Shown piece after piece: positions 1 to 64,000 of a DNA stretch of 64,000 nt; position 1 is the first letter of the stretch; each line of letters begins with the position of its first letter. Location of the stretch: assembly GCA_036261885.1 (NCBI GenBank), contig DATAJY010000009.1:52814-116813 (forward strand), written 5' to 3'. The notes below the pieces were generated by a model, which saw only the letters and a list, made by a program, of their open reading frames with translations, did no database searches and had not been told where the DNA came from. A program made the position numbers and the translations under genes. Source of the stretch: Thermoanaerobaculia bacterium (lineage in GTDB: Bacteria; Acidobacteriota; Thermoanaerobaculia; Gp7-AA8).

Positions 1-41
1 CTCCTGCGGGCGATCGGCAGGAACCTGGCGCACCGGCGCCG

Positions 42-953
42 ATGATCTCGTCGGCCGAGGAACTTCCGAACGATTCCATCAAACCGGTGCTCACGAAGGC
101 ATTCTCCGTGACGACGCTGCGCAATCCGGTGGCCGTCGTCTATGACGACGCTCAGGACGTCTATTTCGTCTCCAACGTCAACGGCTCGCCCGCCACAAGA
201 GACGGCAACGGCTTCATCTCCCGCATTACACCCGACGGCAAGGTCGACCAGCTGAAATTCATCGATGGCCTCGATGCACCGAAAGGTCTGGCCATCCGCG
301 GCGCGGAATTGTGGATCGCCGACATCGATCACGTGCTGGTCTATGACCGCGTCACCGGCGCGCGCAAGAGCTCGTTCGATCTCACGCCGTTCGGCGCGGT
401 GTTCCTCGAAGACATTGCCGTCGGGCCGAATGATCTCGTGTACGTCACCGATACCGACGTGACCATCAAAGGGCAACGCGAACGGGTGCGGACCGGCGAT
501 GGCCGCATTTTCCGCGTCGACGAAGATGGGGACATCGAAGTGGCCGCGCGCGGCGAAGAACTGCGCTCGCCGAGCGGCATCGCCTGGGACGGTACACGCT
601 TTCTCGTCGCCCAGGCGTACGGCAATGAAGTGCTGGCGTGGAATCCCGGCATGCGCCCCACGGCCGTCTTACGCGGCCCCGGCGCCTACGACGGCATCGT
701 GATTCTTCCCAGCGGCGCGGTGATCGTCTCCAGCCATTATGACGACGCGCTGCACGTGGCGAAGAACGGCGTGCTCGAGCCTCTGTTTGCGCGACGCCCC
801 TCGCCCGGAGACCTCGGGTTCGACACGAAGAGAAATCGCCTGCTCATTCCGTCGAGCGATGGCGACTGGCTCGAAGCCTGGACCCTTCCTCCCATGACGC
901 CCACCCAAACGACCTCGGCGCGCGATGGAGCGCTCGAACTGGCGAAATACTAG
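42..953 (+). CDS. beta-propeller protein with SMP-30/gluconolactonase/LRE-like (NHL-like) repeats; reading frame is open to the window edge, so the true start may lie upstream
   Basis: 303-aa ORF with repeated beta-strand blades (DAPKGLAIRG..LWIAD, LVYVTDTD, IAWDGTRFLVA); no stop between position 3 and the ATG at 42. Confidence 0.5.
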   Translation: MISSAEELPNDSIKPVLTKAFSVTTLRNPVAVVYDDAQDVYFVSNVNGSPATRDGNGFISRITPDGKVDQLKFIDGLDAPKGLAIRGAELWIADIDHVLVYDRVTGARKSSFDLTPFGAVFLEDIAVGPNDLVYVTDTDVTIKGQRERVRTGDGRIFRVDEDGDIEVAARGEELRSPSGIAWDGTRFLVAQAYGNEVLAWNPGMRPTAVLRGPGAYDGIVILPSGAVIVSSHYDDALHVAKNGVLEPLFARRPSPGDLGFDTKRNRLLIPSSDGDWLEAWTLPPMTPTQTTSARDGALELAKY

Positions 954-1726
954 AACCTCCCGAGGGCCCGCTCCTTGACCGGCAGGATCTCGAGACACGT
1001 CGTCCACCAGCCGGTCAGGATCGTTTCGACGAACTGTTCCGGCAGTTGTTCGCTCCGCATTTCCGCGGCCAGTGCGTGATGGTCGTAATGCACCGGCACG
1101 AATTCGACCGACAGTGCGTCCGCGACGTCGACGATCGTGTACCAGACGTTCGTTCGCCCGTCATTGGCGGGCCGCCCGATCACCCCGGCATTGATGACGT
1201 GCTTTCCGTCGCGTAAGGCCTTGTGCCAGTGCAGGCCGGTATGCGTACAGACGAGCACGTCGGCCTCGGAATCGCGGCAGAGTTTTTCGAGAAACGGCTC
1301 GGGCGAAGTCGAGCGCCAGAGAAATTCATTGATGGTGCGCGGGGAACCGTGTACGAGCAGGAAGCGCAGGCCGCCCGCCGTAAAGCGGATTTCGCGTGGC
1401 AGCGTGCCCATCCATTCCTTGTAGGCCTCGCTGGTATTCGCGAACGTGTAGTCGTAAGAGATCTGTGCGTAATGATTGTCGCGCGGATCGGTATAGCCGC
1501 AATGGCAGTCGTCGGCGTGCGTCGAGAGCGACTCCTCGTAATTCCCCTGAATTCCCGGAATGCCCCGCTCGAGGAGCAGTTGCGGGATGCGATCCGGGTA
1601 TGGGCCGAAGGCACCGAGGTCGCCGAGAAAATAGACGCGCTCGATGTGGCGCGACGCGATGTCGTCCAGCGTCGCCGTGAGCGCGTGGTAATTCGAGTAA
1701 ATGCCGCCGATGAACGCGATCTTCAC
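950..1726 (-). CDS. calcineurin-like metallophosphoesterase (YfcE/MPP family); likely GTG start at VKIAFIGG
   Basis: MPP motifs: GDLGAFG, GNYEE, VLVHGSP and VLVCTHTGLH; the upstream part of the 335-aa ORF is Arg-rich junk. Confidence 0.7.
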   Translation of the reverse strand: MKIAFIGGIYSNYHALTATLDDIASRHIERVYFLGDLGAFGPYPDRIPQLLLERGIPGIQGNYEESLSTHADDCHCGYTDPRDNHYAQISYDYTFANTSEAYKEWMGTLPREIRFTAGGLRFLLVHGSPRTINEFLWRSTSPEPFLEKLCRDSEADVLVCTHTGLHWHKALRDGKHVINAGVIGRPANDGRTNVWYTIVDVADALSVEFVPVHYDHHALAAEMRSEQLPEQFVETILTGWWTTCLEILPVKERALGRF

Positions 1727-1776
1727 GGGCGCGAGTGTACCTTGGACGCGGGAACCGGTTTTGCCGTATTGACGGC

Positions 1777-2259
1777 ATGTTCCGGTGGATACTCCCCCTG
1801 CTCCTGATCCTCTCGCCCGCGCTCTCCGCGCAAACCCACATCGCCGCCGGAGTCTCCGGCGGATTGCAGTCTTATGCGAACGAGGAAGACGATCCGCGCG
1901 TGCTCGCCGGTGGCGAGGCTCTCGTGCAGCGCGGGCGGTTCGCCATTCACGCCGCATTCGAATACGCCGATCTGTCGAGCGGCGGCGCGCTCATCGCCGT
2001 GCATCCGGACCTCGCCTTCGTCTCGAATTTCGCCGATCGCTGGACGTTTCTCGCCGGCGCCGGTCCGACGATCATCAACATCGAGAGCCTCTCGGACGAC
2101 CGGACCTGGAACGTCGAGCTCGAGCTCGCCCGCCGTTTCACGCACGCCGATGTTTTCGCGCGCGTCCGTCATTACGACTATGAGGCGGAAGGGTTCCGCG
2201 CGTTTGCCAGCCCGAGCGGACCGGTGGTCTCGATCGGCGCGCGCTTCCAGATTCATTGA
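1777..2259 (+). CDS. small outer-membrane beta-barrel protein (OmpW/OmpA-like porin family) with signal peptide
   Basis: N-terminal signal MFRWILPLLLILSPALSAQ, alternating hydrophobic beta-strands, C-terminal aromatic residue (..GARFQIH). Confidence 0.55.
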   Translation: MFRWILPLLLILSPALSAQTHIAAGVSGGLQSYANEEDDPRVLAGGEALVQRGRFAIHAAFEYADLSSGGALIAVHPDLAFVSNFADRWTFLAGAGPTIINIESLSDDRTWNVELELARRFTHADVFARVRHYDYEAEGFRAFASPSGPVVSIGARFQIH

Positions 2260-2687
2260 AAGCGTTTCGTCATCAGCTGTCGTGAATGTTCGGCGAATCC
2301 GCGGCGTATGTAGAGACGCTTCGCCGCTTCGTTCGTGAATTCGACCTCGAGGTGGAGCGCGCGAATGCCATGCTCGCGGCAGACGCGCTCCGCCTCATCG
2401 ATCGCCGCGGTGCCCAGACCGTTGCCCCGCGCCTCCGGGACGACGTAGAGCTCGTCGAGAAAGGCATCGCGCCCGCCGAATTCGACGCTGAAGCCGAACG
2501 CCACAATGAAATACCCCGCCGATTCGTTCATCAGCAGGACCCGCCCCAGCGCGGCATTCGTCAGAACCTCGCGCAACGCCGCTTCGAACACCTCCGGGCG
2601 ATAGGAATACCCTTCTTCTTCGTAAAACGCGCGATGCATGCGCAGCAGTTGTGAGAGATCGTCGGGTGTGGCCGTACGGAAGGTCAT
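2253..2687 (-). CDS. GNAT family N-acetyltransferase
   Basis: acetyl-CoA-binding motif RGNGLGTAAIDEAE and C-terminal YIRRGF; start taken at MTFRTATPDD. Confidence 0.75.
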   Translation of the reverse strand: MTFRTATPDDLSQLLRMHRAFYEEEGYSYRPEVFEAALREVLTNAALGRVLLMNESAGYFIVAFGFSVEFGGRDAFLDELYVVPEARGNGLGTAAIDEAERVCREHGIRALHLEVEFTNEAAKRLYIRRGFAEHSRQLMTKRFQ

Positions 2688-2749
2688 CGTGAGCGCTGCA
2701 TTGTAGCGGCCGTGCGGCCCCGGCCTCATGCCCGCCGAGGACGCGCGCC

Positions 2750-3184
2750 TCACAGACTCTTATCGAACGTCTTCTGCGTTTTCGTCACCGCATAGCCGAG
2801 GCGCTCGTAAAACGTGTGTGTCCGCTCGCGGACCACGTTGCTGCGGACGCGCATGCGTGCGAGGCCGCGTGCACGTGCCCACTCTTCCGCGGCAGCAACG
2901 AGACGCGCGCCGATGCCGTGCGAGCGCAGCGGCGCATGGACCACGAGTCCACGGATCTCGACATACGAGCCGGTCTCGATCGAGAGCACTTCCGCGAGGT
3001 GCATCCAGCCGGCGGTCTCGCTTTCGACTGTTGCGACGAGCACGGCATCGCCCGCGCTCGCGGAGACACGCGCGAGACGTGCACGCATCTCCGTTTCCGT
3101 CGATGGATAGCCGAGCTCGCCCGCGAGCATCGCCAGGGCCGCGGCATCGTCCAATGTCGCGTTGCGAACCATCACGTCCGGCAT
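2750..3184 (-). CDS. GNAT family N-acetyltransferase
   Basis: motif RSHGIGARLVAAAEEWA and YERLGY; start at MPDVMVRNATLDD, which overlaps the stop of the upstream radical SAM gene. Confidence 0.75.
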   Translation of the reverse strand: MPDVMVRNATLDDAAALAMLAGELGYPSTETEMRARLARVSASAGDAVLVATVESETAGWMHLAEVLSIETGSYVEIRGLVVHAPLRSHGIGARLVAAAEEWARARGLARMRVRSNVVRERTHTFYERLGYAVTKTQKTFDKSL

Positions 3185-4032
3185 GTCACTCCATCCACCC
3201 AGCATGTGTGGCAGGCGCCGTATTTCAAGGGAAATTCTCGCAGTGTTCCGGCGAGCGTCTCCCCCATCCGCGCTTCCGGCTCTTCGATGAGAATCGGGCA
3301 GACATAGACGCCTTTGCTCGTGATCATGCGGCACGAGGAGCATTGCAGCGTCGCCGCTTCCGCACCGGTCAACGACTCATTCGTCAGCCGTTCCCAATCC
3401 TCGTACGCGCGTGTGCGCGTTTCCTCCGCGCCGATCCGGAAGAGCGACAGCACTTTCAGACGCGGACGTTCGAATCCGAATCCGCGAATGAGCTCCAGGA
3501 ATCGCGCGCGTCCCGCTTCACTGCCGACACCCTCCGCGGCGGTGGTCACGGTAATGACCGGATTGAGTCCCGCCTCCGCCAGATTGCGCAGCCCGAGCAT
3601 CACCCGATCCCAAACGCCCGCGCCGCGAATGGCATCGTGCGATTCGGCGTCGAAGCCGTCGAGACTGACGCGCAGGTCGAGCGAATACTCACTCGCATCG
3701 AACAGAGCGCGCAATGCGCGGCACGTTTCGGGACGCAACAGCATTCCGTTCGTCAGCACCGTGGCCGGTCCCTGTTTCAGCGTCGCTTCGAGAATGGCCA
3801 GCATGTCGCGATTCATGAACGGCTCGCCGCCGGTGAAGTAGTACTCGCGTACGCCGAGCGCACGCGCTTCGCCGAGCCACCGCTGCACCTCCGCGAGCGA
3901 GAGCATTTCGTGGGAGCGATTGCGCGGCGACGACGAGATGAAGCAATGCGTGCACTCGATGTTGCAGAGCGTTCCGGCCACCTGGAACCAGAGCGTATCG
4001 AGGGCGAGCAGCGGAACGGAGGGATGGGTCAT
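3172..4032 (-). CDS. radical SAM protein with C-terminal Cys-rich domain (rSAM/Cys-rich, selenodomain-type family)
   Basis: CNIECTHC = CxxxCxxC radical SAM cluster motif; GGEPF SAM-binding motif; C-terminal cysteines QCSSC...VCP...ACHTCW...TC; 4-nt overlap with the upstream FAD oxidoreductase gene. Confidence 0.8.
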   Translation of the reverse strand: MTHPSVPLLALDTLWFQVAGTLCNIECTHCFISSSPRNRSHEMLSLAEVQRWLGEARALGVREYYFTGGEPFMNRDMLAILEATLKQGPATVLTNGMLLRPETCRALRALFDASEYSLDLRVSLDGFDAESHDAIRGAGVWDRVMLGLRNLAEAGLNPVITVTTAAEGVGSEAGRARFLELIRGFGFERPRLKVLSLFRIGAEETRTRAYEDWERLTNESLTGAEAATLQCSSCRMITSKGVYVCPILIEEPEARMGETLAGTLREFPLKYGACHTCWVDGVTCRT

Positions 4033-5171
4033 AAGGAATCGAGAATCGTTTCGAGCTGCGATAAGCCGGTCTGCAATAAGAACCCATTCGACCGGCCATA
4101 AGAACGGGAACCGACGAAAAAGAAGCCCGGCTCGCCCGATTGCAGGTCAGCCGGTTTCACGGGAGGGACGGAAAGACAATCGGTGATGTTCGAAATGGCC
4201 TTGTAGAGACGGCCGCCGCCTTCGGTGATCGGCGAGACTTCGACAGCCAGCTCGGATAGAAATCGATGATCGGGTTTGTAGCCGGTGAAGGCGGCCACCG
4301 CATCCGCCTCGATCACGCGGCCGCCGGTCAGCGCGACGACGACAGGACCGTTGTTCTGCGCGACGCTTTCGATCTGCGCTTTTCGTTCGACACGCAGAAA
4401 CCGCGGCGGCGCCTCGGCCAGTGCGTTCGCCTTCGCGACGACGCTCTGGCGCTCCGGCAGCGGATCGTTCATCACCTCTTCGCATGGTCTGCGATTCGCG
4501 GACCGCACGGCCCAGACGACGCGCGTCGCCGGCGCTTCCGTGGCCAGTTCCTCGAGCATCCCGATGGCATTCGCGGCGGAATGACCGTCGCCCAACAGAA
4601 GGATGGTTTTGTCGCGCAGCGATTCTCTGGCGGCGTTCAATTCGCCGAGAAAACGAATGGCCGGGCGGGACAAGCGCGACTCACCGCGCGCCGGCAGGCC
4701 GCCGACGCCCATCGGCCGCGGCACGACGAGACCGCCGCTCGCGTCGAGAATGATTTCGGCCTCGAACGATTCGTCGTTGTCGCACAGCACGCGGAACGGG
4801 CGCTCTGCGCGCAACGGATGATGGGCGTAATCGCTGCGCGTGAGACCGCGCCGTCCGATGGCGATGACGTTCATCCCGGTGCGCACGCGGCCGCCCAGCG
4901 GCGCACGCCGCGTCAACGGCAACAGCACGCGTTCGACGTATTCGGGACCGGTGAGCAGCGCATCATCGGCCGGCAGGGCATCGCCGAGGATTTCGCGCAT
5001 CGGCGCAGAAACATTCATCTGCAACGGCGAGAAAAATCGCGTGGGGCCCCAGGTGCGCAGGGACGCACCGACCTCTCCCCGCTCGAGCACGATGACGTCG
5101 TGCCCGCGCGCGGCCGCGCCGAGGGCGGCGGCGATTCCCATCGGCCCGGCGCCGATGACGAGCACGCGCAT
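4029..5171 (-). CDS. FAD/NAD(P)-binding oxidoreductase (flavin monooxygenase-like)
   Basis: N-terminal Rossmann fingerprint MRVLVIGAGPMGIAAALGAAARGHDVIVLER; second dinucleotide motif LLLGDGHSAANA. Confidence 0.7.
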   Translation of the reverse strand: MRVLVIGAGPMGIAAALGAAARGHDVIVLERGEVGASLRTWGPTRFFSPLQMNVSAPMREILGDALPADDALLTGPEYVERVLLPLTRRAPLGGRVRTGMNVIAIGRRGLTRSDYAHHPLRAERPFRVLCDNDESFEAEIILDASGGLVVPRPMGVGGLPARGESRLSRPAIRFLGELNAARESLRDKTILLLGDGHSAANAIGMLEELATEAPATRVVWAVRSANRRPCEEVMNDPLPERQSVVAKANALAEAPPRFLRVERKAQIESVAQNNGPVVVALTGGRVIEADAVAAFTGYKPDHRFLSELAVEVSPITEGGGRLYKAISNITDCLSVPPVKPADLQSGEPGFFFVGSRSYGRSNGFLLQTGLSQLETILDSL

Positions 5172-5503
5172 TACGACTCCTTGCGCGCGAGCGCGTTACA
5201 CGACTGCGCCCAGTGTGCGATCGTGCCGCCGCCGCGGATCACCGCCGCGACTCCGATGGCTTCGGCCATCTCTTCCGGACTGAAGCCGGCATCGCTGCAG
5301 GCCGACGAATACGAGTCGATGCAATACGGCTCCTGAATCGCGTACGCGACCGCCAGCGCAATGAGCTTCTTCGTTTTCTCATCGAGCGCGCCCGGCGCCA
5401 TGGTGGCGGTGTACCAGTTCAGAAACGCGTCCCAACCCTTCGGATTGGCCTTCGAGATTTCACCGAAGCGAGCGAGATCCTCGGAGAGGTAATAGCTGGG
5501 CAT
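5171..5503 (-). CDS. carboxymuconolactone decarboxylase (CMD/AhpD-like) family protein
   Basis: 110-aa protein with CMD-type helices (KKLIALAVAYAIQEPYCIDSY); shares 1 nt with the downstream gene start. Confidence 0.65.
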   Translation of the reverse strand: MPSYYLSEDLARFGEISKANPKGWDAFLNWYTATMAPGALDEKTKKLIALAVAYAIQEPYCIDSYSSACSDAGFSPEEMAEAIGVAAVIRGGGTIAHWAQSCNALARKES

Positions 5504-5621
5504 GGTCGGGTTCTCCTTTTCGAAATACGAACCGCCGGCGGCCTGGCCGCCGAGCGTGCGTGCGTGAATGGAGTGGTGGCGATGGTGCTGCCGCGCTCGG
5601 CCGCCGTCGCGGCGGCGTCAC

Positions 5622-6269
5622 TCACGCCGGTGGGGCGCGTGGGGCGAGTTGCAGCAGTGCGGGTGCGAACGGAATCGCGCGAATGAGCGGCACGTCGATG
5701 CGCACCGCAATCCAACCGCGCCACGCGCGCTCGTGTCGCGCGGCGTCGAGCGCCACACGGGAATCGACGTCGGTGATCGCATCGAGCACGACCAGCGATC
5801 CGATTCGTTCGCGGCAACGCGCGAGCGTCAGTTCCGAAAGCAACTCGCGATCGCACGTGGAGAACGCAATGAAGTTGATGCCGCCATCCCGCGCCGGGGC
5901 AACGACCGTGGCACCCGCCGCGACCGACTGCAGGACGGAAGCGAGACACGCCGGCGGTGGTGCATCGATCGCCGCAAGTACGATCGCATCGAAACGCGAA
6001 AGCGCATCGGACGACGCATTGGCCACTCGCTCTCCGAACGACGCGCCGCGCTGCGGCAGCCATTCGCGCGAGACCGACGGTGCGATGGCCGCGAGTGCGG
6101 CGAGGTCCGCTTCTTCGCAGGCGATGAGCGGCGTGGCCCCGGCCCTTGAAGCGGACTCGAGCCAGGCGGCGATTACACGACGAAACAGCGGCGCAGCGAA
6201 GCGCATCCCTTTCGCGGCTGCTTCCCGTTCCGGGCTGCGCGCGAACAGAACCACCGCCGTTCGTTTCAT
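5622..6269 (-). CDS. DUF2064-type transferase (rSAM/selenodomain-associated transferase 1 family)
   Basis: start at MKRTAVVLFARSPEREAAAKG..., the characteristic DUF2064 N-terminus; the ORF-track extension upstream of this Met is probably not coding. Confidence 0.65.
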   Translation of the reverse strand: MKRTAVVLFARSPEREAAAKGMRFAAPLFRRVIAAWLESASRAGATPLIACEEADLAALAAIAPSVSREWLPQRGASFGERVANASSDALSRFDAIVLAAIDAPPPACLASVLQSVAAGATVVAPARDGGINFIAFSTCDRELLSELTLARCRERIGSLVVLDAITDVDSRVALDAARHERAWRGWIAVRIDVPLIRAIPFAPALLQLAPRAPPA

Positions 6270-6293
6270 CAACGGCGCGAAGTGTACCTGCTT

Positions 6294-6307
6294 ATGACAT
6301 CGGTCAT
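6294..6307. promoter_or_regulatory. perfect palindrome ATGAC-N4-GTCAT in the divergent promoter region between the DUF2064/rSAM operon and qNOR
   Basis: seen in sequence: atgacatcggtcat; 59 nt upstream of the norB ATG and 25 nt upstream of the divergent gene. Confidence 0.3.
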
Positions 6308-6365
6308 GTGCGACGAGGCGGTGACTTCCTACCGTGGCTGCAGGGAAAAAAAGGAAGGGAGCATC

Positions 6366-8627
6366 ATGCAATACCGCAAGCTCTGGATCACACTCGGCAT
6401 CGTCGTTCTGGTGTCCTTCACGATTCTCGGCATCGCCGGCTACAAAGGCATCCAGTCGGCGCCGCCCATCCCGTCGAAAGTCGTGACCACCGACGGTGCC
6501 GTGCTCTTCACCGGGGAAGAAATCCGCAACGGACAGAACGTCTGGCAGTCTCTCGGCGGCCAGGAAATCGGCTCGATCTGGGGGCACGGCGCCTACGTCG
6601 CTCCCGACTGGACCGCGGATTACCTCCATCGCGAGCTCACGCTCATCCTCGATCGCTGGGGCTACGCCACGGCCGGCAGCGAGCAGCAGGCCGCGTTGCG
6701 CCAGCGTCTGCAGACGATGATGCGCACCAACACCTACAACCCGGCCACCGGCGTCGTCACGATCACGAAAGAACGGCAGCAGGCCTTCGAAACACTAGCC
6801 GCGCATTACGCGAGCGTCTTCGGCGCCGGCCGTCCCGAATACGCGATCGCGCGCGGCACGCTCACCGACGCGACGAAATCGCGCGAGATGGTGGCGTTCT
6901 TTTTCTGGACCGCCTGGTCGAGCGCCACGAACCGCCCCGGCAAGAGCATCACCTACACGCAGAACTGGCCGCACGAACCGCTCATCGATCTGAAGCCGAC
7001 CACGGCCGCGGTGATGTGGTCGATGATCAGCGTCATTCTTCTGATCGGCGGCATCGGCGCGCTGGTCTGGTTCTACGTCGCACACCGCGAGCCGCATAAG
7101 AACGACGACGAAGACGAGCTGCCGATCACCGATCCGCTCCTCGGCGCGAATCCGACGCCGTCCCAGAAGGCGACCATCAAATTCTTCCTCACTGCCGCGG
7201 CATTGTGGGTGTTGCAGATCGCGCTCGGCGCGCTCGTCGCGCATTACGGTGTCGAAGGGGCGTCGTTCTTCGGCATCCGCATCGATCACATCCTTCCGTA
7301 CAACATCGTCCGGACATGGCATCTGCAGCTCGGCATCTTCTGGATCGCCACGACGTGGCTCGCCACCGGTCTCTACATCGTTCCGGCGCTGGCCGGCAAA
7401 GAGCCGAAAGGGCAGCGCTTCGCGATCAACATGCTCTACGGCGCGGTCGTCTTCGTCGTGCTCGGCTCGATGACCGGCGAATGGCTCGGCATCAAACAGA
7501 AACTCGGCAACCTCTGGTTCTGGTTCGGCTCGCAGGGGTACGAGTACGTCGACCTCGGACGCGTGTGGCAGATCCTGCTCTTCACGGGACTCTGCTTCTG
7601 GCTCTGGCTGATGTGGCGCGGCGTCAAACCGGCGCTCGATCGCAAAGACTCCTCCCGCTCGCTGCTGATGCTCTTCACCGTCTCCGCGATCGCCATTCCG
7701 ATGTTTTATGGCGCCGGCCTGATGTACGGACAGCGCTCGCATGTCGCCGTCGCTGAATACTGGCGCTGGTGGGTCGTCCATCTCTGGGTCGAAGGGTTCT
7801 TCGAAGTCTTCGCCACGGTGGTGATCGCGTTCCTCTTCACGCGTCTGCGGCTGCTGCGAATCGAAGCGGCCACGAAGGCCGTGCTCTTCTCGACGATCAT
7901 CTTCCTCGGCGGCGGCATCATCGGCACGTTCCATCACCTCTACTTCACCGGCATGCCCGCCTCGATCCTGGCCCTCGGCTCGGTGTTCAGTGCACTGGAA
8001 ATCGTGCCGCTCTGTCTGGTCGGCTTCGAAGCATGGGAAAACCTCAAGCTCTCGAAGGGAACGCAGCGAGCGACGTGGGTTCCGGCCTATCGCTGGCCGA
8101 TCTACTTCTTCGTCGCGGTCGCGTTCTGGAACCTCGTCGGCGCCGGCGTGTTCGGCTTCCTCATCAATCCGCCGATCGCGCTTTATTACATGCAGGGTCT
8201 CAATCTCACGCCGGTGCACGGACACACCGCCCTGTTCGGCGTGTACGGCATGCTCGGGCTCGGTCTCACGCTCTTCTGCCTGCGCGCGCTTCGTCCGGGG
8301 TTGCAGTGGAAAGAGAAAACCGTCGGTGTCGCCTTCTGGCTGATCAACGGCGGTCTGGTGCTGATGGTCGCGCTGTCGATGTTGCCGGTCGGCATCCTGC
8401 AGGCGAATGCCGCGATCAGCGAGGGAGTCTGGTTCGCGCGCTCTGCCGAGTTTCTGCAGACGCCGCTGATGCAGAACCTCCGCTGGCTGCGCGCGATCGG
8501 CGATACCTGCTTCGCCATCGGCGCGCTGATGCTGGCGTGGTTCATGGTCGGCTTGCTCACCGGCCACTCCTACGACGTCACCACGGAAACGGAACCGGCA
8601 CCGAAAGGCGGCGTGCCGCAATACTGA
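6366..8627 (+). CDS. norB: quinol-dependent nitric oxide reductase, single-subunit qNOR (NorB/NorZ family)
   Basis: 753 aa; N-terminal TM plus periplasmic extension, then a 12-TM haem-copper-oxidase-like core with conserved His ligands (HLWVEGFFEVF, TFHHLYF, HGHTALFGVYGM); RBS ggaagggag before the ATG. Confidence 0.9.
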   Translation: MQYRKLWITLGIVVLVSFTILGIAGYKGIQSAPPIPSKVVTTDGAVLFTGEEIRNGQNVWQSLGGQEIGSIWGHGAYVAPDWTADYLHRELTLILDRWGYATAGSEQQAALRQRLQTMMRTNTYNPATGVVTITKERQQAFETLAAHYASVFGAGRPEYAIARGTLTDATKSREMVAFFFWTAWSSATNRPGKSITYTQNWPHEPLIDLKPTTAAVMWSMISVILLIGGIGALVWFYVAHREPHKNDDEDELPITDPLLGANPTPSQKATIKFFLTAAALWVLQIALGALVAHYGVEGASFFGIRIDHILPYNIVRTWHLQLGIFWIATTWLATGLYIVPALAGKEPKGQRFAINMLYGAVVFVVLGSMTGEWLGIKQKLGNLWFWFGSQGYEYVDLGRVWQILLFTGLCFWLWLMWRGVKPALDRKDSSRSLLMLFTVSAIAIPMFYGAGLMYGQRSHVAVAEYWRWWVVHLWVEGFFEVFATVVIAFLFTRLRLLRIEAATKAVLFSTIIFLGGGIIGTFHHLYFTGMPASILALGSVFSALEIVPLCLVGFEAWENLKLSKGTQRATWVPAYRWPIYFFVAVAFWNLVGAGVFGFLINPPIALYYMQGLNLTPVHGHTALFGVYGMLGLGLTLFCLRALRPGLQWKEKTVGVAFWLINGGLVLMVALSMLPVGILQANAAISEGVWFARSAEFLQTPLMQNLRWLRAIGDTCFAIGALMLAWFMVGLLTGHSYDVTTETEPAPKGGVPQY

Positions 8628-8668
8628 GATGTCATTCTGTGCCGCGCAGACGGCACGGCTCCCCCCAT

Positions 8669-8705
8669 AATGAACGGCGGGCTGCCTTGCGGCCCGCCGT
8701 TCATT
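8669..8705 (+). terminator. GC-rich hairpin (aatgaacggcgggc-loop-gcccgccgttcatt) without a T-tract, ending 1 nt before the MBL gene start codon; a terminator or translational occlusion structure
   Basis: seen in sequence: 14-bp perfect stem; it would sequester the region immediately upstream of the ATG at 8707. Confidence 0.35.
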
Positions 8706-8706
8706 C

Positions 8707-9825
8707 ATGAAGAAGTTTCTGAAGATCGCCGTCCTCGTCGCCGTCGTACTGGCGGTCGCGACCTGGTGCGTCTTTCAGCTCCCGCAATTCGGCGGGACAT
8801 TCGAAGGCGAGCGGCTGGCGCGCATGCAGCGCTCGCCGGAATTCATCAACGGACGATTTCAGAACGTGCCGCCGCAGCAGACCGACAACTCGCTGCGCAA
8901 GATGTACCGGCTCTACACGCAGGGACAGATACGCGAGCCGCAATTCGCCGTACCGGTGCTCGACGTTTCGCTCGAGCGTCCGCCCTCGCGCGAGCTGCAG
9001 GCCGTCTGGCTCGGCCATGCGAGCGTGCTCGTGGAGCTCGACGGCGTGCGCATCCTCACCGATCCGGTGCTCTCCGACTACGCGTCCCCCGTTCCGCCGC
9101 TCGGACCGAAACGTCTGCACCGCCCGCCGATCGCCATTCCGGATCTCAAAAGCGTCGACGCGGTGGTGATCTCGCACGATCACTACGACCACCTCGACCT
9201 GGAGACCACGCGGCAGCTGGCGCGGAACGGCACGCACTTCTTCGTGCCGCTCGGCGTCGGCGCGCATCTCGAACGGTGGCACGTTCCATCCGCGCAGATC
9301 CACGAAATGGATTGGTGGGAATCGACGCCCTTCCAGGGCATCACCATTCATTGCACGCCGACGCGGCATTACAGCGGACGCAAACGGATGGACAACTCGA
9401 CGCTCTGGTCGTCGTGGTTCATCAAGGGCACGCGCTCGGTCTATTTCAGCGGCGACACCGGCTATGCACCGCACTTTCGGGAGATCCGCCGCCGGCTGGG
9501 GGCGGTCGATCTGACGCTTCTGAAAGTCGGCGCATACGGCGAGACATGGCTCGACATTCACATGGATCCGGAATCGGCCGTGCGTGCTCACCGCGATCTC
9601 GGCGGCCACACGATGCTGCCGGTGCATTGGGCGACGTTCAATCTTTCGTACCACGCGTGGGAAGAGCCGATCGTCCGCACGCTCGCCGCCGCGCAGCGCG
9701 AGCACATCGACGTCATCACTCCCCGTCCCGGTGAGCCGTACGCATTCGGACGACCATTCCGAAATACCGATTGGTTTCGGCGCCTCCCCTCCCGTGCATC
9801 CGGGCGGGATCGCCTGCCTCATTGA
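8707..9825 (+). CDS. MBL-fold metal-dependent hydrolase (NAPE-PLD/Zn-dependent hydrolase-like), secreted or membrane-anchored
   Basis: N-terminal signal/TM MKKFLKIAVLVAVVLAVA; metallo-beta-lactamase motif ISHDHYDHLD. Confidence 0.75.
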   Translation: MKKFLKIAVLVAVVLAVATWCVFQLPQFGGTFEGERLARMQRSPEFINGRFQNVPPQQTDNSLRKMYRLYTQGQIREPQFAVPVLDVSLERPPSRELQAVWLGHASVLVELDGVRILTDPVLSDYASPVPPLGPKRLHRPPIAIPDLKSVDAVVISHDHYDHLDLETTRQLARNGTHFFVPLGVGAHLERWHVPSAQIHEMDWWESTPFQGITIHCTPTRHYSGRKRMDNSTLWSSWFIKGTRSVYFSGDTGYAPHFREIRRRLGAVDLTLLKVGAYGETWLDIHMDPESAVRAHRDLGGHTMLPVHWATFNLSYHAWEEPIVRTLAAAQREHIDVITPRPGEPYAFGRPFRNTDWFRRLPSRASGRDRLPH

Positions 9826-9857
9826 GTGGGCCTGCCCCGGCCGGCCTCGACACCGGT

Positions 9858-9873
9858 GACAGTCGTCACTGTC
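9858..9873. promoter_or_regulatory. perfect palindrome GACAGT-N4-ACTGTC upstream of the decahaem cytochrome gene
   Basis: gacagtcgtcactgtc, about 85 nt upstream of the ATG at 9958. Confidence 0.25.
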
Positions 9874-9957
9874 GGCAATGCTCTCCGATCACCACTGTGG
9901 AACCGGTACTCCTTAAACAATCCGTAGCGGATCGATACGCCACCAAGGAGGTTCACG

Positions 9958-12111
9958 ATGACGGCGTTTCTCAGAGCACTTCTCGTACTGGCCACGGCCG
10001 GGACGATTGCATTTCCCACGCAGCCGCCGCCGAAGCTCACCGCTCCGGAGACGGCCACCAACGGCGGACGCAAACGCGCCGTCGGCACTCCTTCGACTCC
10101 GGTTCCCTCGCGCCCTGAATTCGTCGCGACGGATCTCGAGTACTACCTGACCGACGACGGCATTGCCTACATCCGTCCGGGACTGAAGGTCACGATCAAA
10201 TCGGTGACCGTCCCGACCGATCGCAAGCCGGTCGTCGAATTCACGCTGACCGACAACTTCGATCAGCCGCTCGATCGCCTCGGCAAAACGACGCCGGGCG
10301 TGGTTTCGACGTCGTGGCTGCTGGCCTGGTACAACCCGGAGACGCGCCTCTACACGTCGTACATCACGCGCACCGTGAACGCCGCCGCCGGCAGCCCGAA
10401 GGCCGGCACGTCCGCCGTGCAGGCCACCGGTGAGAACGTCGCCGCGAACTACACCGACAAAGGCAACGGCCTCTACTCGTACAAGTTCAACGCGGCGCTT
10501 CCGGCGAACTTCGACGTGACGAAAACGCACACGCTCGGCGTTTACTCCAGCCGCAATCTCACCGAGCAGATCGGCAAGAACTACTACGCCGACGAAGAGT
10601 TCGACTTCCGTCCCGACGGCCAGACCGTCGTCGAAAAGTGGGACAAGATCCGCGACGTCGGCTCCTGCCAGAACTGCCACGACGCGCAGACGTTCGGTCT
10701 GCACGGCGGCTCGCGCCGCGACGTGAAGCTCTGCGTGATGTGCCACACGCCGCAGACCACCGACCCCGACACCGGCAACAGCGTCGACATGGCGTTGATG
10801 ATCCACAAGATCCACGGCGCCGCGCTGCTCAGCACCCCGTACGTGATCTGGGGCAACGGCAACAGCATTCACGACTACTCCGAAGTCACCTATCCGCAGG
10901 ACACGCGCAACTGCAAGAACTGCCACGAAGGCACGGTGGCCACGGCCATTCCGACGCAGAAGGAAGTCTGGTACACGCAGCCGAGCCGCCGCGCGTGCGG
11001 CGCCTGCCACGACAGCATCAACTGGGTCACAGGCGAAGGCCACCCGGCCGGACCGCAGACCAGCGACGCCACCTGCGCCACCTGCCACGTGCCCGACAGC
11101 GGCAGCGAGTTCGACGCCTCGGTCAAGGGCGGCCACATGATCCCGACGAAGTCTTCGCAGCTTCAGGGCATCAAGGCCACGATCGTCAGCGTGTCGAACG
11201 TGAAGGCCGGTGAGAAGCCGACCATCGTCTACAAGTTCACCAACAACAAGGGCGAGGTGCTCGACGGCACGAAGTTCTCGACCTTCGCACCGATCCACGC
11301 CGGCCCGACGTCGAGCTACACGACGTACTTCCGCGAGTCCGTCACCGCGACGAGCACGAACAAAGCGGCGTTCGACGCCGCCACCGGCAACACCACCTAC
11401 ACGTTCACCAATCCGATCCCGGCCGGATCCACCGGCACCTGGTCGTTCAGCGGTGACTTCTACATCACCTCGACGCTCAAGCGCGGCGACGGCAAGGCCG
11501 ACATTACCGGCGTGCGCGATGCCGCCATCAACCCGCAGAAGTACGTCGGCCTCAACGGAGCCACGACGGTTCCGCGCCGCACGTCGGTCTCGATCGCGTT
11601 GTGCAACGAGTGCCATGACAGCCTCGGCCTGCACGGCGGACAGCGCCGCACGATCGAAGAGTGCGTGATGTGCCACAACCCGGTGAAGGGCGACAAAGCC
11701 GTTCGTCCCGCCACCGAGGGTGAAGAGGAATCGGTCTCCTTCCAGCGTCTCATCCATCGCATTCACAGCGGTCACGAGCTGACGCAGGACTTCACGGTCT
11801 TCGGCAACGGCAGCAGCCGCCACAACTACAACGAGGTCACCTATCCGGGCGATCGCCGCAACTGCGCCTCCTGCCACGTCAGCGATGGACAGCAGCTTCC
11901 GGCCGCCGGTGATCCGGTGATCGCGAAACGCGACTTCTTCTCGCCGCAGGGCTCGGGCACGGCCGCGTGCCTCGGCTGCCATGACAATCGCGATGCGGCA
12001 GCGCACGCGTTCCTGAACACCACCACGTTCGGCGGACAGCCGGCCGAGGCGTGTGCGACGTGCCATGGCAAAACCAAAGAGTGGTCCGTCGACAAATCGC
12101 ATGCCCGGTAA
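9958..12111 (+). CDS. mtrC: MtrC/OmcA-like decahaem c-type cytochrome (beta-domain / pentahaem / beta-domain / pentahaem architecture)
   Basis: 717 aa; signal peptide; exactly 10 CxxCH motifs in two groups of five (aa ~235-385 and ~540-717) separated by a haem-free beta-rich segment, with ~230 aa haem-free beta-rich N-terminus; RBS aaggagg. Confidence 0.8.
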   Translation: MTAFLRALLVLATAGTIAFPTQPPPKLTAPETATNGGRKRAVGTPSTPVPSRPEFVATDLEYYLTDDGIAYIRPGLKVTIKSVTVPTDRKPVVEFTLTDNFDQPLDRLGKTTPGVVSTSWLLAWYNPETRLYTSYITRTVNAAAGSPKAGTSAVQATGENVAANYTDKGNGLYSYKFNAALPANFDVTKTHTLGVYSSRNLTEQIGKNYYADEEFDFRPDGQTVVEKWDKIRDVGSCQNCHDAQTFGLHGGSRRDVKLCVMCHTPQTTDPDTGNSVDMALMIHKIHGAALLSTPYVIWGNGNSIHDYSEVTYPQDTRNCKNCHEGTVATAIPTQKEVWYTQPSRRACGACHDSINWVTGEGHPAGPQTSDATCATCHVPDSGSEFDASVKGGHMIPTKSSQLQGIKATIVSVSNVKAGEKPTIVYKFTNNKGEVLDGTKFSTFAPIHAGPTSSYTTYFRESVTATSTNKAAFDAATGNTTYTFTNPIPAGSTGTWSFSGDFYITSTLKRGDGKADITGVRDAAINPQKYVGLNGATTVPRRTSVSIALCNECHDSLGLHGGQRRTIEECVMCHNPVKGDKAVRPATEGEEESVSFQRLIHRIHSGHELTQDFTVFGNGSSRHNYNEVTYPGDRRNCASCHVSDGQQLPAAGDPVIAKRDFFSPQGSGTAACLGCHDNRDAAAHAFLNTTTFGGQPAEACATCHGKTKEWSVDKSHAR

Positions 12112-12120
12112 ATCGGGACT

Positions 12121-12150
12121 GGTGGAGGAGAGCGCATCGCTCTCCTCCAC
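12121..12150 (+). promoter_or_regulatory. intercistronic stem-loop between mtrC-like and mtrA-like genes
   Basis: gtggaggagagcg-catc-gctctcctccac; 13-bp perfect stem, no T-tract; candidate attenuator or processing site. Confidence 0.35.
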
Positions 12151-12181
12151 GCCTGAGATGCACTCGTAGAAAGGGACGACG

Positions 12182-13093
12182 ATGTCGATCAGACAAACAG
12201 CCATCGGAGGAATCGTCCTCCTCCTCTTCATCGGTCTCTCGCCGGGATCGTTGTTCGCACAGGAGCAACAGCAGCCCGCGGCCGAGAGCTCCGGGATGAC
12301 GTGCGGCGATTGTCACGAGCAGGCGAAGGATTTCGTCGCCAATCCGCACGCGCGCGGCCACGTCGAAAGCGGCACCGTGCCGCGGACGGTATGCGAGTCG
12401 TGCCACGGCGACGGCACCGCACACATGGAGGCGGGCGGCGACACGTCGCTCATCAAAGTGCCGCGCGGTTTCGACGGCGCCGAGAACACCTGCGCCTCGT
12501 GCCACGGAAAAACCACCGAGCGCCGGTCGCATCGTATGGGAGCCCATGCGAATCAGCCGGCCGTGAACTGCCTCTCCTGCCACGCCATTCACAAACCCGC
12601 GCAGACTCTGCACCTCGTCGCCAGACCGGAGCCCGCACTTTGCGCGAGCTGCCACGGCACGCAGGCCTCGTCGTTCCGCAACAAGCCGTACACGCACCGG
12701 CTGGGCGGATCGTCGATGGGCTGCACGTCGTGTCACGACCCGCATGCGCGGCCCGGCCGCGAGAACGTGCGCACCACCGCTTCCGGCGAAACGGTCTGCC
12801 TCAACTGCCACGGTGAAAAACGCGGTCCGTACGTCTTCCAGCATGGCGGCCTGGCCGCGGCCGAGAACGACTGCGCGACCTGTCACGATCCGCACGGCTC
12901 GGCCAATCCCAATCAACTGCGTCGCGCCACCGTCGCGCAGGTCTGCCTGGAATGCCACTCGCCGCTGACGTCCGAGACTCTCGGCTCGCAGCCGCCGTCC
13001 TTCCACAACCTCCGCCTCCCGCGCTACCAGAACTGCACCACCTGTCACGTTGCGGTCCACGGCTCCAACCGTTCGCCGCAGCTCCTGAAGTGA
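12182..13093 (+). CDS. mtrA: MtrA/DmsE/PioA-like periplasmic decahaem c-type cytochrome
   Basis: 303 aa; signal peptide; 10 CxxCH motifs evenly spaced (CGDCH, CESCH, CASCH, CLSCH, CASCH, CTSCH, CLNCH, CATCH, CLECH, CTTCH); size and haem count match the MtrA family. Confidence 0.85.
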   Translation: MSIRQTAIGGIVLLLFIGLSPGSLFAQEQQQPAAESSGMTCGDCHEQAKDFVANPHARGHVESGTVPRTVCESCHGDGTAHMEAGGDTSLIKVPRGFDGAENTCASCHGKTTERRSHRMGAHANQPAVNCLSCHAIHKPAQTLHLVARPEPALCASCHGTQASSFRNKPYTHRLGGSSMGCTSCHDPHARPGRENVRTTASGETVCLNCHGEKRGPYVFQHGGLAAAENDCATCHDPHGSANPNQLRRATVAQVCLECHSPLTSETLGSQPPSFHNLRLPRYQNCTTCHVAVHGSNRSPQLLK

Positions 13094-13101
13094 GGACGAC
13101 C

Positions 13102-15027
13102 ATGCGAATGAAAAACAATTTCACGTGGCTCGCACTCGCCATCACCGTTCTCCTCTCCACCACCGCCTTCGCGCAGGTCACTACCGAGATCGAGGCCGGC
13201 TATCGCTTCACTTCGGTGAGCGGCAACGAAGATCTCTATCGCACGCAGATCGATGAGCGCGAAGGCTTCGTCATCCGCTCGTTCTCCGTCTTCACTCCGC
13301 AGTCGACCGGCCTCACCGATTTCCTGCGCGTCGATGCGACCGACATCGGTGCCGGTCCGTCGAGCTCCGTCCGCGTCGACACCGGCCGCGAGGGCGCCTA
13401 TCGCCTTCGCGTCGGCTGGCGCAGCATGGATGCCTTCAGCGCGTTGCCCGCGTATGCGAATCCGCTGCTCGGGCAGGGCATCATCCCCGGCCAGCACACG
13501 TGGGATCGCGACCGCACGATGTTCGACGTCGACCTCGAGCTCCTTCCGAGCGCGAAGATCACGCCGTTCATCGGCTACTCGCAGTTCCGCAACGAAGGAC
13601 CCGGCACCACGACGTACACCCTCGGCGGCGACGATTACCTGCTCCGGCAGAACCTCGACGAGAAAGAGACCGAGCTGCGCATCGGCACCGGCTTCAACCT
13701 CGGCCCGGTCTACGGCTCCGTCACGCAGGGGTGGCGCAATCTCGAGAGCGATGAAGTCCTGTCGCTCGCGCGTGCCGGCAACAACGGCAGCACACCGGTC
13801 CTCGGCACCAATCCCGACGCATCGCAGATCATCCGCAGCAGCAGTCTCGATGCGGACACACCGTTCACCTCCATCTTCATCAACGGCGACGTGCTCAAAA
13901 ACACGAAGCTCATCGGCAGCTTCCAGCGCTTCTCTTCCGAGGCGGACGGCAGTGACGATGAGGTTGCGAACGGCAACTTCGTTTCGTTCGCTCTGGGACG
14001 TTTCTTCACCGGCTTCAACGAGTCCGTCGACTCGCGGGCCAAAAACCAGACGTGGCGCGGCAGCGCGCGCGTCGAGTCGACGCTCCTGTCGAAGCTCGAC
14101 GTGATGGCCGGGTATCGCACCGAGCATCGTGAGCTCACCGGCAGCGCCTTGATCAACACGCTCTTCCTCGACAGCATCACGTTCGGCGGCGTCGACAAGC
14201 GCAACCTCGAAGAGATTCTCGAAGCCGACAGCTCGATCGACCGCGACGTCGACGTCCTCGAAGCGGCGCTCTCGATGCGCAACCTCGGCCCGTTCGCGTT
14301 CCGCGTCAGCGCCAGCGTCGCCGACTACGACATCACCGTCGATCCCGACCTCGAAGAGATCGTCGTCCCGGGCAACCAGTCCGGCGATTTCTCGCGGCGG
14401 GTGAACACGATCGATGCGAATGCCAGCTACTCGAAGTCGCTGTTCACGATCGGTGCGTCCGCGCGTCTCGATGATGCGAATCGCGCCGTGCTGCGCACCG
14501 ACTACACGACGCGCGATCGCTACCGCGTGCGCGCCTCGTTCCACACGCCGAACAACATGGTTCGGCTCGGCTTCACCGGCGAGGAAACGAACGTCGAAAA
14601 CGATCTCGACGGCGGCGGCTTCAATGCCGACGGCCGCTCCTGGACGATCGACGCCGAAGCCGCGCCGGTAGACGTGCTTCGCGTGCGCGCGTCGTACTCG
14701 ATTCTCGATTCCGAGAGTCGCGCGCGGATTCGCCGCCCCGAAACGTTCGTCGTCGAAACGTGGACGAACGACGAAGACGGCGAAGTGCTCGAAGGCGGCA
14801 TCGCCCTGCTGCTCGCACCGGTGTCGCTCGATCTCAATCTCTCGCGTTACGAAAACGAAGGAACGCTCCCGTTCAGCGTCGACCGCTGGCGGATGCGGAC
14901 CGTCTACGACTTCAAAACGCACTACGGCGTCTCGGCCGAATGGGCCCGGGACCGCTACGAAGAAGAACCCGCGTACGGACAATTCGACGCCGACCGCTAC
15001 GGAATCTTCTTCCGCTACCGCAGGTAG
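13102..15027 (+). CDS. mtrB: MtrB/PioB-like outer-membrane beta-barrel porin (sheath for the decahaem cytochrome)
   Basis: 641 aa; signal MRMKNNFTWLALAITVLLSTTAFAQ; long amphipathic beta-strand-rich sequence ending in an aromatic C-terminus (GIFFRYRR); starts 9 nt after the mtrA-like stop. Confidence 0.7.
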   Translation: MRMKNNFTWLALAITVLLSTTAFAQVTTEIEAGYRFTSVSGNEDLYRTQIDEREGFVIRSFSVFTPQSTGLTDFLRVDATDIGAGPSSSVRVDTGREGAYRLRVGWRSMDAFSALPAYANPLLGQGIIPGQHTWDRDRTMFDVDLELLPSAKITPFIGYSQFRNEGPGTTTYTLGGDDYLLRQNLDEKETELRIGTGFNLGPVYGSVTQGWRNLESDEVLSLARAGNNGSTPVLGTNPDASQIIRSSSLDADTPFTSIFINGDVLKNTKLIGSFQRFSSEADGSDDEVANGNFVSFALGRFFTGFNESVDSRAKNQTWRGSARVESTLLSKLDVMAGYRTEHRELTGSALINTLFLDSITFGGVDKRNLEEILEADSSIDRDVDVLEAALSMRNLGPFAFRVSASVADYDITVDPDLEEIVVPGNQSGDFSRRVNTIDANASYSKSLFTIGASARLDDANRAVLRTDYTTRDRYRVRASFHTPNNMVRLGFTGEETNVENDLDGGGFNADGRSWTIDAEAAPVDVLRVRASYSILDSESRARIRRPETFVVETWTNDEDGEVLEGGIALLLAPVSLDLNLSRYENEGTLPFSVDRWRMRTVYDFKTHYGVSAEWARDRYEEEPAYGQFDADRYGIFFRYRR

Positions 15028-15043
15028 TCCTCCTTCCCCTTTT

Positions 15044-15085
15044 GAAAAAGACGCCGCCCGGGAAACCGGGCGGCGTCTTTTTTTG
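15044..15085 (+). terminator. rho-independent terminator closing the norB-MBL-mtrCAB block
   Basis: aaaagacgccgcccgg-gaaa-ccgggcggcgtctttttttg: 16-bp GC stem followed by a T7 run. Confidence 0.9.
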
Positions 15086-15200
15086 CACGGCTTCGATTTG
15101 CGGACCGAGCGGCCACTTTTGCCGGATGGGACGGGAATCCCACCCGAAAGAATGACGCGAAAGCGCACCTGCCGACCTCCGCAGCGCTATCATTCCATCC

Positions 15201-16343
15201 ATGCCACCCAAACCAGACGAGCTCCCTCTCACTACTGAAGGTCCGGTCGAGCCAGGCGAAGGCAAGCTCGAAGACGTACTGGCCATCTGTCTTTCCGGCG
15301 GCGGGTATCGGGCCATGCTCTTTCACCTCGGCACGCTCTGGTACCTCGCCGATGCCGGCTATCTGCCGAAGCTCGATCGCGTGTCCAGCGTGTCGGGCGG
15401 CTCCATCACCGCGGGTGTGCTCGCGTTGAAATGGAAGGAGCTGCAGTTCGATGCGAACGGCATCGCCACGAATTTCAGAGACGTCGTGGTCGCGCCGGTG
15501 CGCAAGCTGGCCGACAACACCATCGACGCCGGCAACATCATCAAGGCGACGCTCACGCCCGGCACCTCGATCAACGATCGCATCATCGCCTCGTACAAGA
15601 AGCTCGTCTTCGGCGAGGCCACGCTGCAGGACATCGTCGACAAGCCGCGCTTCGTCATCAACGCCACGAATGTGCAGACCGGCTCGCTCTTCCGCTTCTC
15701 GAAGCCCTACATCGCCGACTATCGCATCGGCATGATGGACAAGCCGAAGACCTCGCTCGCGGCCGCGGTGGCGGCATCATCGGCGTTTCCGCCGGTGCTC
15801 TCCCCCGCGCGCATCGACTTCAAACAGAGCGACTGGACGAAGCTCGAAAACGGCGAGTGCTCGCAGCCGCCGTTCACGACGAAGGTGCTGCTCACCGACG
15901 GCGGCGTCTACGACAACATGGGCATCGAGACGGCGTGGAAACGCTGCAAGCGCGTGCTCGTCAGCGATGCCGGCGGCAAGTATCAACCGGAGAAGAATCC
16001 ACATTCCGACTGGGCGCGCCACGCGCTGCGCATCAACTCGACGATCGACAATCAGGTGCGCAGCCTGCGCAAACGCCAGGTCGTCTCCGCATTCAACGAT
16101 CCGACCGACGGACACATCGGCGCGTACTGGGGCATGTGGACGAAGCCGTCGGATTACGCGACGTTCTCCCTGAAGCTCGACGATGCCGCCTGCCTCGAGC
16201 TCGCCAAGACGCCGACGCGTCTGGCGAAGCTGCCGTCCGAGAAACAGGAAGCGATCATCAACTTCGGGTACGGGATGGCCGAGCGCGCGGTGCGCACGCA
16301 TTACGACAAGGCCGCATTCGCGCCGAAGAAGTTTCCGTACTAG
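15201..16343 (+). CDS. patatin-like phospholipase
   Basis: oxyanion motif GGGYRA, nucleophile elbow VSGGS (GxSxG), catalytic Asp in TDGGVYDN. Confidence 0.85.
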   Translation: MPPKPDELPLTTEGPVEPGEGKLEDVLAICLSGGGYRAMLFHLGTLWYLADAGYLPKLDRVSSVSGGSITAGVLALKWKELQFDANGIATNFRDVVVAPVRKLADNTIDAGNIIKATLTPGTSINDRIIASYKKLVFGEATLQDIVDKPRFVINATNVQTGSLFRFSKPYIADYRIGMMDKPKTSLAAAVAASSAFPPVLSPARIDFKQSDWTKLENGECSQPPFTTKVLLTDGGVYDNMGIETAWKRCKRVLVSDAGGKYQPEKNPHSDWARHALRINSTIDNQVRSLRKRQVVSAFNDPTDGHIGAYWGMWTKPSDYATFSLKLDDAACLELAKTPTRLAKLPSEKQEAIINFGYGMAERAVRTHYDKAAFAPKKFPY

Positions 16344-16442
16344 CGATCACTGCGCCGCGGGCACGTGCAGTTTGTGCTCGCGGTAGAACGGTCACGCGTT
16401 CGCGCCGCCGAGGCGGCGGAAGATCGGGGCGTACGACTCCGA

Positions 16443-17489
16443 ATGGTACCGGGACCGCGATTTGCCTTCCCCGCGGCACGGGAGGCCTTCTTGCTTCGAG
16501 TCTTATTGATCGCCGGATCGCAGCGCCGCCAGTACAACTGCCCTGGTGTGGACGGCAAGGCGCGTACATTTCTGAATCGCATGACCGCGCGGCTGCAGGG
16601 CGCGTTCGACATCGACACCGTCGACCTCGCCAACGTCTACGGCGCCGAACGCATCCAGCCGTGCAACGCCTGCGTCTCGACGTCGATGGCGCTCTGCGTC
16701 TGGCCGTGCAACTGTTTCGAGAAGAACGACAAGGACGAGCCCGATCTGATGTGGAACCTCGACCTCTACGCCCGGCTCGATCAAGCCGATGCCTGGGCCA
16801 TCATCGGGCCGGTCAACTGGTACGCACCGTCATCGAATCTGAAATTGATGTTCGATCGCCTCGTCTGCGCGAACGGCGGCAATCCGCGCGAAGAGTTGAT
16901 CGAGCACAAGAACCCCGAGCTGGCGATGGCGCTCGAGCACACCGACGCATGGCAGCAGCTCAGCGTCAATCATCTCGAAGGACGCACGGCCGCGTTTTAC
17001 TGCTACGGTGACGGCGGCGGCGACGAGCTCGATGGCGACGGCCGCCCGAAGAAACTGCGCCACAAGCCGTGGTTCGATCCGAAGGACGAGCCGTTCGCGC
17101 GCGGCCGCGATGCCTACGCGCCGCTGGTCTGGCAGTGCCGCTACAGCGGCATCGAAGTGCCGGATGCGCTGTGGCATTACACGGAGTTCGGCAATCACAA
17201 GCCGTACAGCGACAACCAGGCCGAGGACATCGACGACGCGACCTACTTCGAGTTCGACGCGTGGGCCGACGCGTTCGCGCGGCACGTGCACGACAAAGGA
17301 AAGGTGCCGCCGGGACGCTGGCGCGCGTACGGCTACGAGCCGCCGAAGCACCGGCTCGCCGATCTGAAGCTCGCCTGGCGCGATCGAAAGATGCGTCTCG
17401 GACATCCGCCCGAAGGCTCGTCCGTCGAGGCGCAGCAGAACGAAAAGCTCAATGACGATGTGACGCTGCGGCCCAGGCCGGGCGGATAG
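16443..17489 (+). CDS. flavodoxin-like fold NAD(P)H-dependent FMN reductase family protein with a Cys cluster; start uncertain (ATG 16443 or TTG ~16494)
   Basis: LRVLLIAGSQRR flavodoxin-like N-terminus; Cys motif CNACVSTSMALCVWPCNC. Confidence 0.45.
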   Translation: MVPGPRFAFPAAREAFLLRVLLIAGSQRRQYNCPGVDGKARTFLNRMTARLQGAFDIDTVDLANVYGAERIQPCNACVSTSMALCVWPCNCFEKNDKDEPDLMWNLDLYARLDQADAWAIIGPVNWYAPSSNLKLMFDRLVCANGGNPREELIEHKNPELAMALEHTDAWQQLSVNHLEGRTAAFYCYGDGGGDELDGDGRPKKLRHKPWFDPKDEPFARGRDAYAPLVWQCRYSGIEVPDALWHYTEFGNHKPYSDNQAEDIDDATYFEFDAWADAFARHVHDKGKVPPGRWRAYGYEPPKHRLADLKLAWRDRKMRLGHPPEGSSVEAQQNEKLNDDVTLRPRPGG

Positions 17490-17560
17490 CGCGTTCAGAA
17501 ACGCGGATGACACGAAGGTGCAACAGTGCGTGGCATCACTTCCTCCTAAAATGCGCGGCC

Positions 17561-20308
17561 ATGCGAAAACTGATCGCCTTGCTGATGCTGGTTGCGCTGA
17601 GCGCTGCCGCGCAGGAGAAGAAGCCAACGTTGTCCACCAGACAATTCGATAAAAAGCAGTTCACCATCCCGTACGAGAAAATCGTGCTCGACAACGGACT
17701 CACCGTGCTCGTGCACGAAGACCACAACGTCCCGATCGTGGCCGTGAACCTCTGGTACCACGTCGGCTCGCGGAACGAGCAGCGCGGCCGCACCGGCTTC
17801 GCCCATCTCTTCGAGCACTTCTTCTTCAACGGCTCCGAGAACTATCCGCACGGATTCCGCGAGGCGATGGACGACCTCGGCGCGAACAACCGCAACGGCA
17901 CGACCTCGACCGATCGCACCAATTTCTTCGAGAACGTGCCGACCTCCGCGCTCGAGCGGACGCTCTACCTCGAAGCCGATCGCATGGGCTTCCTGGCCGG
18001 CAACATCTCGAAGGAGATGCTCGAGCGCGAGCGTGGCGTCGTCTCGAACGAAAAACGCCAAGGCGAAAATCAGCCGTACGGACGGGCGCTCAATCGCGCC
18101 ATGGAGATCCTCCATCCGTACGAGCACCCCTACTCGTGGTCCACGATCGGCTCGCTCGACGACCTCGCCGCCGCGTCGCTCGACGACGTGAAGGAGTGGT
18201 ACCGCAGCTACTACGGCCCGAACAATTGCGTTCTCTCGCTGGCCGGCGACATCACCGTCGCACGCGCGCGCGAGCTGGCCTTGAAATACTTCAACGGCAT
18301 CGCCCCCGGGCCGGCACTGGCGCGCGCGGACGAGTGGATCCCGAAGCTCGATCGCAACATCCGCGACGAAATGGAAGATCGCGTCGCGAATACGCGCATC
18401 TATCGCGTCTATCACGCACCGGCGTGGAAGGACGGTTCGCTGCAGCATCTCAATCTGCTCAGCGAAGTGCTGGCCGGCTCGAAGAGCGCGCGCCTCGATC
18501 GGCGGCTGGTCTACGAAAAAGGGCTGGCCACCGAGACCTCCGCGTACGTGTGGGATCGCGAGCTCGGCTCGCTCTTCATCATCGCCGTGACGCTGAAGCC
18601 GGGCGGCGATGCGGCGGTCGTCGAAAAAGAAATGGATGCGATCGTGAGGGAGGTCCTCGAAAACGGACCGACCGCGGAAGAGATCCAGCGCGCGCAGAGC
18701 CGCTCGCTCGCCTCCTTCGTGCGCGGCATCGAACGGCTGGGTGGATTCGGCGGACGCTCCGACGTGCTCGCGGAGAGCATGACCTTCGGCGGCACGCCGG
18801 ACGCCTATCTCGCGCGTCTCGAAACGCTCGCCACGGCCACACCCGCGGACGTGCAGAAGACCGCGAAGAAGTGGCTGGACACGAATCACTACACGCTGAC
18901 CGTTCGCCCGACGGCGGAGCTCAAGCCGGGGAAGACCGAGCTCGATCGCAAGGTGCTGCCGTCGCTCGGCGCCGCGCCGGCAGTGACGTTCCCGCAGGTG
19001 CAGCGCGCCACGCTCTCGAACGGCATGAAGGTCATGCTGCTCGAACGCCACAGCGCGCCGCTCGTGAACCTGACGCTCGCGGTCGACGCCGGCCACGCCA
19101 CCGACGCGCCTGCGAAGGCAGGTCTGGCGTCGCTGACGCTCGATCTGATGGATGAAGGGACGGCGACGCGCGACACGTTCAAGATCTCCGATGATCTCGA
19201 TGCCCTCGGCGCGCAGCTCTCGACGACGAACTCGCTCGATTACTCGTTCGTCGACCTGAGCGCGCTGCCGATGCATCTTCGCGCCTCACTCGACATCCTC
19301 GCCGACGTCGTCCTGCGTCCGGCATTTCCGGCCGACAAGGTGAAACTGCTCACCCAGCAGCGCGTCTCGCGCGTGCGCCAGGAACAGTCGCAGCCGAACA
19401 CGCTCGCCCTCCGGCTCGTGCCTCGCCTGCTCTACGGCGAGAACCATTTGTATGGCAAACCATTCACCGGCACCGGCTACGTCGAGACCGTCGGCGCGCT
19501 CACGCGCGACGATGTCGTCTCGTGGCACAGGAGCTGGTTCCATCCGAATCGCAGCACGATGATCGTCACCGGCGACGTGACGATGGAGAAGCTCGTCCCC
19601 GAGCTCGAGCGCGCCTTCGGCTCGTGGAAAAACGGTGACGCTCCGAAGAAAGAGATCTCCAACGTCGCCCGCACCGCCGGCAAGCGCGTTTACCTCATCG
19701 ACAAACCGGATGCGCCGCAATCGGTGATCGTCGCCGCACATGTTTCCGACGCGGGCGGCACGCCGGAAGACGTCGCGGTCGATACGGTGATTCGCAACTT
19801 CGGCGGGATGGCCACCTCGCGTCTCAATCGCAATCTCCGTCTCGACAAGCACTGGAGCTACGGCACCACCGGCTTCGTCAACGACACGCGCAACCAGCGG
19901 CCGTTCATCGTCGTGGCGCCGGTGCAGACCGACAAGACGAAGGAAGCGATCGTCGAAGTGCAGAAGGAAATTCGCGGCGTGGCCGGCGAGCGGCCGATCA
20001 CCGGCGAGGAGTACGACAGCGTGATGCGCAGCCAGGTGTTGCGCCTCCCCGGCTCGTTCGACACGCTGGCCTCGCTGACCAATGCCGCCATTCGCACGCT
20101 GACCCTCAACCGCGGCGACGACTACTACCAGAAGTACGCGGCGAACGTGCAGGCGCTGACGGAAGCCGATCTGCTGAGCGCGGGGAAGAAGATCGTGCAT
20201 CCCGACGAAGTGATCTGGATCATCGTCGGCGATCTGAAGAAGGTCGAAGCCGGCATCCGCGAGCTGAACCTCGGCGAGATCATGCAGCTCGATCCGAACA
20301 AGCTGTAA
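17561..20308 (+). CDS. M16 family (pitrilysin-like) zinc peptidase, tandem-domain single-chain form, secreted
   Basis: signal MRKLIALLMLVALSAAAQ; inverted zinc motif HLFEHFFF..E; ~915 aa consistent with an N-terminal active half plus C-terminal inactive half. Confidence 0.85.
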   Translation: MRKLIALLMLVALSAAAQEKKPTLSTRQFDKKQFTIPYEKIVLDNGLTVLVHEDHNVPIVAVNLWYHVGSRNEQRGRTGFAHLFEHFFFNGSENYPHGFREAMDDLGANNRNGTTSTDRTNFFENVPTSALERTLYLEADRMGFLAGNISKEMLERERGVVSNEKRQGENQPYGRALNRAMEILHPYEHPYSWSTIGSLDDLAAASLDDVKEWYRSYYGPNNCVLSLAGDITVARARELALKYFNGIAPGPALARADEWIPKLDRNIRDEMEDRVANTRIYRVYHAPAWKDGSLQHLNLLSEVLAGSKSARLDRRLVYEKGLATETSAYVWDRELGSLFIIAVTLKPGGDAAVVEKEMDAIVREVLENGPTAEEIQRAQSRSLASFVRGIERLGGFGGRSDVLAESMTFGGTPDAYLARLETLATATPADVQKTAKKWLDTNHYTLTVRPTAELKPGKTELDRKVLPSLGAAPAVTFPQVQRATLSNGMKVMLLERHSAPLVNLTLAVDAGHATDAPAKAGLASLTLDLMDEGTATRDTFKISDDLDALGAQLSTTNSLDYSFVDLSALPMHLRASLDILADVVLRPAFPADKVKLLTQQRVSRVRQEQSQPNTLALRLVPRLLYGENHLYGKPFTGTGYVETVGALTRDDVVSWHRSWFHPNRSTMIVTGDVTMEKLVPELERAFGSWKNGDAPKKEISNVARTAGKRVYLIDKPDAPQSVIVAAHVSDAGGTPEDVAVDTVIRNFGGMATSRLNRNLRLDKHWSYGTTGFVNDTRNQRPFIVVAPVQTDKTKEAIVEVQKEIRGVAGERPITGEEYDSVMRSQVLRLPGSFDTLASLTNAAIRTLTLNRGDDYYQKYAANVQALTEADLLSAGKKIVHPDEVIWIIVGDLKKVEAGIRELNLGEIMQLDPNKL

Positions 20309-20311
20309 TCG

Positions 20312-20734
20312 CTACGTGAATACGACCAGCGCGGGCAGGTTCCCGCGCTGGTCGTGAAGCACGCCCTTCGCCGCGCCGCGCCCATCCGCGAACCCGTTCG
20401 ACATCGCCCGCGGCTCGAACACGCTTCCATCCTCGAACTGCAGCGAGCCGGTCTTCACGGCCGTGATGCGCAGCGCCTGTTTCTCGTGCGCGGGATACAC
20501 GTAGCGCTCGATCCAGACGGTGCGATCGAGCAGCGCGGCATGCAGAGGACGCGGACGCGACGGCAGAAAGAACCGGCGCCGCGCCACGAACTGCGGATTC
20601 GGCAGACCGCTCGCGGCCGCGGCGCGAACGTCCGCGCGCAGGCCGCTGATCATCGGAATGAGGATGAACAGGAACGACGTGACGCTCCACGCGATGAGAA
20701 TGCCGGCGAACGGTCCGACGATCGGCAGTTTCAT
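20312..20734 (-). CDS. hypothetical membrane-anchored protein
   Basis: start MKLPIVGPFAGILIAWSVTSFLFILIPMISGL (one TM helix); 4-nt overlap with the upstream yciH-like gene. Confidence 0.4.
   Translation of the reverse strand: MKLPIVGPFAGILIAWSVTSFLFILIPMISGLRADVRAAAASGLPNPQFVARRRFFLPSRPRPLHAALLDRTVWIERYVYPAHEKQALRITAVKTGSLQFEDGSVFEPRAMSNGFADGRGAAKGVLHDQRGNLPALVVFT
20323..20354. terminator. bidirectional hairpin terminator between convergent genes
   Basis: cgaccagcgcggg-caggtt-cccgcgctggtcg; 13-bp perfect stem. Confidence 0.5.
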
Positions 20735-21069
20735 TTGACGCGATATCCGAGCTTGCGCAGTTCGTCCGCGACTTTCGCGGCGTGATCGCCCTGAATCTCG
20801 ATCTCGCCATCCTTCGCCGTTCCGCCCGAGCCGCATTTCTTCTTGAGCGTCTGCGCGACCGTGGCCAGCGATTCGTTCGTGTGCTGAAACCCGCTCGCCA
20901 CCGTGACGGTCTTCCCGGCGCGGCGTTTCTTGTCGATGGCCACGCGGATGGTCTGCTTCGCCGGTTCGGCATCGCGCGGCGTCTCGAGCTTCCCCGAGTC
21001 GCGCAGCCGTCTTGCTTCTTCAGGGTCGGAGGTCCAGACGAGTTTCGTGCTCATGGTTCGCGTGCTCAT
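20731..21069 (-). CDS. yciH: translation initiation factor SUI1/eIF1 family (YciH-like)
   Basis: SUI1-fold motifs: RVAIDKKRRAGKTVTVASGF and KKKCGSGGTAKDGEIEIQGD; alternative start at Met6. Confidence 0.8.
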   Translation of the reverse strand: MSTRTMSTKLVWTSDPEEARRLRDSGKLETPRDAEPAKQTIRVAIDKKRRAGKTVTVASGFQHTNESLATVAQTLKKKCGSGGTAKDGEIEIQGDHAAKVADELRKLGYRVK

Positions 21070-21113
21070 GTTCGCGTGCTCAGCGTTCGCGCCGCTATGC
21101 TATCGCCTCTCGC

Positions 21114-21956
21114 ATGGATGACTCGTATCGCGGCTGGCGCCGCCCCGGCCCTCTCCCTCCCGGCGGCATCGAAGCGGAGGAAGGCGAAACGCTCGATTTT
21201 CTCTGCGGCTACTACCGCATCTTTCAGTACGCGAAAGGGCATCGCTACTCCACCGACGACGTGCTCACCGCGTGGTACGGCAGCATCAGCGCGCCGCGCG
21301 TCGATCGCGCCGCCGACCTCGGCTCGGGCATCGGCTCGGTCGCGCTCATCACCGCCTGGCGTCTCCCCGGCGCGTCGTTCACGACCGTCGAAGCGCAGGA
21401 AATCTCGTTGCGACTCGCGAAGAAGAGCGTGCGCTACAACGGACTGGAAGCGCGATTCGCGCAGCACCATGGGGACCTGCGCACGTTCGTCTTCGACGGC
21501 ACCTACGATCTCGTCACCGGCTCCCCGCCGTACTGGCCCGAGGGTACGGCGTCGGAAGCGCGACACCCGCAGGCCGTCCCCGCGCGCATCGAGATTCGCG
21601 GCAGCGTGTTCGATTACGCGGCGGCGGCCTCGCGGATTCTCGCGCCGGGCGGAGTGTTCGCGTTCGTCTTTCCGACGGTGCAGATGCCGCGCGTGTTCGA
21701 AGCGCTCTCCGCTGCTTCGCTGAAGCTCGTGCGCCGGAGAGATGTCGTGTTCAAGGATGGCGAGCCGCCGTTGATCACGCTGTTCGCCGCCTGTCGTTCC
21801 ACCGATCTCCCCGATTCGTATGCGGAGTTCGTGGAAGCGCCGCTGGTGATCCGTCGCAGGGACGGCGGTGTGCCCGATGAGTACTCCGCCATCCGGCTGA
21901 GCTTCGGGTTTCCACCCGGCAATGTGCCGGCGGAAACCCGCGGTCCCGGCCGCTGA
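21114..21956 (+). CDS. class I SAM-dependent methyltransferase, N6-adenine (YfiC/TrmN6-like)
   Basis: SAM motif DLGSGIGSVAL and catalytic (D/N/S)PPY-type motif GSPPYW. Confidence 0.7.
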   Translation: MDDSYRGWRRPGPLPPGGIEAEEGETLDFLCGYYRIFQYAKGHRYSTDDVLTAWYGSISAPRVDRAADLGSGIGSVALITAWRLPGASFTTVEAQEISLRLAKKSVRYNGLEARFAQHHGDLRTFVFDGTYDLVTGSPPYWPEGTASEARHPQAVPARIEIRGSVFDYAAAASRILAPGGVFAFVFPTVQMPRVFEALSAASLKLVRRRDVVFKDGEPPLITLFAACRSTDLPDSYAEFVEAPLVIRRRDGGVPDEYSAIRLSFGFPPGNVPAETRGPGR

Positions 21957-21988
21957 GCGCTGCGTGAATAAACACGAGGCGCATGCAG

Positions 21989-22413
21989 TGTGTCATCCCG
22001 AGCGGAGCGCGCAGCGCGGAGTCGAGGGACCCCCTGCGGATGCACGAGGGTCGCTGCGTATGCGGGGGATCCCTCCACTCGCTGCGCTCGGTCGGGATGA
22101 CACGAAAAGGGAGCGTGCAGTGTGTCATCCCGAGCGCAGCGCGCAGCGCGGAGTCGAGGGACCTCCTGCGGATGCACGAGGGTCGCTGCGTAGGCGGGGG
22201 ATCCCTCCACTCGCTGCGCTCGGTCGGGATGACACGAAGTTGCGTCCACGCAACAGCGCGGCGGAGCGCTGCGTGGATAAACACGAGGCGCATGCAGCGT
22301 GTCATCCCGAGCGCAGCGCGCAGCGCGGAGTCGAGGGACCCCCTGCGGCTGCACGAGGGTCGCTGCGTAGACGGGGGATCCCTCCACTCGCTGCGCTCGG
22401 TCGGGATGTCACT
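21989..22413. repeat. three tandem ~115-bp hairpin repeat units (REP/MITE-like, family 1) in a convergent intergenic region
   Basis: each unit = arm gtgtcatcccgagcggagcgcgcagcgcggagtcgagggacccc + ~30-nt loop + inverted arm gggggatccctccactcgctgcgctcggtcgggatgacac; units >90% identical; the last unit overlaps the stop of the downstream convergent gene. Confidence 0.85.
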
Positions 22414-22855
22414 TCCGGCGGCTGGCCTCGTAGATGTCGATGTATTGCTTCGGCGGCGTCGCCGCGATGACCTTCGCCACGACGTCGAGCGGCAGGTCTT
22501 CGAGTTTTTTGAATCGCAGACACGACTTCCCGAGATCGAGCTTCTTCCCCGCCTTCGCAAAGCCGTCGCGCAACATCGCCTCGATCTGCGCGTCGCCGTA
22601 GACGTTCATCAGATAGAGCGCGTAGTGGTTTTTCTGCGCCGCGAACGCGGCATAACAGAGCGGCTGCCGGTTGTACGTGTCGGGATAGGTCTCGAGCGGA
22701 ATCCCCCAGCAGACCCCGCCATACCCCATCGTCTCCGCATAACCTTTCGGGATGTTGTTCCGTACCAAAACCAGTACCCTCTCGGCGACCGCCCGGCGCT
22801 CGTCCGGCAACTCGTCGAGATAGGCGTCTACTGATTTCGCTTTGCTCTGGACCAT
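22409..22855 (-). CDS. DUF1801 (YdhG-like) domain protein
   Basis: N-terminus KSVDAYLDELPDERRAVAERV typical of DUF1801. Confidence 0.6.
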   Translation of the reverse strand: MVQSKAKSVDAYLDELPDERRAVAERVLVLVRNNIPKGYAETMGYGGVCWGIPLETYPDTYNRQPLCYAAFAAQKNHYALYLMNVYGDAQIEAMLRDGFAKAGKKLDLGKSCLRFKKLEDLPLDVVAKVIAATPPKQYIDIYEASRRK

Positions 22856-22940
22856 CGGCTCGGAGTGTAATACGCAGCCTCACGCAAGCTGTGACTCATT
22901 CGGCATTCAGCAGCAGGAACAATCACAACAGGGGGAAAAG

Positions 22941-24440
22941 ATGAGAAGAGTGTTGTTGCTCGCGACGCTCGTCCTGACGGCGGTCTCCGCCTTCGGTCAG
23001 GACCTGGCGTCGTTCGAGAAGCGCACGCAGATGCGCAAGCTCGACAACGGTCTGACCGTCATCATCGTGGAACGCCGCGACGCACCGGTGTTCTCGTACG
23101 CGACGATGGTCAACGCCGGCTCGGCACAGGAAGTCCCCGGGATCACCGGTCTGGCACACATGTTCGAGCACATGGCCTTCAAGGGCTCGGACAAAGTCGG
23201 TTCGACGAACTGGGACGCGGAGAAAGCCGCGTTGCAGCGGGTCGAGGAAAAGTACGCCGCGTACGATCGTCTCCGCCGGGCCGAGACGAATCGCGACGAG
23301 GCGGCCGTGGCCGCGGCGAAGAAGGAGTGGGAAGACGCCATCGCCGAGGCCGACAAGCACATGGTCAATGACGAGTTTTCGGAGATCATCGATCGTGCCG
23401 GCGGCGTCGGCATGAACGCCTTCACCTCGTCGGACGTGACCGGCTACTTCTTCTCTCTCCCCTCCAATCGTTTCGAACTGTGGGCATTCATGGAGTCGGA
23501 GCGTTTCCGCAATCCGGTCTTCCGCCAGTTCTACAAAGAGCGCGACGTCGTTTTCGAAGAGCGTCGCATGCGCACGGAATCGAGTCCGTTCGGCCGGCTG
23601 ATGGAACAGTTCCTCGCCACCGCCTTCACCGCACACCCGTACGGGTTCCCCGGTGTCGGCTGGCCGTCGGACCTGCATTCGTTCTCGGCGACGGACGCGG
23701 AGGCGTTCTTCCGCAAGTACTACGTTCCGTCGAACATCGTCATCACCATCGTCGGCGACGTGAATCCCACCGAGGCGTGGCCGATCGTCGAGAAATACTT
23801 CGGCCGTCTGCCGAAATCGCCGCAGCCGGAGGCGCTGCGCACGGTGGAGCCGCCGCAGATCGGCGAGCGTACGGTCGTGTTGCGCGAGACCTCGCAGCCG
23901 ATTTATCTCGAGGGGTACCATCGCCCCTCCGCGGCCGACAAAGACGACCCGACCTATTCGGTCATCTCGATGCTGATGTCGAGCGGCCGCACGTCGCGTC
24001 TGTACAAATCGCTCGTGCGTGACAAGAAGATCGCCGCCGGCGCGTCGGGATTCAGCGGCTTCCCCGGCGAGAAGTATCCGAACCTATTCACGTTCTACGG
24101 CATCACCACGCCGGGTCACACTCCCGATGAAGTCGCGGAAGCGATTCACGCCGAGATCGACAAGCTGAAAACCGAAGACGTTCCGGCCGAGGAGCTGGCA
24201 TCGGTGAAGACCCGCGTGAAAGCGGACCTCATCCGCCGCCTCGGCAGCAACAGCGGCCTCGCTCTTCAACTCGCCGAAGCGCAGACGCTCTACGGCGACT
24301 GGCGCGAGCTCTTCCGCCAGGTCGACGCCATCGACAAGGTCACGGCCGCCGATGTGAAGCGCGTCGCCAACGCCACCTTCTCCGCCAACAACCGCACCGT
24401 CGCAAAAGTCGAATCGGCTCCGAAAGGAGGAGCGAAATGA
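22941..24440 (+). CDS. M16B family zinc peptidase, catalytic subunit, secreted
   Basis: signal MRRVLLLATLVLTAVSAFGQ; HxxEH motif HMFEHMAFKG; RBS gggggaaaag. Confidence 0.85.
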   Translation: MRRVLLLATLVLTAVSAFGQDLASFEKRTQMRKLDNGLTVIIVERRDAPVFSYATMVNAGSAQEVPGITGLAHMFEHMAFKGSDKVGSTNWDAEKAALQRVEEKYAAYDRLRRAETNRDEAAVAAAKKEWEDAIAEADKHMVNDEFSEIIDRAGGVGMNAFTSSDVTGYFFSLPSNRFELWAFMESERFRNPVFRQFYKERDVVFEERRMRTESSPFGRLMEQFLATAFTAHPYGFPGVGWPSDLHSFSATDAEAFFRKYYVPSNIVITIVGDVNPTEAWPIVEKYFGRLPKSPQPEALRTVEPPQIGERTVVLRETSQPIYLEGYHRPSAADKDDPTYSVISMLMSSGRTSRLYKSLVRDKKIAAGASGFSGFPGEKYPNLFTFYGITTPGHTPDEVAEAIHAEIDKLKTEDVPAEELASVKTRVKADLIRRLGSNSGLALQLAEAQTLYGDWRELFRQVDAIDKVTAADVKRVANATFSANNRTVAKVESAPKGGAK

Positions 24441-26548
24441 AAAGAGTGAACACCGCCTTCGCGGTCTTCGCCTCGCTCCTGATGCTCGCGGGCAACGCGC
24501 CCGCGCAGGTGAATTCCGTCAATGACATCAAGACCCCGCCGCTGCGCAAGTTCTCCATGCCGCAGCCGAAACGGATCGTGCTCCCGAACGGCATGGTGAT
24601 CTTCCTGCAGGAAGACCACGAGCTGCCGCTCATCAGCGGCTCTGCGACCATTCGCGGCGGCTCGCGCGACATCCCGGCCGCAAAGGCCGGCATGCTCGGC
24701 ATCTACAGCGGCTCGTGGCGTACCGGCGGCACGACGTCGAAGACCGGCGACGAGCTCGATCAGTTCCTCGAATCGCGCGCCGCGCGCGTCGAGACCGGTG
24801 GCGGCGTCGATTCGACGTCCGTGTCGATGAGCGTCCTCAAAGGCGACTTCGATACCGTCTTCCCGATCTGGGTGGACGTGCTGCGCAACCCCGCCTTCCG
24901 CGAAGAGAAGATCACGCTCGCGAAGACCGGCGCCAACACCGGCATCTCCCGCCGCAACGACGAGCCGGGCGGCATCCTCGGCCGCGAGCTCGGCAAGCTC
25001 GGCTACGGCACCGACTCGCCGTACTCGCGCCAGTCCGAGTACGCGACCATCGCCTCGATCACGCGCGACGATCTGCTCGCATTCCACAGGCAGACCGTCC
25101 ATCCGAACAACATCATCCTCGCCTTCATCGGCGACTTCGATTCCGCGAAGGTCGAGAAGAAACTGCGCGACACCTTCGGCTCGTGGGCGAAGGGACCGCA
25201 GGTGGCGAAGCCGGCCTCGGCGTTCACGCCGGCCAAACCGGGTCTCTATCTCGTCGCGAAAGACGATGTGACGCAGGCCAACATCGGCATCGTGCACGCC
25301 GGCATCGAGCGCAACAATCCCGACTACGCGGCCGTGCAGGTCATGAACGAAATCTTCAGCGGCGGCTTCTCCGGACGCCTCATGCAGACGCTGCGCTCGC
25401 AGCGCGGTCTCACCTACGGCGTCGGTGGCGGCGTCGGCGCGGCATGGGATTACCCCGGCCTCTTCCGCGTGCAGATGGCCACGAAGAGCACCACCGCCAT
25501 CGAGTCGGTGCAGGCGCTGAAGGAAGAGATCGCGAAGCTCACCACCGCGCCGGTGACCGCCGATGAGATCTCGCTTGCGAAGGAGTCGATCCTCAACGCG
25601 TTCGTCTTCACCATGGACACGCGCGAGAAAGCGCTGCAGCAGCAGGTGCTCCTCGAGTTCTATGGGTTCCCATCCAATTACTTCCAGCAGTACCCGTCGC
25701 TGATCGAGAAGGTGACGGCCGACGACGTGCAGCGCGTGGCGAAGAAGTACGTGCACCCCGACCAGCTGGCGATCCTGGTGGTCGGCAAGGAAGCGGACTT
25801 CGAGAAGCCGCTCTCCTCCCTCGGCCAGGTCACGAAGATCGACATCACCATTCCGGAAGCGAATGCGGGCGCACCGGCCTCGACGAGCTCGAACGCCGAA
25901 GGAATGGCGCTGCTGAACAAGGTGCGTGATTTCGTCGGCGGCCAGGCGGCCATCGATGCCGTGAAGACCGTGCGCATCACCGGCGCGCGCAAGATCCATA
26001 CGCCGCAGGGCGAGATGGAAGCGCAGTCGGTGTCGCTGCTCCAGTACCCGAACTCGCTGCGGATGGAAATGACGCTGCCGATGGGCCAGATCACGCAGGT
26101 GATCTCCCCCGGCGCGGCGTTCGCCATCACGCCGATGGGCACGCAGGACATCCCGTCATCGCAGCGGGACTCGGCACTGGCGGACATGAAGTCCGACATG
26201 CTCGGCGTGCTGAAGAACGCGTCGAATCCGAAGTACGTCTTCACCGCCGGAAAGATGGAGAAGATCGGCGACGTCAACGCGCAGATCCTCGACATCAACG
26301 CCGACGGCTCGATGACGCGCTGGTACGTCGATCCCGCCAGCGGCCGTCTCGTGCGCACGCAGCGCACCAGCTCCGGCCCGCAAGGCGGCGACGTCGTGAC
26401 CGATTACCTGACCTGGCAGAAGTACGGCTCGGTCAACATGGTCACCTCGACCTCCAGCACCCGCAACGGCGAACCCTACACCAGCCAGACCGCCACCAAC
26501 GTGGAGATCAACCCCGCGGTGGATGAGAAGGCGTTTGTGAAACCGTGA
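24437..26548 (+). CDS. M16B family peptidase partner subunit (lacks HxxEH) with ~250-aa C-terminal extra domain
   Basis: 4-nt ATGA overlap with the upstream M16B gene; signal peptide; M16 fold without zinc motif; C-terminal LolA-like beta domain (my fold guess). Confidence 0.75.
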   Translation: MKRVNTAFAVFASLLMLAGNAPAQVNSVNDIKTPPLRKFSMPQPKRIVLPNGMVIFLQEDHELPLISGSATIRGGSRDIPAAKAGMLGIYSGSWRTGGTTSKTGDELDQFLESRAARVETGGGVDSTSVSMSVLKGDFDTVFPIWVDVLRNPAFREEKITLAKTGANTGISRRNDEPGGILGRELGKLGYGTDSPYSRQSEYATIASITRDDLLAFHRQTVHPNNIILAFIGDFDSAKVEKKLRDTFGSWAKGPQVAKPASAFTPAKPGLYLVAKDDVTQANIGIVHAGIERNNPDYAAVQVMNEIFSGGFSGRLMQTLRSQRGLTYGVGGGVGAAWDYPGLFRVQMATKSTTAIESVQALKEEIAKLTTAPVTADEISLAKESILNAFVFTMDTREKALQQQVLLEFYGFPSNYFQQYPSLIEKVTADDVQRVAKKYVHPDQLAILVVGKEADFEKPLSSLGQVTKIDITIPEANAGAPASTSSNAEGMALLNKVRDFVGGQAAIDAVKTVRITGARKIHTPQGEMEAQSVSLLQYPNSLRMEMTLPMGQITQVISPGAAFAITPMGTQDIPSSQRDSALADMKSDMLGVLKNASNPKYVFTAGKMEKIGDVNAQILDINADGSMTRWYVDPASGRLVRTQRTSSGPQGGDVVTDYLTWQKYGSVNMVTSTSSTRNGEPYTSQTATNVEINPAVDEKAFVKP

Positions 26549-26715
26549 TGAGGCGGTAGTCGGTTGTCGGGAGTCGGTTGTCGGGAGCTCCCGGCAACCG
26601 TGCTGCCGACGACCGACACGCCGATCGCCGTCCTCACGACCTCTCTCGCCCCGAGTCTGGAGTCGAGAGCATCGTTCTCCCGACAACCGACAACCGATCA
26701 CCGACCACCGCCCTA
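26548..26715. repeat. GTCGG-type palindromic repeat (family 2), copy A
   Basis: begins tgaggcggtagtcggttgtcgggagtcggttgtcgggag ... and ends with the inverted ctcccgacaaccgacaaccga; starts at the M16B stop codon. Confidence 0.8.
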
Positions 26716-26970
26716 CTGCGACATCGTCCCGCCTGCGCCGCGATTCGCCTGCAGTTCCTTCACGACTCGCATCAAACCGACCGTCACCTCGTGGAGTGCG
26801 TGGATGAGTCCTACCTGAAAGGCGGTCGGTGGTTCGCCGGCGGCGCATGCGCAGTAGTTGCAGGGGCCGCCGCGTCCTCCGTCGTGATGATCGATGCCGT
26901 GCGCGCAGGCACAGGAATCTTTACCGAGTTGCATCGCTTCCCTCCTCCGATTCCTTCCTAAGATATCCCG

Positions 26971-29343
26971 ATGACCCGCCGACTGCTCTTCGTCCTTCTC
27001 CTGCTCACCGGTTGTGCGAGCTCGACGTTCCTGGAACCGCTGCGCAACGACGATCCGGACGAGGCGGCGGAGTATTTTGCGGCGAAGCGCGCGGGAACCG
27101 CGGATCGTTTTGCGGCCTATGCGAAAGCGCGCGCGGAAATGCACGCATTGCCGCGCGTCGCCTCGAACGCCGAGTCTGCCGAACCGTTCGGCAGGTGGAC
27201 GTTCCTCGGGCCGGGCAACGTCGGCGGCCGCACGCGCGTGCTCGTCATCGACAGCAACAATCCCGAGGTGATGTACTCCGGCGGAGTGTCGGGCGGTCTC
27301 TGGAAGACGAGTGACGCCGGCAAATCGTGGGCCCCGCTCGGCGACGATCTCGCGAACATCGCCATCAACGCGCTGGCGATGCATCCGACCGATCACGCCA
27401 TCCTCTACGCCGGCACCGGCGAAGGCTACTTCCGCGAAGAACAGCGCGGCACCGCGCTGCCTCTGCGCGGCGACGGCATCTTCATCACGCGCGATGCGGG
27501 AACGACGTGGACGCAACTCCCGTCGACCGCCGGCGACGACTTCGATTACGTGAACGACCTCGTGGTCAGCACGCACGACCCGTCGCGCGTCTACGCCGCA
27601 ACGCGCACCGGCGTATGGCGGTCGAATGATGAGGGGACGACGTGGACGCGCATTCTGCCGACCAGCGTCAAAGGCGGTTGTCTCGATCTCGCGTTTCGCG
27701 GCGACACCGGCGGCGACTATCTCTTCGCCTCGTGCGGCACGTTCGAGCGCGCCACGGTCTGGCGCAATACGGACGCGCAGAACGACGGCCAGTGGCAGAG
27801 CGTGTTGTCGGAACAAAACATGGGACGGACCACGCTCGCCATCGCGCCGTCGGATCCCTCCGTCATCTATGCGCTCGCGGCGAGCAATGAACCGGGCAAC
27901 TACAACCAGGCGCTGCTCGGCGTCTATCGCTCCTCGCAGAACGGCGATGCCGGCACGTGGAGCGCGCGCCTCACGAACAACTCATCCGATTACCTGGCCA
28001 CGCTCCTCCTGACCAACGTGTACGGCGCGACGCAGGCGAACTGCCGCAATGCCACGAACGGCTACACGACCATGGGCTGGTACTGCAACGCCATCGCCGT
28101 CGATCCGGTGAACGCCGAGCGTGTGTGGGTGGGCGGCGTCGACGCGTTTCGTTCCGACGACGGCGGCCGCACGTGGGGCATCGCGTCGTACTGGTGGGAG
28201 CGCGAGGATTATCCGACGTACCTGCACGCCGATCAGCACGCGATCGTCTTTCATCCGCGATACGACGGCGTGACCAACAAGCAGCTCTTCTTCGCCAATG
28301 ACGGCGGCCTCGCGCGCACCGATGACGCGCTGGCCACGCCGGCGTACGGATTGAGCTCGGCGTGTCTTCCGACGGCGTCGCAGTTCTCGTTCACGACTCT
28401 CAACAACGGCTACGGCGTGACCCAGTTCTACCATGGCTCCGTTTCGCCGGACGGCCGCACCTACATCGCGGGCGCGCAGGACAACGGCACGCTCATCGGC
28501 ACGTTCGACGCCGGTCCGAACGAATGGCGCCGCGCCCTCGGCGGCGACGGCGCGTACACGGCCATCGATCCCGAGATCCCGACGACGGTCTATGGTTCCT
28601 CGCAATTCGGCAACGTCTATCGCTCCGTGAACGGCGGGGCCGGCTGGCGCAGCGCGCGCGGCGCGATGTCGGATGACTTCCTCTTCATCACGCCGTTCGC
28701 GATCGATACGAACAAAACGACGCGCCTCTGGATCGGCGGACGCCGCATGTGGCGCACGGAAGATCGCGGCGAGCAGTGGTCGGCGGCCAGCACCCCGCTG
28801 CCGGGCAAGGTCTCGGCCATCGCCATCGCGCCCGGCAACTCGGGTCTCGTGATCGCCGGCACGAACAGCGGTCACATCGTGCGCAACGCCGATGCGACGA
28901 ACGCGCATGCGCAGATCGCGTGGAACGTGACGCAGCCGCGCGAAGGATTCGTGTCGTGGATCGCCTTCGATCCGATCGACACGAACACGCTGTACGCGAC
29001 CTATGCCGGTTTCGGCGGCGAGCATCTGTGGCGTTCGCTCGATGCCGGCGTGACGTGGTCGGCGGTCGCGAGCAACCTCCCCGACATTCCGGTGCATTCG
29101 ATCGCCATCGATCCGACGCGTCGCGAACGCCTCTACCTCGGCACCGACCTCGGCGTATTCGTCTCGCTCGACAGCGGCACGACGTGGGCCATCGAGAACA
29201 CCGGCTTCGCCAACGTCGTCACCGAGAGCGTGATCATCGGCCAGGGTCACTACGGCCCCGCCGTTTACGCGTTCACGCACGGACGCGGCGCGTGGCGCGC
29301 GGAGCTCGTGTTTCCGGGGCCGAAACGGCGCAGCGTGCGCTGA
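26971..29343 (+). CDS. BNR/Asp-box repeat beta-propeller lipoprotein (sortilin/VPS10-like, GH74-like glycosidase family)
   Basis: lipobox LLLLTGCASS; many S/TxDxGxTW Asp-box repeats (SDAGKSW, RDAGTTW, NDEGTTW, SDDGGRTW, EDRGEQW, LDAGVTW, LDSGTTW). Confidence 0.75.
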   Translation: MTRRLLFVLLLLTGCASSTFLEPLRNDDPDEAAEYFAAKRAGTADRFAAYAKARAEMHALPRVASNAESAEPFGRWTFLGPGNVGGRTRVLVIDSNNPEVMYSGGVSGGLWKTSDAGKSWAPLGDDLANIAINALAMHPTDHAILYAGTGEGYFREEQRGTALPLRGDGIFITRDAGTTWTQLPSTAGDDFDYVNDLVVSTHDPSRVYAATRTGVWRSNDEGTTWTRILPTSVKGGCLDLAFRGDTGGDYLFASCGTFERATVWRNTDAQNDGQWQSVLSEQNMGRTTLAIAPSDPSVIYALAASNEPGNYNQALLGVYRSSQNGDAGTWSARLTNNSSDYLATLLLTNVYGATQANCRNATNGYTTMGWYCNAIAVDPVNAERVWVGGVDAFRSDDGGRTWGIASYWWEREDYPTYLHADQHAIVFHPRYDGVTNKQLFFANDGGLARTDDALATPAYGLSSACLPTASQFSFTTLNNGYGVTQFYHGSVSPDGRTYIAGAQDNGTLIGTFDAGPNEWRRALGGDGAYTAIDPEIPTTVYGSSQFGNVYRSVNGGAGWRSARGAMSDDFLFITPFAIDTNKTTRLWIGGRRMWRTEDRGEQWSAASTPLPGKVSAIAIAPGNSGLVIAGTNSGHIVRNADATNAHAQIAWNVTQPREGFVSWIAFDPIDTNTLYATYAGFGGEHLWRSLDAGVTWSAVASNLPDIPVHSIAIDPTRRERLYLGTDLGVFVSLDSGTTWAIENTGFANVVTESVIIGQGHYGPAVYAFTHGRGAWRAELVFPGPKRRSVR

Positions 29344-29355
29344 CCGACGAGGATG

Positions 29356-29461
29356 GCGGCGGGACGCCGCGTGCTCAGCCGCCGGGACGGCGGCGTTCCG
29401 CTTGATGCGAGCGAAGCGGAGCGCCGGCGTCCTCGCCGGCTGAGCACGCGGCGTCCCGCCG
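29356..29461. repeat. long nested imperfect palindrome (~105 bp) between convergent genes
   Basis: outer arms ggcgggacgccgcgtgctcagccg / cggctgagcacgcggcgtcccgcc flanking an inner palindrome ggacggcggcgttccgcttg... Confidence 0.6.
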
Positions 29462-29468
29462 CCCCGCC

Positions 29469-30320
29469 TCACCACCTCGTCGGATACGAACCCAGCACCC
29501 GCACCTCCTGCGCCATGTCCCGCAGATTCGCGAGCGCGCGGGAAAGCACATGCTCGTTTTCGCGGCCGATCACGTCGAGATAGAACGCGTACTCCCACGG
29601 CCGTCCTTCGATCGGCCGCGATTCGATTTTCGAGAGATCGATTTCGAGCAATGCGAATGCGCCGAGGGCGCGGAACAGCGCGCCCGGTTTGTTGTCGATG
29701 CGGAAAACGAGCGACGTCTTCCAGCGGCGCGGTGCTTCCTGCGTCGGGATCTCGCGTCCGCGCGGCGTGAGGAGAAAGAAGCGCGTGAAATTCTGCGGGT
29801 TGTCTTCGATGCCGCGGGCGAGGATCTGTCCGTCGTAAATCGAGGCCGCGCTCTCGGAGGCGATGCCTGCTTCGTCTTCGCGCCCGCGTTCGAGCACGAG
29901 GCGCACGCCGCCGGCGGTGTCGTGCACCGGGATCGGCTCGATGTGCGGATGGGCGGCGAAGAACTTCGTGCATTGTGCGAGCGCGACCGGATGGGAGAGC
30001 ACGCGGCGGATCGAATCGAGACTCGTGTCGCGCGGAGCGATGAGGTTGTGCACGACGCGCAGGTGCGTTTCGGCGGCGATGTTCAGCTCGTGCTGCACGA
30101 GGAGGTCGTAGTTGCGGTGAATCGAGCCGGCCAGTGAATTCTCGATCGGCGCGATGCAGCAGTCGGCGTCGTCATTCGCGATCGAGGCGAACATCTTGTC
30201 GAAGGAGTCGAACGGGATGGCCGCGATGCCGTGTCCGAGGAGTCGTTGTGCTGCCGTTTCACTGAATGCGCCGCGCTCGCCCTGATATGCCACTCGAAGC
30301 TGTTCCATCATTTCCTCCAA
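29469..30320 (-). CDS. pheA: prephenate dehydratase
   Basis: PDT domain (LRVAYQGERGAFSE, ESRP motif IESRPIEG) plus C-terminal ACT domain. Confidence 0.85.
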   Translation of the reverse strand: MEEMMEQLRVAYQGERGAFSETAAQRLLGHGIAAIPFDSFDKMFASIANDDADCCIAPIENSLAGSIHRNYDLLVQHELNIAAETHLRVVHNLIAPRDTSLDSIRRVLSHPVALAQCTKFFAAHPHIEPIPVHDTAGGVRLVLERGREDEAGIASESAASIYDGQILARGIEDNPQNFTRFFLLTPRGREIPTQEAPRRWKTSLVFRIDNKPGALFRALGAFALLEIDLSKIESRPIEGRPWEYAFYLDVIGRENEHVLSRALANLRDMAQEVRVLGSYPTRW

Positions 30321-30471
30321 ACGCGAAAAGGCCCGCTCCCCTGTTGAGGAGCGGGCCTTTGAAATTGCGCTGATGTTCGTCTACACGATGCGCGGCTCCG
30401 CTCCGATGGCGCCGAAGCTAAAAAATCGCGCGAAGGAAGCGAAGCGGTTCATGTGCCCGGAGAAGGTACGC

Positions 30472-31266
30472 TCAACGCGGCAACAAAGCAACCGCACGCA
30501 GCGGTCCGCCCGAGCCCTTGCCGATTTTCATCGGCAGCGCCACCACCCACGCGCCGCGCGGCGGCACGCGCTCGAGATTGGCGATGTTCTCCAGCCCCGG
30601 TACGTTCGCGCCGTTCGCGACCTGATGGACGATGAAATCCTTCGACTGCCCGTAGTCGATGCTGGCCGTATCGACGCCGATGGCGCCGACGCGCCGCTCG
30701 CTCACCAGCAGACGCGCCGCATCTTCGCCGTACGACGGGAAATGCAGCTTGTCGGTAGCGCCCGGCGTGTCGTCCCCGAAGTAGAGCTTGCGATCGCCGT
30801 AGCGGCTCCCCCAGCCCGTGTGCAGCAGGACGATCGTGCCCGGCGCGATCGTGCCGTGCTGCGCTTCCCACGCGCGGACGTCCTCGGCCGTGAGCCGGTA
30901 GTCGGCATTCGCTGCCGCCTTCGTGCTCACGTCGATCACCGCGGCCGGCGCGATGAGCTGCCGCACCGGAATCTCATCGGCCGTACGTCCCTGCTGCGAG
31001 AAATGGATCGGCGCATCGAGATGCGTGCCGCCGTGCTCCGGCGCCGAGTAAGCGAACGACGAATAGAAATAGCCGCCCGGCGTCGGTCCGTACGAGAGCT
31101 GCTTCAACTCGAATGCGCTCGGCGAATTCGGCCAGTAGAGCGTCTTCTCGTCGAACGTGTAGGTGAGATCGACCACCTCCGCATTCGCGAGATCGACGGT
31201 CGACTTCGGACCGGTCGTCGCGCAGGCGACGGTGAGCAAGAGGAGCAGCGCAGCGGAGAGTCGCAT
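30472..31266 (-). CDS. cyclase family protein (kynurenine formamidase-like), lipoprotein
   Basis: metal-binding motif HGGTHLDAPIHF; signal MRLSAALLLLLTVACATTG. Confidence 0.75.
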   Translation of the reverse strand: MRLSAALLLLLTVACATTGPKSTVDLANAEVVDLTYTFDEKTLYWPNSPSAFELKQLSYGPTPGGYFYSSFAYSAPEHGGTHLDAPIHFSQQGRTADEIPVRQLIAPAAVIDVSTKAAANADYRLTAEDVRAWEAQHGTIAPGTIVLLHTGWGSRYGDRKLYFGDDTPGATDKLHFPSYGEDAARLLVSERRVGAIGVDTASIDYGQSKDFIVHQVANGANVPGLENIANLERVPPRGAWVVALPMKIGKGSGGPLRAVALLPR

Positions 31267-31273
31267 GCGCGCA

Positions 31274-32040
31274 TTAAAGACTGTCCGCGATTCTCCTTGC
31301 AATCAAACCGTACCCCTCGCCGCCGGGATGAAAACGATCGACGGCCAGCCGGTCGCGATGCGAGAAGAGGTCACTGGTCGGCACGACCGTGAAATTCTGA
31401 TCCGCGCCGAACTCCTCGAGCAGTCGCGCGTTCCACTGGTTCACGAGCGGCGTCAGCCGCGGTCCCATCGGCGTGGTGATGAACGGGTTGTACAGACCGA
31501 TGAAGAAGATGCGCGCTTTCGGATTCGCGGCTCGGATCTTCGCGATCGCCTCTTTCACGCGGCCCAGGACGTCGTTCATCACCGCGCTCGGATCGTCCGG
31601 CGCGGCGTTGCGCCAGTCGTTGCCGCCCCAGAGATCGTTGCCGCCGATCGAGACGATGATCACGTTCGACTCGCGCAGCAGCTGCTGCACGTTCGGACGA
31701 TCGAGCACCTGCAGCAGATCGCGCGTGCGCGCGCCGCTGACGGCGACGTTGTAGGTGCGACGCGCGCGGATGCGGCGCTGCTGCAGTTCCTGATCGAAAC
31801 GGCCGGCGATTCCGAGGCCGCGTTCATCGCCGGCGCCGCGCGCCAGCGAATCGCCGAGGATGATCGGCGCGAGGTCGCCGCGCGGTGCGGCGGCGGCGTT
31901 TTGCGTCGGCAGAAAATCGACCGGAGTACCGGTATCACCGCGCAGGTAGGAAACGAATCCGTACGCGAACACCGACGCCGCGAGCAGCGAGACCGCGATC
32001 GGCAGCGTCCAGTAGACGAAGCGGCGCATGGCGCGTGAAG
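31274..32040 (-). CDS. SGNH/GDSL hydrolase family protein with N-terminal membrane anchor
   Basis: block I GDSLARG, block III GGNDL, block V DRFHP; only the C-terminal ~255 aa of the 555-aa ORF are credible. Confidence 0.7.
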
Positions 32041-32104
32041 GTACCATGACGCGCTTGATCGTCGATGGGCGCCGCTCCGGTGACCATCGAGCCCTGACCA
32101 GACC

Positions 32105-33010
32105 ATGACCGCCGCACTCGAAGCGCACCAGCTCACCAAAGTCATCGGCGACCGTACGATCGTCGACGATGTTTCGTTCGCCTTGAAGCCGGGCGAAGTG
32201 TTCGGCTTCCTCGGCCCGAACGGCGCGGGAAAGACGACCACCATCCGCATGCTGGTCGGGCTCATCCAGCCGACGCACGGCACGGTCACGGTCTGCGGAT
32301 TCGACATCCGCAAGGAGTTCGAGAAGGCGATGCGCTGCATCGGCTGCATCGTCGAGAACCCCGATCTCTATCGCTTCATGACCGGCCGCGAGAATCTCGA
32401 GCACTTCGCGCGGATGCTGCAGGTGCCGGCGCAGGAGATCGAGCGCGTCGCCGCGCTGGTCAATCTCGATCATCGGCTCGATCAACGCGTCGGCACGTAT
32501 TCGCTGGGCATGCGCCAGCGCCTCGGCATCGCCCAGGCGATGCTCGGCAATCCGCGCGTGCTGATCCTCGACGAGCCGGCCAACGGACTCGATCCCGCCG
32601 GCATTCGCGAGATCCGTCAGCTGCTGCGCACGCTCGCCGCGGAGCGCGGCCTCGCCGTCTTCGTCTCCAGCCATCTGCTCGCGGAGATCGAGCTGACCGC
32701 CGATCGCGTGGCCATCATTCACAAAGGGCGCATTCTCAGAAGCGGCAGCGTGCAGGAGCTGATCGCCAGCCAGCGGGCGATGGAGTTTCGCGTCGACGAC
32801 GCCGAACGCACCGCCGCGATTTTTCGCGAGCATGGGATCGAGGCCACGGCGCAGGACGACACCGTGCTCGCGCCGATCGAGGAAGCGGACGCGCCGCCGC
32901 TCATCGCCGCGCTCGCACGCAACGACATCGCGATTTTTCACGCACGCCAGCGCGTGCAGACGCTCGAGGAGATGTTCCTCGAGGCAACCGGCGGAGAGAC
33001 GGTGGACTGA
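32105..33010 (+). CDS. ABC transporter ATP-binding protein (ABC-2 type)
   Basis: Walker A GPNGAGKTT, signature YSLGMRQRLGIA, Walker B VLILDEP. Confidence 0.9.
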   Translation: MTAALEAHQLTKVIGDRTIVDDVSFALKPGEVFGFLGPNGAGKTTTIRMLVGLIQPTHGTVTVCGFDIRKEFEKAMRCIGCIVENPDLYRFMTGRENLEHFARMLQVPAQEIERVAALVNLDHRLDQRVGTYSLGMRQRLGIAQAMLGNPRVLILDEPANGLDPAGIREIRQLLRTLAAERGLAVFVSSHLLAEIELTADRVAIIHKGRILRSGSVQELIASQRAMEFRVDDAERTAAIFREHGIEATAQDDTVLAPIEEADAPPLIAALARNDIAIFHARQRVQTLEEMFLEATGGETVD

Positions 33011-33981
33011 TGGTTTCGCTCGTACGCAACGAAGTGCTGAAGATCCTCCGCCGCCGCCGCTTCATGATCGTGATGGGCATCCTGCTCGCGATCCTGACGA
33101 TCATCTCGTACGCCGAATACCGGCAGTTGCGCCAGCTGAAGAATCAGAACTGGCGCGCGGAGATGCAGGAGCGCATCGCGCGCTACGAGAATCGCATTCG
33201 CCGCGGACGGCCGAACGATCCGTGGATCCGCTCGATGCGCGCCGAGGTGAAACGGCTGCAGTTCTATCTCGACCGCGGCATCAATCCGGAAGAGCCGACC
33301 GCGCCGCTCGTGGTGCGCTCGTTCGCGAACGTCGCGGGCATTCTGCTGCTGCCGCTGCTGATGGCGGTGCTCGGCAGCGACATCGTGTCCGCCGAAAACG
33401 CGGAGGGCACCGACAAGCTCTTGCTCACACGGCCGGTGCGACGATGGAAGATCCTCACGTCGAAGCTGATCACGCTCTGGCTCTTCGCCTCGCTGACGAT
33501 GTTCTGCGGCGCCCTGCTCGCGTACGTCGTGACGGCTCCGGTGCTGCCGGCCATCGGCTGGGATGCCCCTTCGTTCAACGGGTTTCAGATGACCGGCGAG
33601 AGCGTCTCGCTCGAAGGCGTCCGGCAGCTGCCGCTGTGGAAAGACACGCTCATCGCCTACGGCCTCGGGTGGTACGCGCTGCTCACCGTCGCCTCGATCT
33701 CGTTGATGCTGTCGGTGATCTTCAAATCGTCCGCGGCCTCGATCGGAACGATGCTCGCCTCGCTGATCGGCGGCACGATCCTCACGCGTCTCAGCCCCGA
33801 CTGGACCGCGGGGAAGTATCTGTTCGTGAGCGCGCTCCCGCTGGCCGATTACTACACCGGCCAGGTGCCGCCGTACGACGGGATGTCGATGACGTTCTGC
33901 ATTCTGCTGCTCGGCGCCTGGGCACTCGGTGCGCTGACCATCGCCTACGGCCTCTTCACGAAACGCGACGTCTTCGGCTAA
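33010..33981 (+). CDS. ABC-2 family transporter permease
   Basis: 6-TM hydrophobic protein; translationally coupled (tgATGg) to the ATPase gene. Confidence 0.75.
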   Translation: MVSLVRNEVLKILRRRRFMIVMGILLAILTIISYAEYRQLRQLKNQNWRAEMQERIARYENRIRRGRPNDPWIRSMRAEVKRLQFYLDRGINPEEPTAPLVVRSFANVAGILLLPLLMAVLGSDIVSAENAEGTDKLLLTRPVRRWKILTSKLITLWLFASLTMFCGALLAYVVTAPVLPAIGWDAPSFNGFQMTGESVSLEGVRQLPLWKDTLIAYGLGWYALLTVASISLMLSVIFKSSAASIGTMLASLIGGTILTRLSPDWTAGKYLFVSALPLADYYTGQVPPYDGMSMTFCILLLGAWALGALTIAYGLFTKRDVFG

Positions 33982-34082
33982 TCCGCCGACGCCTCGCGTG
34001 CAAACGCGGAGAGAGAAACGTCGCTGCATTTCGGACAAGTCAGATTCATAATCTCGATCAGCACTCAATCAGGAGGTTACGC

Positions 34083-34151
34083 AATGGCCAAGGGGAACAA
34101 CGCTCGCAAAAAAGAAACGAAGAAGCCGAAGAAAGATCCGAAGAAGAAGTA
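34083..34151 (+). CDS. 22-aa highly basic micro-ORF MAKGNNARKKETKKPKKDPKKK with a perfect Shine-Dalgarno sequence
   Basis: aggaggt 7 nt upstream of the ATG; AAG/AAA-rich codons atypical for this genome; followed by a hairpin terminator. Confidence 0.4.
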
Positions 34152-34240
34152 ACGCGAAAACGGCGCCTCACGACCGGATGCGCCTGGGTCGCACAGCCTG
34201 AAAAAGGTTCGTGCCGGCCGGCGCCGGCGGCCGTGCCGCC

Positions 34241-34270
34241 AGAAACGGCGGGCTTTCTGCCCGCCGTTCT
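34241..34270. terminator. bidirectional hairpin terminator
   Basis: agaaacggcgggc-tttctg-cccgccgttct. Confidence 0.5.
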
Positions 34271-34782
34271 CATTTCTGCTGTTGCGTCATGGCCTGGATG
34301 CGCTGCGTCATGGCCGGCACGACGCCGATGCTGCGCGCGTACGTCGTGAGCTGGCCGCGGTGATACATCTCGTGCGAGGCCGCGAACCAGATGCCGGAGA
34401 CGCGGGACTGCTCGCCGTTCATCATCGGCATCGTCCCCGCCTCGATCGTCGCGGCGTGATCGCGCAGCCGCTGCGCGTTGCTCGCGCCCGTGTTTTTCGC
34501 CAGCTCGACGAGCTGCGCTTTCGTGGTGACGTCGCCGAATTGCGCCATCAGCTCCGCCTGCACCTTCGGATCGCGCAGACGCAGGAACTGCGGCGCGCCG
34601 GACGTGAGCTCGTTCACGAAGCCGAGCGATGAGCCGAGGATGTGCAGCGCGAGCTCGCGCACCGAGCGCGCTCCTTCGCCGATGCGGTATTCGAATTGTT
34701 CGTCCGGAATGTTCTCGAGCTCACTGACCGTGCCGGCGCGAAACATCTCCCACGTACGCACTGCCTCTTCGACGTTGTTCAT
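34270..34782 (-). CDS. DinB/YfiT-like (DinB_2) metal-dependent hydrolase family protein
   Basis: 170 aa; His-containing helical bundle (ALHILG...HEMYHRGQL); the real start is MNNVEE, the upstream part of the ORF-track call is spurious. Confidence 0.65.
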   Translation of the reverse strand: MNNVEEAVRTWEMFRAGTVSELENIPDEQFEYRIGEGARSVRELALHILGSSLGFVNELTSGAPQFLRLRDPKVQAELMAQFGDVTTKAQLVELAKNTGASNAQRLRDHAATIEAGTMPMMNGEQSRVSGIWFAASHEMYHRGQLTTYARSIGVVPAMTQRIQAMTQQQK

Positions 34783-34838
34783 GGGGCGAACGTTAGCATT
34801 GCGCGCGGGCCGGGAGCACGCCGAATTATGATGCGCGC

Positions 34839-35387
34839 ATGAGACGAATCGCCGCCGCGCTGCTCCTCCTGGCTGCCTGTGCGAAGGAAACTCCGGTGAC
34901 CACCGGAACGGTCGACACGCGTACACCGATCGCCGTTCGCTACGTCGGCACGCCCGAGCTGATCGTGCGCGAACAGGCGAACGACACCGCACCCGTCCTG
35001 GCGACCTATCAGAACGGCGAGGCGCTCTCGGTTCTCGCGGAGAAAGGCGAATGGGTCGAAGTGCGCAGCGGTGACGGCTCCGGCTGGGCGAAGGCCGCCG
35101 ACCTGACCACCGCCGAAGGAAAGACCGCACAGGACGAGAATCCGTCGCCGCGATTCAAGGTGATGCCGATGCCGGTGTCGGCCCCGAGCGCGCGCGGCGA
35201 GATCTATCTCGAGGCGGATGTGAATTCCGACGGCGAGGTGATCACCGTGCGCACCATCACGAACACCACCGGTTCCGACGCGCTCGCCTCGCAGAATTCC
35301 GCGGCGCTCCGTTCAGCGCGGTTCTACCCGATCGTTCAAAAAGGCGAGCGGAAGCCGTTCAAGTACTACCACAAGGTCACGTACTGA
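34839..35387 (+). CDS. lipoprotein with SH3b-like and TonB-C-terminal-like domains
   Basis: lipobox LLLLAACAK; SH3-like segment (YQNGEALSVLAEKGEWVEVRSGDGSGWAKAADL); C-terminus GEIYLEADVNSDGEVITVRTITNTTGSDALASQNSAALRSARFYP resembles TonB_C. Confidence 0.5.
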   Translation: MRRIAAALLLLAACAKETPVTTGTVDTRTPIAVRYVGTPELIVREQANDTAPVLATYQNGEALSVLAEKGEWVEVRSGDGSGWAKAADLTTAEGKTAQDENPSPRFKVMPMPVSAPSARGEIYLEADVNSDGEVITVRTITNTTGSDALASQNSAALRSARFYPIVQKGERKPFKYYHKVTY

Positions 35388-35971
35388 TGATTCATCGGAT
35401 CTGCGTCTTCTGCGGATCGAATACCGGTTCCGATCCCGCATACGCCGACGCCGCCCGCAACCTCGGCACTCTCTTCGCCCGCGAAGGCATCGCCCTCGTG
35501 TACGGCGGCGGCAGCGTCGGCCTCATGGGACAGCTCGCCGATGCCGTGCTGCGCGCCGGCGGCGAAGTGATCGGCGTGATCCCGCATGCGCTGTGGGCAC
35601 GCGAGGTCGGACATCGCGGCCTCACCGACCTCCGCATCGTCGAGACCATGCACGAGCGCAAGGCGATGATGGCCGATCTCGCCGATGCATTCATCGCGCT
35701 TCCCGGCGGTCTCGGCACGTTCGAGGAGATTTTCGAGATCTGGACGTGGGCGCAGCTCGGCCTGCACACGAAGCCCCTCGGCTTTCTCGACACCAACGGC
35801 TACTACAAGCCGCTGATGCAGTTTCTCGATCGCGCCACGCGGGACAAATTCGTGCGCGACGAACATCGCTCCATCGCCTGCATCGATGAAGACGCCGAGG
35901 CACTGCTGAAGAAATTCGACTCCTGGCGCCCGCCGCGCGTGCAGAAGTGGATCACGAGAGACGAGACGTAG
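35387..35971 (+). CDS. LOG family protein (cytokinin riboside 5'-monophosphate phosphoribohydrolase / TIGR00730)
   Basis: motifs VYGGGSVGLMG and PGGLGTFEE. Confidence 0.9.
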   Translation: MIHRICVFCGSNTGSDPAYADAARNLGTLFAREGIALVYGGGSVGLMGQLADAVLRAGGEVIGVIPHALWAREVGHRGLTDLRIVETMHERKAMMADLADAFIALPGGLGTFEEIFEIWTWAQLGLHTKPLGFLDTNGYYKPLMQFLDRATRDKFVRDEHRSIACIDEDAEALLKKFDSWRPPRVQKWITRDET

Positions 35972-36078
35972 CATCCTTCCGGAGTCTCAGCGGCTGTGAT
36001 GATCGCCACATCGTGACGGCATCGCTCGTCACCGATGCCTGTCGCGCAACGCTCCATCGTGTCCGTGGAGGAACATCC

Positions 36079-36645
36079 ATGAGGCACATCGCTGTCATCG
36101 CTCTTCTTCTCATCAGCGTGTTGGGCTGCGTGCAGAAACCGGCGCCGGTCGCGAACGAGAACACGGTCATGGCGCCCGACGAACAGCCGGCCATCGCCGT
36201 CGAGTACGTGGCCGTGCCCTCGATGAACGTCTATGCGAAGCCTTCCCTCGATGCTCAGATCACCGGCACGTACGGACTGACCGAGGCGATCTCGGTGCTC
36301 GATCGCAAGAACGGCTGGTGCAGGATCCGGACGTTCGACGGCATCGGCTGGGTGCAGCAGAAAGACCTCATGAACGCGCAGACCGCCGATTCGCTCGACA
36401 CGGCCACGCCGCGTTTCTACGTCGCACCGGCAGCGATCGCGTTCCGCGGGCGCGGCGAGATCGTCTTTCAGGCGAAGGTGAATACCGATGGCGCGGTCGT
36501 CGAAGTGAAAACGATGAAGAACACCACCGGCTCGGCCGACGTCGCGCAGAAAAACGCCGACGCGCTCTCCGCCGCGAAGTTCTATCCGATGATCGACAAG
36601 GGAGCCCGCAAGACCTTCATCTACGAACACGCGGTGTATTACTGA
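36079..36645 (+). CDS. paralogous lipoprotein with SH3b-like and TonB-C-like domains
   Basis: lipobox LISVLGCVQ; same architecture and C-terminal motif as 34839..35387 (GEIVFQAKVNTDGAVVEVKTMKNTTGSADVAQKNADALSAAKFYP). Confidence 0.5.
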   Translation: MRHIAVIALLLISVLGCVQKPAPVANENTVMAPDEQPAIAVEYVAVPSMNVYAKPSLDAQITGTYGLTEAISVLDRKNGWCRIRTFDGIGWVQQKDLMNAQTADSLDTATPRFYVAPAAIAFRGRGEIVFQAKVNTDGAVVEVKTMKNTTGSADVAQKNADALSAAKFYPMIDKGARKTFIYEHAVYY

Positions 36646-36775
36646 GCGGGTCGTTGTCGGTTGTCGGGAGTCGGTTGTCGGGAGGCCACCGCCACCACCA
36701 CGTTTCCAGCGGAGCGGTTCTCCCGACTCCCGACTACTGACTACCGACTACCGACTTCCCGACTACACGCCCGCT
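36646..36775. repeat. GTCGG-type palindromic repeat (family 2), copy B
   Basis: gtcgttgtcggttgtcgggagtcggttgtcgggag ... ctcccgactcccgactactgactaccgactaccga. Confidence 0.8.
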
Positions 36776-37554
36776 TCGTCCCACTTCGTTACGATCTCTT
36801 CGATCAGCTTCCCGACTTTGTCGGTGACCTTGCGGTAGTACTCGTCGGCTTTCTTCTGGTCGAATTTCGGGTAGCCCTGGCCGGGCTGATAGAGGCCGAT
36901 CGATGACGGGAACGGCGACGCGCTCCACGTTCCGGTGACCGGATAGGCGGTGGCCAGCTTGTCGCTGTAGCGTTCGGGATGAACGAGCGTGCGATCGACG
37001 GCCTGCACGAACGCGGTCTCGTTCCAGCCGGCGTGGCCGCCGTCTTCACCGAACACTTCCTTCGTCACATCGGAGGCGAACGACCACCAGTTGATCACCA
37101 GCGTGCGCACGTGCTTCTCCGCGGAGACTTCGTTGGCGATCGCGGTGAGCACCGCGGTCTGCGGTCCGCCGTGTCCGTTGAGAATGATGATGTTGCGGAA
37201 GCCGTTCTTCGCCAGCCCTTCGAGCACCGCTTTCATGTATGGCCGGTATGCGGACTCGGGGATCGTGAACGCGCCGGGATACGCTTCCATCGAGCCGGTG
37301 ATCCCGTACGGCACGGCCGGCGCGATCATGGCGTTGAGCCGCGGCGCGAGCGTCTTCGCCATCGCCAGCGGTGCGGTGATGTCCGCGCCGTTGTTCGCGA
37401 CGCCGTGCGGCTCGAGCGTGCCGGTCGGCAGCAGCACCGTCCTGATCTTCGACGGCACCACCTCGCGAAACTCCATCCAGTTGATGCGCTCCATCTCGCG
37501 CTCCTGCGCGCCGAGGGAGAGAGCGAATGCGAGAAGAATCAGCAGGCGTTTCAT
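36763..37554 (-). CDS. creatininase (creatinine amidohydrolase) family protein, secreted
   Basis: signal MKRLLILLAFALSLGAQ; creatininase motifs TGTLEPHG and ILNGHGGP. Confidence 0.75.
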   Translation of the reverse strand: MKRLLILLAFALSLGAQEREMERINWMEFREVVPSKIRTVLLPTGTLEPHGVANNGADITAPLAMAKTLAPRLNAMIAPAVPYGITGSMEAYPGAFTIPESAYRPYMKAVLEGLAKNGFRNIIILNGHGGPQTAVLTAIANEVSAEKHVRTLVINWWSFASDVTKEVFGEDGGHAGWNETAFVQAVDRTLVHPERYSDKLATAYPVTGTWSASPFPSSIGLYQPGQGYPKFDQKKADEYYRKVTDKVGKLIEEIVTKWDEAGV

Positions 37555-37574
37555 GCGCGCGATAGTAGCGCGCG

Positions 37575-40127
37575 TCAGGGGCTGACTCTCACTCCCAGTT
37601 CCTGCATCACCGGCGCGATCGGCACGACGATCGACAGGCTCTTGTTGTCCGACGAGACGAGCATGCCGATCAACTCGTTGCGCGCGTTCACCACCGGACC
37701 TCCGGCATCCCCTGAATCCGGAATGATGGACGTGAGGATCTGTCCATCCTTGCGCAGCTCGATCACCCGGCCGTTCGCGAGCGCGGAGCCGCGGCCGACG
37801 AGACGCACCTCTTCCCCGACGCGCACCGACGTCTGCACGCCGCGCAATGCGCCGATGCGCGGAACCTTTGCATCGAGCGTGGTCCCCTTCGCGAGCCGGA
37901 TCAATGCACCCGATTGATACGCGTCGGAGCCGACGCGCTCGACGATGCCGATGACGTCGCGCACCGTCCCTCCGTCACCGGGACCCGGCTGAAACACGCG
38001 CGCTCCTTTCTCCCCGCCGACGACGAACGGCAGCGTGAGCAGATAGCGCGTTCCGGCGGCGTCCTGCACGACGCAGCACGAAGAACCGGTGGCGCCGCCG
38101 CCGCCGACGCTCACTCCCGGCGTGACCGGACGGACGCGGCGGCGCACGCCGGGGCCGTTGTTCGCCGGCTCCGGAGGGGCGGCCCACGTCACCGGTCTGG
38201 CCGCGGCCGGCGGTTCGTACACGCTCAGATACGGATCGGCGATCTGGCGCGCGTTCTCGAGCTCCTTGATCTTCTTCTGCAGATCGGCGTTCGCCTTCTC
38301 CGCCGCCTCACGCGCCTCTTCGGTCTCGCGGATGAGCGCGGTCATCTGATCGACCGACGCCCAGGCGTTCTGCTCCGCGCGCTTGTTCGCTTCCGCGAGC
38401 TCTTTCTGATGTCGCGCATCGGCCAGCGCCTGGTCGCGCAGCTCGTTGTTCAGTTTCTTTTCGACGGCCGCTCGCTCGAGCAGCTGGGCGTTGTTCTTCT
38501 TCTGAATCATCCAGGCGCCGTACAGCACGACGATGAGCGCAATCGCCAGCGCCGTCGCGAACGTCTGCCCCACGCGCTTCATCCAGCGTGCGCGGCGGAT
38601 GAGCGAACGACTGGCGTCGACGAGTTGCAGCAGCGCGTCGCTGATCACCAGATCCTTCGCGGCATCGCTCCTCAACCAGTGCTCCGCTTCCTTCAACTGC
38701 TCTTCGTCGAGGAACCCGCTCTCCCGTCCGAAACGCGCCCACTCGTCGGCGAGCGATTCGAAGCGCTGCAACTCGAGCATCTCCGCTTTCTTGTGCTCGA
38801 CCCACGACACCAGCAGCGGCCAGTTGCGAATGAGCGCCTCGTGCGCGACCTCGACCTGCTGCTCGCCGGTGATGCGGACGAGCCGGTTCTCGGCGAGCCG
38901 CTCCACGACGCGCTTCACGCGCTCCGGGTCATCGCCGATCTGCAGGAGATCGCTCAGCAGCGCGCGGCTGCTCGTCACTTCCGCGCCCGCGGCCGGACGA
39001 ACCATGCGCAGCACGATGCGGCGCATCGTGTCGCGATCCTGTTGAATGAAGCTCTCGTACAACGCGGTGGCGGCGTTCGCCAGTGCCGCCCGTCCGCCGC
39101 CGAGCTTGCGATACGCGGCCAGCGTGATGCGGTTGTGCTCGCGCGTCTGCCACAACTTCCAGAGCGTGAACTGCAGCAGCGGCAACGCCGCCGGCTCGCC
39201 GAGAACGTCGCGCACGAGCGCGTCGACCACGCCGGATTCGAACTTCAGTCCGATCAGCTTGGCCGGCTCCTCGATGGCCTCGCGCAACTCCGCCGCGGTG
39301 AGCGGCGTGGCGCGCAGATCGCCCGCTTCGAACAGCGTCTGCAGCTCGCCGGTCGTGGCCAGGCGCGAGTCGTAGTCGCTGCGCATGGTCACGATCAGCA
39401 CATGCCCGTCGCGCGAATACGAGAGCAGCTCGTCGACGAAGGCCTGGCGTGAGGAGAGATCGTCGGTGAGCGTGAACAGCTCTTCGAACTGATCGATGGT
39501 GATGACGGTGGTCTGGCTTTTCTGCGGCTTCGCGCCGCCGTACGCGGCGGCGAGATTCTTCATCGGCTCGCTGCCCGGAACCATCGACGGCAGATAGCGC
39601 CACTGCGCGCTGCCTTCGATGGCGTTGGCCTTCAACGCCGGCAGCACACCGCCGAGCACGATCGACGATTTGCCACTGCCGGACGGCCCGAGGACGGCGA
39701 GAAAGCGGTGCTGGCGCAGCTTGTCGAGTGCGACGTGCACCGCCTGCCTGCGACCATAGAAGCGGCTGCTGTCCGACTCGTGAAACGAATTGAGACCGAC
39801 GTACGGACAGAGCGCATCATCGAGCGTCGGCGCGAGCGCGGGATCGAAATCGACGAGCGTCGGATCGTCCGCCACTTCGATCGACGCGCGATAGAGCGTC
39901 GTCACCCAATAGTCGATCAGTCCCTGTGCGGCGTCGCGCTGTTCCTCGACGTCGAGCAGCGCGCCGGTGCGCTGCGCCCGCTTCACGAAGTCGCGCACCT
40001 CGGGCTCGATGTCGCCGACGGTCGCGCCCTGCCGCTGCCGCGTCAGCAGCGACGTGTGCGTCGCGCGCAGATCGAAGATCGTCGGGAAGAAATCCTGCGG
40101 CTGCGAAATCGGAACGAGAGTGCTCAT
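37575..40127 (-). CDS. membrane-anchored nSTAND-type NTPase: N-terminal nSTAND1-like NTPase, one TM helix, coiled coil, C-terminal degenerate chymotrypsin-fold domain
   Basis: CPYVGLNSFHESDSSRFYGR hallmark, Walker A GPSGSGKSS, Walker B VLIVTMRSD; TM VGQTFATALAIALIVVLYGAWMI; ~90-aa coiled coil; C-terminus has GDAGGPVVN..ELIGMLVS (the Ser position of GDSGGP is Ala) and no histidine in the last ~250 aa. Confidence 0.75.
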   Translation of the reverse strand: MSTLVPISQPQDFFPTIFDLRATHTSLLTRQRQGATVGDIEPEVRDFVKRAQRTGALLDVEEQRDAAQGLIDYWVTTLYRASIEVADDPTLVDFDPALAPTLDDALCPYVGLNSFHESDSSRFYGRRQAVHVALDKLRQHRFLAVLGPSGSGKSSIVLGGVLPALKANAIEGSAQWRYLPSMVPGSEPMKNLAAAYGGAKPQKSQTTVITIDQFEELFTLTDDLSSRQAFVDELLSYSRDGHVLIVTMRSDYDSRLATTGELQTLFEAGDLRATPLTAAELREAIEEPAKLIGLKFESGVVDALVRDVLGEPAALPLLQFTLWKLWQTREHNRITLAAYRKLGGGRAALANAATALYESFIQQDRDTMRRIVLRMVRPAAGAEVTSSRALLSDLLQIGDDPERVKRVVERLAENRLVRITGEQQVEVAHEALIRNWPLLVSWVEHKKAEMLELQRFESLADEWARFGRESGFLDEEQLKEAEHWLRSDAAKDLVISDALLQLVDASRSLIRRARWMKRVGQTFATALAIALIVVLYGAWMIQKKNNAQLLERAAVEKKLNNELRDQALADARHQKELAEANKRAEQNAWASVDQMTALIRETEEAREAAEKANADLQKKIKELENARQIADPYLSVYEPPAAARPVTWAAPPEPANNGPGVRRRVRPVTPGVSVGGGGATGSSCCVVQDAAGTRYLLTLPFVVGGEKGARVFQPGPGDGGTVRDVIGIVERVGSDAYQSGALIRLAKGTTLDAKVPRIGALRGVQTSVRVGEEVRLVGRGSALANGRVIELRKDGQILTSIIPDSGDAGGPVVNARNELIGMLVSSDNKSLSIVVPIAPVMQELGVRVSP

Positions 40128-40152
40128 GAGGGGCCTGCTATGCCAATGCTTG

Positions 40153-41550
40153 CTATGCCAATGCTTGAACGATCGCGGCGAGTGGGTCTCCCGCTTTGCG
40201 GAGCTCCACGCACTGCTGATTGAGGTTCGAGTCGACGGCGAAGAAGCGCGTCACCGCACGTTGCCGGTAGCGGCGGAAGTGCCGGGCCATCTTGTTCGCA
40301 TCGTTCTCGGCGATGGCCTGATCGAGCGAGTCCGCCTCCTTGCCGAGGCTCTTCGCCCATTCCGCGGTGGCCGCGGTGAGCAGCGCCACCTGCTTCTTCA
40401 GCTCCGGCCAGGCGTCGATCAGCTCGAAGCTGTCGGCTTCGAGATTCGTGTCGACGCGGCGCATGGCCACATCGACGTCCTGCCATGCGGCGTGACTGCG
40501 CACCAGCTCTTCGAGCGTGTCGTCGAGACACTCCATCTCGTCGAGCGCGTGTTCGAGCTTGGTCAGCTTCGCCGCATCGAGATTCGCCTCTTTCGCTTTG
40601 CGGCAGACCAGCGCGACCGCGTCGATCACCGCATCGAGCTCGAGCTCCGATGCCGCATCGGAGAGACGGGCATCGATGCGCGGCGGCTCGGAGGCGAGCA
40701 CGCGGTCGAGCAGCGCGGCCGCACGTTTCACCACCGCGCCGTCGCGCGCCTCGATCCCCTGCCCCAGCGACTGCAGGGCGCGGTCGAGCGTGGCGATCCA
40801 CGTCAGCTTGAAGTTGTCGAAGACGTCCGAGTTGTTCAGCTGCTTCAGGCGGTCGATCGACTGCTGCAGCGTGTCGGAGTACTGCAGCATCGCGTCGACG
40901 GCGAGATCGTCATCAGCGAGGCGCGGCAGATCGCGCACGATCGGATCGTGGCAGTGCAGCTGGATGTGGTGCAGTTGATCGTGCACTTCCTTGAAGCTCG
41001 CCAGACGATCGATGCGTCCGGAAATGCTTTCGAAGCGGAAGCGGAACTCGAGCAGCGCGTCGCGCGCCGGCCCGCTGGCGATGAGATCGGCGACGGTGCG
41101 CAGACCTTCGTTCACGACGTCGATCTTCACCGCCGCATCGGACGCCGCGGGCGTGCGTTTCAAGGCCCGGATGAGCCGCTCCATCTGCTGGGCGATGCGC
41201 GTGTCGTCGAGGAAATCGAGGTACGAGCGGATGGAAAGCCACTTCGGCGGCTCGCACTTCTGCCGCAGGATCGGGATGAGCTTCCCCTTCGAGCCGGTGG
41301 GATCGGTCTGCACCGAGAGCAGCCCTTCGAAGCGCGTCCATTCGCTCTGCACCCACGCGTCGGTGAGCACGACCACCGTTCGCTGCGCGTTCTCGACGGC
41401 GCTGGTCATGTTCTCGATCGACGTTGCGCCTCCGGCAAAGTCGTCGGAGTCGATGAGCACATCGATGCCGTGCGCCGTGAGCGTCCGCACCAGCACGCCG
41501 TCTACCCACTCCTTGTCTTTGTGGCTGTAGCTGATGAAGACGTCGTGCAT
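40153..41550 (-). CDS. TIR domain protein with ~320-aa helical C-terminal region
   Basis: N-terminus MHDVFISYSHKDKEWV...; conserved SxW..E (SEWTRFE) with candidate catalytic Glu; 25 nt upstream of the STAND gene. Confidence 0.8.
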   Translation of the reverse strand: MHDVFISYSHKDKEWVDGVLVRTLTAHGIDVLIDSDDFAGGATSIENMTSAVENAQRTVVVLTDAWVQSEWTRFEGLLSVQTDPTGSKGKLIPILRQKCEPPKWLSIRSYLDFLDDTRIAQQMERLIRALKRTPAASDAAVKIDVVNEGLRTVADLIASGPARDALLEFRFRFESISGRIDRLASFKEVHDQLHHIQLHCHDPIVRDLPRLADDDLAVDAMLQYSDTLQQSIDRLKQLNNSDVFDNFKLTWIATLDRALQSLGQGIEARDGAVVKRAAALLDRVLASEPPRIDARLSDAASELELDAVIDAVALVCRKAKEANLDAAKLTKLEHALDEMECLDDTLEELVRSHAAWQDVDVAMRRVDTNLEADSFELIDAWPELKKQVALLTAATAEWAKSLGKEADSLDQAIAENDANKMARHFRRYRQRAVTRFFAVDSNLNQQCVELRKAGDPLAAIVQALA

Positions 41551-41684
41551 CTCCGGGAACCCTCGTTGTGTAGTGAAGGAAGTATGCGCGTCGTTACAAA
41601 CGGAGGGAAGGGGCGCAGGATCGAGGGAGGTCGCGACGAGGCGCGGAAACGTGCGCGGCTTACGGCACGCGACACGCGTCCGAT

Positions 41685-42389
41685 CTATGGCGCGTAGCGG
41701 CGCGTCGGAATGCCTTCGCTGCGCGAGATGCTCAGGCCGGCGAACGTCCGAATCAGCTTTCGCCCTTCGGCGTCGCCCGATTCATACGCGCGGCAGAGCA
41801 TGTCGATCTTGGCGGGCTCTTCGTCGCACGACACGGTGAAGCCGTTGCGCGGCTGCGTGCGATCGCTGGTCTTCGTCTTTGTCCAGCCGCGCGGGCCGAG
41901 CTCGCATCGAAGCAGCTCCTCGCTCTTGCCGGTCTGAAACGACTGCGCGGCGATGGCGGGGATGCCCATCGCGTTCGCTTTCTGTTCGTCGAGCGCGCGC
42001 GTCACCGCGGCCTCGATGATCTCGCGAATCGTCGCGTCGGCGACCTCGTCCCTGGAGATGATGGCCAGGCCGGTGTGATGCAGCGTTTTCTCGAGCAGCG
42101 TCCGCGCGGCCTTCGCCACTTCCGTGCGCCGCACCTCGCAGCGCATCGTCACGCGGCGTCCCTGCCACTGGAACTGCAGCGTGCAGAGCTCGCCCATTTT
42201 CGGAAGCGGATCCTGATGCGCGACGCGCAGGCCGCTGAGGGAGAGATCGACCACGTACACGATCACCGTCCCGACCGTGCCACGGATGCGCTCGACAGGT
42301 GTCACGCGGCCGTACTGCCGCCGTTCCAGATTCATGAGGGAGCTGCTCGCGCTCAAGACCTTCTCACCGACCCGGGCGAATTGTCGCAT
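41685..42389 (-). CDS. PilZ domain-containing protein (putative c-di-GMP receptor); alternative start at Met19
   Basis: PilZ motifs RRQYGR (RxxxR) and DLSLSG (D/NxSxxG) near the N-terminus. Confidence 0.5.
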   Translation of the reverse strand: MRQFARVGEKVLSASSSLMNLERRQYGRVTPVERIRGTVGTVIVYVVDLSLSGLRVAHQDPLPKMGELCTLQFQWQGRRVTMRCEVRRTEVAKAARTLLEKTLHHTGLAIISRDEVADATIREIIEAAVTRALDEQKANAMGIPAIAAQSFQTGKSEELLRCELGPRGWTKTKTSDRTQPRNGFTVSCDEEPAKIDMLCRAYESGDAEGRKLIRTFAGLSISRSEGIPTRRYAP

Positions 42390-42478
42390 GGAAAAGTCGG
42401 TTTTCCGGCGAAGCGGCGTGAGTTGTGCGTGAAGCGGAATAGGAATTCGTAACGCACGAAACCGCTTAACGGCCGCGA

Positions 42479-44416
42479 ATGCAGCAATTTCGATACGACA
42501 TCCGCAACGTTGCCATCATCGCCCACGTCGACCACGGAAAGACTACGCTCGTCGATGCGCTCCTCAAACAGGCCGGCGCCATCCGCGCGCACCAGCAGGT
42601 CGACGAGCGCGTCATGGATTCGAACGATCTCGAAAAAGAACGCGGGATCACGATTCTGGCGAAGAACACGTCGATCCGTTACTTCGTCGATCAGCCGGAC
42701 GCCCTCGGCCATCCGGTTCATCACGAGACGACGCACACGGCGAGCGGCCACGACCTCCCCGCGGAATTCGTTCACCCCACCGAGGTGAAGATCAACATCG
42801 TCGACACCCCGGGCCACGCCGATTTCGGTGGTGAAGTCGAGCGCGTCCTCTCGATGGTCGACGGCGTCATCCTCCTCGTCGATGCCGCCGAAGGCCCGAT
42901 GCCGCAGACGCGTTTCGTGTTGCGCAAAGCCCTCGGACTCGGCCTGCTGCCGATCGTCGTCATCAACAAGATCGATCGCAGCGACGCGCGCGCAAACGAA
43001 GTCGTCAACGAAGTGTTCGACCTCATGGTCGAGCTCGGAGCCACCGACGAACAGCTCGACTTCCCGATCCTCTATGCGATCGGCCGTCAGGGCATCGTCC
43101 GCCACGAGCTCACCGACACCACCGAAGACTGCCGTCCGCTGTTCGACGCGATCCTCAAGCGCATCCCGCCGCCTCCCGGCTACGCGGACGCGCCGCTGCA
43201 GCTGCTCGTCAGCGCCATCGACTACAACGACTACGTCGGCCGTCTCGGCGTCGGCCGCATCCAGCGCGGCCGCATTCGCCAGAACTCCGACGTCATCCTC
43301 ATTCTCCGCGACGGCACGCACAAGAAAGGCCGCGTCACCAAGCTGCAGGCCTTCGAAGGGCTGACGCGCAAGGACGTGGACGAAGCGTCGGCGGGTGAGA
43401 TCGTCACCGTGGCCGGCTTCGCCGACGTCGAGATCGGCGAGACCTTCACCGCTGCTGATGCGCCGGAACGCCTCGAGCCGATCGCCATCGACGAGCCGAC
43501 CGTCTCGATGTTCTGGATGGTCAACGACTCGCCGTTCGCCGGCACCGAAGGCAAATACGTCACCTCGCGCAACATCAAAGACCGCCTCGACCGCGAACTG
43601 CGCAAAGACGTCGCGCTGCGCGTGCGCGAGACCGGTCAGGCCGACCGCTTCGAAGTGGCCGGCCGCGGCGAGCTGCACCTCTCGATCCTCGCGGAGAACA
43701 TGCGTCGCGAAGGCTACGAGTTCGCGCTCTCGCGCCCGCAGGTCATCCTCAAGGAGATCGACGGCAAGACGATGGAGCCGTATGAAGCACTCGTCGTCGA
43801 CGTCGAAGAAGCGCACGTCGGCCCGATCATGGAAAAGCTGCAGCAGCGCCGCGCCGAGATGACCGACATGGTCAACCCCGGCACCGGCCGCGTGCGCATC
43901 GAGTTCAAGATCCCCACCCGCGGCCTCTTCGGCATCCGCACCGAATTCCTCAGTGAAACGCGCGGTACCGGACTCCTGTACCACACGTTTCTGCAGTACG
44001 GTCCGTACCGCGGCGAGCTGACCTCGCGCAACCGCGGCGCGCTCGTGGCGAAGGAAGCGGGCGATACGACCGCCTACGCGATCGAGCCGCTGCAGGAACG
44101 CTCCACGCTCTTCCTCGGGCCAGGCAACAAGGTCTACGGCGGCCAGGTCGTCGGCGAAAACTCGCGCGACAACGACATGGTCGTGCAGGTCTGCCGCGCC
44201 AAGCACCTCACCAACATGCGCGCCTCCGGCTCCGACATCGCCGTGAAGCTCACCCCCCCACGCCTCATGACCCTCGAACAATGCCTCGACTGGATCGAAG
44301 ACGACGAGCTCGTGGAAGTCACCCCCGAGTCGATCCGCATCCGCAAACAGATCCTCGACCACTCCCAACGCGAAGTGGCCGCGAAAAAGGCGAAGAAGGC
44401 CGAAGCGGCGGGGTGA
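42479..44416 (+). CDS. typA: ribosome-associated GTPase BipA/TypA, with a ~32-aa insertion in the G domain
   Basis: G1 [11 protein letters not shown]3 DTPGHADF, G4 NKID; BipA-specific C-terminal domain; extra segment [38 protein letters not shown] where canonical BipA has ~6 residues. Confidence 0.9.
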
Positions 44417-44427
44417 GTGGTGGGTGG

Positions 44428-45160
44428 GTTGAATTGAAAATTGAAAATTGAAAATTGAAATCACTCGTCGCCAGCGTGACTCGTCGCGCTGGCGATTTTG
44501 CTTTTGAGGGACAACGCGTCACTCGTGCATCCGCCCGCGTGTCATCCCGAGCGGAGCGCGTAGCGCGGAGTCGAAGGGACCCCCTTCCCGACAACGCGGT
44601 ACTCGTGCTTTCGCAGGGGATCCCTCCACTCGCTCCGCTCGGTCGGGATGACACATGCGCGCCCACGTGTCATCCCGAGCGGAGCGCGCAGCGCGGAGTC
44701 GAGGGACCCCCTTCCGACAACGCGGTACTCGTGCATTCGCGGGGGATCCCTCCACTCGCTCCGCTCGGTCGGGATGACACAGGCGCCCCGCGTGTCATCC
44801 CGAGCGGAGCGCGTAGCGCGGAGTCAGGGACCCCCTTCCGACAACGCGTCACTCGTGCTTCCGCGGGGGATCCCTCCACTCGCTCCGCTCGGTCGGGATG
44901 ACACAGGCGCGCTTCCGACAACGCGTCACTCGTGCATCCGCCCGCGTGTCATCCCGAGCGGAGCGCGCAGCGCGGAGTCGAAGGGATCCCCTTCCGACAA
45001 CGCGGTACTCGTGCATCAGCAGGGGATCCCTCCACTCGCTGCGCTCGGTCGGGATGACACATGCGCGCTCGCGTGTCATCCCGAGCGGAGCGCGTAGCGC
45101 GGAGTCGAAGGGCATCGCGCTGGCGAAACCTGATTTCAATTTTCAATTTTCAATTTCCCG
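44428..45160. repeat. ~730-bp composite repeat element: (TTGAAAA)n terminal inverted repeats enclosing about six tandem family-1 hairpin units
   Basis: left end gaattgaaaattgaaaattgaaaattgaaatc, right end gatttcaattttcaattttcaatttc (exact reverse complement); interior alternates the gtgtcatcccgagcggagcg.. arm, a ~30-nt cttccgacaacgcggtactcgtgc core and the inverted arm. Confidence 0.85.
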
Positions 45161-45172
45161 CCGCCTCAATCC

Positions 45173-47800
<2,628 letters not shown>

Positions 47801-47979
47801 GGACCGTATTGTACGGGGGTTGTTCGGCCGGCAGTGCCGGGGGATGGATGCGGAGCGCCGACAGGTTTCGCGAGCGTCACATCCGCCGTTCGACCATCAG
47901 TTCGCAGCCGGGACGCACGCGCGAAACGTCTCGTCGAATCGCATCCCATCACTCATCCGCAGCGCCGGCCAGCCGGCTC

Positions 47980-48207
47980 TCAACGCCGAATCACCACGAT
48001 CTCCGCGGTGTCGTACTCCTCGTCCAGCAGAACCTTCGTGTCTCTGCGCAGAAGCTGCTGGCGAAGGTACGTGTGCAGAACGCTTTTGGTGCGGAGCTCG
48101 CGCAGTTGCGAGGGAGACGCGGGACTCGCGCTGTCGAAGACGGAGTGTTCGCGGATCTCCTCTTCCAATCGCTCGACCTGTCGCCGCAACCAGTCCGTGG
48201 TGCTCAT
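47980..48207 (-). CDS. small hypothetical protein (coiled-coil, DUF465/YdcH-like?)
   Basis: 75 aa, LRRQVERLEEEIREH helix; weak evidence. Confidence 0.3.
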   Translation of the reverse strand: MSTTDWLRRQVERLEEEIREHSVFDSASPASPSQLRELRTKSVLHTYLRQQLLRRDTKVLLDEEYDTAEIVVIRR

Positions 48208-48323
48208 ACGCTCTGCATATTCGGTTCACTCCGCGCGAGGTTGCGTGAGGCGAGTCACGCCTTCACAAGTTGTTCACCGGCGCGATCGTTCGCGCGCCGC
48301 CATGCAAGAATGCCGGTCTCTCG

Positions 48324-49454
48324 ATGCGTATCGCTCTCTTCCTCGTCATCGCGCTCCTGCTCTTCCTTCCCTTCAACTGGCTCGCGTATCGCCAGCTCGT
48401 GCGCATTCATCCGCGACGCAGGCGCTGGATTCTCCCCGCCCTCGTCCTCGGCAATCTGATGTGGCCGTTCTTTCCGCTGCTGCGCTCGTTCACCGACTTC
48501 GCGCGCATCACCCGCGCGATCTTCGGCCCGCTCTGGTTCGGCTGGACGGTGCTCACGCTGCTCTACTCGCTGCTGCTGTTCGTCGTGCTGCTGGCGTGGA
48601 TTCCGTTCCACCGCCGCATGACATTCGCGCGGTTCGCACGCTGGCCGTCGCGAGTCTTTCTCGTCACCGGCGCGATCGCATGCGTCATCGGCTACTACCA
48701 GGCCATCGTGCCGCTGCGCGTCGAACGCGTGCCGATCCGCATCGCGAATCTCCCCGCCGCGGCAGACGGTATGAAGATCGCGCTCCTCGGCGATCTGCAC
48801 GTCGGTCTCTTCACGCGCCCGTCGCGCCTGCAGACGATCTTCGCCACGACCGCGCGCTTGCATCCCGACGTCGTGCTCCTCGCCGGCGACATGATCGATG
48901 ACGATCCGCACTTCGTGCCGAAGCTGCTGGCCGGCACGAGCGCGCTTCCGCCCTCGACCCCGGTCTACGGCGTGCTCGGCAATCACGAGATGTACGGCGA
49001 CCCGCTGCTGGCGATCGAACGTCTGGAGGGGAGCCGCATTCGACTGCTGATGAATGAAGGCACCGCGATGCGCGGCATCTGGATCGCCGGCGTTTCCGAT
49101 CCCGCCGCCCGCGACGCCGCGCAACAGCAACCGCGGCTCCTGCCGAATCTCACCCGCGCACTCCACGGCCGGCCCGCGGCGATGCTGCCGATCGTGGTCG
49201 CGCATCAGCCGAAGATTCTCGACGATGCACTGCGGGAGCACGTTCCGCTCGTGCTCACCGCGCACACGCACGGCGGCCAGTTCGGCATCCGCCCCCTCGG
49301 CTGGTCGCTCGCCGGCGTGTTCCTCCGCTATCACATGGGACTCTATGCAATTGGCGGGACGCAGCTCTACATCAACACCGGCACCGGTTACTGGCTCTTT
49401 CCGTTCCGCCTCGGCATGACCCCCGAGATCACGCTGATCGAGTTGCAGCGCTGA
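48324..49454 (+). CDS. membrane-bound metallophosphoesterase (YkuE-like)
   Basis: 4 N-terminal TM helices, then MPP motifs LGDLHVG, GDMIDD, GNHE, AHTHGGQ. Confidence 0.8.
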   Translation: MRIALFLVIALLLFLPFNWLAYRQLVRIHPRRRRWILPALVLGNLMWPFFPLLRSFTDFARITRAIFGPLWFGWTVLTLLYSLLLFVVLLAWIPFHRRMTFARFARWPSRVFLVTGAIACVIGYYQAIVPLRVERVPIRIANLPAAADGMKIALLGDLHVGLFTRPSRLQTIFATTARLHPDVVLLAGDMIDDDPHFVPKLLAGTSALPPSTPVYGVLGNHEMYGDPLLAIERLEGSRIRLLMNEGTAMRGIWIAGVSDPAARDAAQQQPRLLPNLTRALHGRPAAMLPIVVAHQPKILDDALREHVPLVLTAHTHGGQFGIRPLGWSLAGVFLRYHMGLYAIGGTQLYINTGTGYWLFPFRLGMTPEITLIELQR

Positions 49455-50304
49455 CGATGGCCCGCAGCACCGCGCCGCATTTCTCTTCGATCTTCAGCGT
49501 CGCCAGCTCGTCGCCGCGCGTCGGTCCGATGTTCACGATGGCGATCGGCAGCTGCCGTTCCGCGGCGCGCTTCACGAAGCGATAGCCCGACCAGACCGTC
49601 AGCGACGAACCGACCACCAGCATCGCGTCTGCTTCGCCGACGCGCATCATCGAATACGTCACCTTCTCCGCCGGCACCGATTCGCCGAAGAACACCACCG
49701 CCGGCTTCAGCACGCCGCCGCAGCGAATGCACTCCGGCACCTGAAATCCGCCAACGACGTCGTTCGCGACTTCCGCATCGCCATCGGGAGCGAAGTCCGC
49801 CTCGTCGGCCTGCAGCCGGTCCCACTCCGCCGCGGCCAGCCATTCGGCGTTGAGCTCGGCGAGCCGCTCCTGCATCTCCGCGCGCGGAAACTCGCCGCGG
49901 CAGTCGAGACAGACCACCAGCCGGTTGCGGCCATGCAGCTGCACGACGGCGCGGCTGCCTGCTTCCTGATGCAGGTCATCGACGTTCTGCGTGATCAGCT
50001 GATGCACGCGCCCGTCTGCCTCGAGCTGCGCCAGCGCGCGATGCGCATCGTTCGGCCGCGCGCGTTCGAAGCGCGGCCAGCCGCGATACGAGCGCGCCCA
50101 GTAGAACCGCCGCACTTCCGCGCTTTTCACGAACGACGAGAAGTAGATCGGCTTGTGTTTCGTCCACGCACCGCCGGGGCTGCGGTAATCGGGAATGCCC
50201 GACTCCGTGCTGCAGCCCGCGCCGGTGAGCACGACCAGACGCCGGGCCGCGCTCAGGAACTCGACGAGACTATTTCGCAAACGCCCCCTCGATCTTCGGT
50301 CCAC
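49429..50304 (-). CDS. NAD-dependent protein deacylase, Sir2 family
   Basis: GAGCSTESGIPDYRS, QNVDDLH, Zn ribbon CxxC...CxxC (CLDC...CIRC). Confidence 0.85.
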   Translation of the reverse strand: MDRRSRGRLRNSLVEFLSAARRLVVLTGAGCSTESGIPDYRSPGGAWTKHKPIYFSSFVKSAEVRRFYWARSYRGWPRFERARPNDAHRALAQLEADGRVHQLITQNVDDLHQEAGSRAVVQLHGRNRLVVCLDCRGEFPRAEMQERLAELNAEWLAAAEWDRLQADEADFAPDGDAEVANDVVGGFQVPECIRCGGVLKPAVVFFGESVPAEKVTYSMMRVGEADAMLVVGSSLTVWSGYRFVKRAAERQLPIAIVNIGPTRGDELATLKIEEKCGAVLRAIVSAATRSA

Positions 50305-51778
50305 TCGCGATGTCCACCAATGCGTGAATCAACACGCGTGCACCACGATGCAAATCGGCGATCGAGATCTTCTCATCGACGTCGTGTCCCGGATACGGCT
50401 TGCCGGGAAACCACATCCCGAACGCGATCGCATTCGGCAGTCTCTTCGCGTACGTGCCTCCGCCCGAGATGGCCGGCTTCGCCTTCTCGCCCGTGGCATG
50501 CTCGTACACGCGCATGAGCCGCTTCACGATCTTCGCGTTCGGATCGAAGATCAGCGGCTCGTCGGAGAAGTACGAGTTCTTCTGATCGACCGTCAGCGCC
50601 GAACCCTGCTTCTCGTTGAACGTCGCGACGAACTCCTCGAGGTACTTCTTCGACTCCGCTCCGTTGCGCGGCGGCGTGCGGCGCAGATTGATGTAGAGCG
50701 TCACCTGCTTCGGATCGTTTTCGACGAGCTTTACCGTGGCGACGTTGACGTCGTAGCGGCCCCAGACCGGATCGTTCGATGTGATGCCGAGGCCGGTGCC
50801 GTGGATGTCTTTGCCGGCGATGCGCGCGAAGGTGAGCAGATCGTCGACGCCGCCGCTCGGCAGTTTTCCTTCGAGCGCGATGGCGAGCGCGACGAGGGCG
50901 TTGCGTCCGCCGCGAATGTTCACGCCGGCGTGCGCCGATTTGCCGTACGCAACGATGCGGAAGGTGACTCCGTACGACTCGAACGCGAGCCTCGTTCCTT
51001 CCGGCAGTTTCTTCTTCGCCGCTTCGAGCTCGGCGACGAGAGGATCCCAGTTCACGCTCTCGCCGTTCCACGCGAGCTCCACCTCGGCGCGGTCCGGCAC
51101 GATGCTCGGCGAGAGGCCGGCGCTGATCGACGACACGCGATACGGTTTCACGACGCCGGGACGTTCCGCGATCGGCGTCGTCAGCCCGAGACCGTCCCAT
51201 GCTTTCTCCCCGACCACGACCGGGAACTCGGAATCGAGCACGAGCGAATAGTCGGGCGGCGCATGCGTCGTGAGGTACTCCCCCATCTCCGTCGCCGACG
51301 ATTCTTCTTCACTGCCGACGAGGAGGCGGATCGTGTGCGTGCGCGGCAGCCCGCTTTCTTTCAGCGCCTTCATCGCCAGCAGCGTCTGGATCAGCGGACC
51401 TTTGTCGTCCGCCGCGCCGCGGCCGAGCACGTAACCATCCGCGACGCGGCCGTCGAATGGATCGAAGGTCCACCCTTCGGGATCGGCGAGTTGCACGTCG
51501 CCGTGAATGACCAGCCCGAGGATCGGCGCGTTTTCGGGACCCGGCAGTTCGATCTCCGTGATCTTCCCGCTGTCACGCGACACGAAGCCCATCTCTTTCG
51601 CGACGTTCATCAGCCACTGCTTCTGCGCGGCGTGCGCGTCGGGATCGTTGACGTGCGTGCGAAAGCCGATCACCTCGGTGAGCATCGGCACGAGCCTGGG
51701 CGCTTCCTGTTTTTCGTAATGGTCGAGAGCCGGCTGCGCCGAGATCGTCGCGGCCAGCAGGAGAGATCCGATGAGCAT
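50270..51778 (-). CDS. M20 family metallopeptidase (dipeptidase-like), secreted
   Basis: signal MLIGSLLLAATISAQP; metal-binding HGDVQ, GAADDKG, SEEES. Confidence 0.8.
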   Translation of the reverse strand: MLIGSLLLAATISAQPALDHYEKQEAPRLVPMLTEVIGFRTHVNDPDAHAAQKQWLMNVAKEMGFVSRDSGKITEIELPGPENAPILGLVIHGDVQLADPEGWTFDPFDGRVADGYVLGRGAADDKGPLIQTLLAMKALKESGLPRTHTIRLLVGSEEESSATEMGEYLTTHAPPDYSLVLDSEFPVVVGEKAWDGLGLTTPIAERPGVVKPYRVSSISAGLSPSIVPDRAEVELAWNGESVNWDPLVAELEAAKKKLPEGTRLAFESYGVTFRIVAYGKSAHAGVNIRGGRNALVALAIALEGKLPSGGVDDLLTFARIAGKDIHGTGLGITSNDPVWGRYDVNVATVKLVENDPKQVTLYINLRRTPPRNGAESKKYLEEFVATFNEKQGSALTVDQKNSYFSDEPLIFDPNAKIVKRLMRVYEHATGEKAKPAISGGGTYAKRLPNAIAFGMWFPGKPYPGHDVDEKISIADLHRGARVLIHALVDIASGPKIEGAFAK

Positions 51779-51781
51779 GAG

Positions 51782-52234
51782 TTAGAACAACCTCCGTCCT
51801 TCGAGTGCGAGCAACCACTGCTTTCGTTCGATTCCGCCACCATAGCCCGTGAGCGAGCCGTTCGCGCCGATGACGCGATGACACGGCACGATCACCGGGA
51901 TCGGATTCGCGCCGTTCGCCGCGCCGACCGCACGAATCGCCGCCGGCCGCCCGATGCGATGCGCGAGCTCCATGTACGAGATCGTGTCGCCGTAGCCGAT
52001 GTTCTGCAATTCCGTCCAGACCGCGATCTGAAACGGCGTCCCCTTCAACGCGAGCGGGAGATCGAACGTCCGCCGATGACCGGAAAAGTATTCGTGGAGC
52101 TGGCGGGCGACCGGCTGGCAGTTGGCGGCCGGCAGCTGGCGGAGGTCGTCCGATCGCGTGAAACGCAATTCGGTGAGCCGCCCTTCTGCATCGACGGCGA
52201 TCGTCAACGGTCCGATCGGCGAATCAATCGTCAT
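51782..52234 (-). CDS. ogt: methylated-DNA-[protein]-cysteine S-methyltransferase
   Basis: active site PCHRVI; motif GYGGG. Confidence 0.85.
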   Translation of the reverse strand: MTIDSPIGPLTIAVDAEGRLTELRFTRSDDLRQLPAANCQPVARQLHEYFSGHRRTFDLPLALKGTPFQIAVWTELQNIGYGDTISYMELAHRIGRPAAIRAVGAANGANPIPVIVPCHRVIGANGSLTGYGGGIERKQWLLALEGRRLF

Positions 52235-52330
52235 GCTCGTTCAAACACCTCGCTCGCGAGTCGCGTTCGTCATTCCGGCCGGCACAACCATTTACAATAG
52301 CCCCACTTCAGCACCGTCTCGGGAGACACC

Positions 52331-53326
52331 ATGAAAACCTTCTTCAGGGTCGTGGGCATTGCAGTGCTCGCGATCGTGGCCCTTGCTGCGATCGGAGTTT
52401 CGTACCTCTCGCTGCGCAAACCGGCGCAGCGTCCGGCCTCGGCCGAAAAAATCGAAGCAACACCGGAGCGCGTCGCGCGCGGCCGGTACCTCGTCTCGCA
52501 CGTCACGCTCTGCGTCGATTGCCATTCCGAGCGGACGCTCGCCTACGGACTGCCGGTGAAACCGGGACGCGAAGGCGTCGGCGGATTCGTCTGGGATCCG
52601 AAGAGCAAGTTCCCCGGCACGCTCGCGGCCGCGAACCTCACGCCGGATCCCGACACCGGGCTCGGCAAATGGAGCGACGGCGAGATCCTGCGCGCCATCC
52701 GCGAAGGCGTCGACCGCGAAGGCAACGCACTCTTCCCGATCATGCCTTACGGTCACTACCGCGCCATGTCCGACGACGACGCGAAAGCGGTGGTCGCCTA
52801 TCTCCGCACGCTCCGGCCGCAGCGTTACGAGAAACCGAAGAAGAGCCTCGACGTGCCGCTGAACTTCGTCGAAAAATTCATCCCGCAGCCGCTCAGCGCG
52901 CCGGTCCCGCCGGTCGATCCGAGCGATCACCTCGCCTACGGCAAATACCTCACCACCATCGCCGCCTGCGGCGAATGCCACACACCGAAAGACGACAAAG
53001 GAAACGCCCTTCCGGGAATGGAGTTCGCCGGCGGCTTCGAGATGCACACGCCGTACTTCCGCGTCGTCACCGCGAACATCACCCCGCATCCCGCGACCTA
53101 CATCGGCCGCGCCTCCCGCGAGGAGTTCATCGCCCGCTTCAAGTCATTCGAGCAGATGAACGCCAGCAACGCCCCGCCAGCCGAGCCCGGAAAAAACACG
53201 CTCATGCCCTGGCTCTCCTACGCCGGCATGTCCCCCGACGACCTCGGCGCCATCTACGATTACCTGAAAACCATCAAGCCGATCGAACACCAGGTGAATT
53301 CATTTCCGGATGCGATGAGGCGGTAG
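52331..53326 (+). CDS. dihaem c-type cytochrome, membrane-anchored
   Basis: N-terminal TM; two CxxCH motifs (CVDCH, CGECH), each in a class-I cytochrome c-like domain. Confidence 0.75.
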   Translation: MKTFFRVVGIAVLAIVALAAIGVSYLSLRKPAQRPASAEKIEATPERVARGRYLVSHVTLCVDCHSERTLAYGLPVKPGREGVGGFVWDPKSKFPGTLAAANLTPDPDTGLGKWSDGEILRAIREGVDREGNALFPIMPYGHYRAMSDDDAKAVVAYLRTLRPQRYEKPKKSLDVPLNFVEKFIPQPLSAPVPPVDPSDHLAYGKYLTTIAACGECHTPKDDKGNALPGMEFAGGFEMHTPYFRVVTANITPHPATYIGRASREEFIARFKSFEQMNASNAPPAEPGKNTLMPWLSYAGMSPDDLGAIYDYLKTIKPIEHQVNSFPDAMRR

Positions 53327-53455
53327 TCGGTAGTCCGGAGTCGGGTGTCGGGAGCACGGCCACCCGAAAACTCGTGGGCGGGTGGTGGCCTCCCGACTCC
53401 CGACTCCCGACAACCGACAACCGACTCCCGAACTCTCCGTCCCTCCAAACCGATT
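53320..53455. repeat. GTCGG-type palindromic repeat (family 2), copy C; its first bases supply the last codons and stop of the cytochrome gene
   Basis: gatgaggcggtagtcggtagtccggagtcgggtgtcgggag ... ctcccgactcccgactcccgacaaccgacaaccga; atg agg cgg tag is read in frame as M-R-R-stop. Confidence 0.8.
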
Positions 53456-53507
53456 CTTCATCCCAAATCGCAAAACCCTGAGGCGACGCAGGCCGTAAAT
53501 AGGCCAC

Positions 53508-54395
53508 ATGTCACTCACATTACGCATTGAAGGTCTGTCCAAAACCTACTCCAACGGCGTCCAGGCATTACAGAACGTAAACCTCACGATCCCGACCGGC
53601 ATGTTCGGTCTGCTCGGGCCGAACGGCGCGGGGAAGTCGACTCTGATGCGAACGATCGCCACGCTGCAGGAAGCGGATGGCGGCTCGATCCTGCTGGGCG
53701 ACATCGATGTTCTGCACGACAAAGACGCCGTCCGCCGCGTGCTCGGATATCTGCCGCAGGAGTTCGGCGTCTATCCGCGCATCTCCGCCGAGTCGCTGCT
53801 CGATCACTTCGCGATCCTGAAAGGGATTCACCAGCGCGGTGAGCGGCGCGACATCGTCAACGCCCTCCTCCGTCGCGTGAATCTCCACGGCGCGCGCAAG
53901 CAGGCTCTCGGCACGTTCTCCGGCGGCATGCGCCAGCGCTTCGGCATCGCGCAGGCGCTCCTCGGCAATCCGCGACTGATCATCGTCGACGAGCCGACGG
54001 CCGGCCTCGATCCGGAAGAGCGGGTCCGCTTCCACAACCTCCTCGCCGAGATCGGAGAGAACGTCATCGTCATCCTCTCGACGCACATCGTCGAAGACGT
54101 GAGTGATCTCTGCAGCCGCATGGCCATCATCTCTCATGGCCAGGTGCTGGCCGAGTGCGATCCGGCCGAGGCGCTGCGCGATGTCGATGGGAAAATCTGG
54201 CGCCGCACGATCGGCAAGGGCGAGCTGACCGCGATCCAGAGCGAGCACGCCGTGATCTCGACCAGGCTCGTGGCCGGCAAGACCGTCGTGCATGTCTTCA
54301 GCGACACGCAGCCCGCCGGCTTCTCGCCGGTCAACGCCAGCCTCGAAGACGTCTACTTCTCGACCATCCGCAAGTCCGGAGCGAAGGCGGCCTGA
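53508..54395 (+). CDS. ABC transporter ATP-binding protein
   Basis: Walker A GPNGAGKST, signature FSGGMRQRFGIA, Walker B LIIVDEP. Confidence 0.9.
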   Translation: MSLTLRIEGLSKTYSNGVQALQNVNLTIPTGMFGLLGPNGAGKSTLMRTIATLQEADGGSILLGDIDVLHDKDAVRRVLGYLPQEFGVYPRISAESLLDHFAILKGIHQRGERRDIVNALLRRVNLHGARKQALGTFSGGMRQRFGIAQALLGNPRLIIVDEPTAGLDPEERVRFHNLLAEIGENVIVILSTHIVEDVSDLCSRMAIISHGQVLAECDPAEALRDVDGKIWRRTIGKGELTAIQSEHAVISTRLVAGKTVVHVFSDTQPAGFSPVNASLEDVYFSTIRKSGAKAA

Positions 54396-57300
54396 TGCTC
54401 AGCGCCATCGCCAGATTCGAGCTCAAGTACCACCTGCGGGCTCCGCTCTTCTACATCCTCACGCTCGTCTTCTTCCTGCTCACGTTTGCGGCGGTGACCA
54501 CCGACGGCGTGCAGCTTGGCGGCGCGGTCGGCAACGTCAATCGCAACTCGCCGTACGTGATCATGCAGTTCCTGCTGGTGATGACGATCTTCGGCGTTCT
54601 CACCACCACCGCGTTCGTCGCCAACGCCGTCCATCGCGATTTCGAGATGGGCACCGACTCGCTGTTCTTCAGCGCGCCGATCCGGAAATTCGACTATCTG
54701 ATCGGGCGCTTCCTCGGCTCTTTCAGCGTGGCCGTGCTGGTCTACTTCGGCGTGGTCGGCGCGATCATGCTCGGCAGCATCATGCCGTGGATCGAGAAGG
54801 AACGCCTCGGCGCCTTCGACCTCTGGCCCTACGCCTACACGATGCTGGTCATGGTCATCCCGAACCTGCTGCTGGCCGGCGCGATCTTCTTCGCCGTCGC
54901 CGCGATCACGCGCAGCCTCATGGCCACCTACTCGTCCGCGGTCGCGTTCATCGTCGCCGCCGCCGTGTCGAACAACATCCTCGAATCGGCGCTCGACAAC
55001 GAGACCATCGTGAGCCTCGCCGATCCGTTCGGCTTCGGCGCGTTCGGCGTCGCCACGCGCTACTGGACCGTCTTCCAGAAAAACACGCAGGTCCTCCCGC
55101 TGGAAGGCGTGTTCCTCTGGAACCGCATCCTCTGGACCGTCATCTCGCTGGCCTGTCTCGCACTCGCGCTGAAGCTCTTCCACTTCCGCATCGGCGTGCA
55201 GAACGCGAAACGGAAACGGGTCGAGGCGAGCGACGAGGTCGTCTCGCGCATCCCGCTCGCGCTGCCGAAAGTCTCGCAGACGTTCGGCGGCGGCGCGGCA
55301 TGGAAGCAGTTCTTCGCCAGCGTCAGCCTGCAGGCCAGCACGATCTTCAAGAGCATCCCCTTCGCGATCATGCTGCTCCTCGGCGTCCTGAACATCTGGG
55401 GCAACTCGGTCGGGCAGGAAAACCGCTTCGGCACCAGCGTCTATCCGACCACCGGGCTGATGGTCGAGACGATCTTCGGCGCGTTCGCGATCTTCGCCCT
55501 GCTCATCGCCGCGTTCTACGCGGGCGACATCGTCTGGCGCGAGCGCAATCTCAAGCTGCACGAAGTCAGCGATGCGATGCCGATTCCGACGTGGGCGCAG
55601 TGGGGCGCGAAACTGACGGCGCTCGTCGGCGTGCTCATCACCACGCTCGCCGCCGGCATCGCCACCGGCATGATCCTGCAGCTCGCGAAGGGCTACACGA
55701 AGCTCGAGCCGATGGTCTACGTGAAAGGCATCTTCCTCGAGCTCGGCGTCTTCGTGGTGCTGATCGCGGCCCTCGCGTTCATCATGCAGGTGCTGTTCAA
55801 CCAGAAGTTCGTCGGCTTCCTCGGCGTACTGGTCTACTTCATTCTCAACCGCGCGCTGCCGGCCCTCGATCTCGAGCACCGCCTCTATCGCTTCGCCTCC
55901 ACGCCGCCGGCCACCTGGTCGGACATGAACGGCTTCGGCCACTTCGTCACGCCGATGGTTTCGTTCAATGCCTACTGGACGCTCTTCTGCATCGTGATGC
56001 TCGTGTTCTGCCACCTCTTGTGGGTGCGTGGAACGGAGAGCGGCCTCAAGTCGCGGTTCAGCGTCGCGCGGCAGCGCTTCAGTAAACCGGTCTTCGCGAT
56101 GTTCGTCCTCTCGCTGGTCGCGTTCATCTCGACCGGCTGCTACATCTACTACAACACCAACGTCGTGAACTCGTACCGCACGACGAAGGAAGGCGAACAG
56201 CTGCAGGCCGAGGCCGAAAAGAAGTACAAAAAGTACGAGACGCTGCTGCAGCCGAAGATCACGGCGGTGCAGGCGAACGTCGACATCGTGCCGGAGCAGC
56301 GCAAGGTTTCGATCGACGGAACCTATGCACTGAAAAACAAGGGCACGCAGCCGATTCCGGCCATCCACATCAATTTCAATCCGGAAGCGCTGACCACGTT
56401 CGAAGTCGAATTGCCGAACGCGAAGCTCGAGACCAGCGACCGCGATCACGGTTATCTCATCTACAAGCTCGCCCAGCCGCTGCAGCCGGGAGAGGAATTG
56501 ACGATGCGCTACAAGACCGCGTTCGAAGCAAAAGGCTTCGTGAACGGCGCATCGAACACGCAGGTCGTCGAGAACGGGACCTTCTTCAACTCGAACGGCT
56601 ACTTCCCCCGCCTCGGCTACAACTCCGGCGTCGAGCTGCAGGATCGCAACAAACGCCGCAAATACGGCCTCAAACCGATTCAGCGCATGAAGAAGCCCGA
56701 CGACCTCCAGGCCCGCATGGACAACGGTCTCGGCGACTCCGACTGGCTGAGCCTCGATACCACCGTCTCCACCTCGGCCGATCAGATCGCGATCGCACCC
56801 GGATATCTGCAGCGCGAGTGGACGCAGAACGGACGGCGCTATTTTCATTACAAGACCACCTCGCCCATTCTCGGCTTCTGGTCGTATCTCTCCGCGCGCT
56901 ACAGCGTGAAACGCGGCCAATGGAAGGATGCGCACGGCAACGTCGTGCCGATCGAGATCTATTACGACGCCAAACACGGCTACAACGTCGATCGGATGAT
57001 CTACGCGACCCGGAAGTCGCTCGACTACTTCACGAAAAACTTCTCGCCTTATCAGCACAAGCAGGTGCGCATCCTCGAGTTCCCCCGCTACGCGAGCTTC
57101 GCGCAATCGTTCCCGAACACGATTCCGTTTTCTGAATCGATCGGCTTCGTGGCCGATCTGCGCGACAAGGAGAGCATCGACTACGTCTTCTACGTGACCG
57201 CGCATGAAGTGGCGCACCAGTGGTGGGCGCATCAGGTCATTGGCGGCAACGTGCAGGGCTCGACCATGATCGTCGAGACCATGGCCCAGTACTCCGCGCT

Positions 57301-57961
57301 GATGGTGATGGAGAAAGAGTACGGCCGGAACAAGATGCAGAAGTTCCTCCGCTACGAGCTCGATCGTTATCTCAGTGGCCGCGGCGGGGAGCTCGTCGCC
57401 GAGATGCCGCTGATGCTCGTCGAGAATCAGCAGTACATCCACTATCGCAAAGGCAGCCTCGTGATGTACGCCCTGCGCGATTACATCGGCGAAGAGGCGG
57501 TCAACCGCGCGCTGGCGAAATTCATCCGCGACAAGGCGTTCGCCGAACCGCCGTACACCACCGCCACCGAGCTCGTGAAGTACTTCCGCGCCGAAGCGCC
57601 GCCGCAATATCAGGAGACGATCACGGACCTCTTCGAACGCATCGTTCTCTATGACCTCCAGGCGCGCGAAGTGAAATCGGTCAAACGCGCCGACGGCAAA
57701 TACGTCGTGACCATGACCGTCGCCTCCACGAAACTGCGCGCCGACGACAAAGGCGAAGAAAAGCCGGTCCCCATCAACGACCTCATCGACATCGGCGTCC
57801 TCGGCGAAAAGGACAAGCTCCTGGCCGTCGAGAAACACCGCATCACCAAACCGGTCGAAACGTTCGAGATGGTCGTCAGCGAGAAACCGCAGAAAGCAGG
57901 CATCGACCCAATGAACAAACTCATCGACCGAAACCCCAAAGACAACACGAAATCGCTGTAA
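54395..57961 (+). CDS. fusion protein: ABC-2-type permease (N-terminal ~600 aa, multi-TM) + M1 family aminopeptidase-N-like domain
   Basis: ATGA-coupled to the ATPase gene; hydrophobic N-terminal half; C-terminal gluzincin motif HEVAHQWW...x18...E (HExxH+E). Confidence 0.8.
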   Translation: MLSAIARFELKYHLRAPLFYILTLVFFLLTFAAVTTDGVQLGGAVGNVNRNSPYVIMQFLLVMTIFGVLTTTAFVANAVHRDFEMGTDSLFFSAPIRKFDYLIGRFLGSFSVAVLVYFGVVGAIMLGSIMPWIEKERLGAFDLWPYAYTMLVMVIPNLLLAGAIFFAVAAITRSLMATYSSAVAFIVAAAVSNNILESALDNETIVSLADPFGFGAFGVATRYWTVFQKNTQVLPLEGVFLWNRILWTVISLACLALALKLFHFRIGVQNAKRKRVEASDEVVSRIPLALPKVSQTFGGGAAWKQFFASVSLQASTIFKSIPFAIMLLLGVLNIWGNSVGQENRFGTSVYPTTGLMVETIFGAFAIFALLIAAFYAGDIVWRERNLKLHEVSDAMPIPTWAQWGAKLTALVGVLITTLAAGIATGMILQLAKGYTKLEPMVYVKGIFLELGVFVVLIAALAFIMQVLFNQKFVGFLGVLVYFILNRALPALDLEHRLYRFASTPPATWSDMNGFGHFVTPMVSFNAYWTLFCIVMLVFCHLLWVRGTESGLKSRFSVARQRFSKPVFAMFVLSLVAFISTGCYIYYNTNVVNSYRTTKEGEQLQAEAEKKYKKYETLLQPKITAVQANVDIVPEQRKVSIDGTYALKNKGTQPIPAIHINFNPEALTTFEVELPNAKLETSDRDHGYLIYKLAQPLQPGEELTMRYKTAFEAKGFVNGASNTQVVENGTFFNSNGYFPRLGYNSGVELQDRNKRRKYGLKPIQRMKKPDDLQARMDNGLGDSDWLSLDTTVSTSADQIAIAPGYLQREWTQNGRRYFHYKTTSPILGFWSYLSARYSVKRGQWKDAHGNVVPIEIYYDAKHGYNVDRMIYATRKSLDYFTKNFSPYQHKQVRILEFPRYASFAQSFPNTIPFSESIGFVADLRDKESIDYVFYVTAHEVAHQWWAHQVIGGNVQGSTMIVETMAQYSALMVMEKEYGRNKMQKFLRYELDRYLSGRGGELVAEMPLMLVENQQYIHYRKGSLVMYALRDYIGEEAVNRALAKFIRDKAFAEPPYTTATELVKYFRAEAPPQYQETITDLFERIVLYDLQAREVKSVKRADGKYVVTMTVASTKLRADDKGEEKPVPINDLIDIGVLGEKDKLLAVEKHRITKPVETFEMVVSEKPQKAGIDPMNKLIDRNPKDNTKSL

Positions 57962-57966
57962 GCGAG

Positions 57967-57996
57967 AAACGGCGGGCCTGAAGGCCCGCCGTTTTC
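57967..57996 (+). terminator. rho-independent terminator
   Basis: aaacggcgggcc-tgaa-ggcccgccgtttt, then cattgtt. Confidence 0.8.
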
Positions 57997-58380
57997 ATTG
58001 TTCGACCAGAATATCAGCTTCACGCTGTAGTTAGCCCGACCGGAGCAGAACGCCAGAAAGCCAGAAGGCTAGCGTCCGCGTTCGTGGCCAGTTGTCGCGC
58101 CGCGACGCAGCCACGTCCACGCGCGACTCGCCTTGTCCGGGGTGAAAGCGTCGACAGGCGTGCCCACGCCTTCGTAGCGACCACGGGCTACGTCCAGCCT
58201 CGGATTTCAAAGCCGACACCGGCTTGGCCAAGTTTTGGAATGATTCGCCGGAAAGGCCGTGCGGCGGCTCCGGCGTGAGTCACGCTTGTTGCTCGCAAAT
58301 TCATCTCAAGTCACGAACGGCAGGGCACGTTCGATATGAGATACCCGCCGTCGTCGCTCGGCAGCGGTAGAATCGTCGCT

Positions 58381-58569
58381 ATGGAAACGGCGAAAGAGCA
58401 GGTTCAGCAGATCCTCGACCAGTTGCCGCAAGATGCGTCGCTTGAGGACATCCAGTACCACATCTACGTGCGGCAGAAGATCGAGCAAGGACTTGCCGAT
58501 GTTGAAACGGGCCGTGTCGTGAGTCACGCCGAGGTACAGCAACGGCTGGCGAAATGGCTTACGAAGTAA
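58381..58569 (+). CDS. type II antitoxin (RelB/ParD-like addiction module antidote)
   Basis: 62-aa protein overlapping the downstream toxin gene by 16 nt; lower GC than its surroundings. Confidence 0.55.
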   Translation: METAKEQVQQILDQLPQDASLEDIQYHIYVRQKIEQGLADVETGRVVSHAEVQQRLAKWLTK

Positions 58570-58862
58570 CGTGGTCAGAATCTGCGGTCGCAAGTCTCGT
58601 GGACGCAATCGAATATATTGCGCGGGACTCCCCGAGCTACGCCGCGGCATTTGCGGTGCGAGCTGAGCGCGCAGCGGCATCGCTTGAAACATTCCCTGAA
58701 CGAGGCCGACGCGTTCCGGAGTTCAATGACCTCGACGTTCGCGAACTGCCGGTCGCGAGCCACCGTCTCATCTACCGCGTTGGGCGTGGACGAGTGTTTC
58801 TACTGGCGCTTGTTCATCAGTCGCGAAATCTCGCATCTCTTATCGACGAAGCTACGCAATAG
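58554..58862 (+). CDS. type II toxin, RelE/ParE family
   Basis: 102 aa; ParE/RelE-like sequence (..RRVPEFNDLDVRELPVASHRLIYRVGRGRVFLLALVHQSR). Confidence 0.7.
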   Translation: MAYEVTWSESAVASLVDAIEYIARDSPSYAAAFAVRAERAAASLETFPERGRRVPEFNDLDVRELPVASHRLIYRVGRGRVFLLALVHQSRNLASLIDEATQ

Positions 58863-59060
58863 CCAGCAGCGGGCTAATTTTCTGCTGAAACCGTCACGGC
58901 CCGCTTTCGGCCCTGCTGAAGCGCCTCGTTCTTGCCGGCCTCACGGCGTCACGCTCAGCCTTCGCCACTCGACACGGCCATCCGGTTTAGCGGAAGAACG
59001 TTAGGCAGCGTCGGCGATACGACGCTACTATTACGTTCGGGCCGAAGGATTACCGAAACG

Positions 59061-59351
59061 ATGACCAGATTGGCAAACGCCACATGGGGACCGCTCTATA
59101 GCGGTCCATTACATGCGTCGTCAACGGACGCAGTGGCACCTTGGACCTACTGCTGCGTGTCGATGGACTGTCAATGCTCGCACCCAAAAGTGTGCAGCGC
59201 CGGCGCTCATTGTTCCTGCGGTCGTCCAAAGGTGTGCGTTGGAGACTGGGACTGTCACTGCGGTTACCCGATCATGTGTGTTAGGCCCAACTGCGCCTGT
59301 GGGCTACCGAAAGTTGCAACGAGCAACTGGTGCAAGCCCATCCGGCGCTGA
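59061..59351 (+). CDS. 96-aa Cys-rich repeat protein (four CxCxxP(K/I)(V/M)C repeats); metallothionein-like or RiPP-precursor-like
   Basis: 17 Cys; repeats CQCSHPKVC, CSCGRPKVC, CHCGYPIMC, CACGLPKV; atypically low GC and rare codons (aga, tta, tgt). Confidence 0.45.
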   Translation: MTRLANATWGPLYSGPLHASSTDAVAPWTYCCVSMDCQCSHPKVCSAGAHCSCGRPKVCVGDWDCHCGYPIMCVRPNCACGLPKVATSNWCKPIRR

Positions 59352-59420
59352 GCGCATTTTTCATCCGTCTGGCTATTCTCGACTCGCCCACGCCACCCGC
59401 GTCATGATCGAACCACGCCT

Positions 59421-60155
59421 TCAATGCGCGTGCATCCGGGAGAGGCTGTAAACCACCGCGCCGGCGATGGTGAGGCCGGCGAGAGTGGACGCGATCAATG
59501 CGAAGCGTGGTTTTTCGTGGACGTGCGGGAGGAGGTCGCTGGCTCCGAGGTAGAGGAGGAAGCCGGCCATGAAGGCGAGCTGGAAGGCGAGGATGCGGGG
59601 GTCGATGTCGATCACGTTCGCGAGCAGCGCGCCGATGACGGGGGCGATGGCGTCGACGAGCAGGAGCGTCACGGTGCGCCAGAGGCTGTTGCGCGTGGCG
59701 AGCATGAACGTCACGGTGTTGAGGCCGTCGGCGAAGTCGTGCGCGAGGACGGCGATGAGCACGACCACGCCGACTTCCGTTCCCGCCTGAAAGCCGACGC
59801 CGATGGCGAGGCCGTCGAGAAAGCTGTGGAACGAGAGGCCGACCGCGCCGGCGAAGCCGACGTGATGGTGATGGCCCGGCGCGTCGTGTGTTTTCTCGCT
59901 GTGGATGATGGTCAGCTTCTCGAGCAGGAAGATGGTCACGAAGCCGCCGACGAGCATGGTCATGAGCAGGCGCGAATCGGTCGCGGTTTCGTGCGCGAGC
60001 TCGAAGACCTCGGGAAGGAGGTGCAGGAAGACGACGCCGATCAGCACACCGGCGGAGAACGCCATGATCGCGTCGAGGTGTTTGCGGTACCGGTAGGCGA
60101 ACGCGCCGCCCGCCAGGGTCATCGCGAAGGCCGTGAGCGCCCATAGCGCATTCAT
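59421..60155 (-). CDS. ZIP family metal (zinc) transporter, ZupT-like
   Basis: 8 TM; His-rich loop HDAPGHHHHVGF; conserved HSFLDGLAIG and AVLAHDFADG motifs. Confidence 0.85.
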   Translation of the reverse strand: MNALWALTAFAMTLAGGAFAYRYRKHLDAIMAFSAGVLIGVVFLHLLPEVFELAHETATDSRLLMTMLVGGFVTIFLLEKLTIIHSEKTHDAPGHHHHVGFAGAVGLSFHSFLDGLAIGVGFQAGTEVGVVVLIAVLAHDFADGLNTVTFMLATRNSLWRTVTLLLVDAIAPVIGALLANVIDIDPRILAFQLAFMAGFLLYLGASDLLPHVHEKPRFALIASTLAGLTIAGAVVYSLSRMHAH

Positions 60156-60263
60156 GCGGCGCGGATTGTAAGCCGGCCCGGCCGGCCGCGCATGTCGTTC
60201 CGGAGAACAAAAAAGGCGACGCCGGCAGCGTCGCCTCTCTCTCGACTCGGAATGCCCCGCCGC

Positions 60264-60503
60264 TTACGCCGCGTAGACACGCACGAGAAACACCGTGTCT
60301 TCTTTCTTCACGGTGGCGATCGACTCCCGCCCCCGCGCCGGGTTGCTGTAGCTGACCAGTTCCGCGGCGCTTTCCCGCACGTACCGCGTGATCGCTTCAC
60401 TGGCGTCCGAGGCCTCGACGGTGGTCCGGCGGGACTCCACGTCGCAGGCAGGACGGTGCGTGTACTCACTCGTCAGTTCACGCGTCTCGATCGTATATTG
60501 CAA
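60264..60503 (-). CDS. small hypothetical protein (TTG start, good SD)
   Basis: 79-aa ORF; ggagggg 6 nt upstream of the TTG start. Confidence 0.35.
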   Translation of the reverse strand: MQYTIETRELTSEYTHRPACDVESRRTTVEASDASEAITRYVRESAAELVSYSNPARGRESIATVKKEDTVFLVRVYAA

Positions 60504-60572
60504 AAGATCCCCTCCGGATTTTCGTTTGCTGCAAATCCCGGCTCAGCAAGCGATACGCCAGAATTCGCCGCT

Positions 60573-62261
60573 TCAGCGCTCGCGCATGTAGTCATGAATG
60601 AGCTGCACGGCCATCGCTCCCTCGCCCACCGCGGAGCCGACGCGCTTGACCGACCCATGCCGCACGTCGCCGGCCACGAACACGCCGGGCATGCTGCTTT
60701 CGAGCGGCGCCGGCCAGCGGTCGCGCGGCCAGCCCTGCAGCTGCTGGCGCCGCAGATCGCGGCCGGTGATGACGAAGCCCTGCTTGTCACGCGCGACGGC
60801 GCCGGTCAGCCAGTCGGTCCGCGGCTTCGCGCCGATCCAGATGAAGAGCGCATCGGTCTGCAGTTCGCGTTTCTCCCCGCTCTCGAGATCTTCGATGACC
60901 ACCGCTTCGACGCGCTCTTCCCCTTTCACCTCGGCGACGCTGGTCTTTGTCAACAGTTCTACGTTCGGCAGAGCCTCGATGCGATCGACGAGATAGCGGG
61001 ACATGGTCGTCTCCAGCGAGGGGTCGATCGTGATGATGGTCAACTTCTTGACGTATCGGGCGAGCAGCAGCGCCGCCTGGGCCGCGGAGTTGCCGCTGCC
61101 GAGGAGACAGACCTCGCGGTCTTTGAAGCGCGCGGCCTCGGCGGCGGCCGCGCCGTAATACACGCCGGCACCGGTGAGCCGCTCCGCCCCTTTCCCTTCG
61201 AACCGTTTGTACGCGACGCCCATCGCCAGCAGCACCGTGTGACTGGCGATGCGCGTGCCGTCGTCGAGCTCGATCACGCGATAGCCGCGGTCGTCGTGCA
61301 GCCCTTTCGCGCTTTTCGTGAGCAGGATCTCGGTACCGAACTTCTGCGCCTGCGACACCGCGCGCGACGCGAGCTCCGCGCCGGAGAGTCCTTCCGGGAA
61401 GCCGAGATAGTTTTCGATGAGCGCACTCGATCCGGCCTGCCCGCCCGGCACGTCGCGTTCGACGATGACCGTGCGCAATCCTTCCGAGCTCGCGTAGACC
61501 GCCGCGGCCAGTCCGGCCGGACCGCCGCCGACGATGACGAGGTCATAGAACGACTCGTCGGGCGTCGTGCTGAAGCCGAGCTTCCGGGCGATGTCTTCAT
61601 CCGTCGGATCGACGAGCTCCGAACCGTCGGGAAAGATGATGTGCGTGCCTCGATGCGCATCGTCCGCGTCATCGGGCTCCCCTTCATCGGGATCGACATA
61701 GCGATACGGCACCCGGTGCCGCGCGAGCAGATCCTTCACGTCGTGACAGCGCGGCTGCCATTGATCGCCGACGATGCGCACGACGTCGCTTTCGACCGAT
61801 GTCGACTCCCAGGCGCGCAGCGCATCGCGCAGGATCGGCTCGAGCGAAACCTCCGGCGCATCCCACGGCTCGTCGACGCTGAAGTCGATCAGCCCTTCAC
61901 GCTTTGCCTCATTCGCGAACTGCGGATTGACGTCGTCGGCGTAGAGGATGACTTTGACGCCGGACGAAACGCGTTTGGCCTGCTGCAGGAGCTCGCGCAG
62001 CGCATCCTCTTCGCGAAGATGGCGAACGAGCAGCAGCGCGACCGGCTGCTTGCGCGCGGCGGCGTCTTCGAGGGCGTGCCGCGCGTCGTCGGCCGAACGC
62101 GTGGCCACGACGTCGAACATCGTCGAACAATCCGCGAGCAGGAAGTCCCGCCCGCGGGCGAGATGCTCCGTGTGCGGTTCGAGCAGAAGAACCAGAGGGC
62201 GTGCAACCGAGCTCACGCCCTCGCCCTCTGCGAACGCGATGCCGCAGAGTGTGCCAGGCAT
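60573..62261 (-). CDS. thioredoxin-reductase-like FAD/NAD(P) pyridine nucleotide-disulfide oxidoreductase with N-terminal receiver-like and thioredoxin-fold-like extensions; start uncertain (62261 or 62354)
   Basis: C-terminal TrxR-like part: YDLVIVGGGPAGLAAAVYA, LLGSGNSAAQAALLL, GDVRHGSVKRV; N-terminus resembles a CheY receiver but has Glu where the phospho-Asp is expected (LLLEPH). Confidence 0.7.
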   Translation of the reverse strand: MPGTLCGIAFAEGEGVSSVARPLVLLLEPHTEHLARGRDFLLADCSTMFDVVATRSADDARHALEDAAARKQPVALLLVRHLREEDALRELLQQAKRVSSGVKVILYADDVNPQFANEAKREGLIDFSVDEPWDAPEVSLEPILRDALRAWESTSVESDVVRIVGDQWQPRCHDVKDLLARHRVPYRYVDPDEGEPDDADDAHRGTHIIFPDGSELVDPTDEDIARKLGFSTTPDESFYDLVIVGGGPAGLAAAVYASSEGLRTVIVERDVPGGQAGSSALIENYLGFPEGLSGAELASRAVSQAQKFGTEILLTKSAKGLHDDRGYRVIELDDGTRIASHTVLLAMGVAYKRFEGKGAERLTGAGVYYGAAAAEAARFKDREVCLLGSGNSAAQAALLLARYVKKLTIITIDPSLETTMSRYLVDRIEALPNVELLTKTSVAEVKGEERVEAVVIEDLESGEKRELQTDALFIWIGAKPRTDWLTGAVARDKQGFVITGRDLRRQQLQGWPRDRWPAPLESSMPGVFVAGDVRHGSVKRVGSAVGEGAMAVQLIHDYMRER

Positions 62262-62393
62262 TACTGATCGCGAATGCAGATGAGCATGCGGATTTCCGCG
62301 TGCCGGCGTTACGCTGTCTGTACTATCTTCAGCCTTAGCAGGCACGACCGGCATTGTGTTTGCTTAGAACCCATCAGGAAGAACTGACCCAAA

Positions 62394-62831
62394 ATGCGGA
62401 GCACTCGAGTGCTGGTAGTGGATGATGAACCGGCGATTCGCGCGCTGGTGACGAAGATCGTCGAACGCCAGGGATTCACCGTCGACAGCGCGCGCGATGG
62501 CGCCGATGCGATCGCGAAGCTCGAACAACAGAGCTACGGCGTGATCGTGCTCGATCTGATGATGCCGAACATCGACGGCTACGGTCTCATCGAATACATC
62601 AAGCATCAGAGCGACGTTCGCCCGGCCATCATCGTCGTCAGCGCCGGCGACTCCGTGTCGCTGCGGCGTCTCGACGGCTCGATGGTGCATTCGATCGTCC
62701 GCAAGCCGTTCGACATCGACGTCCTCGGCGATCTCATCGCCGCCGCCGCGCGGACGATGGACGAACAGCAGCAACAGGCGCAGCACGATAAGGGCGTGCT
62801 CCCCTTCCGCAAGACCGATTCGGTCTGCTGA
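62394..62831 (+). CDS. single-domain response regulator (CheY-like receiver)
   Basis: VLVVDDEP, phospho-acceptor context VIVLDLMMP, K in VRKPF. Confidence 0.8.
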   Translation: MRSTRVLVVDDEPAIRALVTKIVERQGFTVDSARDGADAIAKLEQQSYGVIVLDLMMPNIDGYGLIEYIKHQSDVRPAIIVVSAGDSVSLRRLDGSMVHSIVRKPFDIDVLGDLIAAAARTMDEQQQQAQHDKGVLPFRKTDSVC

Positions 62832-62882
62832 TCCGCCGCCGGCGGTCGAGAGGATCGCGTAAGCTCTCCGCGCAACGTCTTC

Positions 62883-63410
62883 ATGCGCATCCTCGCCATT
62901 TCCGGCAGCCTTCGTGACCAGTCGACGAACTCCCGTCTGTTGCGCGCGGCAAAACTCCTCGCCCCGCCCGACCTCACGATCGAGCTCTACGCACATCTCG
63001 GCGAGCTCCCGCACTTCAATCCCGATCTCGATGAAGACGAGCCTCCGCCGATCGTCGCGCAGTTGCGTGAAGCCGTCGGCGCCGCGGATGCGCTGCTGCT
63101 CTGCAGTCCCGAATACGCGCACGGCGTGCCCGGCACGTTGAAGAACGCGCTCGACTGGCTGGTGGCGAGCCGGGAGATGCCGGGAAAAATCATCGCGCTC
63201 GTGAACGCCTCGGGCCGCGCGGTTCACGCGCAGGCGCAGCTCGCCGAGACGCTGCGCACGATGGCGACGCAGGTGCTCGAGCTCACGATCGCACTCGATG
63301 GACGGCGCATCGACGAACAGGCGATGGCCGCGGATGCGGAGATCGCGGCGCGTTTGCTCGGCGTCTTCGAGGCGGTCCGGACACGAGCGGCAGCGTCATC
63401 GCAAAAGTAA
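62883..63410 (+). CDS. NADPH-dependent FMN reductase (flavodoxin-like fold)
   Basis: MRILAISGSLRDQSTNSRLL; LLLCSPEYAHGVPGTLKNALDW. Confidence 0.8.
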   Translation: MRILAISGSLRDQSTNSRLLRAAKLLAPPDLTIELYAHLGELPHFNPDLDEDEPPPIVAQLREAVGAADALLLCSPEYAHGVPGTLKNALDWLVASREMPGKIIALVNASGRAVHAQAQLAETLRTMATQVLELTIALDGRRIDEQAMAADAEIAARLLGVFEAVRTRAAASSQK

Positions 63411-63425
63411 CGCTAGAGTACGCAC

Positions 63426-63812
63426 ATGAAACGAATCGCCTTCCTCGCTTTGCTCGCGCTGGCCTGCAATCGTCAGGAGACACCGCAGTCGGTGCAGAAC
63501 GCCGCGCCACAGTCGATGGAGAACAGCGGCAACGCGGCGCGCGGCAAAGAGCTCATCAACCAGTACGGCTGCAACGTCTGCCACGTGGTGCCGGGCGTGG
63601 ACGGACCGGCCGGCATTCTCGGACCGTCGCTCGCGGGCATGGCCTCGCGTCCGACGATCAGCAACGGCGTCGTGCAGAACACTCCGGAGAATCTCCTGAA
63701 GTTCATCCAGAACCCGCCCACCGTGAACCCGCAGAGCGCCATGCCGCCGCCGATGGGCATGACGCCCGACGATGCGAAGGATCTCGTGGCGTTCCTGCAG
63801 ACCTTGAAGTGA
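63426..63812 (+). CDS. monohaem class I c-type cytochrome, lipoprotein
   Basis: lipobox LALACN; CNVCH haem motif; distal Met-Pro-rich segment (SAMPPPMGM). Confidence 0.75.
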   Translation: MKRIAFLALLALACNRQETPQSVQNAAPQSMENSGNAARGKELINQYGCNVCHVVPGVDGPAGILGPSLAGMASRPTISNGVVQNTPENLLKFIQNPPTVNPQSAMPPPMGMTPDDAKDLVAFLQTLK

Positions 63813-64000
63813 GCGGTGCGCGGCGGGGTGTCGCCGATCAGGCACACATTCCGCAAACACTAGCGCTCGGTGACGTTCTACATTCGCAAGGCGCTCCCGA
63901 ATGGGCGCATTCGCTTCGGCGTGTCGCCGCGCAGTCTCCGCGATGAAATCGATTCCGCCGCCGAGCTTTCGACCGGCGGTCGCGGCGAGTTCCTGCGCAA

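What the first reader, a model, noticed from the sequence alone, without database searches (positions are those of the whole stretch)
37575..41550. Two-gene TIR + membrane-anchored nSTAND NTPase module with a degenerate protease-like extracytoplasmic domain: candidate uncharacterised NTP-dependent defence/conflict system
Two co-directional minus-strand genes are separated by only 25 nt. The upstream product (465 aa) starts with a bacterial TIR domain (MHDVFISYSHKD..., SEWTRFE with the Glu expected for NADase-type TIRs) followed by ~320 aa of helical sequence. The downstream product (850 aa) has the N-terminal CPYVGLNSFHESDSSRFYGR signature of nSTAND1-type STAND NTPases. It also has Walker A GPSGSGKSS and Walker B VLIVTMRSD, a helical arm, a single predicted TM helix, a ~90-aa coiled coil and a Pro-rich linker. 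Its C-terminal ~200 aa resemble the chymotrypsin-fold second barrel (GDAGGPVVN...ELIGMLVS). The catalytic Ser position is Ala and there is no His anywhere in the last ~250 aa, so it is a pseudo-protease. Because it lies after the TM helix, it is probably extracytoplasmic and could act as a ligand sensor rather than an enzyme. TIR effectors coupled to STAND NTPases are typical of anti-phage/conflict systems. The split arrangement here (TIR on a separate protein; membrane-spanning STAND with an inactive trypsin-like sensor) is not one I can place in a characterised family. A PilZ-domain gene sits just upstream.
Basis: partly seen in the sequence, partly recalled or inferred. Interest (0 to 1): 0.9.

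Follow-up and report, generated by a model that had tools for sequence, protein, structure and literature searches.

The report
Membrane-spanning STAND receptor with TIR adaptor
Two tightly linked genes in an acidobacterial genome encode a TIR "death-domain" protein carried on a previously unnamed helical adaptor and a membrane-spanning STAND ATPase whose outward-facing sensor is a dead protease; together they look like an untested bacterial immune or conflict receptor that senses signals from outside the cytoplasm.

Summary
Two intact minus-strand genes 25 nt apart encode a 465-aa TIR protein and an 850-aa nSTAND1 NTPase (Pfam E = 1.6e-23 and 3.7e-100). The STAND has one TM helix. Its C-terminal domain is a complete chymotrypsin fold (AF2 pLDDT 95; Foldseek TM ≈ 0.75) with all three catalytic residues lost (F701/G740/A808).

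First, the ~335-aa helical tail of the TIR protein is a large family with no Pfam, PADLOC or PDB match (1,741 clusters at 50% identity). It is always C-terminal and carries swappable heads: TIR, CHAT/caspase, EAD1/7/9/10, kinase, HEPN. Second, in 32 of 32 loci examined it lies directly upstream of a STAND carrying a specific ~100-aa N-terminal domain. That STAND is usually followed by a TM helix and a variable sensor (WD40, TPR, PD40 or dead protease).

The PilZ neighbour is not conserved.

The best reading is a two-gene, outside-in STAND conflict module with a TIR effector. Function is inferred, not shown. The locus is syntenic, not in a defence island, but evolves far faster than its neighbours. 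I rate it a new variant of a known kind.

The parts
40153..41550 (-). Gene 1: TIR-HelMod protein, 465 aa (including stop codon 40153-40155)
   Evidence: ORF; 100% identical to an NCBI Thermoanaerobaculia protein
41173..41550 (-). TIR domain, residues 1-126. The candidate catalytic Glu E75 lies at 41326-41328.
   Evidence: Pfam TIR_2 E = 1.6e-23; E75 invariant in 39 sequences; aligns with the S-x-W-C-x-x-E motif of solved TIRs
40156..41172 (-). HelMod: a ~339-aa all-helical C-terminal module (10 helices) and the conserved adaptor of the family. Conserved motifs are K-x-x-H-D-x-L-H, H-x-x-W-Q and F...D..L..QC.
40128..40152 (-). 25-nt intergenic spacer. In most relatives the two genes overlap by 4 nt.
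37575..40127 (-). Gene 2: NTD-nSTAND1-TM-stalk-pseudoprotease protein, 850 aa (including stop codon 37575-37577)
   Evidence: ORF; 100% identical to an NCBI record
39807..40127 (-). N-terminal domain (NTD), residues 1-107. It has no Pfam match and is shared with the WD40, TPR and PD40 sensor relatives. It is the inferred docking site for HelMod.
   Evidence: The natural control in L005 lacks both NTD and HelMod.
38718..39806 (-). nSTAND1 NTPase module, residues 108-470. Walker A is at 39663-39689, Walker B at 39480-39506 and the sensor-1 T-x-R motif at 39375-39398.
   Evidence: Pfam PF20703 E = 3.7e-100; motif invariance; coordinates checked
38577..38717 (-). Juxtamembrane helical arm, residues 471-517, ending in the basic cluster RRARWMKR
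38499..38576 (-). Single transmembrane helix, about residues 518-543
   Evidence: KD19 maximum 2.3; TM present in nearly all relatives; N-in orientation p = 1.4e-17
38148..38498 (-). Extracytoplasmic Ala/Glu/Lys-rich helical stalk plus Pro-rich linker, residues 544-660. This is the fastest-evolving segment.
   Evidence: composition; 23-63% identity; coiled coil not formally tested
37578..38147 (-). Dead chymotrypsin-fold domain, residues 661-850. His57 equivalent is F701, Asp102 equivalent is G740 and Ser195 equivalent is A808. C684-C685 is an invariant vicinal pair.
   Evidence: AF2 pLDDT 95.3; Foldseek hits to SGPB, alpha-lytic protease and NAL1, E about 1e-10, TM 0.75; triad survey; CC conserved in 81 of 86

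Best explanation
**What it is.** This is a two-gene, STAND-NTPase-based conflict (most likely anti-invader or abortive-infection) module that signals from outside to inside the cell.

**Gene 2: the receptor.** It encodes a single-pass inner-membrane protein. The N-terminal docking domain and the nSTAND1 ATPase are cytoplasmic. After one TM helix and a helical stalk, a catalytically dead chymotrypsin-fold domain faces the periplasm. That domain has lost His, Asp and Ser but keeps the GD-x-G oxyanion-loop region, so it probably still binds a peptide or protein ligand.

**Gene 1: the output.** It encodes a TIR domain carried on a ~335-aa helical adaptor, called HelMod here. HelMod is the constant partner of this STAND subfamily.

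**Proposed sequence of events.**
1. A ligand binds the dead protease.
2. The signal crosses the membrane.
3. The STAND exchanges nucleotide and oligomerises.
4. The HelMod-tethered TIR domains cluster into active NADase assemblies.
5. NAD+ is depleted, or a TIR-made nucleotide signal is produced, and growth stops or the cell dies.

**Shown here.**
- The domain identities and folds.
- The dead catalytic triad.
- The membrane topology, statistically.
- Strict gene pairing.
- Swapping of effector heads.
- Fast evolution of the pair.

**Inferred.**
- The NTD-HelMod contact.
- Ligand sensing by the dead protease.
- TIR NADase activity.
- The defence role.
For: **Domains.** TIR_2 and nSTAND1 score far above the Pfam cut-offs. 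Walker A, Walker B and sensor-1 are invariant in 117 relatives, so the ATPase is under selection. TIR E75 is invariant.

**Sensor.** The AF2 model (pLDDT 95.3) matches S1 proteases over both barrels. The Asp is absent in 86 of 86 relatives, and all three triad residues are lost in 42 of 86, including the query clade. The GD-x-G motif and the Cys-Cys pair are conserved.

**Topology.** There is one TM helix. The N-terminal flank carries more Lys+Arg in 96 of 113 relatives, p = 1.4e-17.

**Pairing.** A HelMod gene lies immediately upstream, on the same strand, often with a 4-nt overlap, in 21 of 21 loci found from the module side and 11 of 11 found from the STAND side. In L005 a second nSTAND1 that lacks the NTD is paired with a TIR protein that lacks HelMod.

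**Conflict-system logic.** HelMod heads are TIR, CHAT, EAD1/7/9/10, kinase and HEPN. In L007 an EAD1-HelMod gene sits beside an EAD1-Trypsin_2 effector gene. This matches the EAD-coupling principle of Kaur et al. 2020 (PMC7159879).

**Evolutionary rate.** At the same syntenic site the pair is 44-70% identical where BipA, creatininase and LOG are 81-90% identical. The extracytoplasmic part diverges most.
Against: - There is no experimental evidence for any member.
- The locus is not in a recognisable defence island. In Thermoanaerobaculia it sits at a conserved position between BipA and creatininase/LOG, which looks like vertical inheritance of a resident function.
- Nothing in PADLOC matches the STAND or HelMod.
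- The closest solved TIR sequences are scaffolding TLR-type TIRs, which also carry the Glu, so NADase activity is not guaranteed.
The two domains are not homologous, so the homotypic EAD precedent does not apply directly.
- Topology rests on hydropathy and charge bias, not on a dedicated predictor.
Confidence: 0.6

Rival explanations
1. The pair is a resident envelope-surveillance or regulated-dormancy pathway, not an anti-phage system. The dead protease would sense a self-derived periplasmic cue such as misfolded or cleaved envelope proteins or peptidoglycan peptides. The STAND-TIR output would then tune NAD+ metabolism or growth as part of normal physiology.
For: The position is syntenic with housekeeping genes across Thermoanaerobaculia at 49-80% identity. 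No flanking defence or mobile genes appear in the window. No copies occur in viral contigs. The same window encodes another receptor with N-in/C-out topology, a Ser/Thr kinase with a TM helix and a TolB-like propeller.
Against: The pair evolves 3-5 times faster than its syntenic neighbours. The HelMod heads in relatives (CHAT, HEPN, EADs, TIR) are the effector set typical of conflict systems. Distant pairs sit in unrelated contexts, some near mobile elements such as L032 next to Prim-Pol/D5_N and L030 next to a DUF772 transposase-like gene.
Confidence: 0.2
2. The architecture is the same, but the TIR is a signal generator (cADPR-isomer or ADPR-conjugate second messenger) that activates an unlinked effector, as in Thoeris. 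It would not be a terminal NAD+-depleting effector.
For: PADLOC ThsB and NCBIfam Thoeris type III ThcB4 profiles give weak domain-level hits. Many bacterial TIRs make signalling nucleotides (established knowledge).
Against: No ThsA-like, SLOG, Macro or SAVED receptor gene is conserved beside the pair in any of the 32 loci. In relatives the TIR is replaced by directly lethal heads (CHAT, HEPN), which argues that the head is the terminal effector.
Confidence: 0.12
3. HelMod is the real, cytoplasmic sensor or regulator, for example a metal- or ligand-binding helical bundle using its conserved His/Asp/Cys residues. The extracytoplasmic dead protease would serve only as a membrane-localising or oligomerising anchor, or as a decoy.
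For: HelMod has near-invariant polar residues (K-x-x-H-D-x-L-H, H-x-x-W-Q, C) across 148 diverse members. Its fold resembles the 4-helix-bundle ligand-binding domains of chemoreceptors and sensor kinases.
Confidence: 0.06
4. The C-terminal domain is still a working peptidase that uses non-canonical residues, such as the invariant Cys-Cys pair, or Ser/His in some relatives. The system would then act by extracytoplasmic proteolysis.
For: Twelve of 86 relatives keep a nearby His plus the Ser. The Cys-Cys pair is conserved in 81 of 86.
Against: The query has F/G/A at the triad positions and no His anywhere in the domain. The Asp is missing in 86 of 86. By spacing from the His57-equivalent F701, the Cys-Cys pair falls near the position of Cys42, the disulfide cysteine of S1 proteases, not at the nucleophile (position inferred from spacing).
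Confidence: 0.02

Closest known systems
nSTAND1-centred NTP-dependent conflict systems (Kaur, Burroughs, Iyer and Aravind; eLife 2020 PMC7159879 and eLife 2021 PMC8195603)
   Same: Both have the nSTAND1 NTPase core, effector sets made of TIR, caspase, trypsin and EADs, variable C-terminal sensors, and occurrence in Chloroflexota and Cyanobacteria. The EAD-coupling logic is seen directly in relative L007.
   Different: In the published descriptions the EAD or effector is fused to the N-terminus of the NTPase, and the sensors are FGS or repeat domains in the cytoplasm. Here the effector sits on a separate protein built on an unnamed 335-aa helical adaptor. The STAND has its own non-EAD N-terminal domain, it crosses the membrane, and its sensor is a dead protease.
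Antiviral STAND (Avs) and bacterial NACHT pattern-recognition receptors (e.g. Nature 2026, PMC13581612)
   Same: Both follow the STAND NTPase logic of sensor, then oligomerisation, then effector activation. TIR and protease effectors and WD40 or TPR sensors occur in both.
   Different: Avs and bNACHT proteins are single cytoplasmic polypeptides that sense phage proteins inside the cell. No PADLOC Avs or NACHT profile matches this protein. This one is bipartite and its sensor is extracytoplasmic.
Animal Toll-like receptors (ectodomain-TM-TIR) with adaptor TIRs
   Same: Both combine an outward-facing sensor, a single TM helix and a cytoplasmic TIR output reached through an adaptor. The closest solved TIR sequences are Hydra TRR2 and TLR1/2/6.
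   Different: TLRs have no NTPase. Their TIR is fused to the receptor and acts as a scaffold. The resemblance is one of topology and logic, not of descent.
Receptor-type Ser/Thr kinases and anti-sigma factors with N-in/C-out topology (PknB-like); serine-protease homologues used as binding modules (e.g. haptoglobin, HGF, insect SPHs)
   Same: Both have a large cytoplasmic signalling domain, a single TM helix and an extracytoplasmic binding domain. In both, a chymotrypsin fold that has lost catalysis is reused for binding.
   Different: The cytoplasmic engine differs (STAND ATPase here). No bacterial dead S1 domain has been described as a STAND sensor in the literature searched.
EACC1 two-gene membrane-associated system (Kaur 2020; Evans et al. 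2025 preprint)
   Same: Both are two-gene, membrane-associated modules with a constant component plus variable partners. nSTAND1 is reported to occur sometimes in EACC1 systems.
   Different: EACC1 is a small single-TM pore-forming domain activated by a caspase. HelMod is a soluble 335-aa helical bundle with no TM segment.

Membership tests
TIR domain (Pfam TIR_2 / TIR) | Profile match above the gathering score | tested here: met
   TIR_2 83.9 bits against cut-off 28; TIR 34.9 bits against 21.3
TIR domain (NADase-type) | Conserved catalytic Glu in the S-x-W-x-x-x-E motif | tested here: met
   E75 is invariant in 39 sequences. It aligns to the same motif in solved TIRs. The motif is necessary but not sufficient.
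TIR domain (NADase-type) | NAD+ hydrolase or cyclase activity | not testable with these tools
   Needs a biochemical assay
nSTAND1 (Pfam PF20703) | Profile match above the gathering score over the full model | tested here: met
   336.6 bits against cut-off 27.1; model positions 1-378 of 379
nSTAND1 / STAND NTPases | Intact Walker A, Walker B and sensor-1 Arg | tested here: met
   G147-S155, D212/E215/E216 and R249 are invariant in 117 sequences
nSTAND1 conflict systems as described (Kaur et al. 2021) | EAD or effector fused N-terminally to the NTPase | tested here: not met
   Residues 1-107 match no Pfam EAD or effector family in 21 members. The effector is on a separate protein.
nSTAND1 conflict systems as described (Kaur et al. 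2021) | C-terminal FGS/lectin-type (or repeat) sensor | tested here: not met
   The C-terminus is a TM helix plus a dead chymotrypsin fold. Relatives have WD40, TPR or PD40 sensors.
S1 / chymotrypsin-fold serine peptidases (Trypsin_2) | Double beta-barrel fold | tested here: met
   Foldseek E about 1e-10, TM 0.73-0.81 to SGPB, alpha-lytic protease and NAL1
S1 / chymotrypsin-fold serine peptidases (Trypsin_2) | Pfam match above the gathering score | tested here: not met
   23.2 bits against cut-off 27.6
S1 / chymotrypsin-fold serine peptidases (Trypsin_2) | His-Asp-Ser catalytic triad | tested here: not met
   F701, G740 and A808 occupy the triad positions and the domain contains no His. It is a pseudo-enzyme.
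Known or candidate anti-phage systems in PADLOC-DB 2.0 (Avs, bNACHT, Thoeris, bSEFIR, PDC) | Full-length profile match of the core proteins | tested here: not met
   The STAND gives only P-loop-level hits with E >= 5e-4. HelMod gives none. The TIR protein hits bSEFIR at 1.4e-18, but only over its residues 3-206 against profile positions 40-257 of 412, and hits ThsB only at domain level. No ThsA is present.
EACC1 two-gene system | [quoted passage not shown] | tested here: not met
   The 5' protein has no hydrophobic segment above threshold. The definition is from PMC7159879.
EAD-coupled effector recruitment (Kaur 2020) | The same EAD on a core protein and on a separate effector | tested here: inconclusive
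   Not present in this locus, where the TIR is fused directly. It is present in relative L007, which has EAD1-HelMod plus EAD1-Trypsin_2. EAD1/7/9/10 heads occur elsewhere in the family.
HelMod + NTD-nSTAND1 two-gene module (defined here) | HelMod gene immediately upstream of, and co-directional with, a STAND carrying the NTD | tested here: met
   32 of 32 loci; also the window itself

The most novel reading that the evidence does not exclude
HelMod plus NTD-nSTAND1 defines a large, unnamed class of bacterial "outside-in" NLR-like immune receptors. These would be membrane-spanning STAND ATPases that detect extracytoplasmic cues through interchangeable ectodomains. Candidate cues are phage tail or ejection proteins, competitor-delivered toxins, or protease inhibitors. 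In Thermoanaerobaculia the ectodomain would be an integrated dead-protease decoy. Effectors such as TIR, caspase or HEPN would be activated through a new helical adaptor fold. The result would combine TLR-like topology with an NLR engine.
Probability: 0.3. Interest if true: 0.85.

Novelty: new variant of a known kind. Interest (0 to 1): 0.66.

Why it matters
Characterised prokaryotic STAND/NLR-like immune receptors sense their triggers in the cytoplasm. A STAND that crosses the membrane with its sensor outside would show that bacteria can couple periplasmic or surface recognition to an NLR-type switch and a TIR output. That would allow a response before or during genome entry, which is conceptually closer to Toll-like receptors.

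The work also isolates a large adaptor family (HelMod; 1,741 clusters at 50% identity) with no Pfam, PADLOC or PDB counterpart. It pairs strictly with one STAND subfamily and carries the whole repertoire of conflict-system effectors. This gives a concrete, testable handle on how separately encoded effectors are recruited to STAND hubs.

The dead chymotrypsin-fold ectodomain would be a rare bacterial example of a pseudo-protease reused as a receptor.

Tried and rejected
- **EACC1 identity for the helical module: rejected.** EACC1 is a single-TM domain.
- **Homotypic (EAD-like) relation between the STAND NTD and HelMod: rejected.** hhalign probability is 0.2%.
- **PilZ gene as a third component: rejected.** It is present only in the closest relatives (L001, L002) and absent from L003-L008.
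- **Creatininase gene as a component: rejected.** It lies 20 nt downstream and is co-directional, but it is conserved only where the whole neighbourhood is syntenic and is absent in L006-L008.
- **Sequence searches of HelMod and the STAND against the PDB:** nothing.
- **Foldseek against afdb50:** the library was unavailable.
- **Broad alignment A5 for a genome scan:** too divergent to give search patterns. A2 was used instead.
- **Profile search with the pseudo-protease domain for other receptor architectures:** returned only 3 hits and missed the family itself, so it was uninformative.
- **Promoter and terminator scan:** no signal above shuffles.
- **Viral contigs:** no relatives.
- **Long plus-strand ORFs overlapping the genes** (for example 37914-39452): high-GC artefacts with no homology support. 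They were not pursued.

Full report
**1. Observation**

The window carries two intact, co-directional minus-strand ORFs, 40153..41550 (465 aa) and 37575..40127 (850 aa). They are separated by 25 nt. Both products are 100% identical to hypothetical proteins of a Thermoanaerobaculia (Acidobacteriota) MAG. GC content in the region (0.65-0.67) does not differ from the rest of the window.

**2. Domain anatomy**

*Gene 1.*
- Pfam TIR_2 covers residues 4-126 (E = 1.6e-23).
- The S-E-W-T-R-F-E75 motif matches the S-x-W-C-x-x-E motif of solved TIRs. E75 is invariant in 39 family members.
- Residues ~127-465 match nothing in Pfam, for the query or for any of the 39 members. They also match nothing in PADLOC and nothing in the PDB by sequence.
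- With a 13-sequence alignment, AF2 gives a confident all-helical model of ten helices (pLDDT 87, pTM 0.81).

*Gene 2.*
- Residues 1-107 form a conserved domain with no Pfam match (NTD).
- Residues 108-470 are nSTAND1 (E = 3.7e-100).
- Walker A (G147-S155), Walker B (V208-E216, with D212, E215 and E216) and a sensor-1-type T247-x-R249 are invariant in 117 relatives.
- One hydrophobic helix lies at about residues 518-543.
- It is followed by an Ala/Glu/Lys-rich stalk, a Pro-rich linker and a 190-aa domain.
- AF2 models that domain with pLDDT 95.3 and pTM 0.91. Foldseek aligns it over both β-barrels to *Streptomyces griseus* proteases, α-lytic protease and rice NAL1 (E ≈ 1e-10, TM ≈ 0.75).
- The His57, Asp102 and Ser195 equivalents are F701, G740 and A808. 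The domain contains no His at all.
- Pfam Trypsin_2 alone is below its cut-off (23.2 bits against 27.6), so the fold call rests on the structure model.

**3. Topology**

Across 113 relatives with the TM helix, the 15 residues on the N-terminal side carry more Lys+Arg in 96 cases. The means are 5.6 against 3.1, the net charges are +3.8 against +0.65, and Wilcoxon p = 1.4e-17. The protein has no signal peptide and has an ATP-dependent domain at its N-terminus. Together these points indicate N-in/C-out, with the dead protease outside the cytoplasm. This is a statistical inference, not a measurement.

**4. The pseudo-protease is a family trait**

About 90 full-length homologues share the nSTAND1-TM-protease-fold layout. 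They come mostly from Thermoanaerobaculia. Among the 86 that could be scored:
- the Asp is absent in 86 of 86;
- a nearby His plus the Ser survive in only 12 of 86;
- all three catalytic residues are gone in 42 of 86, including the query's clade.

By contrast, the GD-x-G loop, a G-x-G-S motif and a vicinal Cys-Cys pair (C684-C685) are conserved. The Cys-Cys pair is present in 81 of 86. By its spacing from the His57-equivalent F701, the pair falls near the position of Cys42, a disulfide cysteine of S1 proteases; this is inferred from spacing, not from a residue-level alignment.

So the catalytic machinery has decayed while the cleft-forming scaffold is retained, as expected for a binding module.

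**5. Gene pairing and the wider family**

*From the STAND side.* Relatives at 80, 53, 49, 44, 39 and 38% identity all have a HelMod gene immediately upstream. Many pairs overlap by 4 nt. Two of these loci (L006, L008) lie in unrelated genomic contexts.

*From the module side.* A scan of one genome per species returned 21 loci. They come from Thermoanaerobaculia and from filamentous Chloroflexota (Roseiflexus, Kouleothrix), plus one MAG labelled Roseobacter. All 21 have the STAND (NTD plus nSTAND1) directly downstream.

*Other sensor types.* Three more STAND relatives, with WD40, TPR and PD40/Tricorn sensors, also have HelMod upstream. The total is 32 of 32.

*A natural control.* L005 carries a second nSTAND1-WD40 gene that lacks the NTD. 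Its TIR partner lacks HelMod.

*Chloroflexota versions.* These are CHAT(caspase)-HelMod plus NTD-nSTAND1-coil-TM-coil-WD40. The membrane-spanning design is therefore general, and only the ectodomain differs.

*Size of the family.* An exhaustive HMM search of 1.84 billion representatives finds HelMod in 1,741 clusters with E ≤ 1e-3, and in 680 with E ≤ 1e-30. It is always C-terminal, behind heads of 0-570 aa.

*Heads.* Pfam assigns the heads in 86 representatives as follows:

| Head | Representatives |
|---|---|
| TIR_2 | 21 |
| CHAT | 15 |
| EAD1 | 9 |
| EAD7 | 7 |
| EAD10 | 5 |
| EAD9 | 2 |
| Pkinase, HEPN_Swt1, BTAD, DUF4062 | 1 each |

Nostocaceae carry EAD-headed members. In L007 an EAD1-HelMod gene is accompanied by an EAD1-Trypsin_2 effector gene. 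This is the EAD-coupling logic of Kaur et al. 2020 (PMC7159879).

**6. Evolutionary behaviour**

In Thermoanaerobaculia the pair sits at a conserved site: BipA … pair - creatininase - LOG - SH3. At that site the neighbours are far more conserved than the pair. The table gives percent identity to the window's proteins, as ranges over the three syntenic relatives L001, L003 and L005.

| Protein or segment | Identity range (%) |
|---|---|
| BipA | 89-97 |
| Creatininase | 81-93 |
| LOG | 81-84 |
| TIR domain | 62-88 |
| HelMod | 49-87 |
| nSTAND1 | 61-85 |
| Dead protease | 44-83 |
| Stalk | 23-63 |

The system is resident but fast-evolving, and it is fastest outside the membrane. It is not in an obvious defence island and no copies occur in viral contigs. 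Some distant members lie near mobile-element genes (L030, L032).

**7. Mechanism (inferred)**

The head of the HelMod protein is interchangeable among effectors and EADs. The C-terminal part of the STAND is interchangeable among sensor-type domains. HelMod and the NTD-nSTAND1 core are constant and always adjacent. The simplest model has these steps:
1. The ectodomain binds a ligand.
2. The signal passes through the stalk and TM helix.
3. The STAND exchanges nucleotide and oligomerises.
4. HelMod, docked on the NTD, brings the TIR domains together.
5. TIR NADase activity follows.

The NTD and HelMod are not homologous (hhalign probability 0.2%). Any contact between them would therefore be heterotypic, unlike EAD-EAD pairing.

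**8. Comparison with known systems**

- **nSTAND1** was defined by Kaur et al. 2021 (PMC8195603) for proteins with N-terminally fused EADs or effectors and C-terminal FGS domains. It was noted to occur occasionally in EACC1 systems.
- **EACC1** is a single-TM pore-former and is not HelMod.
- **The 2026 survey of prokaryotic STANDs** (PMC13581612) lists TPR, WD40 and FGE sensors and cytoplasmic phage-protein recognition. It does not describe membrane-spanning STANDs or a separate helical adaptor.
- **A DGR study** (PMC10907252) predicted a periplasmic location for one NACHT/C-type-lectin target, so extracytoplasmic sensing by STANDs has a hinted precedent.
- **PADLOC-DB 2.0** has no model for the STAND or for HelMod. 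The bSEFIR hit of the TIR protein is partial.

Within the literature and libraries available here, the bipartite HelMod + NTD-nSTAND1-TM-sensor module and its dead-protease ectodomain are undescribed. The parts and the general logic are known.

**9. Verdict**

- I rate it a new variant of a known kind (STAND-based NTP-dependent conflict systems).
- It has two notable features: an extracytoplasmic pseudo-protease sensor on a membrane-spanning STAND, and a large unnamed adaptor family.
- The function as defence or abortive infection is plausible but untested. A resident envelope-surveillance role is the main rival.
- Interest is 0.66.

Noticed in passing
window 44430-45156: The intergenic region between BipA and the Ser/Thr-kinase gene holds an array of about five ~125-nt repeats. 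Each contains a palindrome (CGGTCGGGATGACAC...GTGTCATCCCGAGCG). The whole array is bracketed by inverted AATTGAAAATTGAAAATTGAAA arms (22 nt, 100% complementary). It looks like a REP- or MITE-like element cluster.
   Followed up: partly
window 45173-47800 (-): An 875-aa Ser/Thr protein kinase is followed by a hydrophobic segment and a long TolB/PD40-like beta-propeller region. This gives a second receptor-type protein close to the pair with the same apparent N-in/C-out layout (sequence reading only).
   Followed up: no
window 36763-37554 (-): A creatininase-family gene (Pfam E = 3.8e-37) starts 20 nt downstream of the STAND stop on the same strand and may be co-transcribed. It stays adjacent wherever the neighbourhood is syntenic (L001-L005) but not in distant pairs. 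It is probably unrelated to the module.
   Followed up: partly
L005 1-3399 (same as L015), in a 5.03-Mb Acidobacteriota MAG contig: A second, different TIR (482 aa) + nSTAND1-WD40 (1,384 aa) pair lies on the other side of BipA from the HelMod pair. Its STAND lacks the NTD and its TIR protein has a different, uncharacterised ~350-aa tail. This suggests a parallel adaptor family.
   Followed up: partly
window about 56000-59000: GC content drops to 0.59-0.60 against about 0.65 elsewhere, with a shift in AT skew. This could be horizontally acquired DNA.
   Followed up: no
HelMod family (alignments A4 and A5): Near-invariant polar residues occur across 148 diverse members: K194, H197, D198, H201, H360, W363, Q364 and C453 in P0173 numbering. 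They hint at a ligand-, metal- or partner-binding site in the helical adaptor. Spatial clustering could not be checked because model coordinates are not exposed.
   Followed up: no
L032 5065-7635 and L030 1450-1779: Some distant HelMod-STAND pairs lie beside mobile-element genes (a Prim-Pol/D5_N primase and a DUF772 transposase-like gene). This differs from the syntenic Thermoanaerobaculia copies.
   Followed up: no

Follow-up and report, generated by a model that had tools for sequence, protein, structure and literature searches.

REPs in alternating orientation make up mosaic intergenic arrays such as the BIMEs of E. coli and the NIMEs of Neisseria, and in E. coli they act as 3′-end barriers to exonucleases or as pause sites. 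REPINs are mobilised by RAYT transposases (Bertels & Rainey 2011, PMC3116915). In contrast to RAYT-linked REPINs, the CGTC/TGTC-tagged REP superfamily, to which Neisseria dRS3 and Rickettsia RPE-4/RPE-6 have been assigned, lacks a dedicated transposase, and its members at times lie within target palindromes (Di Nocera et al. 2013, PMC3733652). Its published CGTC families have a perfect 8-9-bp stem, a 4-5-nt loop, and a C-rich tail with the consensus CCA, and CGTC-tagged REPs were reported from five phyla, with Acidobacteriota, Gemmatimonadota, and Verrucomicrobiota not among them (PMC3733652).

Two further kinds of structure bear on the locus described here. Bidirectional intrinsic terminators place an A-rich tract, a GC hairpin, and a U-rich tract between convergent genes. 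Repeats with a period of seven include the cyanobacterial STRR and the TAACTGA heptamers of Beggiatoaceae. Paired inverted repeats of the heptamer GGGAATC are described in Xanthomonas (Rehm et al. 2015, PMC4692102) and paired heptanucleotide "global regulator sites" in Geobacter metallireducens (Aklujkar et al. 2009, PMC2700814).

We analyzed a conspicuous 730-bp repeat block between typA and a kinase gene in a 64-kb window (the whole stretch of DNA studied) that derives from a soil Thermoanaerobaculia (Acidobacteriota). The original prediction took the block for a single composite mobile element. We consider it probable that two unrelated repeat systems are nested there, a REP cluster within a resident palindromic hairpin, a reading that accounts for the block without a new mobile element.

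Repeat architecture of the typA-kinase gap

As had been predicted, the repeat region fills the convergent gap between typA, on the + strand, and the kinase gene, on the - strand (Table 1). TypA homologs in Thermoanaerobaculia are 98-87% identical, and the kinase gene, which converges on typA, has orthologs in the related loci L117, L118, and L164. The left heptamer tract (TRF period 7, 4.1 copies, 100%) starts 13 nt past the typA stop codon. At the other gene end, a third heptamer tract overlaps the kinase stop codon and encodes a short C-terminal extension of the kinase that the L164 kinase does not have. The two outer tracts had been read as exact reverse complements over 30 nt; the inverted match is real, but its exact part covers 22-25 nt, and over 42 nt the identity is 88% (44438-44479 vs 45115-45156). 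No inverted match of this kind is expected by chance.

The interior contains hairpin units, four of them complete and not about six as first counted, together with a truncated arm and two orphan cores. Complete units are 113-116 nt long and recur with a period of 124-128 nt. A 407-nt block makes up the array in 1.5 copies. On the right the array breaks off within an arm, and the families D1 and D2 within it are 92-97% identical, which points to local amplification. A direct repeat just inside both ends had been noted; it is 12 nt long and flanks the array on both sides. Its right copy is complementary to 44468-44479 and so would be the 3′ half of an ancestral central stem. Folding agreed with expectation: the region folds far better than shuffled sequences (z = -13.8), and units 1 and 2 are predicted to form the long hairpins proposed for the units. 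A 10-nt match, TCCCGACAAC, between a unit core and the tracts of two other hairpins in the window (H1 and H3, below) was set aside, its length being about chance level.

The window holds a second cluster of three REP dimer units that was absent from the original prediction. It has the same arms as the gap array (at least 97% identical) and a 29-nt core that is an inverted relative of the gap-array core. A 34-nt flank has been duplicated along with unit three of the cluster, and the last tag and the stop codon of a DUF1801 gene overlap. By Pfam, the ORFs beside the two clusters are typA, the kinase gene, a methyltransferase-domain ORF, and the DUF1801 ORF; spurious ORFs across both arrays gave no Pfam matches.

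Table 1. Features of the typA-kinase gap and related repeats elsewhere in the window
Feature	Position	Strand	Basis
Three 114-nt REP dimer units, no heptamer tracts	21990..22412	.	Arms at least 97% identical to those of the gap array; Pfam of neighbours
H1: (GGTWGTC/GGGAGTC)n ... (CTCCCGA/CAACCGA)n	26554..26710	.	Tandem/inverted tract scans
H2, filling the SH3/creatininase convergent gap	36646..36762	.	Tract scans, Pfam, L118 comparison
typA/bipA translational GTPase gene	42479..44416	+	Pfam GTP_EFTU, EFG_C, BipA_C
Left arm of putative resident gap hairpin, tgaa(TTGAAAA)3TTGAAATCA	44430..44463	+	TRF, inverted repeats I1/I3, kept in L164
Intrinsic-terminator-like hairpin GTCGCCAGCGTGA-CTCG-TCGCGCTGGCGAT, then TTTTGCTTTT	44467..44505	+	Terminator scan, sequence
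Left copy of 12-nt direct repeat TCGCGCTGGCGA, bounding the putatively inserted array	44484..44495	+	Sequence, reconstruction
Orphan core, GACAACGCGTCACTCGTGCATCCGC plus ccgc, without preceding arm; start of 407-nt block	44505..44538	+	97% identical to 44917-44995 (family D2)
REP dimer unit 1: left arm, 29-30-nt core, right arm; TGTC tags outward	44539..44654	.	Folds as long hairpin (predicted)
REP dimer unit 2, 114 nt	44667..44780	.	DNA fold -37.5 kcal/mol, z = -4.8
REP dimer unit 3, 113 nt	44792..44904	.	
Second orphan core; start of partial second copy of 407-nt block	44912..44945	+	Family D2
REP dimer unit 4, 115 nt	44946..45060	.	Family D1; ~92% identity with unit 1 plus its spacer
Truncated left REP arm, cut at ...GTCGAAGGGCA by right junction of putative insert	45073..45114	+	
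Right copy of 12-nt direct repeat TCGCGCTGGCGA	45115..45126	+	Inverted repeat I1, reconstruction
Right arm of putative resident gap hairpin, TGATTTCAA(TTTTCAA)2TTTC	45131..45157	+	TRF, inverted repeats, kept in L164
Third heptamer tract (CCTCAAT/CCCCAAT)n	45164..45186	+	TRF; comparison of gene ends with L164
Ser/Thr protein kinase gene with PD40 beta-propeller repeats	45173..47800	-	Pfam Pkinase 7e-49 and PD40
H3, with central GC hairpin (GGCCACCCG...GTGGGCGGGTGG)	53317..53431	.	Tract scans

Affiliation of the REP units

The internal units had been proposed to be REP-type hairpins, and they are head-to-head dimers of a TGTC-tagged REP with the canonical monomer TGTC-ATCCC-GAGCGCAGCGA-GGGAT-C. 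We found the 20-mer of this monomer arm in more than 116 stretches of genome sequence; the phyla they come from are many and include Acidobacteriota, Gemmatimonadota, Verrucomicrobiota, Alpha-, Beta-, and Gammaproteobacteria, Chloroflexota, and Actinobacteriota. In the 84 monomers that the search pattern left unconstrained, the tag directly before the stem is TGTC in 53 and CGTC in 7; in the window, TGTC is carried by 15 of 15 arms. The stem is ATCCC/GGGAT in 25 of the 84, the compensatory variants ATCCT/AGGAT (8) and ATTCC/GGAAT (3) keep the A-T, T-A stem start, and at least four of the five stem positions are paired in 59/84. For the canonical monomer the predicted fold (-3.5 kcal/mol) has a stem of 5 bp, then an internal loop of G·A/A·G, a further 2 bp, and a loop of 3 nt. 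Insertions lengthen the window arms, by 11 nt in one arm and by 4 nt in its partner, and single arms do not fold alone. The tail begins with C in most copies and continues CTT, CTG, CTC, or CCT, with CCA seen three times only. Tag-outward pairs number 83, and most of them span 50-125 nt; solo arms exist as well, the elements are found in both orientations, and the loops between arms are unrelated from genome to genome.

Judged by their sequence, the monomer features fit the CGTC/TGTC-tagged REP superfamily. The two agree in a YGTC tag that is left unpaired at one end, in a stem opened by A-T and T-A pairs with C/G pairs after them, and in a short loop. They also agree in forming mainly tag-outward (HH) dimers at distances of 20-100 bp, in clusters reiterated along with flanking DNA, in some dimers that sit within target palindromes, and in strong similarity of the repeat across phyla. 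A C-rich tail and the lack of an adjacent transposase may be further points in common. Back-translation of the peptides VIPAKAGI and DPGLRRDD, reported from intragenic copies (PMC3733652), implies GTCATTCCCGCG...GGGAATC and GTCATCCCGG...CCGGGATC, which share the head of the window-type monomer. The CGTC families differ in having a perfect 8-9-bp stem in place of the interrupted one with its tandem G·A/A·G and 3-nt loop, and they do not have the arm insertions of the window subfamily. Because the stem and loop depart from the published form, the repeat is a variant and not one of the four published CGTC families. The range of CGTC/TGTC-tagged REPs is thereby widened to Thermoanaerobaculia and other soil phyla, and an identical 20-mer recurs in very distant bacteria despite there being no known dedicated transposase.

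Other REP arrangements match in part. As in BIMEs and NIMEs, REPs alternate in orientation with two conserved linkers (here the 29-nt core and an 11-12-nt spacer), the location is 3′ intergenic, and local duplication is the means of expansion; the REP family is another one, however, the arms are much longer (40-45 nt), and the array provides no evidence of IHF or gyrase binding. As in REPINs, two inverted REPs and a spacer form one 114-nt hairpin unit, found at two loci with nearly identical arms. The tag, however, is TGTC/CGTC and not GTAG, and the loops vary between genomes; where the REPIN-RAYT system combines GTAG doublets with a single-copy RAYT gene flanked by the same REPs, the doublet hairpin has a counterpart here and no RAYT was identified. 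When arm pairs 0.4-3.8 kb apart were considered as autonomous elements, the largest ORFs were not transposase-like on inspection, and one ORF between widely spaced arm pairs resembles NuoD. A BLAST search of the canonical dimer against plasmids returned essentially no matches, which indicates that the family is chromosomal, and a literature search with the arm sequence as a string found no papers.

Heptamer-tract hairpins and an array-free ortholog

The locus L164 is collinear with the window on both sides of the gap (typA 89% and kinase 86% identical at the nucleotide level). Its gap of 84 nt, (TTGAAAA)4-TCA-44 nt-TGA-(TTTCAAT)4, has no REP and folds as one ~100-nt hairpin (-42 kcal/mol, z = -7), with counterparts of the left and right arms at 6190-6222 and 6267-6300. 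The left heptamer arm falls within the typA alignment of the window and L164, and other intergenic stretches are unalignable at such divergence. When the window flanks are joined at the direct repeat, the reconstruction gives an equivalent hairpin (-55.8 kcal/mol). The hairpin centres of the window and L164 share no sequence, so the insertion point is not mappable base by base. The comparison of the two sequences indicates that L164 is an empty site for the REP array; loss of the array in L164 is a less likely alternative. The two loci make up a matched filled/empty pair for a REP cluster in a palindrome and may help to explain REP movement. In L117, L119, L122, L123, and L172-L174, synteny 3′ of typA is broken, and these loci are therefore uninformative on the gap.

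Before the array arrived, a hairpin of ~100 nt with heptamer arms would thus have filled the whole gap between typA and the kinase gene. In its predicted layout, an A-rich 5′ arm is followed by a GC-rich central stem-loop and then by a U-rich 3′ arm, as in a bidirectional transcript-end or terminator structure. The hairpin would differ from the bidirectional intrinsic terminators already described in that the A/U tracts are heptamer microsatellites that themselves pair and extend the stem to ~45 bp. The GC-rich hairpins H1-H3 (below) have no U tract at all.

The resident hairpin would belong to a class, the inverted heptamer-tract hairpins, whose members are common in the source genome and in other Acidobacteriota. 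Three more, H1-H3, lie in the window; none was noted originally, and none has an array inside. H1 starts 6 nt past a peptidase M16 stop and has no REP within it. H2 is absent from the orthologous 10-nt gap of L118. H1 and H2 have an identical stretch of ~29 nt, GTCGGTTGTCGGGAGTCGGTTGTCGGGAG, and H1 and H3 a common 18-nt junction, GATGAGGCGGTAGTCGGT. Across the ~955 kb of DNA sampled there are 16 inverted tandem-tract pairs, and the period is 7 in 13 of them. Four of these 13 (window, L017, L026, and L071) enclose REP arms, each with a different heptamer, although any enrichment has to be read from few cases in a sample chosen for containing REPs. In other Acidobacteriota the tract pairs have locus-specific units, with or without REP arms between them. 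Hairpins of the (TTGAAAA)n/(TTTTCAA)n type occur at at least four loci of one soil metagenome (L141, L156, L163, and L164), with partly similar junctions, TCA-nnC-ATCGCGAG, and the TTGAAAA unit is also present in unrelated low-GC organisms. We considered whether the tracts exist to supply stop codons in every reading frame. TTGAAAA and GGTAGTC would do so, but AAGCAGA, GGATTTG, and others would not, and the idea was rejected as a general rule.

The tracts resemble those of Xanthomonas and Geobacter in their period of seven, in having two nearby intergenic copies on opposite strands that can form a stem-loop, and in the occurrence of several families side by side in one genome; the window holds four such pairs. 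They differ in their units (TTGAAAA; GGNNGTC/CTCCCGA), in adjoining stop codons, and in enclosing a GC hairpin. A REP cluster between the tracts is not described in either report (PMC4692102, PMC2700814). Paired heptamer tracts had been noticed there and never explained; here they stand directly at gene ends, and this recurrence makes a role in termination or stability testable.

Probable nesting against a composite mobile element

According to the original prediction, the heptamer tracts are the TIRs of one non-autonomous, MITE-like transposon, mobile as a single unit, in which REP hairpins were captured or amplified. The near-perfect inverted repeats at the ends suit such an element, as do the TTGAAAA hairpins at several loci of one metagenome with their partly similar junctions. 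We nevertheless regard it as highly improbable. The prediction suggested looking for copies without the array; array-free tract hairpins are H1-H3 and the one in L164, and L164 keeps the tracts at the same gap with the interior alone missing; with three tract hairpins lacking arrays and one array lacking tracts in the window, the two components exist apart. No target-site duplication lies outside the tracts, where the flanks (gtgggtgggt and ccgccgcc) are unrelated, and the sole direct repeat is inside them, flanking the array. A search of the window and of public metagenome contigs gave no second composite copy, and the tract pairs at other Acidobacteriota loci, each with its own unit, enclose REP arms in some cases and none in others. 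Since L164 has the tracts without the array, the components are independent, and there is no outer duplication, the nesting is the reverse of what had been proposed. We are fairly confident that the REP cluster is of the ordinary bacterial kind, junk or regulatory, and not a new mobile element, and annotators should be aware that microsatellite-like "TIRs" can be the arms of a resident terminator hairpin.

Under the preferred explanation, a REP cluster nested in a resident palindrome, the cluster would have entered the apex of the hairpin, with the 12-nt direct repeat at its flanks, and then grown and decayed locally: at least one deletion would have left an orphan core, and the 407-nt block would have been duplicated in tandem, with truncation of the second copy. 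The direct repeat could be a target-site duplication, a product of break repair, or a partial duplication; to our knowledge, 12-bp duplications are not a feature of REP or IS200-type elements.

It is unlikely, in our estimate, that the heptamer hairpin is itself a small mobile or copy-dispersed element carrying its own terminator, with the REP cluster nested in one copy. The stretches common to H1, H2, and H3, the absence of H2 from the L118 gap, and the spread of the TTGAAAA family over at least four loci of one metagenome would follow from such dispersal. Against it, the hairpins have no target-site duplication, defined common ends, or associated enzyme; their units vary by locus in other genomes, which suggests local growth by slippage, and TTGAAAA recurs in unrelated low-GC organisms, which suggests convergence. 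A broader proposal also seems doubtful to us, namely that heptamer-tract hairpins are a distinct gene-end class widespread in Acidobacteriota and beyond, with arms evolving in concert and several families per genome, and that when extruded they are where the transposase-less TGTC/CGTC REPs preferentially land, the filled site of the window and the empty one of L164 then showing insertion at the apices with a 12-nt duplication.

We give very little credence to the array as a functional structured RNA, whether tandem small RNA genes or a cis-regulatory 3′ UTR, under selection at the RNA level. The very strong predicted folding of the region and the compensatory changes in the monomer stem would be expected of one, but the loops are unrelated across genomes, the core, unlike the arms, is inverted from one cluster to the other, and either orientation and solo arms occur. 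No promoter-like site was found, and Rfam gave zero matches for the whole window at the gathering threshold, with sub-threshold, generic miRNA-like hairpin noise only at E <= 10. We think it most likely that the REP units are DNA of a selfish or neutral kind, tolerated where two genes converge.

The kinase transcript would run into or through ~650 nt of REP hairpins, which, by analogy with E. coli REPs, probably act as 3′-end barriers to exonucleases or as pause sites. On the other side, typA would keep a compact intrinsic terminator at the left junction: a hairpin and T tract follow the gene there, which makes the terminator role originally suggested for the region plausible, and this hairpin is probably the 3′ end of the typA transcript. 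The intrinsic terminator pattern, a GC-rich hairpin followed by a U tract, is present both for typA and for the L164 hairpin. We note that the 5′ half of the typA hairpin is also able to pair with the distant right copy of the direct repeat.

The typA-kinase gap with and without its array

The original prediction read 44428-45160, the gap between the stop codons of the converging typA and Ser/Thr kinase genes, as a composite MITE-like element with heptamer tracts as terminal inverted repeats. The inverted repeats, hairpin units and direct repeat that it described are borne out by the sequence. The two tracts agree exactly over 22-25 nt, and over 42 nt at 88% when extended; a further tract of this TTGAAAA type is absent from the rest of the window, where chance predicts none. 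The hairpin units between them are indeed repeated, numbering four complete copies of 113-116 nt instead of about six of ~110 bp. In each of them a 29-nt core separates a left arm of 45 nt from a right arm of 40 nt, and spacers of 11-12 nt lie between units.

Features of the gap, of other repeat loci in the window and of comparison loci
Feature	Position	Strand	Remark
typA	42479-44416	+	Pfam-confirmed
Left heptamer tract	44430-44463		tgaa(TTGAAAA)3TTGAAATCA; left edge of gap region
Terminator-like hairpin and T tract	44467-44505		3' of typA
12-nt direct repeat TCGCGCTGGCGA	44484-44495, 45115-45126
Orphan core 1	44505-44538		first array item past terminator
Complete units 1-3	44539-44654, 44667-44780, 44792-44904
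Orphan core 2	44912-44945
Complete unit 4	44946-45060
Truncated left arm	cut at 45114		right end of array
Right heptamer tract	45131-45157		reverse complement of left tract; right edge of gap region
Third heptamer tract (CCTCAAT/CCCCAAT)n	45164-45186		overlaps kinase stop codon
Ser/Thr kinase with PD40 repeats	45173-47800	-	Pfam-confirmed
Second cluster	21990-22412		three 114-nt units
Duplicated gene-end flank	21956-21989, 22264-22298		second cluster
Heptamer hairpins H1, H2, H3	26554-26710, 36646-36762, 53317-53431
L118 (GCA_040960215.1), typA-kinase gap	6930-7254		93% TypA identity
L118, counterpart of H2 gap	2043-2052		10 nt
L173 (GCA_046765895.1), typA-end pseudo-copies	6095-6322, 6789-7025		last ~230 nt of typA
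Nested REP arms or dimers, L017, L026, L071	6739-7079, 2796-3050, 3251-3372		other Acidobacteriota

By its TypA homologs, the window belongs to Thermoanaerobaculia (Acidobacteriota). Scanning metagenomes for the tract junction turned up a locus, L164, that is collinear with the window across typA (89% nucleotide identity) and the kinase (86%). The whole L164 gap reads (TTGAAAA)4-TCA-44 nt-TGA-(TTTCAAT)4, lacks the array and is predicted to fold into one hairpin (-42 kcal/mol, z = -7); joining the window flanks in silico at the direct repeat gives an equivalent hairpin (-55.8 kcal/mol). Because L164 has the arms without the array and the window flanks rejoin in this way, we conclude on sequence grounds that the supposed terminal repeats are the arms of a hairpin resident in the gap and that the array has been inserted at its center. 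A composite MITE bounded by the tracts is contradicted by L164, with the same arms in the same gap and no array, and is not supported by the window itself, where arrays and tracts are separable: a second cluster with the same arms lies without heptamer tracts in the convergent gap between a methyltransferase-domain ORF and a DUF1801 ORF, and the inverted heptamer-tract pairs H1-H3 have a short center and no hairpin units. The window-L164 typA alignment takes in the left arm at a divergence where other intergenic stretches cannot be aligned, which suggests that the arms are under constraint or evolve in concert. The third heptamer tract encodes a short C-terminal extension of the kinase (…GRGIGD-stop; the L164 kinase ends …GEG-stop).

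REP identity and history of the array

Matches to the 20-mer GTGTCATCCCGAGCGSAGCG number more than 116 stretches among species-representative genomes, a minimum figure. The matches listed include Acidobacteriota, Gemmatimonadota, Verrucomicrobiota, Alpha-, Beta- and Gammaproteobacteria, Chloroflexota, Actinobacteriota, Bacteroidota and others; among them the usual form is GTGTCATCCCGAGCGCAGCGAGGGAYC, a variable loop and the reverse complement (span 50-125 nt), and solo arms are also frequent. In the 84 monomers left free by the search pattern, the tetranucleotide TGTC stands 5' of the stem in 53 cases and CGTC in 7, the stem opens with A-T and T-A pairs, its pairing is preserved by compensatory variants (ATCCT/AGGAT, ATTCC/GGAAT, ACCCC/GGGGC), and the tail after it starts with C in most copies, though the published consensus CCA appears only 3 times. 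Tag and stem are hallmarks of the CGTC-tagged REP superfamily, in which the tag is "changed to TGTC" in many repeats, most repeats form tag-outward (head-to-head) dimers 20-100 bp apart, sequences are unusually alike across phyla, and there is no dedicated transposase (Di Nocera et al. 2013, PMC3733652). The proposed REP-type nature of the internal hairpins is supported, with tag, paired stem and dimers all fitting this superfamily. The stem here differs from published CGTC families in its tandem G·A and 3-nt loop; the window subfamily also carries insertions in both arms, so that only dimers fold well, and Acidobacteriota is absent from the phyla reported there. From its sequence we class the window REP with this superfamily, as a variant or a new member. 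Its array organization resembles the mosaic BIME and NIME arrays of E. coli and Neisseria. No Rfam family matches, and where paired arms lie far apart, by-eye inspection of the largest ORFs between them revealed none that was apparently transposase-like. Some REP arms elsewhere (L014, L041, L091 and L093 from Chthoniobacter and Chthoniobacterales; L020, L049, L078, L085) have additional self-complementary sequence, such as CCTGCCTGCCGCAGGCAGG, inserted between CCCGAGCG and GAGGGAYC, and the arms of a single dimer can differ in this respect; the monomer apex is thus a site of expansion.

The array is a 407-nt block in 1.5 tandem copies that are 92-97% identical. Its arms are at least 97% identical to those of the second cluster, and both clusters have 29-nt cores, which run in opposite orientation in the two clusters (12 of 13 nt match; of 2000 shuffles, 6 reach this score), as would be expected from recombination between inverted arms. 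Each orphan core is a core fused to a spacer end, implying a deletion, after which the block containing it would have been duplicated. Duplication in the second cluster took in, along with the third unit, a 34-nt gene-end flank that includes the stop region of the upstream gene. The final REP tag of that cluster, mutated to GATGTCAC, overlaps the DUF1801 stop codon. The right junction of the gap array cuts a REP arm, and the 12-nt repeat that bounds the insert may be a target-site duplication, may have been left when a staggered break in a cleaved palindrome was repaired, or may reflect a partial duplication.

Heptamer hairpins as a class

Among the long simple-sequence repeats of bacteria, heptamers are the most over-represented. 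Of 16 inverted tandem-tract pairs in the window and fetched loci (about 955 kb together), 13 have period 7, with locus-specific units. The paired class is already known: Xanthomonas has 70-75 pairs of inverted GGGAATC tracts per genome (PMC4692102), and Geobacter metallireducens has paired tracts named putative regulator sites, with insertion sequences at a fixed distance from related paired sites, class 1 (PMC2700814). H1-H3 form one family, (GGTWGTC/GGGAGTC)n ... (CTCCCGA/CWACCGA)n, each beginning 3-7 nt past a stop codon. H2 (117 nt) fills the SH3-domain/creatininase convergent gap and provides the creatininase stop codon.

In L118 the orthologous gap measures just 10 nt and lacks H2, so that heptamer hairpins come and go in one piece among related genomes. 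In view of this absence, the ~29-nt identical stretch common to H1 and H2, the identical 18-nt junction GATGAGGCGGTAGTCGGT common to H1 and H3, and the several TTGAAAA-type loci in one soil metagenome, the hairpins themselves may disperse by copying. Unrelated organisms of about 40% GC (L130, L147, L159, L160 and L168, from human-gut and other metagenomes; L131, L132, L140, L143, L148, L149) have (TTGAAAA)n-short loop-(TTTTCAA)n hairpins too, and it seems that this palindrome has either arisen more than once or spread widely. As for insertion into resident hairpins, REP arms lie between the tracts in 4 of 13 period-7 pairs, in a sample chosen for containing REPs, and the heptamers around the REPs of L017, L026 and L071, nested as in the window, differ (AAGCAGA, GGATTTG, GTCAGCC). 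In this REP-selected sample, the pattern is suggestive of REP targeting to heptamer hairpins. CGTC-tagged dimers sit within target palindromes in Halothiobacillus, Thermomicrobium and Anabaena (PMC3733652). What interests us most is by what route TGTC/CGTC REPs insert without a transposase, and what creates paired heptamer tracts and keeps them complementary.

Transcript ends and gene order after typA

In the resident hairpin, an A-rich 5' arm and a U-rich 3' arm enclose a GC center, a layout that would suit a bidirectional terminator or a 3'-end stabilizer for both converging genes. After the insertion, the typA end would still offer a compact hairpin and T tract; these features of the predicted terminator are present, and a role at the transcript end is supported or plausible. 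The kinase transcript would need to cross the REP hairpins, and the minus strand then presents the left hairpin followed by the U-rich heptamer arm. E. coli REPs are reported to pause RNA polymerase or block exonucleases, and by analogy those here may do so. A terminator role may not extend to the whole class, because the GC-rich H1-H3 lack a U tract.

The L118 gap belongs to the same kind but is built differently, with inverted tandem tracts of ~15-22 nt (GTTTTCCGCCCGCCC...) around a (CATCGTT/CATCGCT)n tract. L117, a further relative, has two additional genes and plain hairpins downstream of typA, and the remaining relatives have lost synteny there. L173 has a TIR-domain gene after typA, two extra typA-end pseudo-copies 3' of typA and a further small ORF between these; such copies are the apparent signature of integrative elements with the typA 3' end as attachment site, which would explain why downstream gene order differs in almost every relative. 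In two independent soil assemblies (L124, L125) the contigs break ~28 nt past the typA stop, consistent with unresolved repeats at this point in those genomes.
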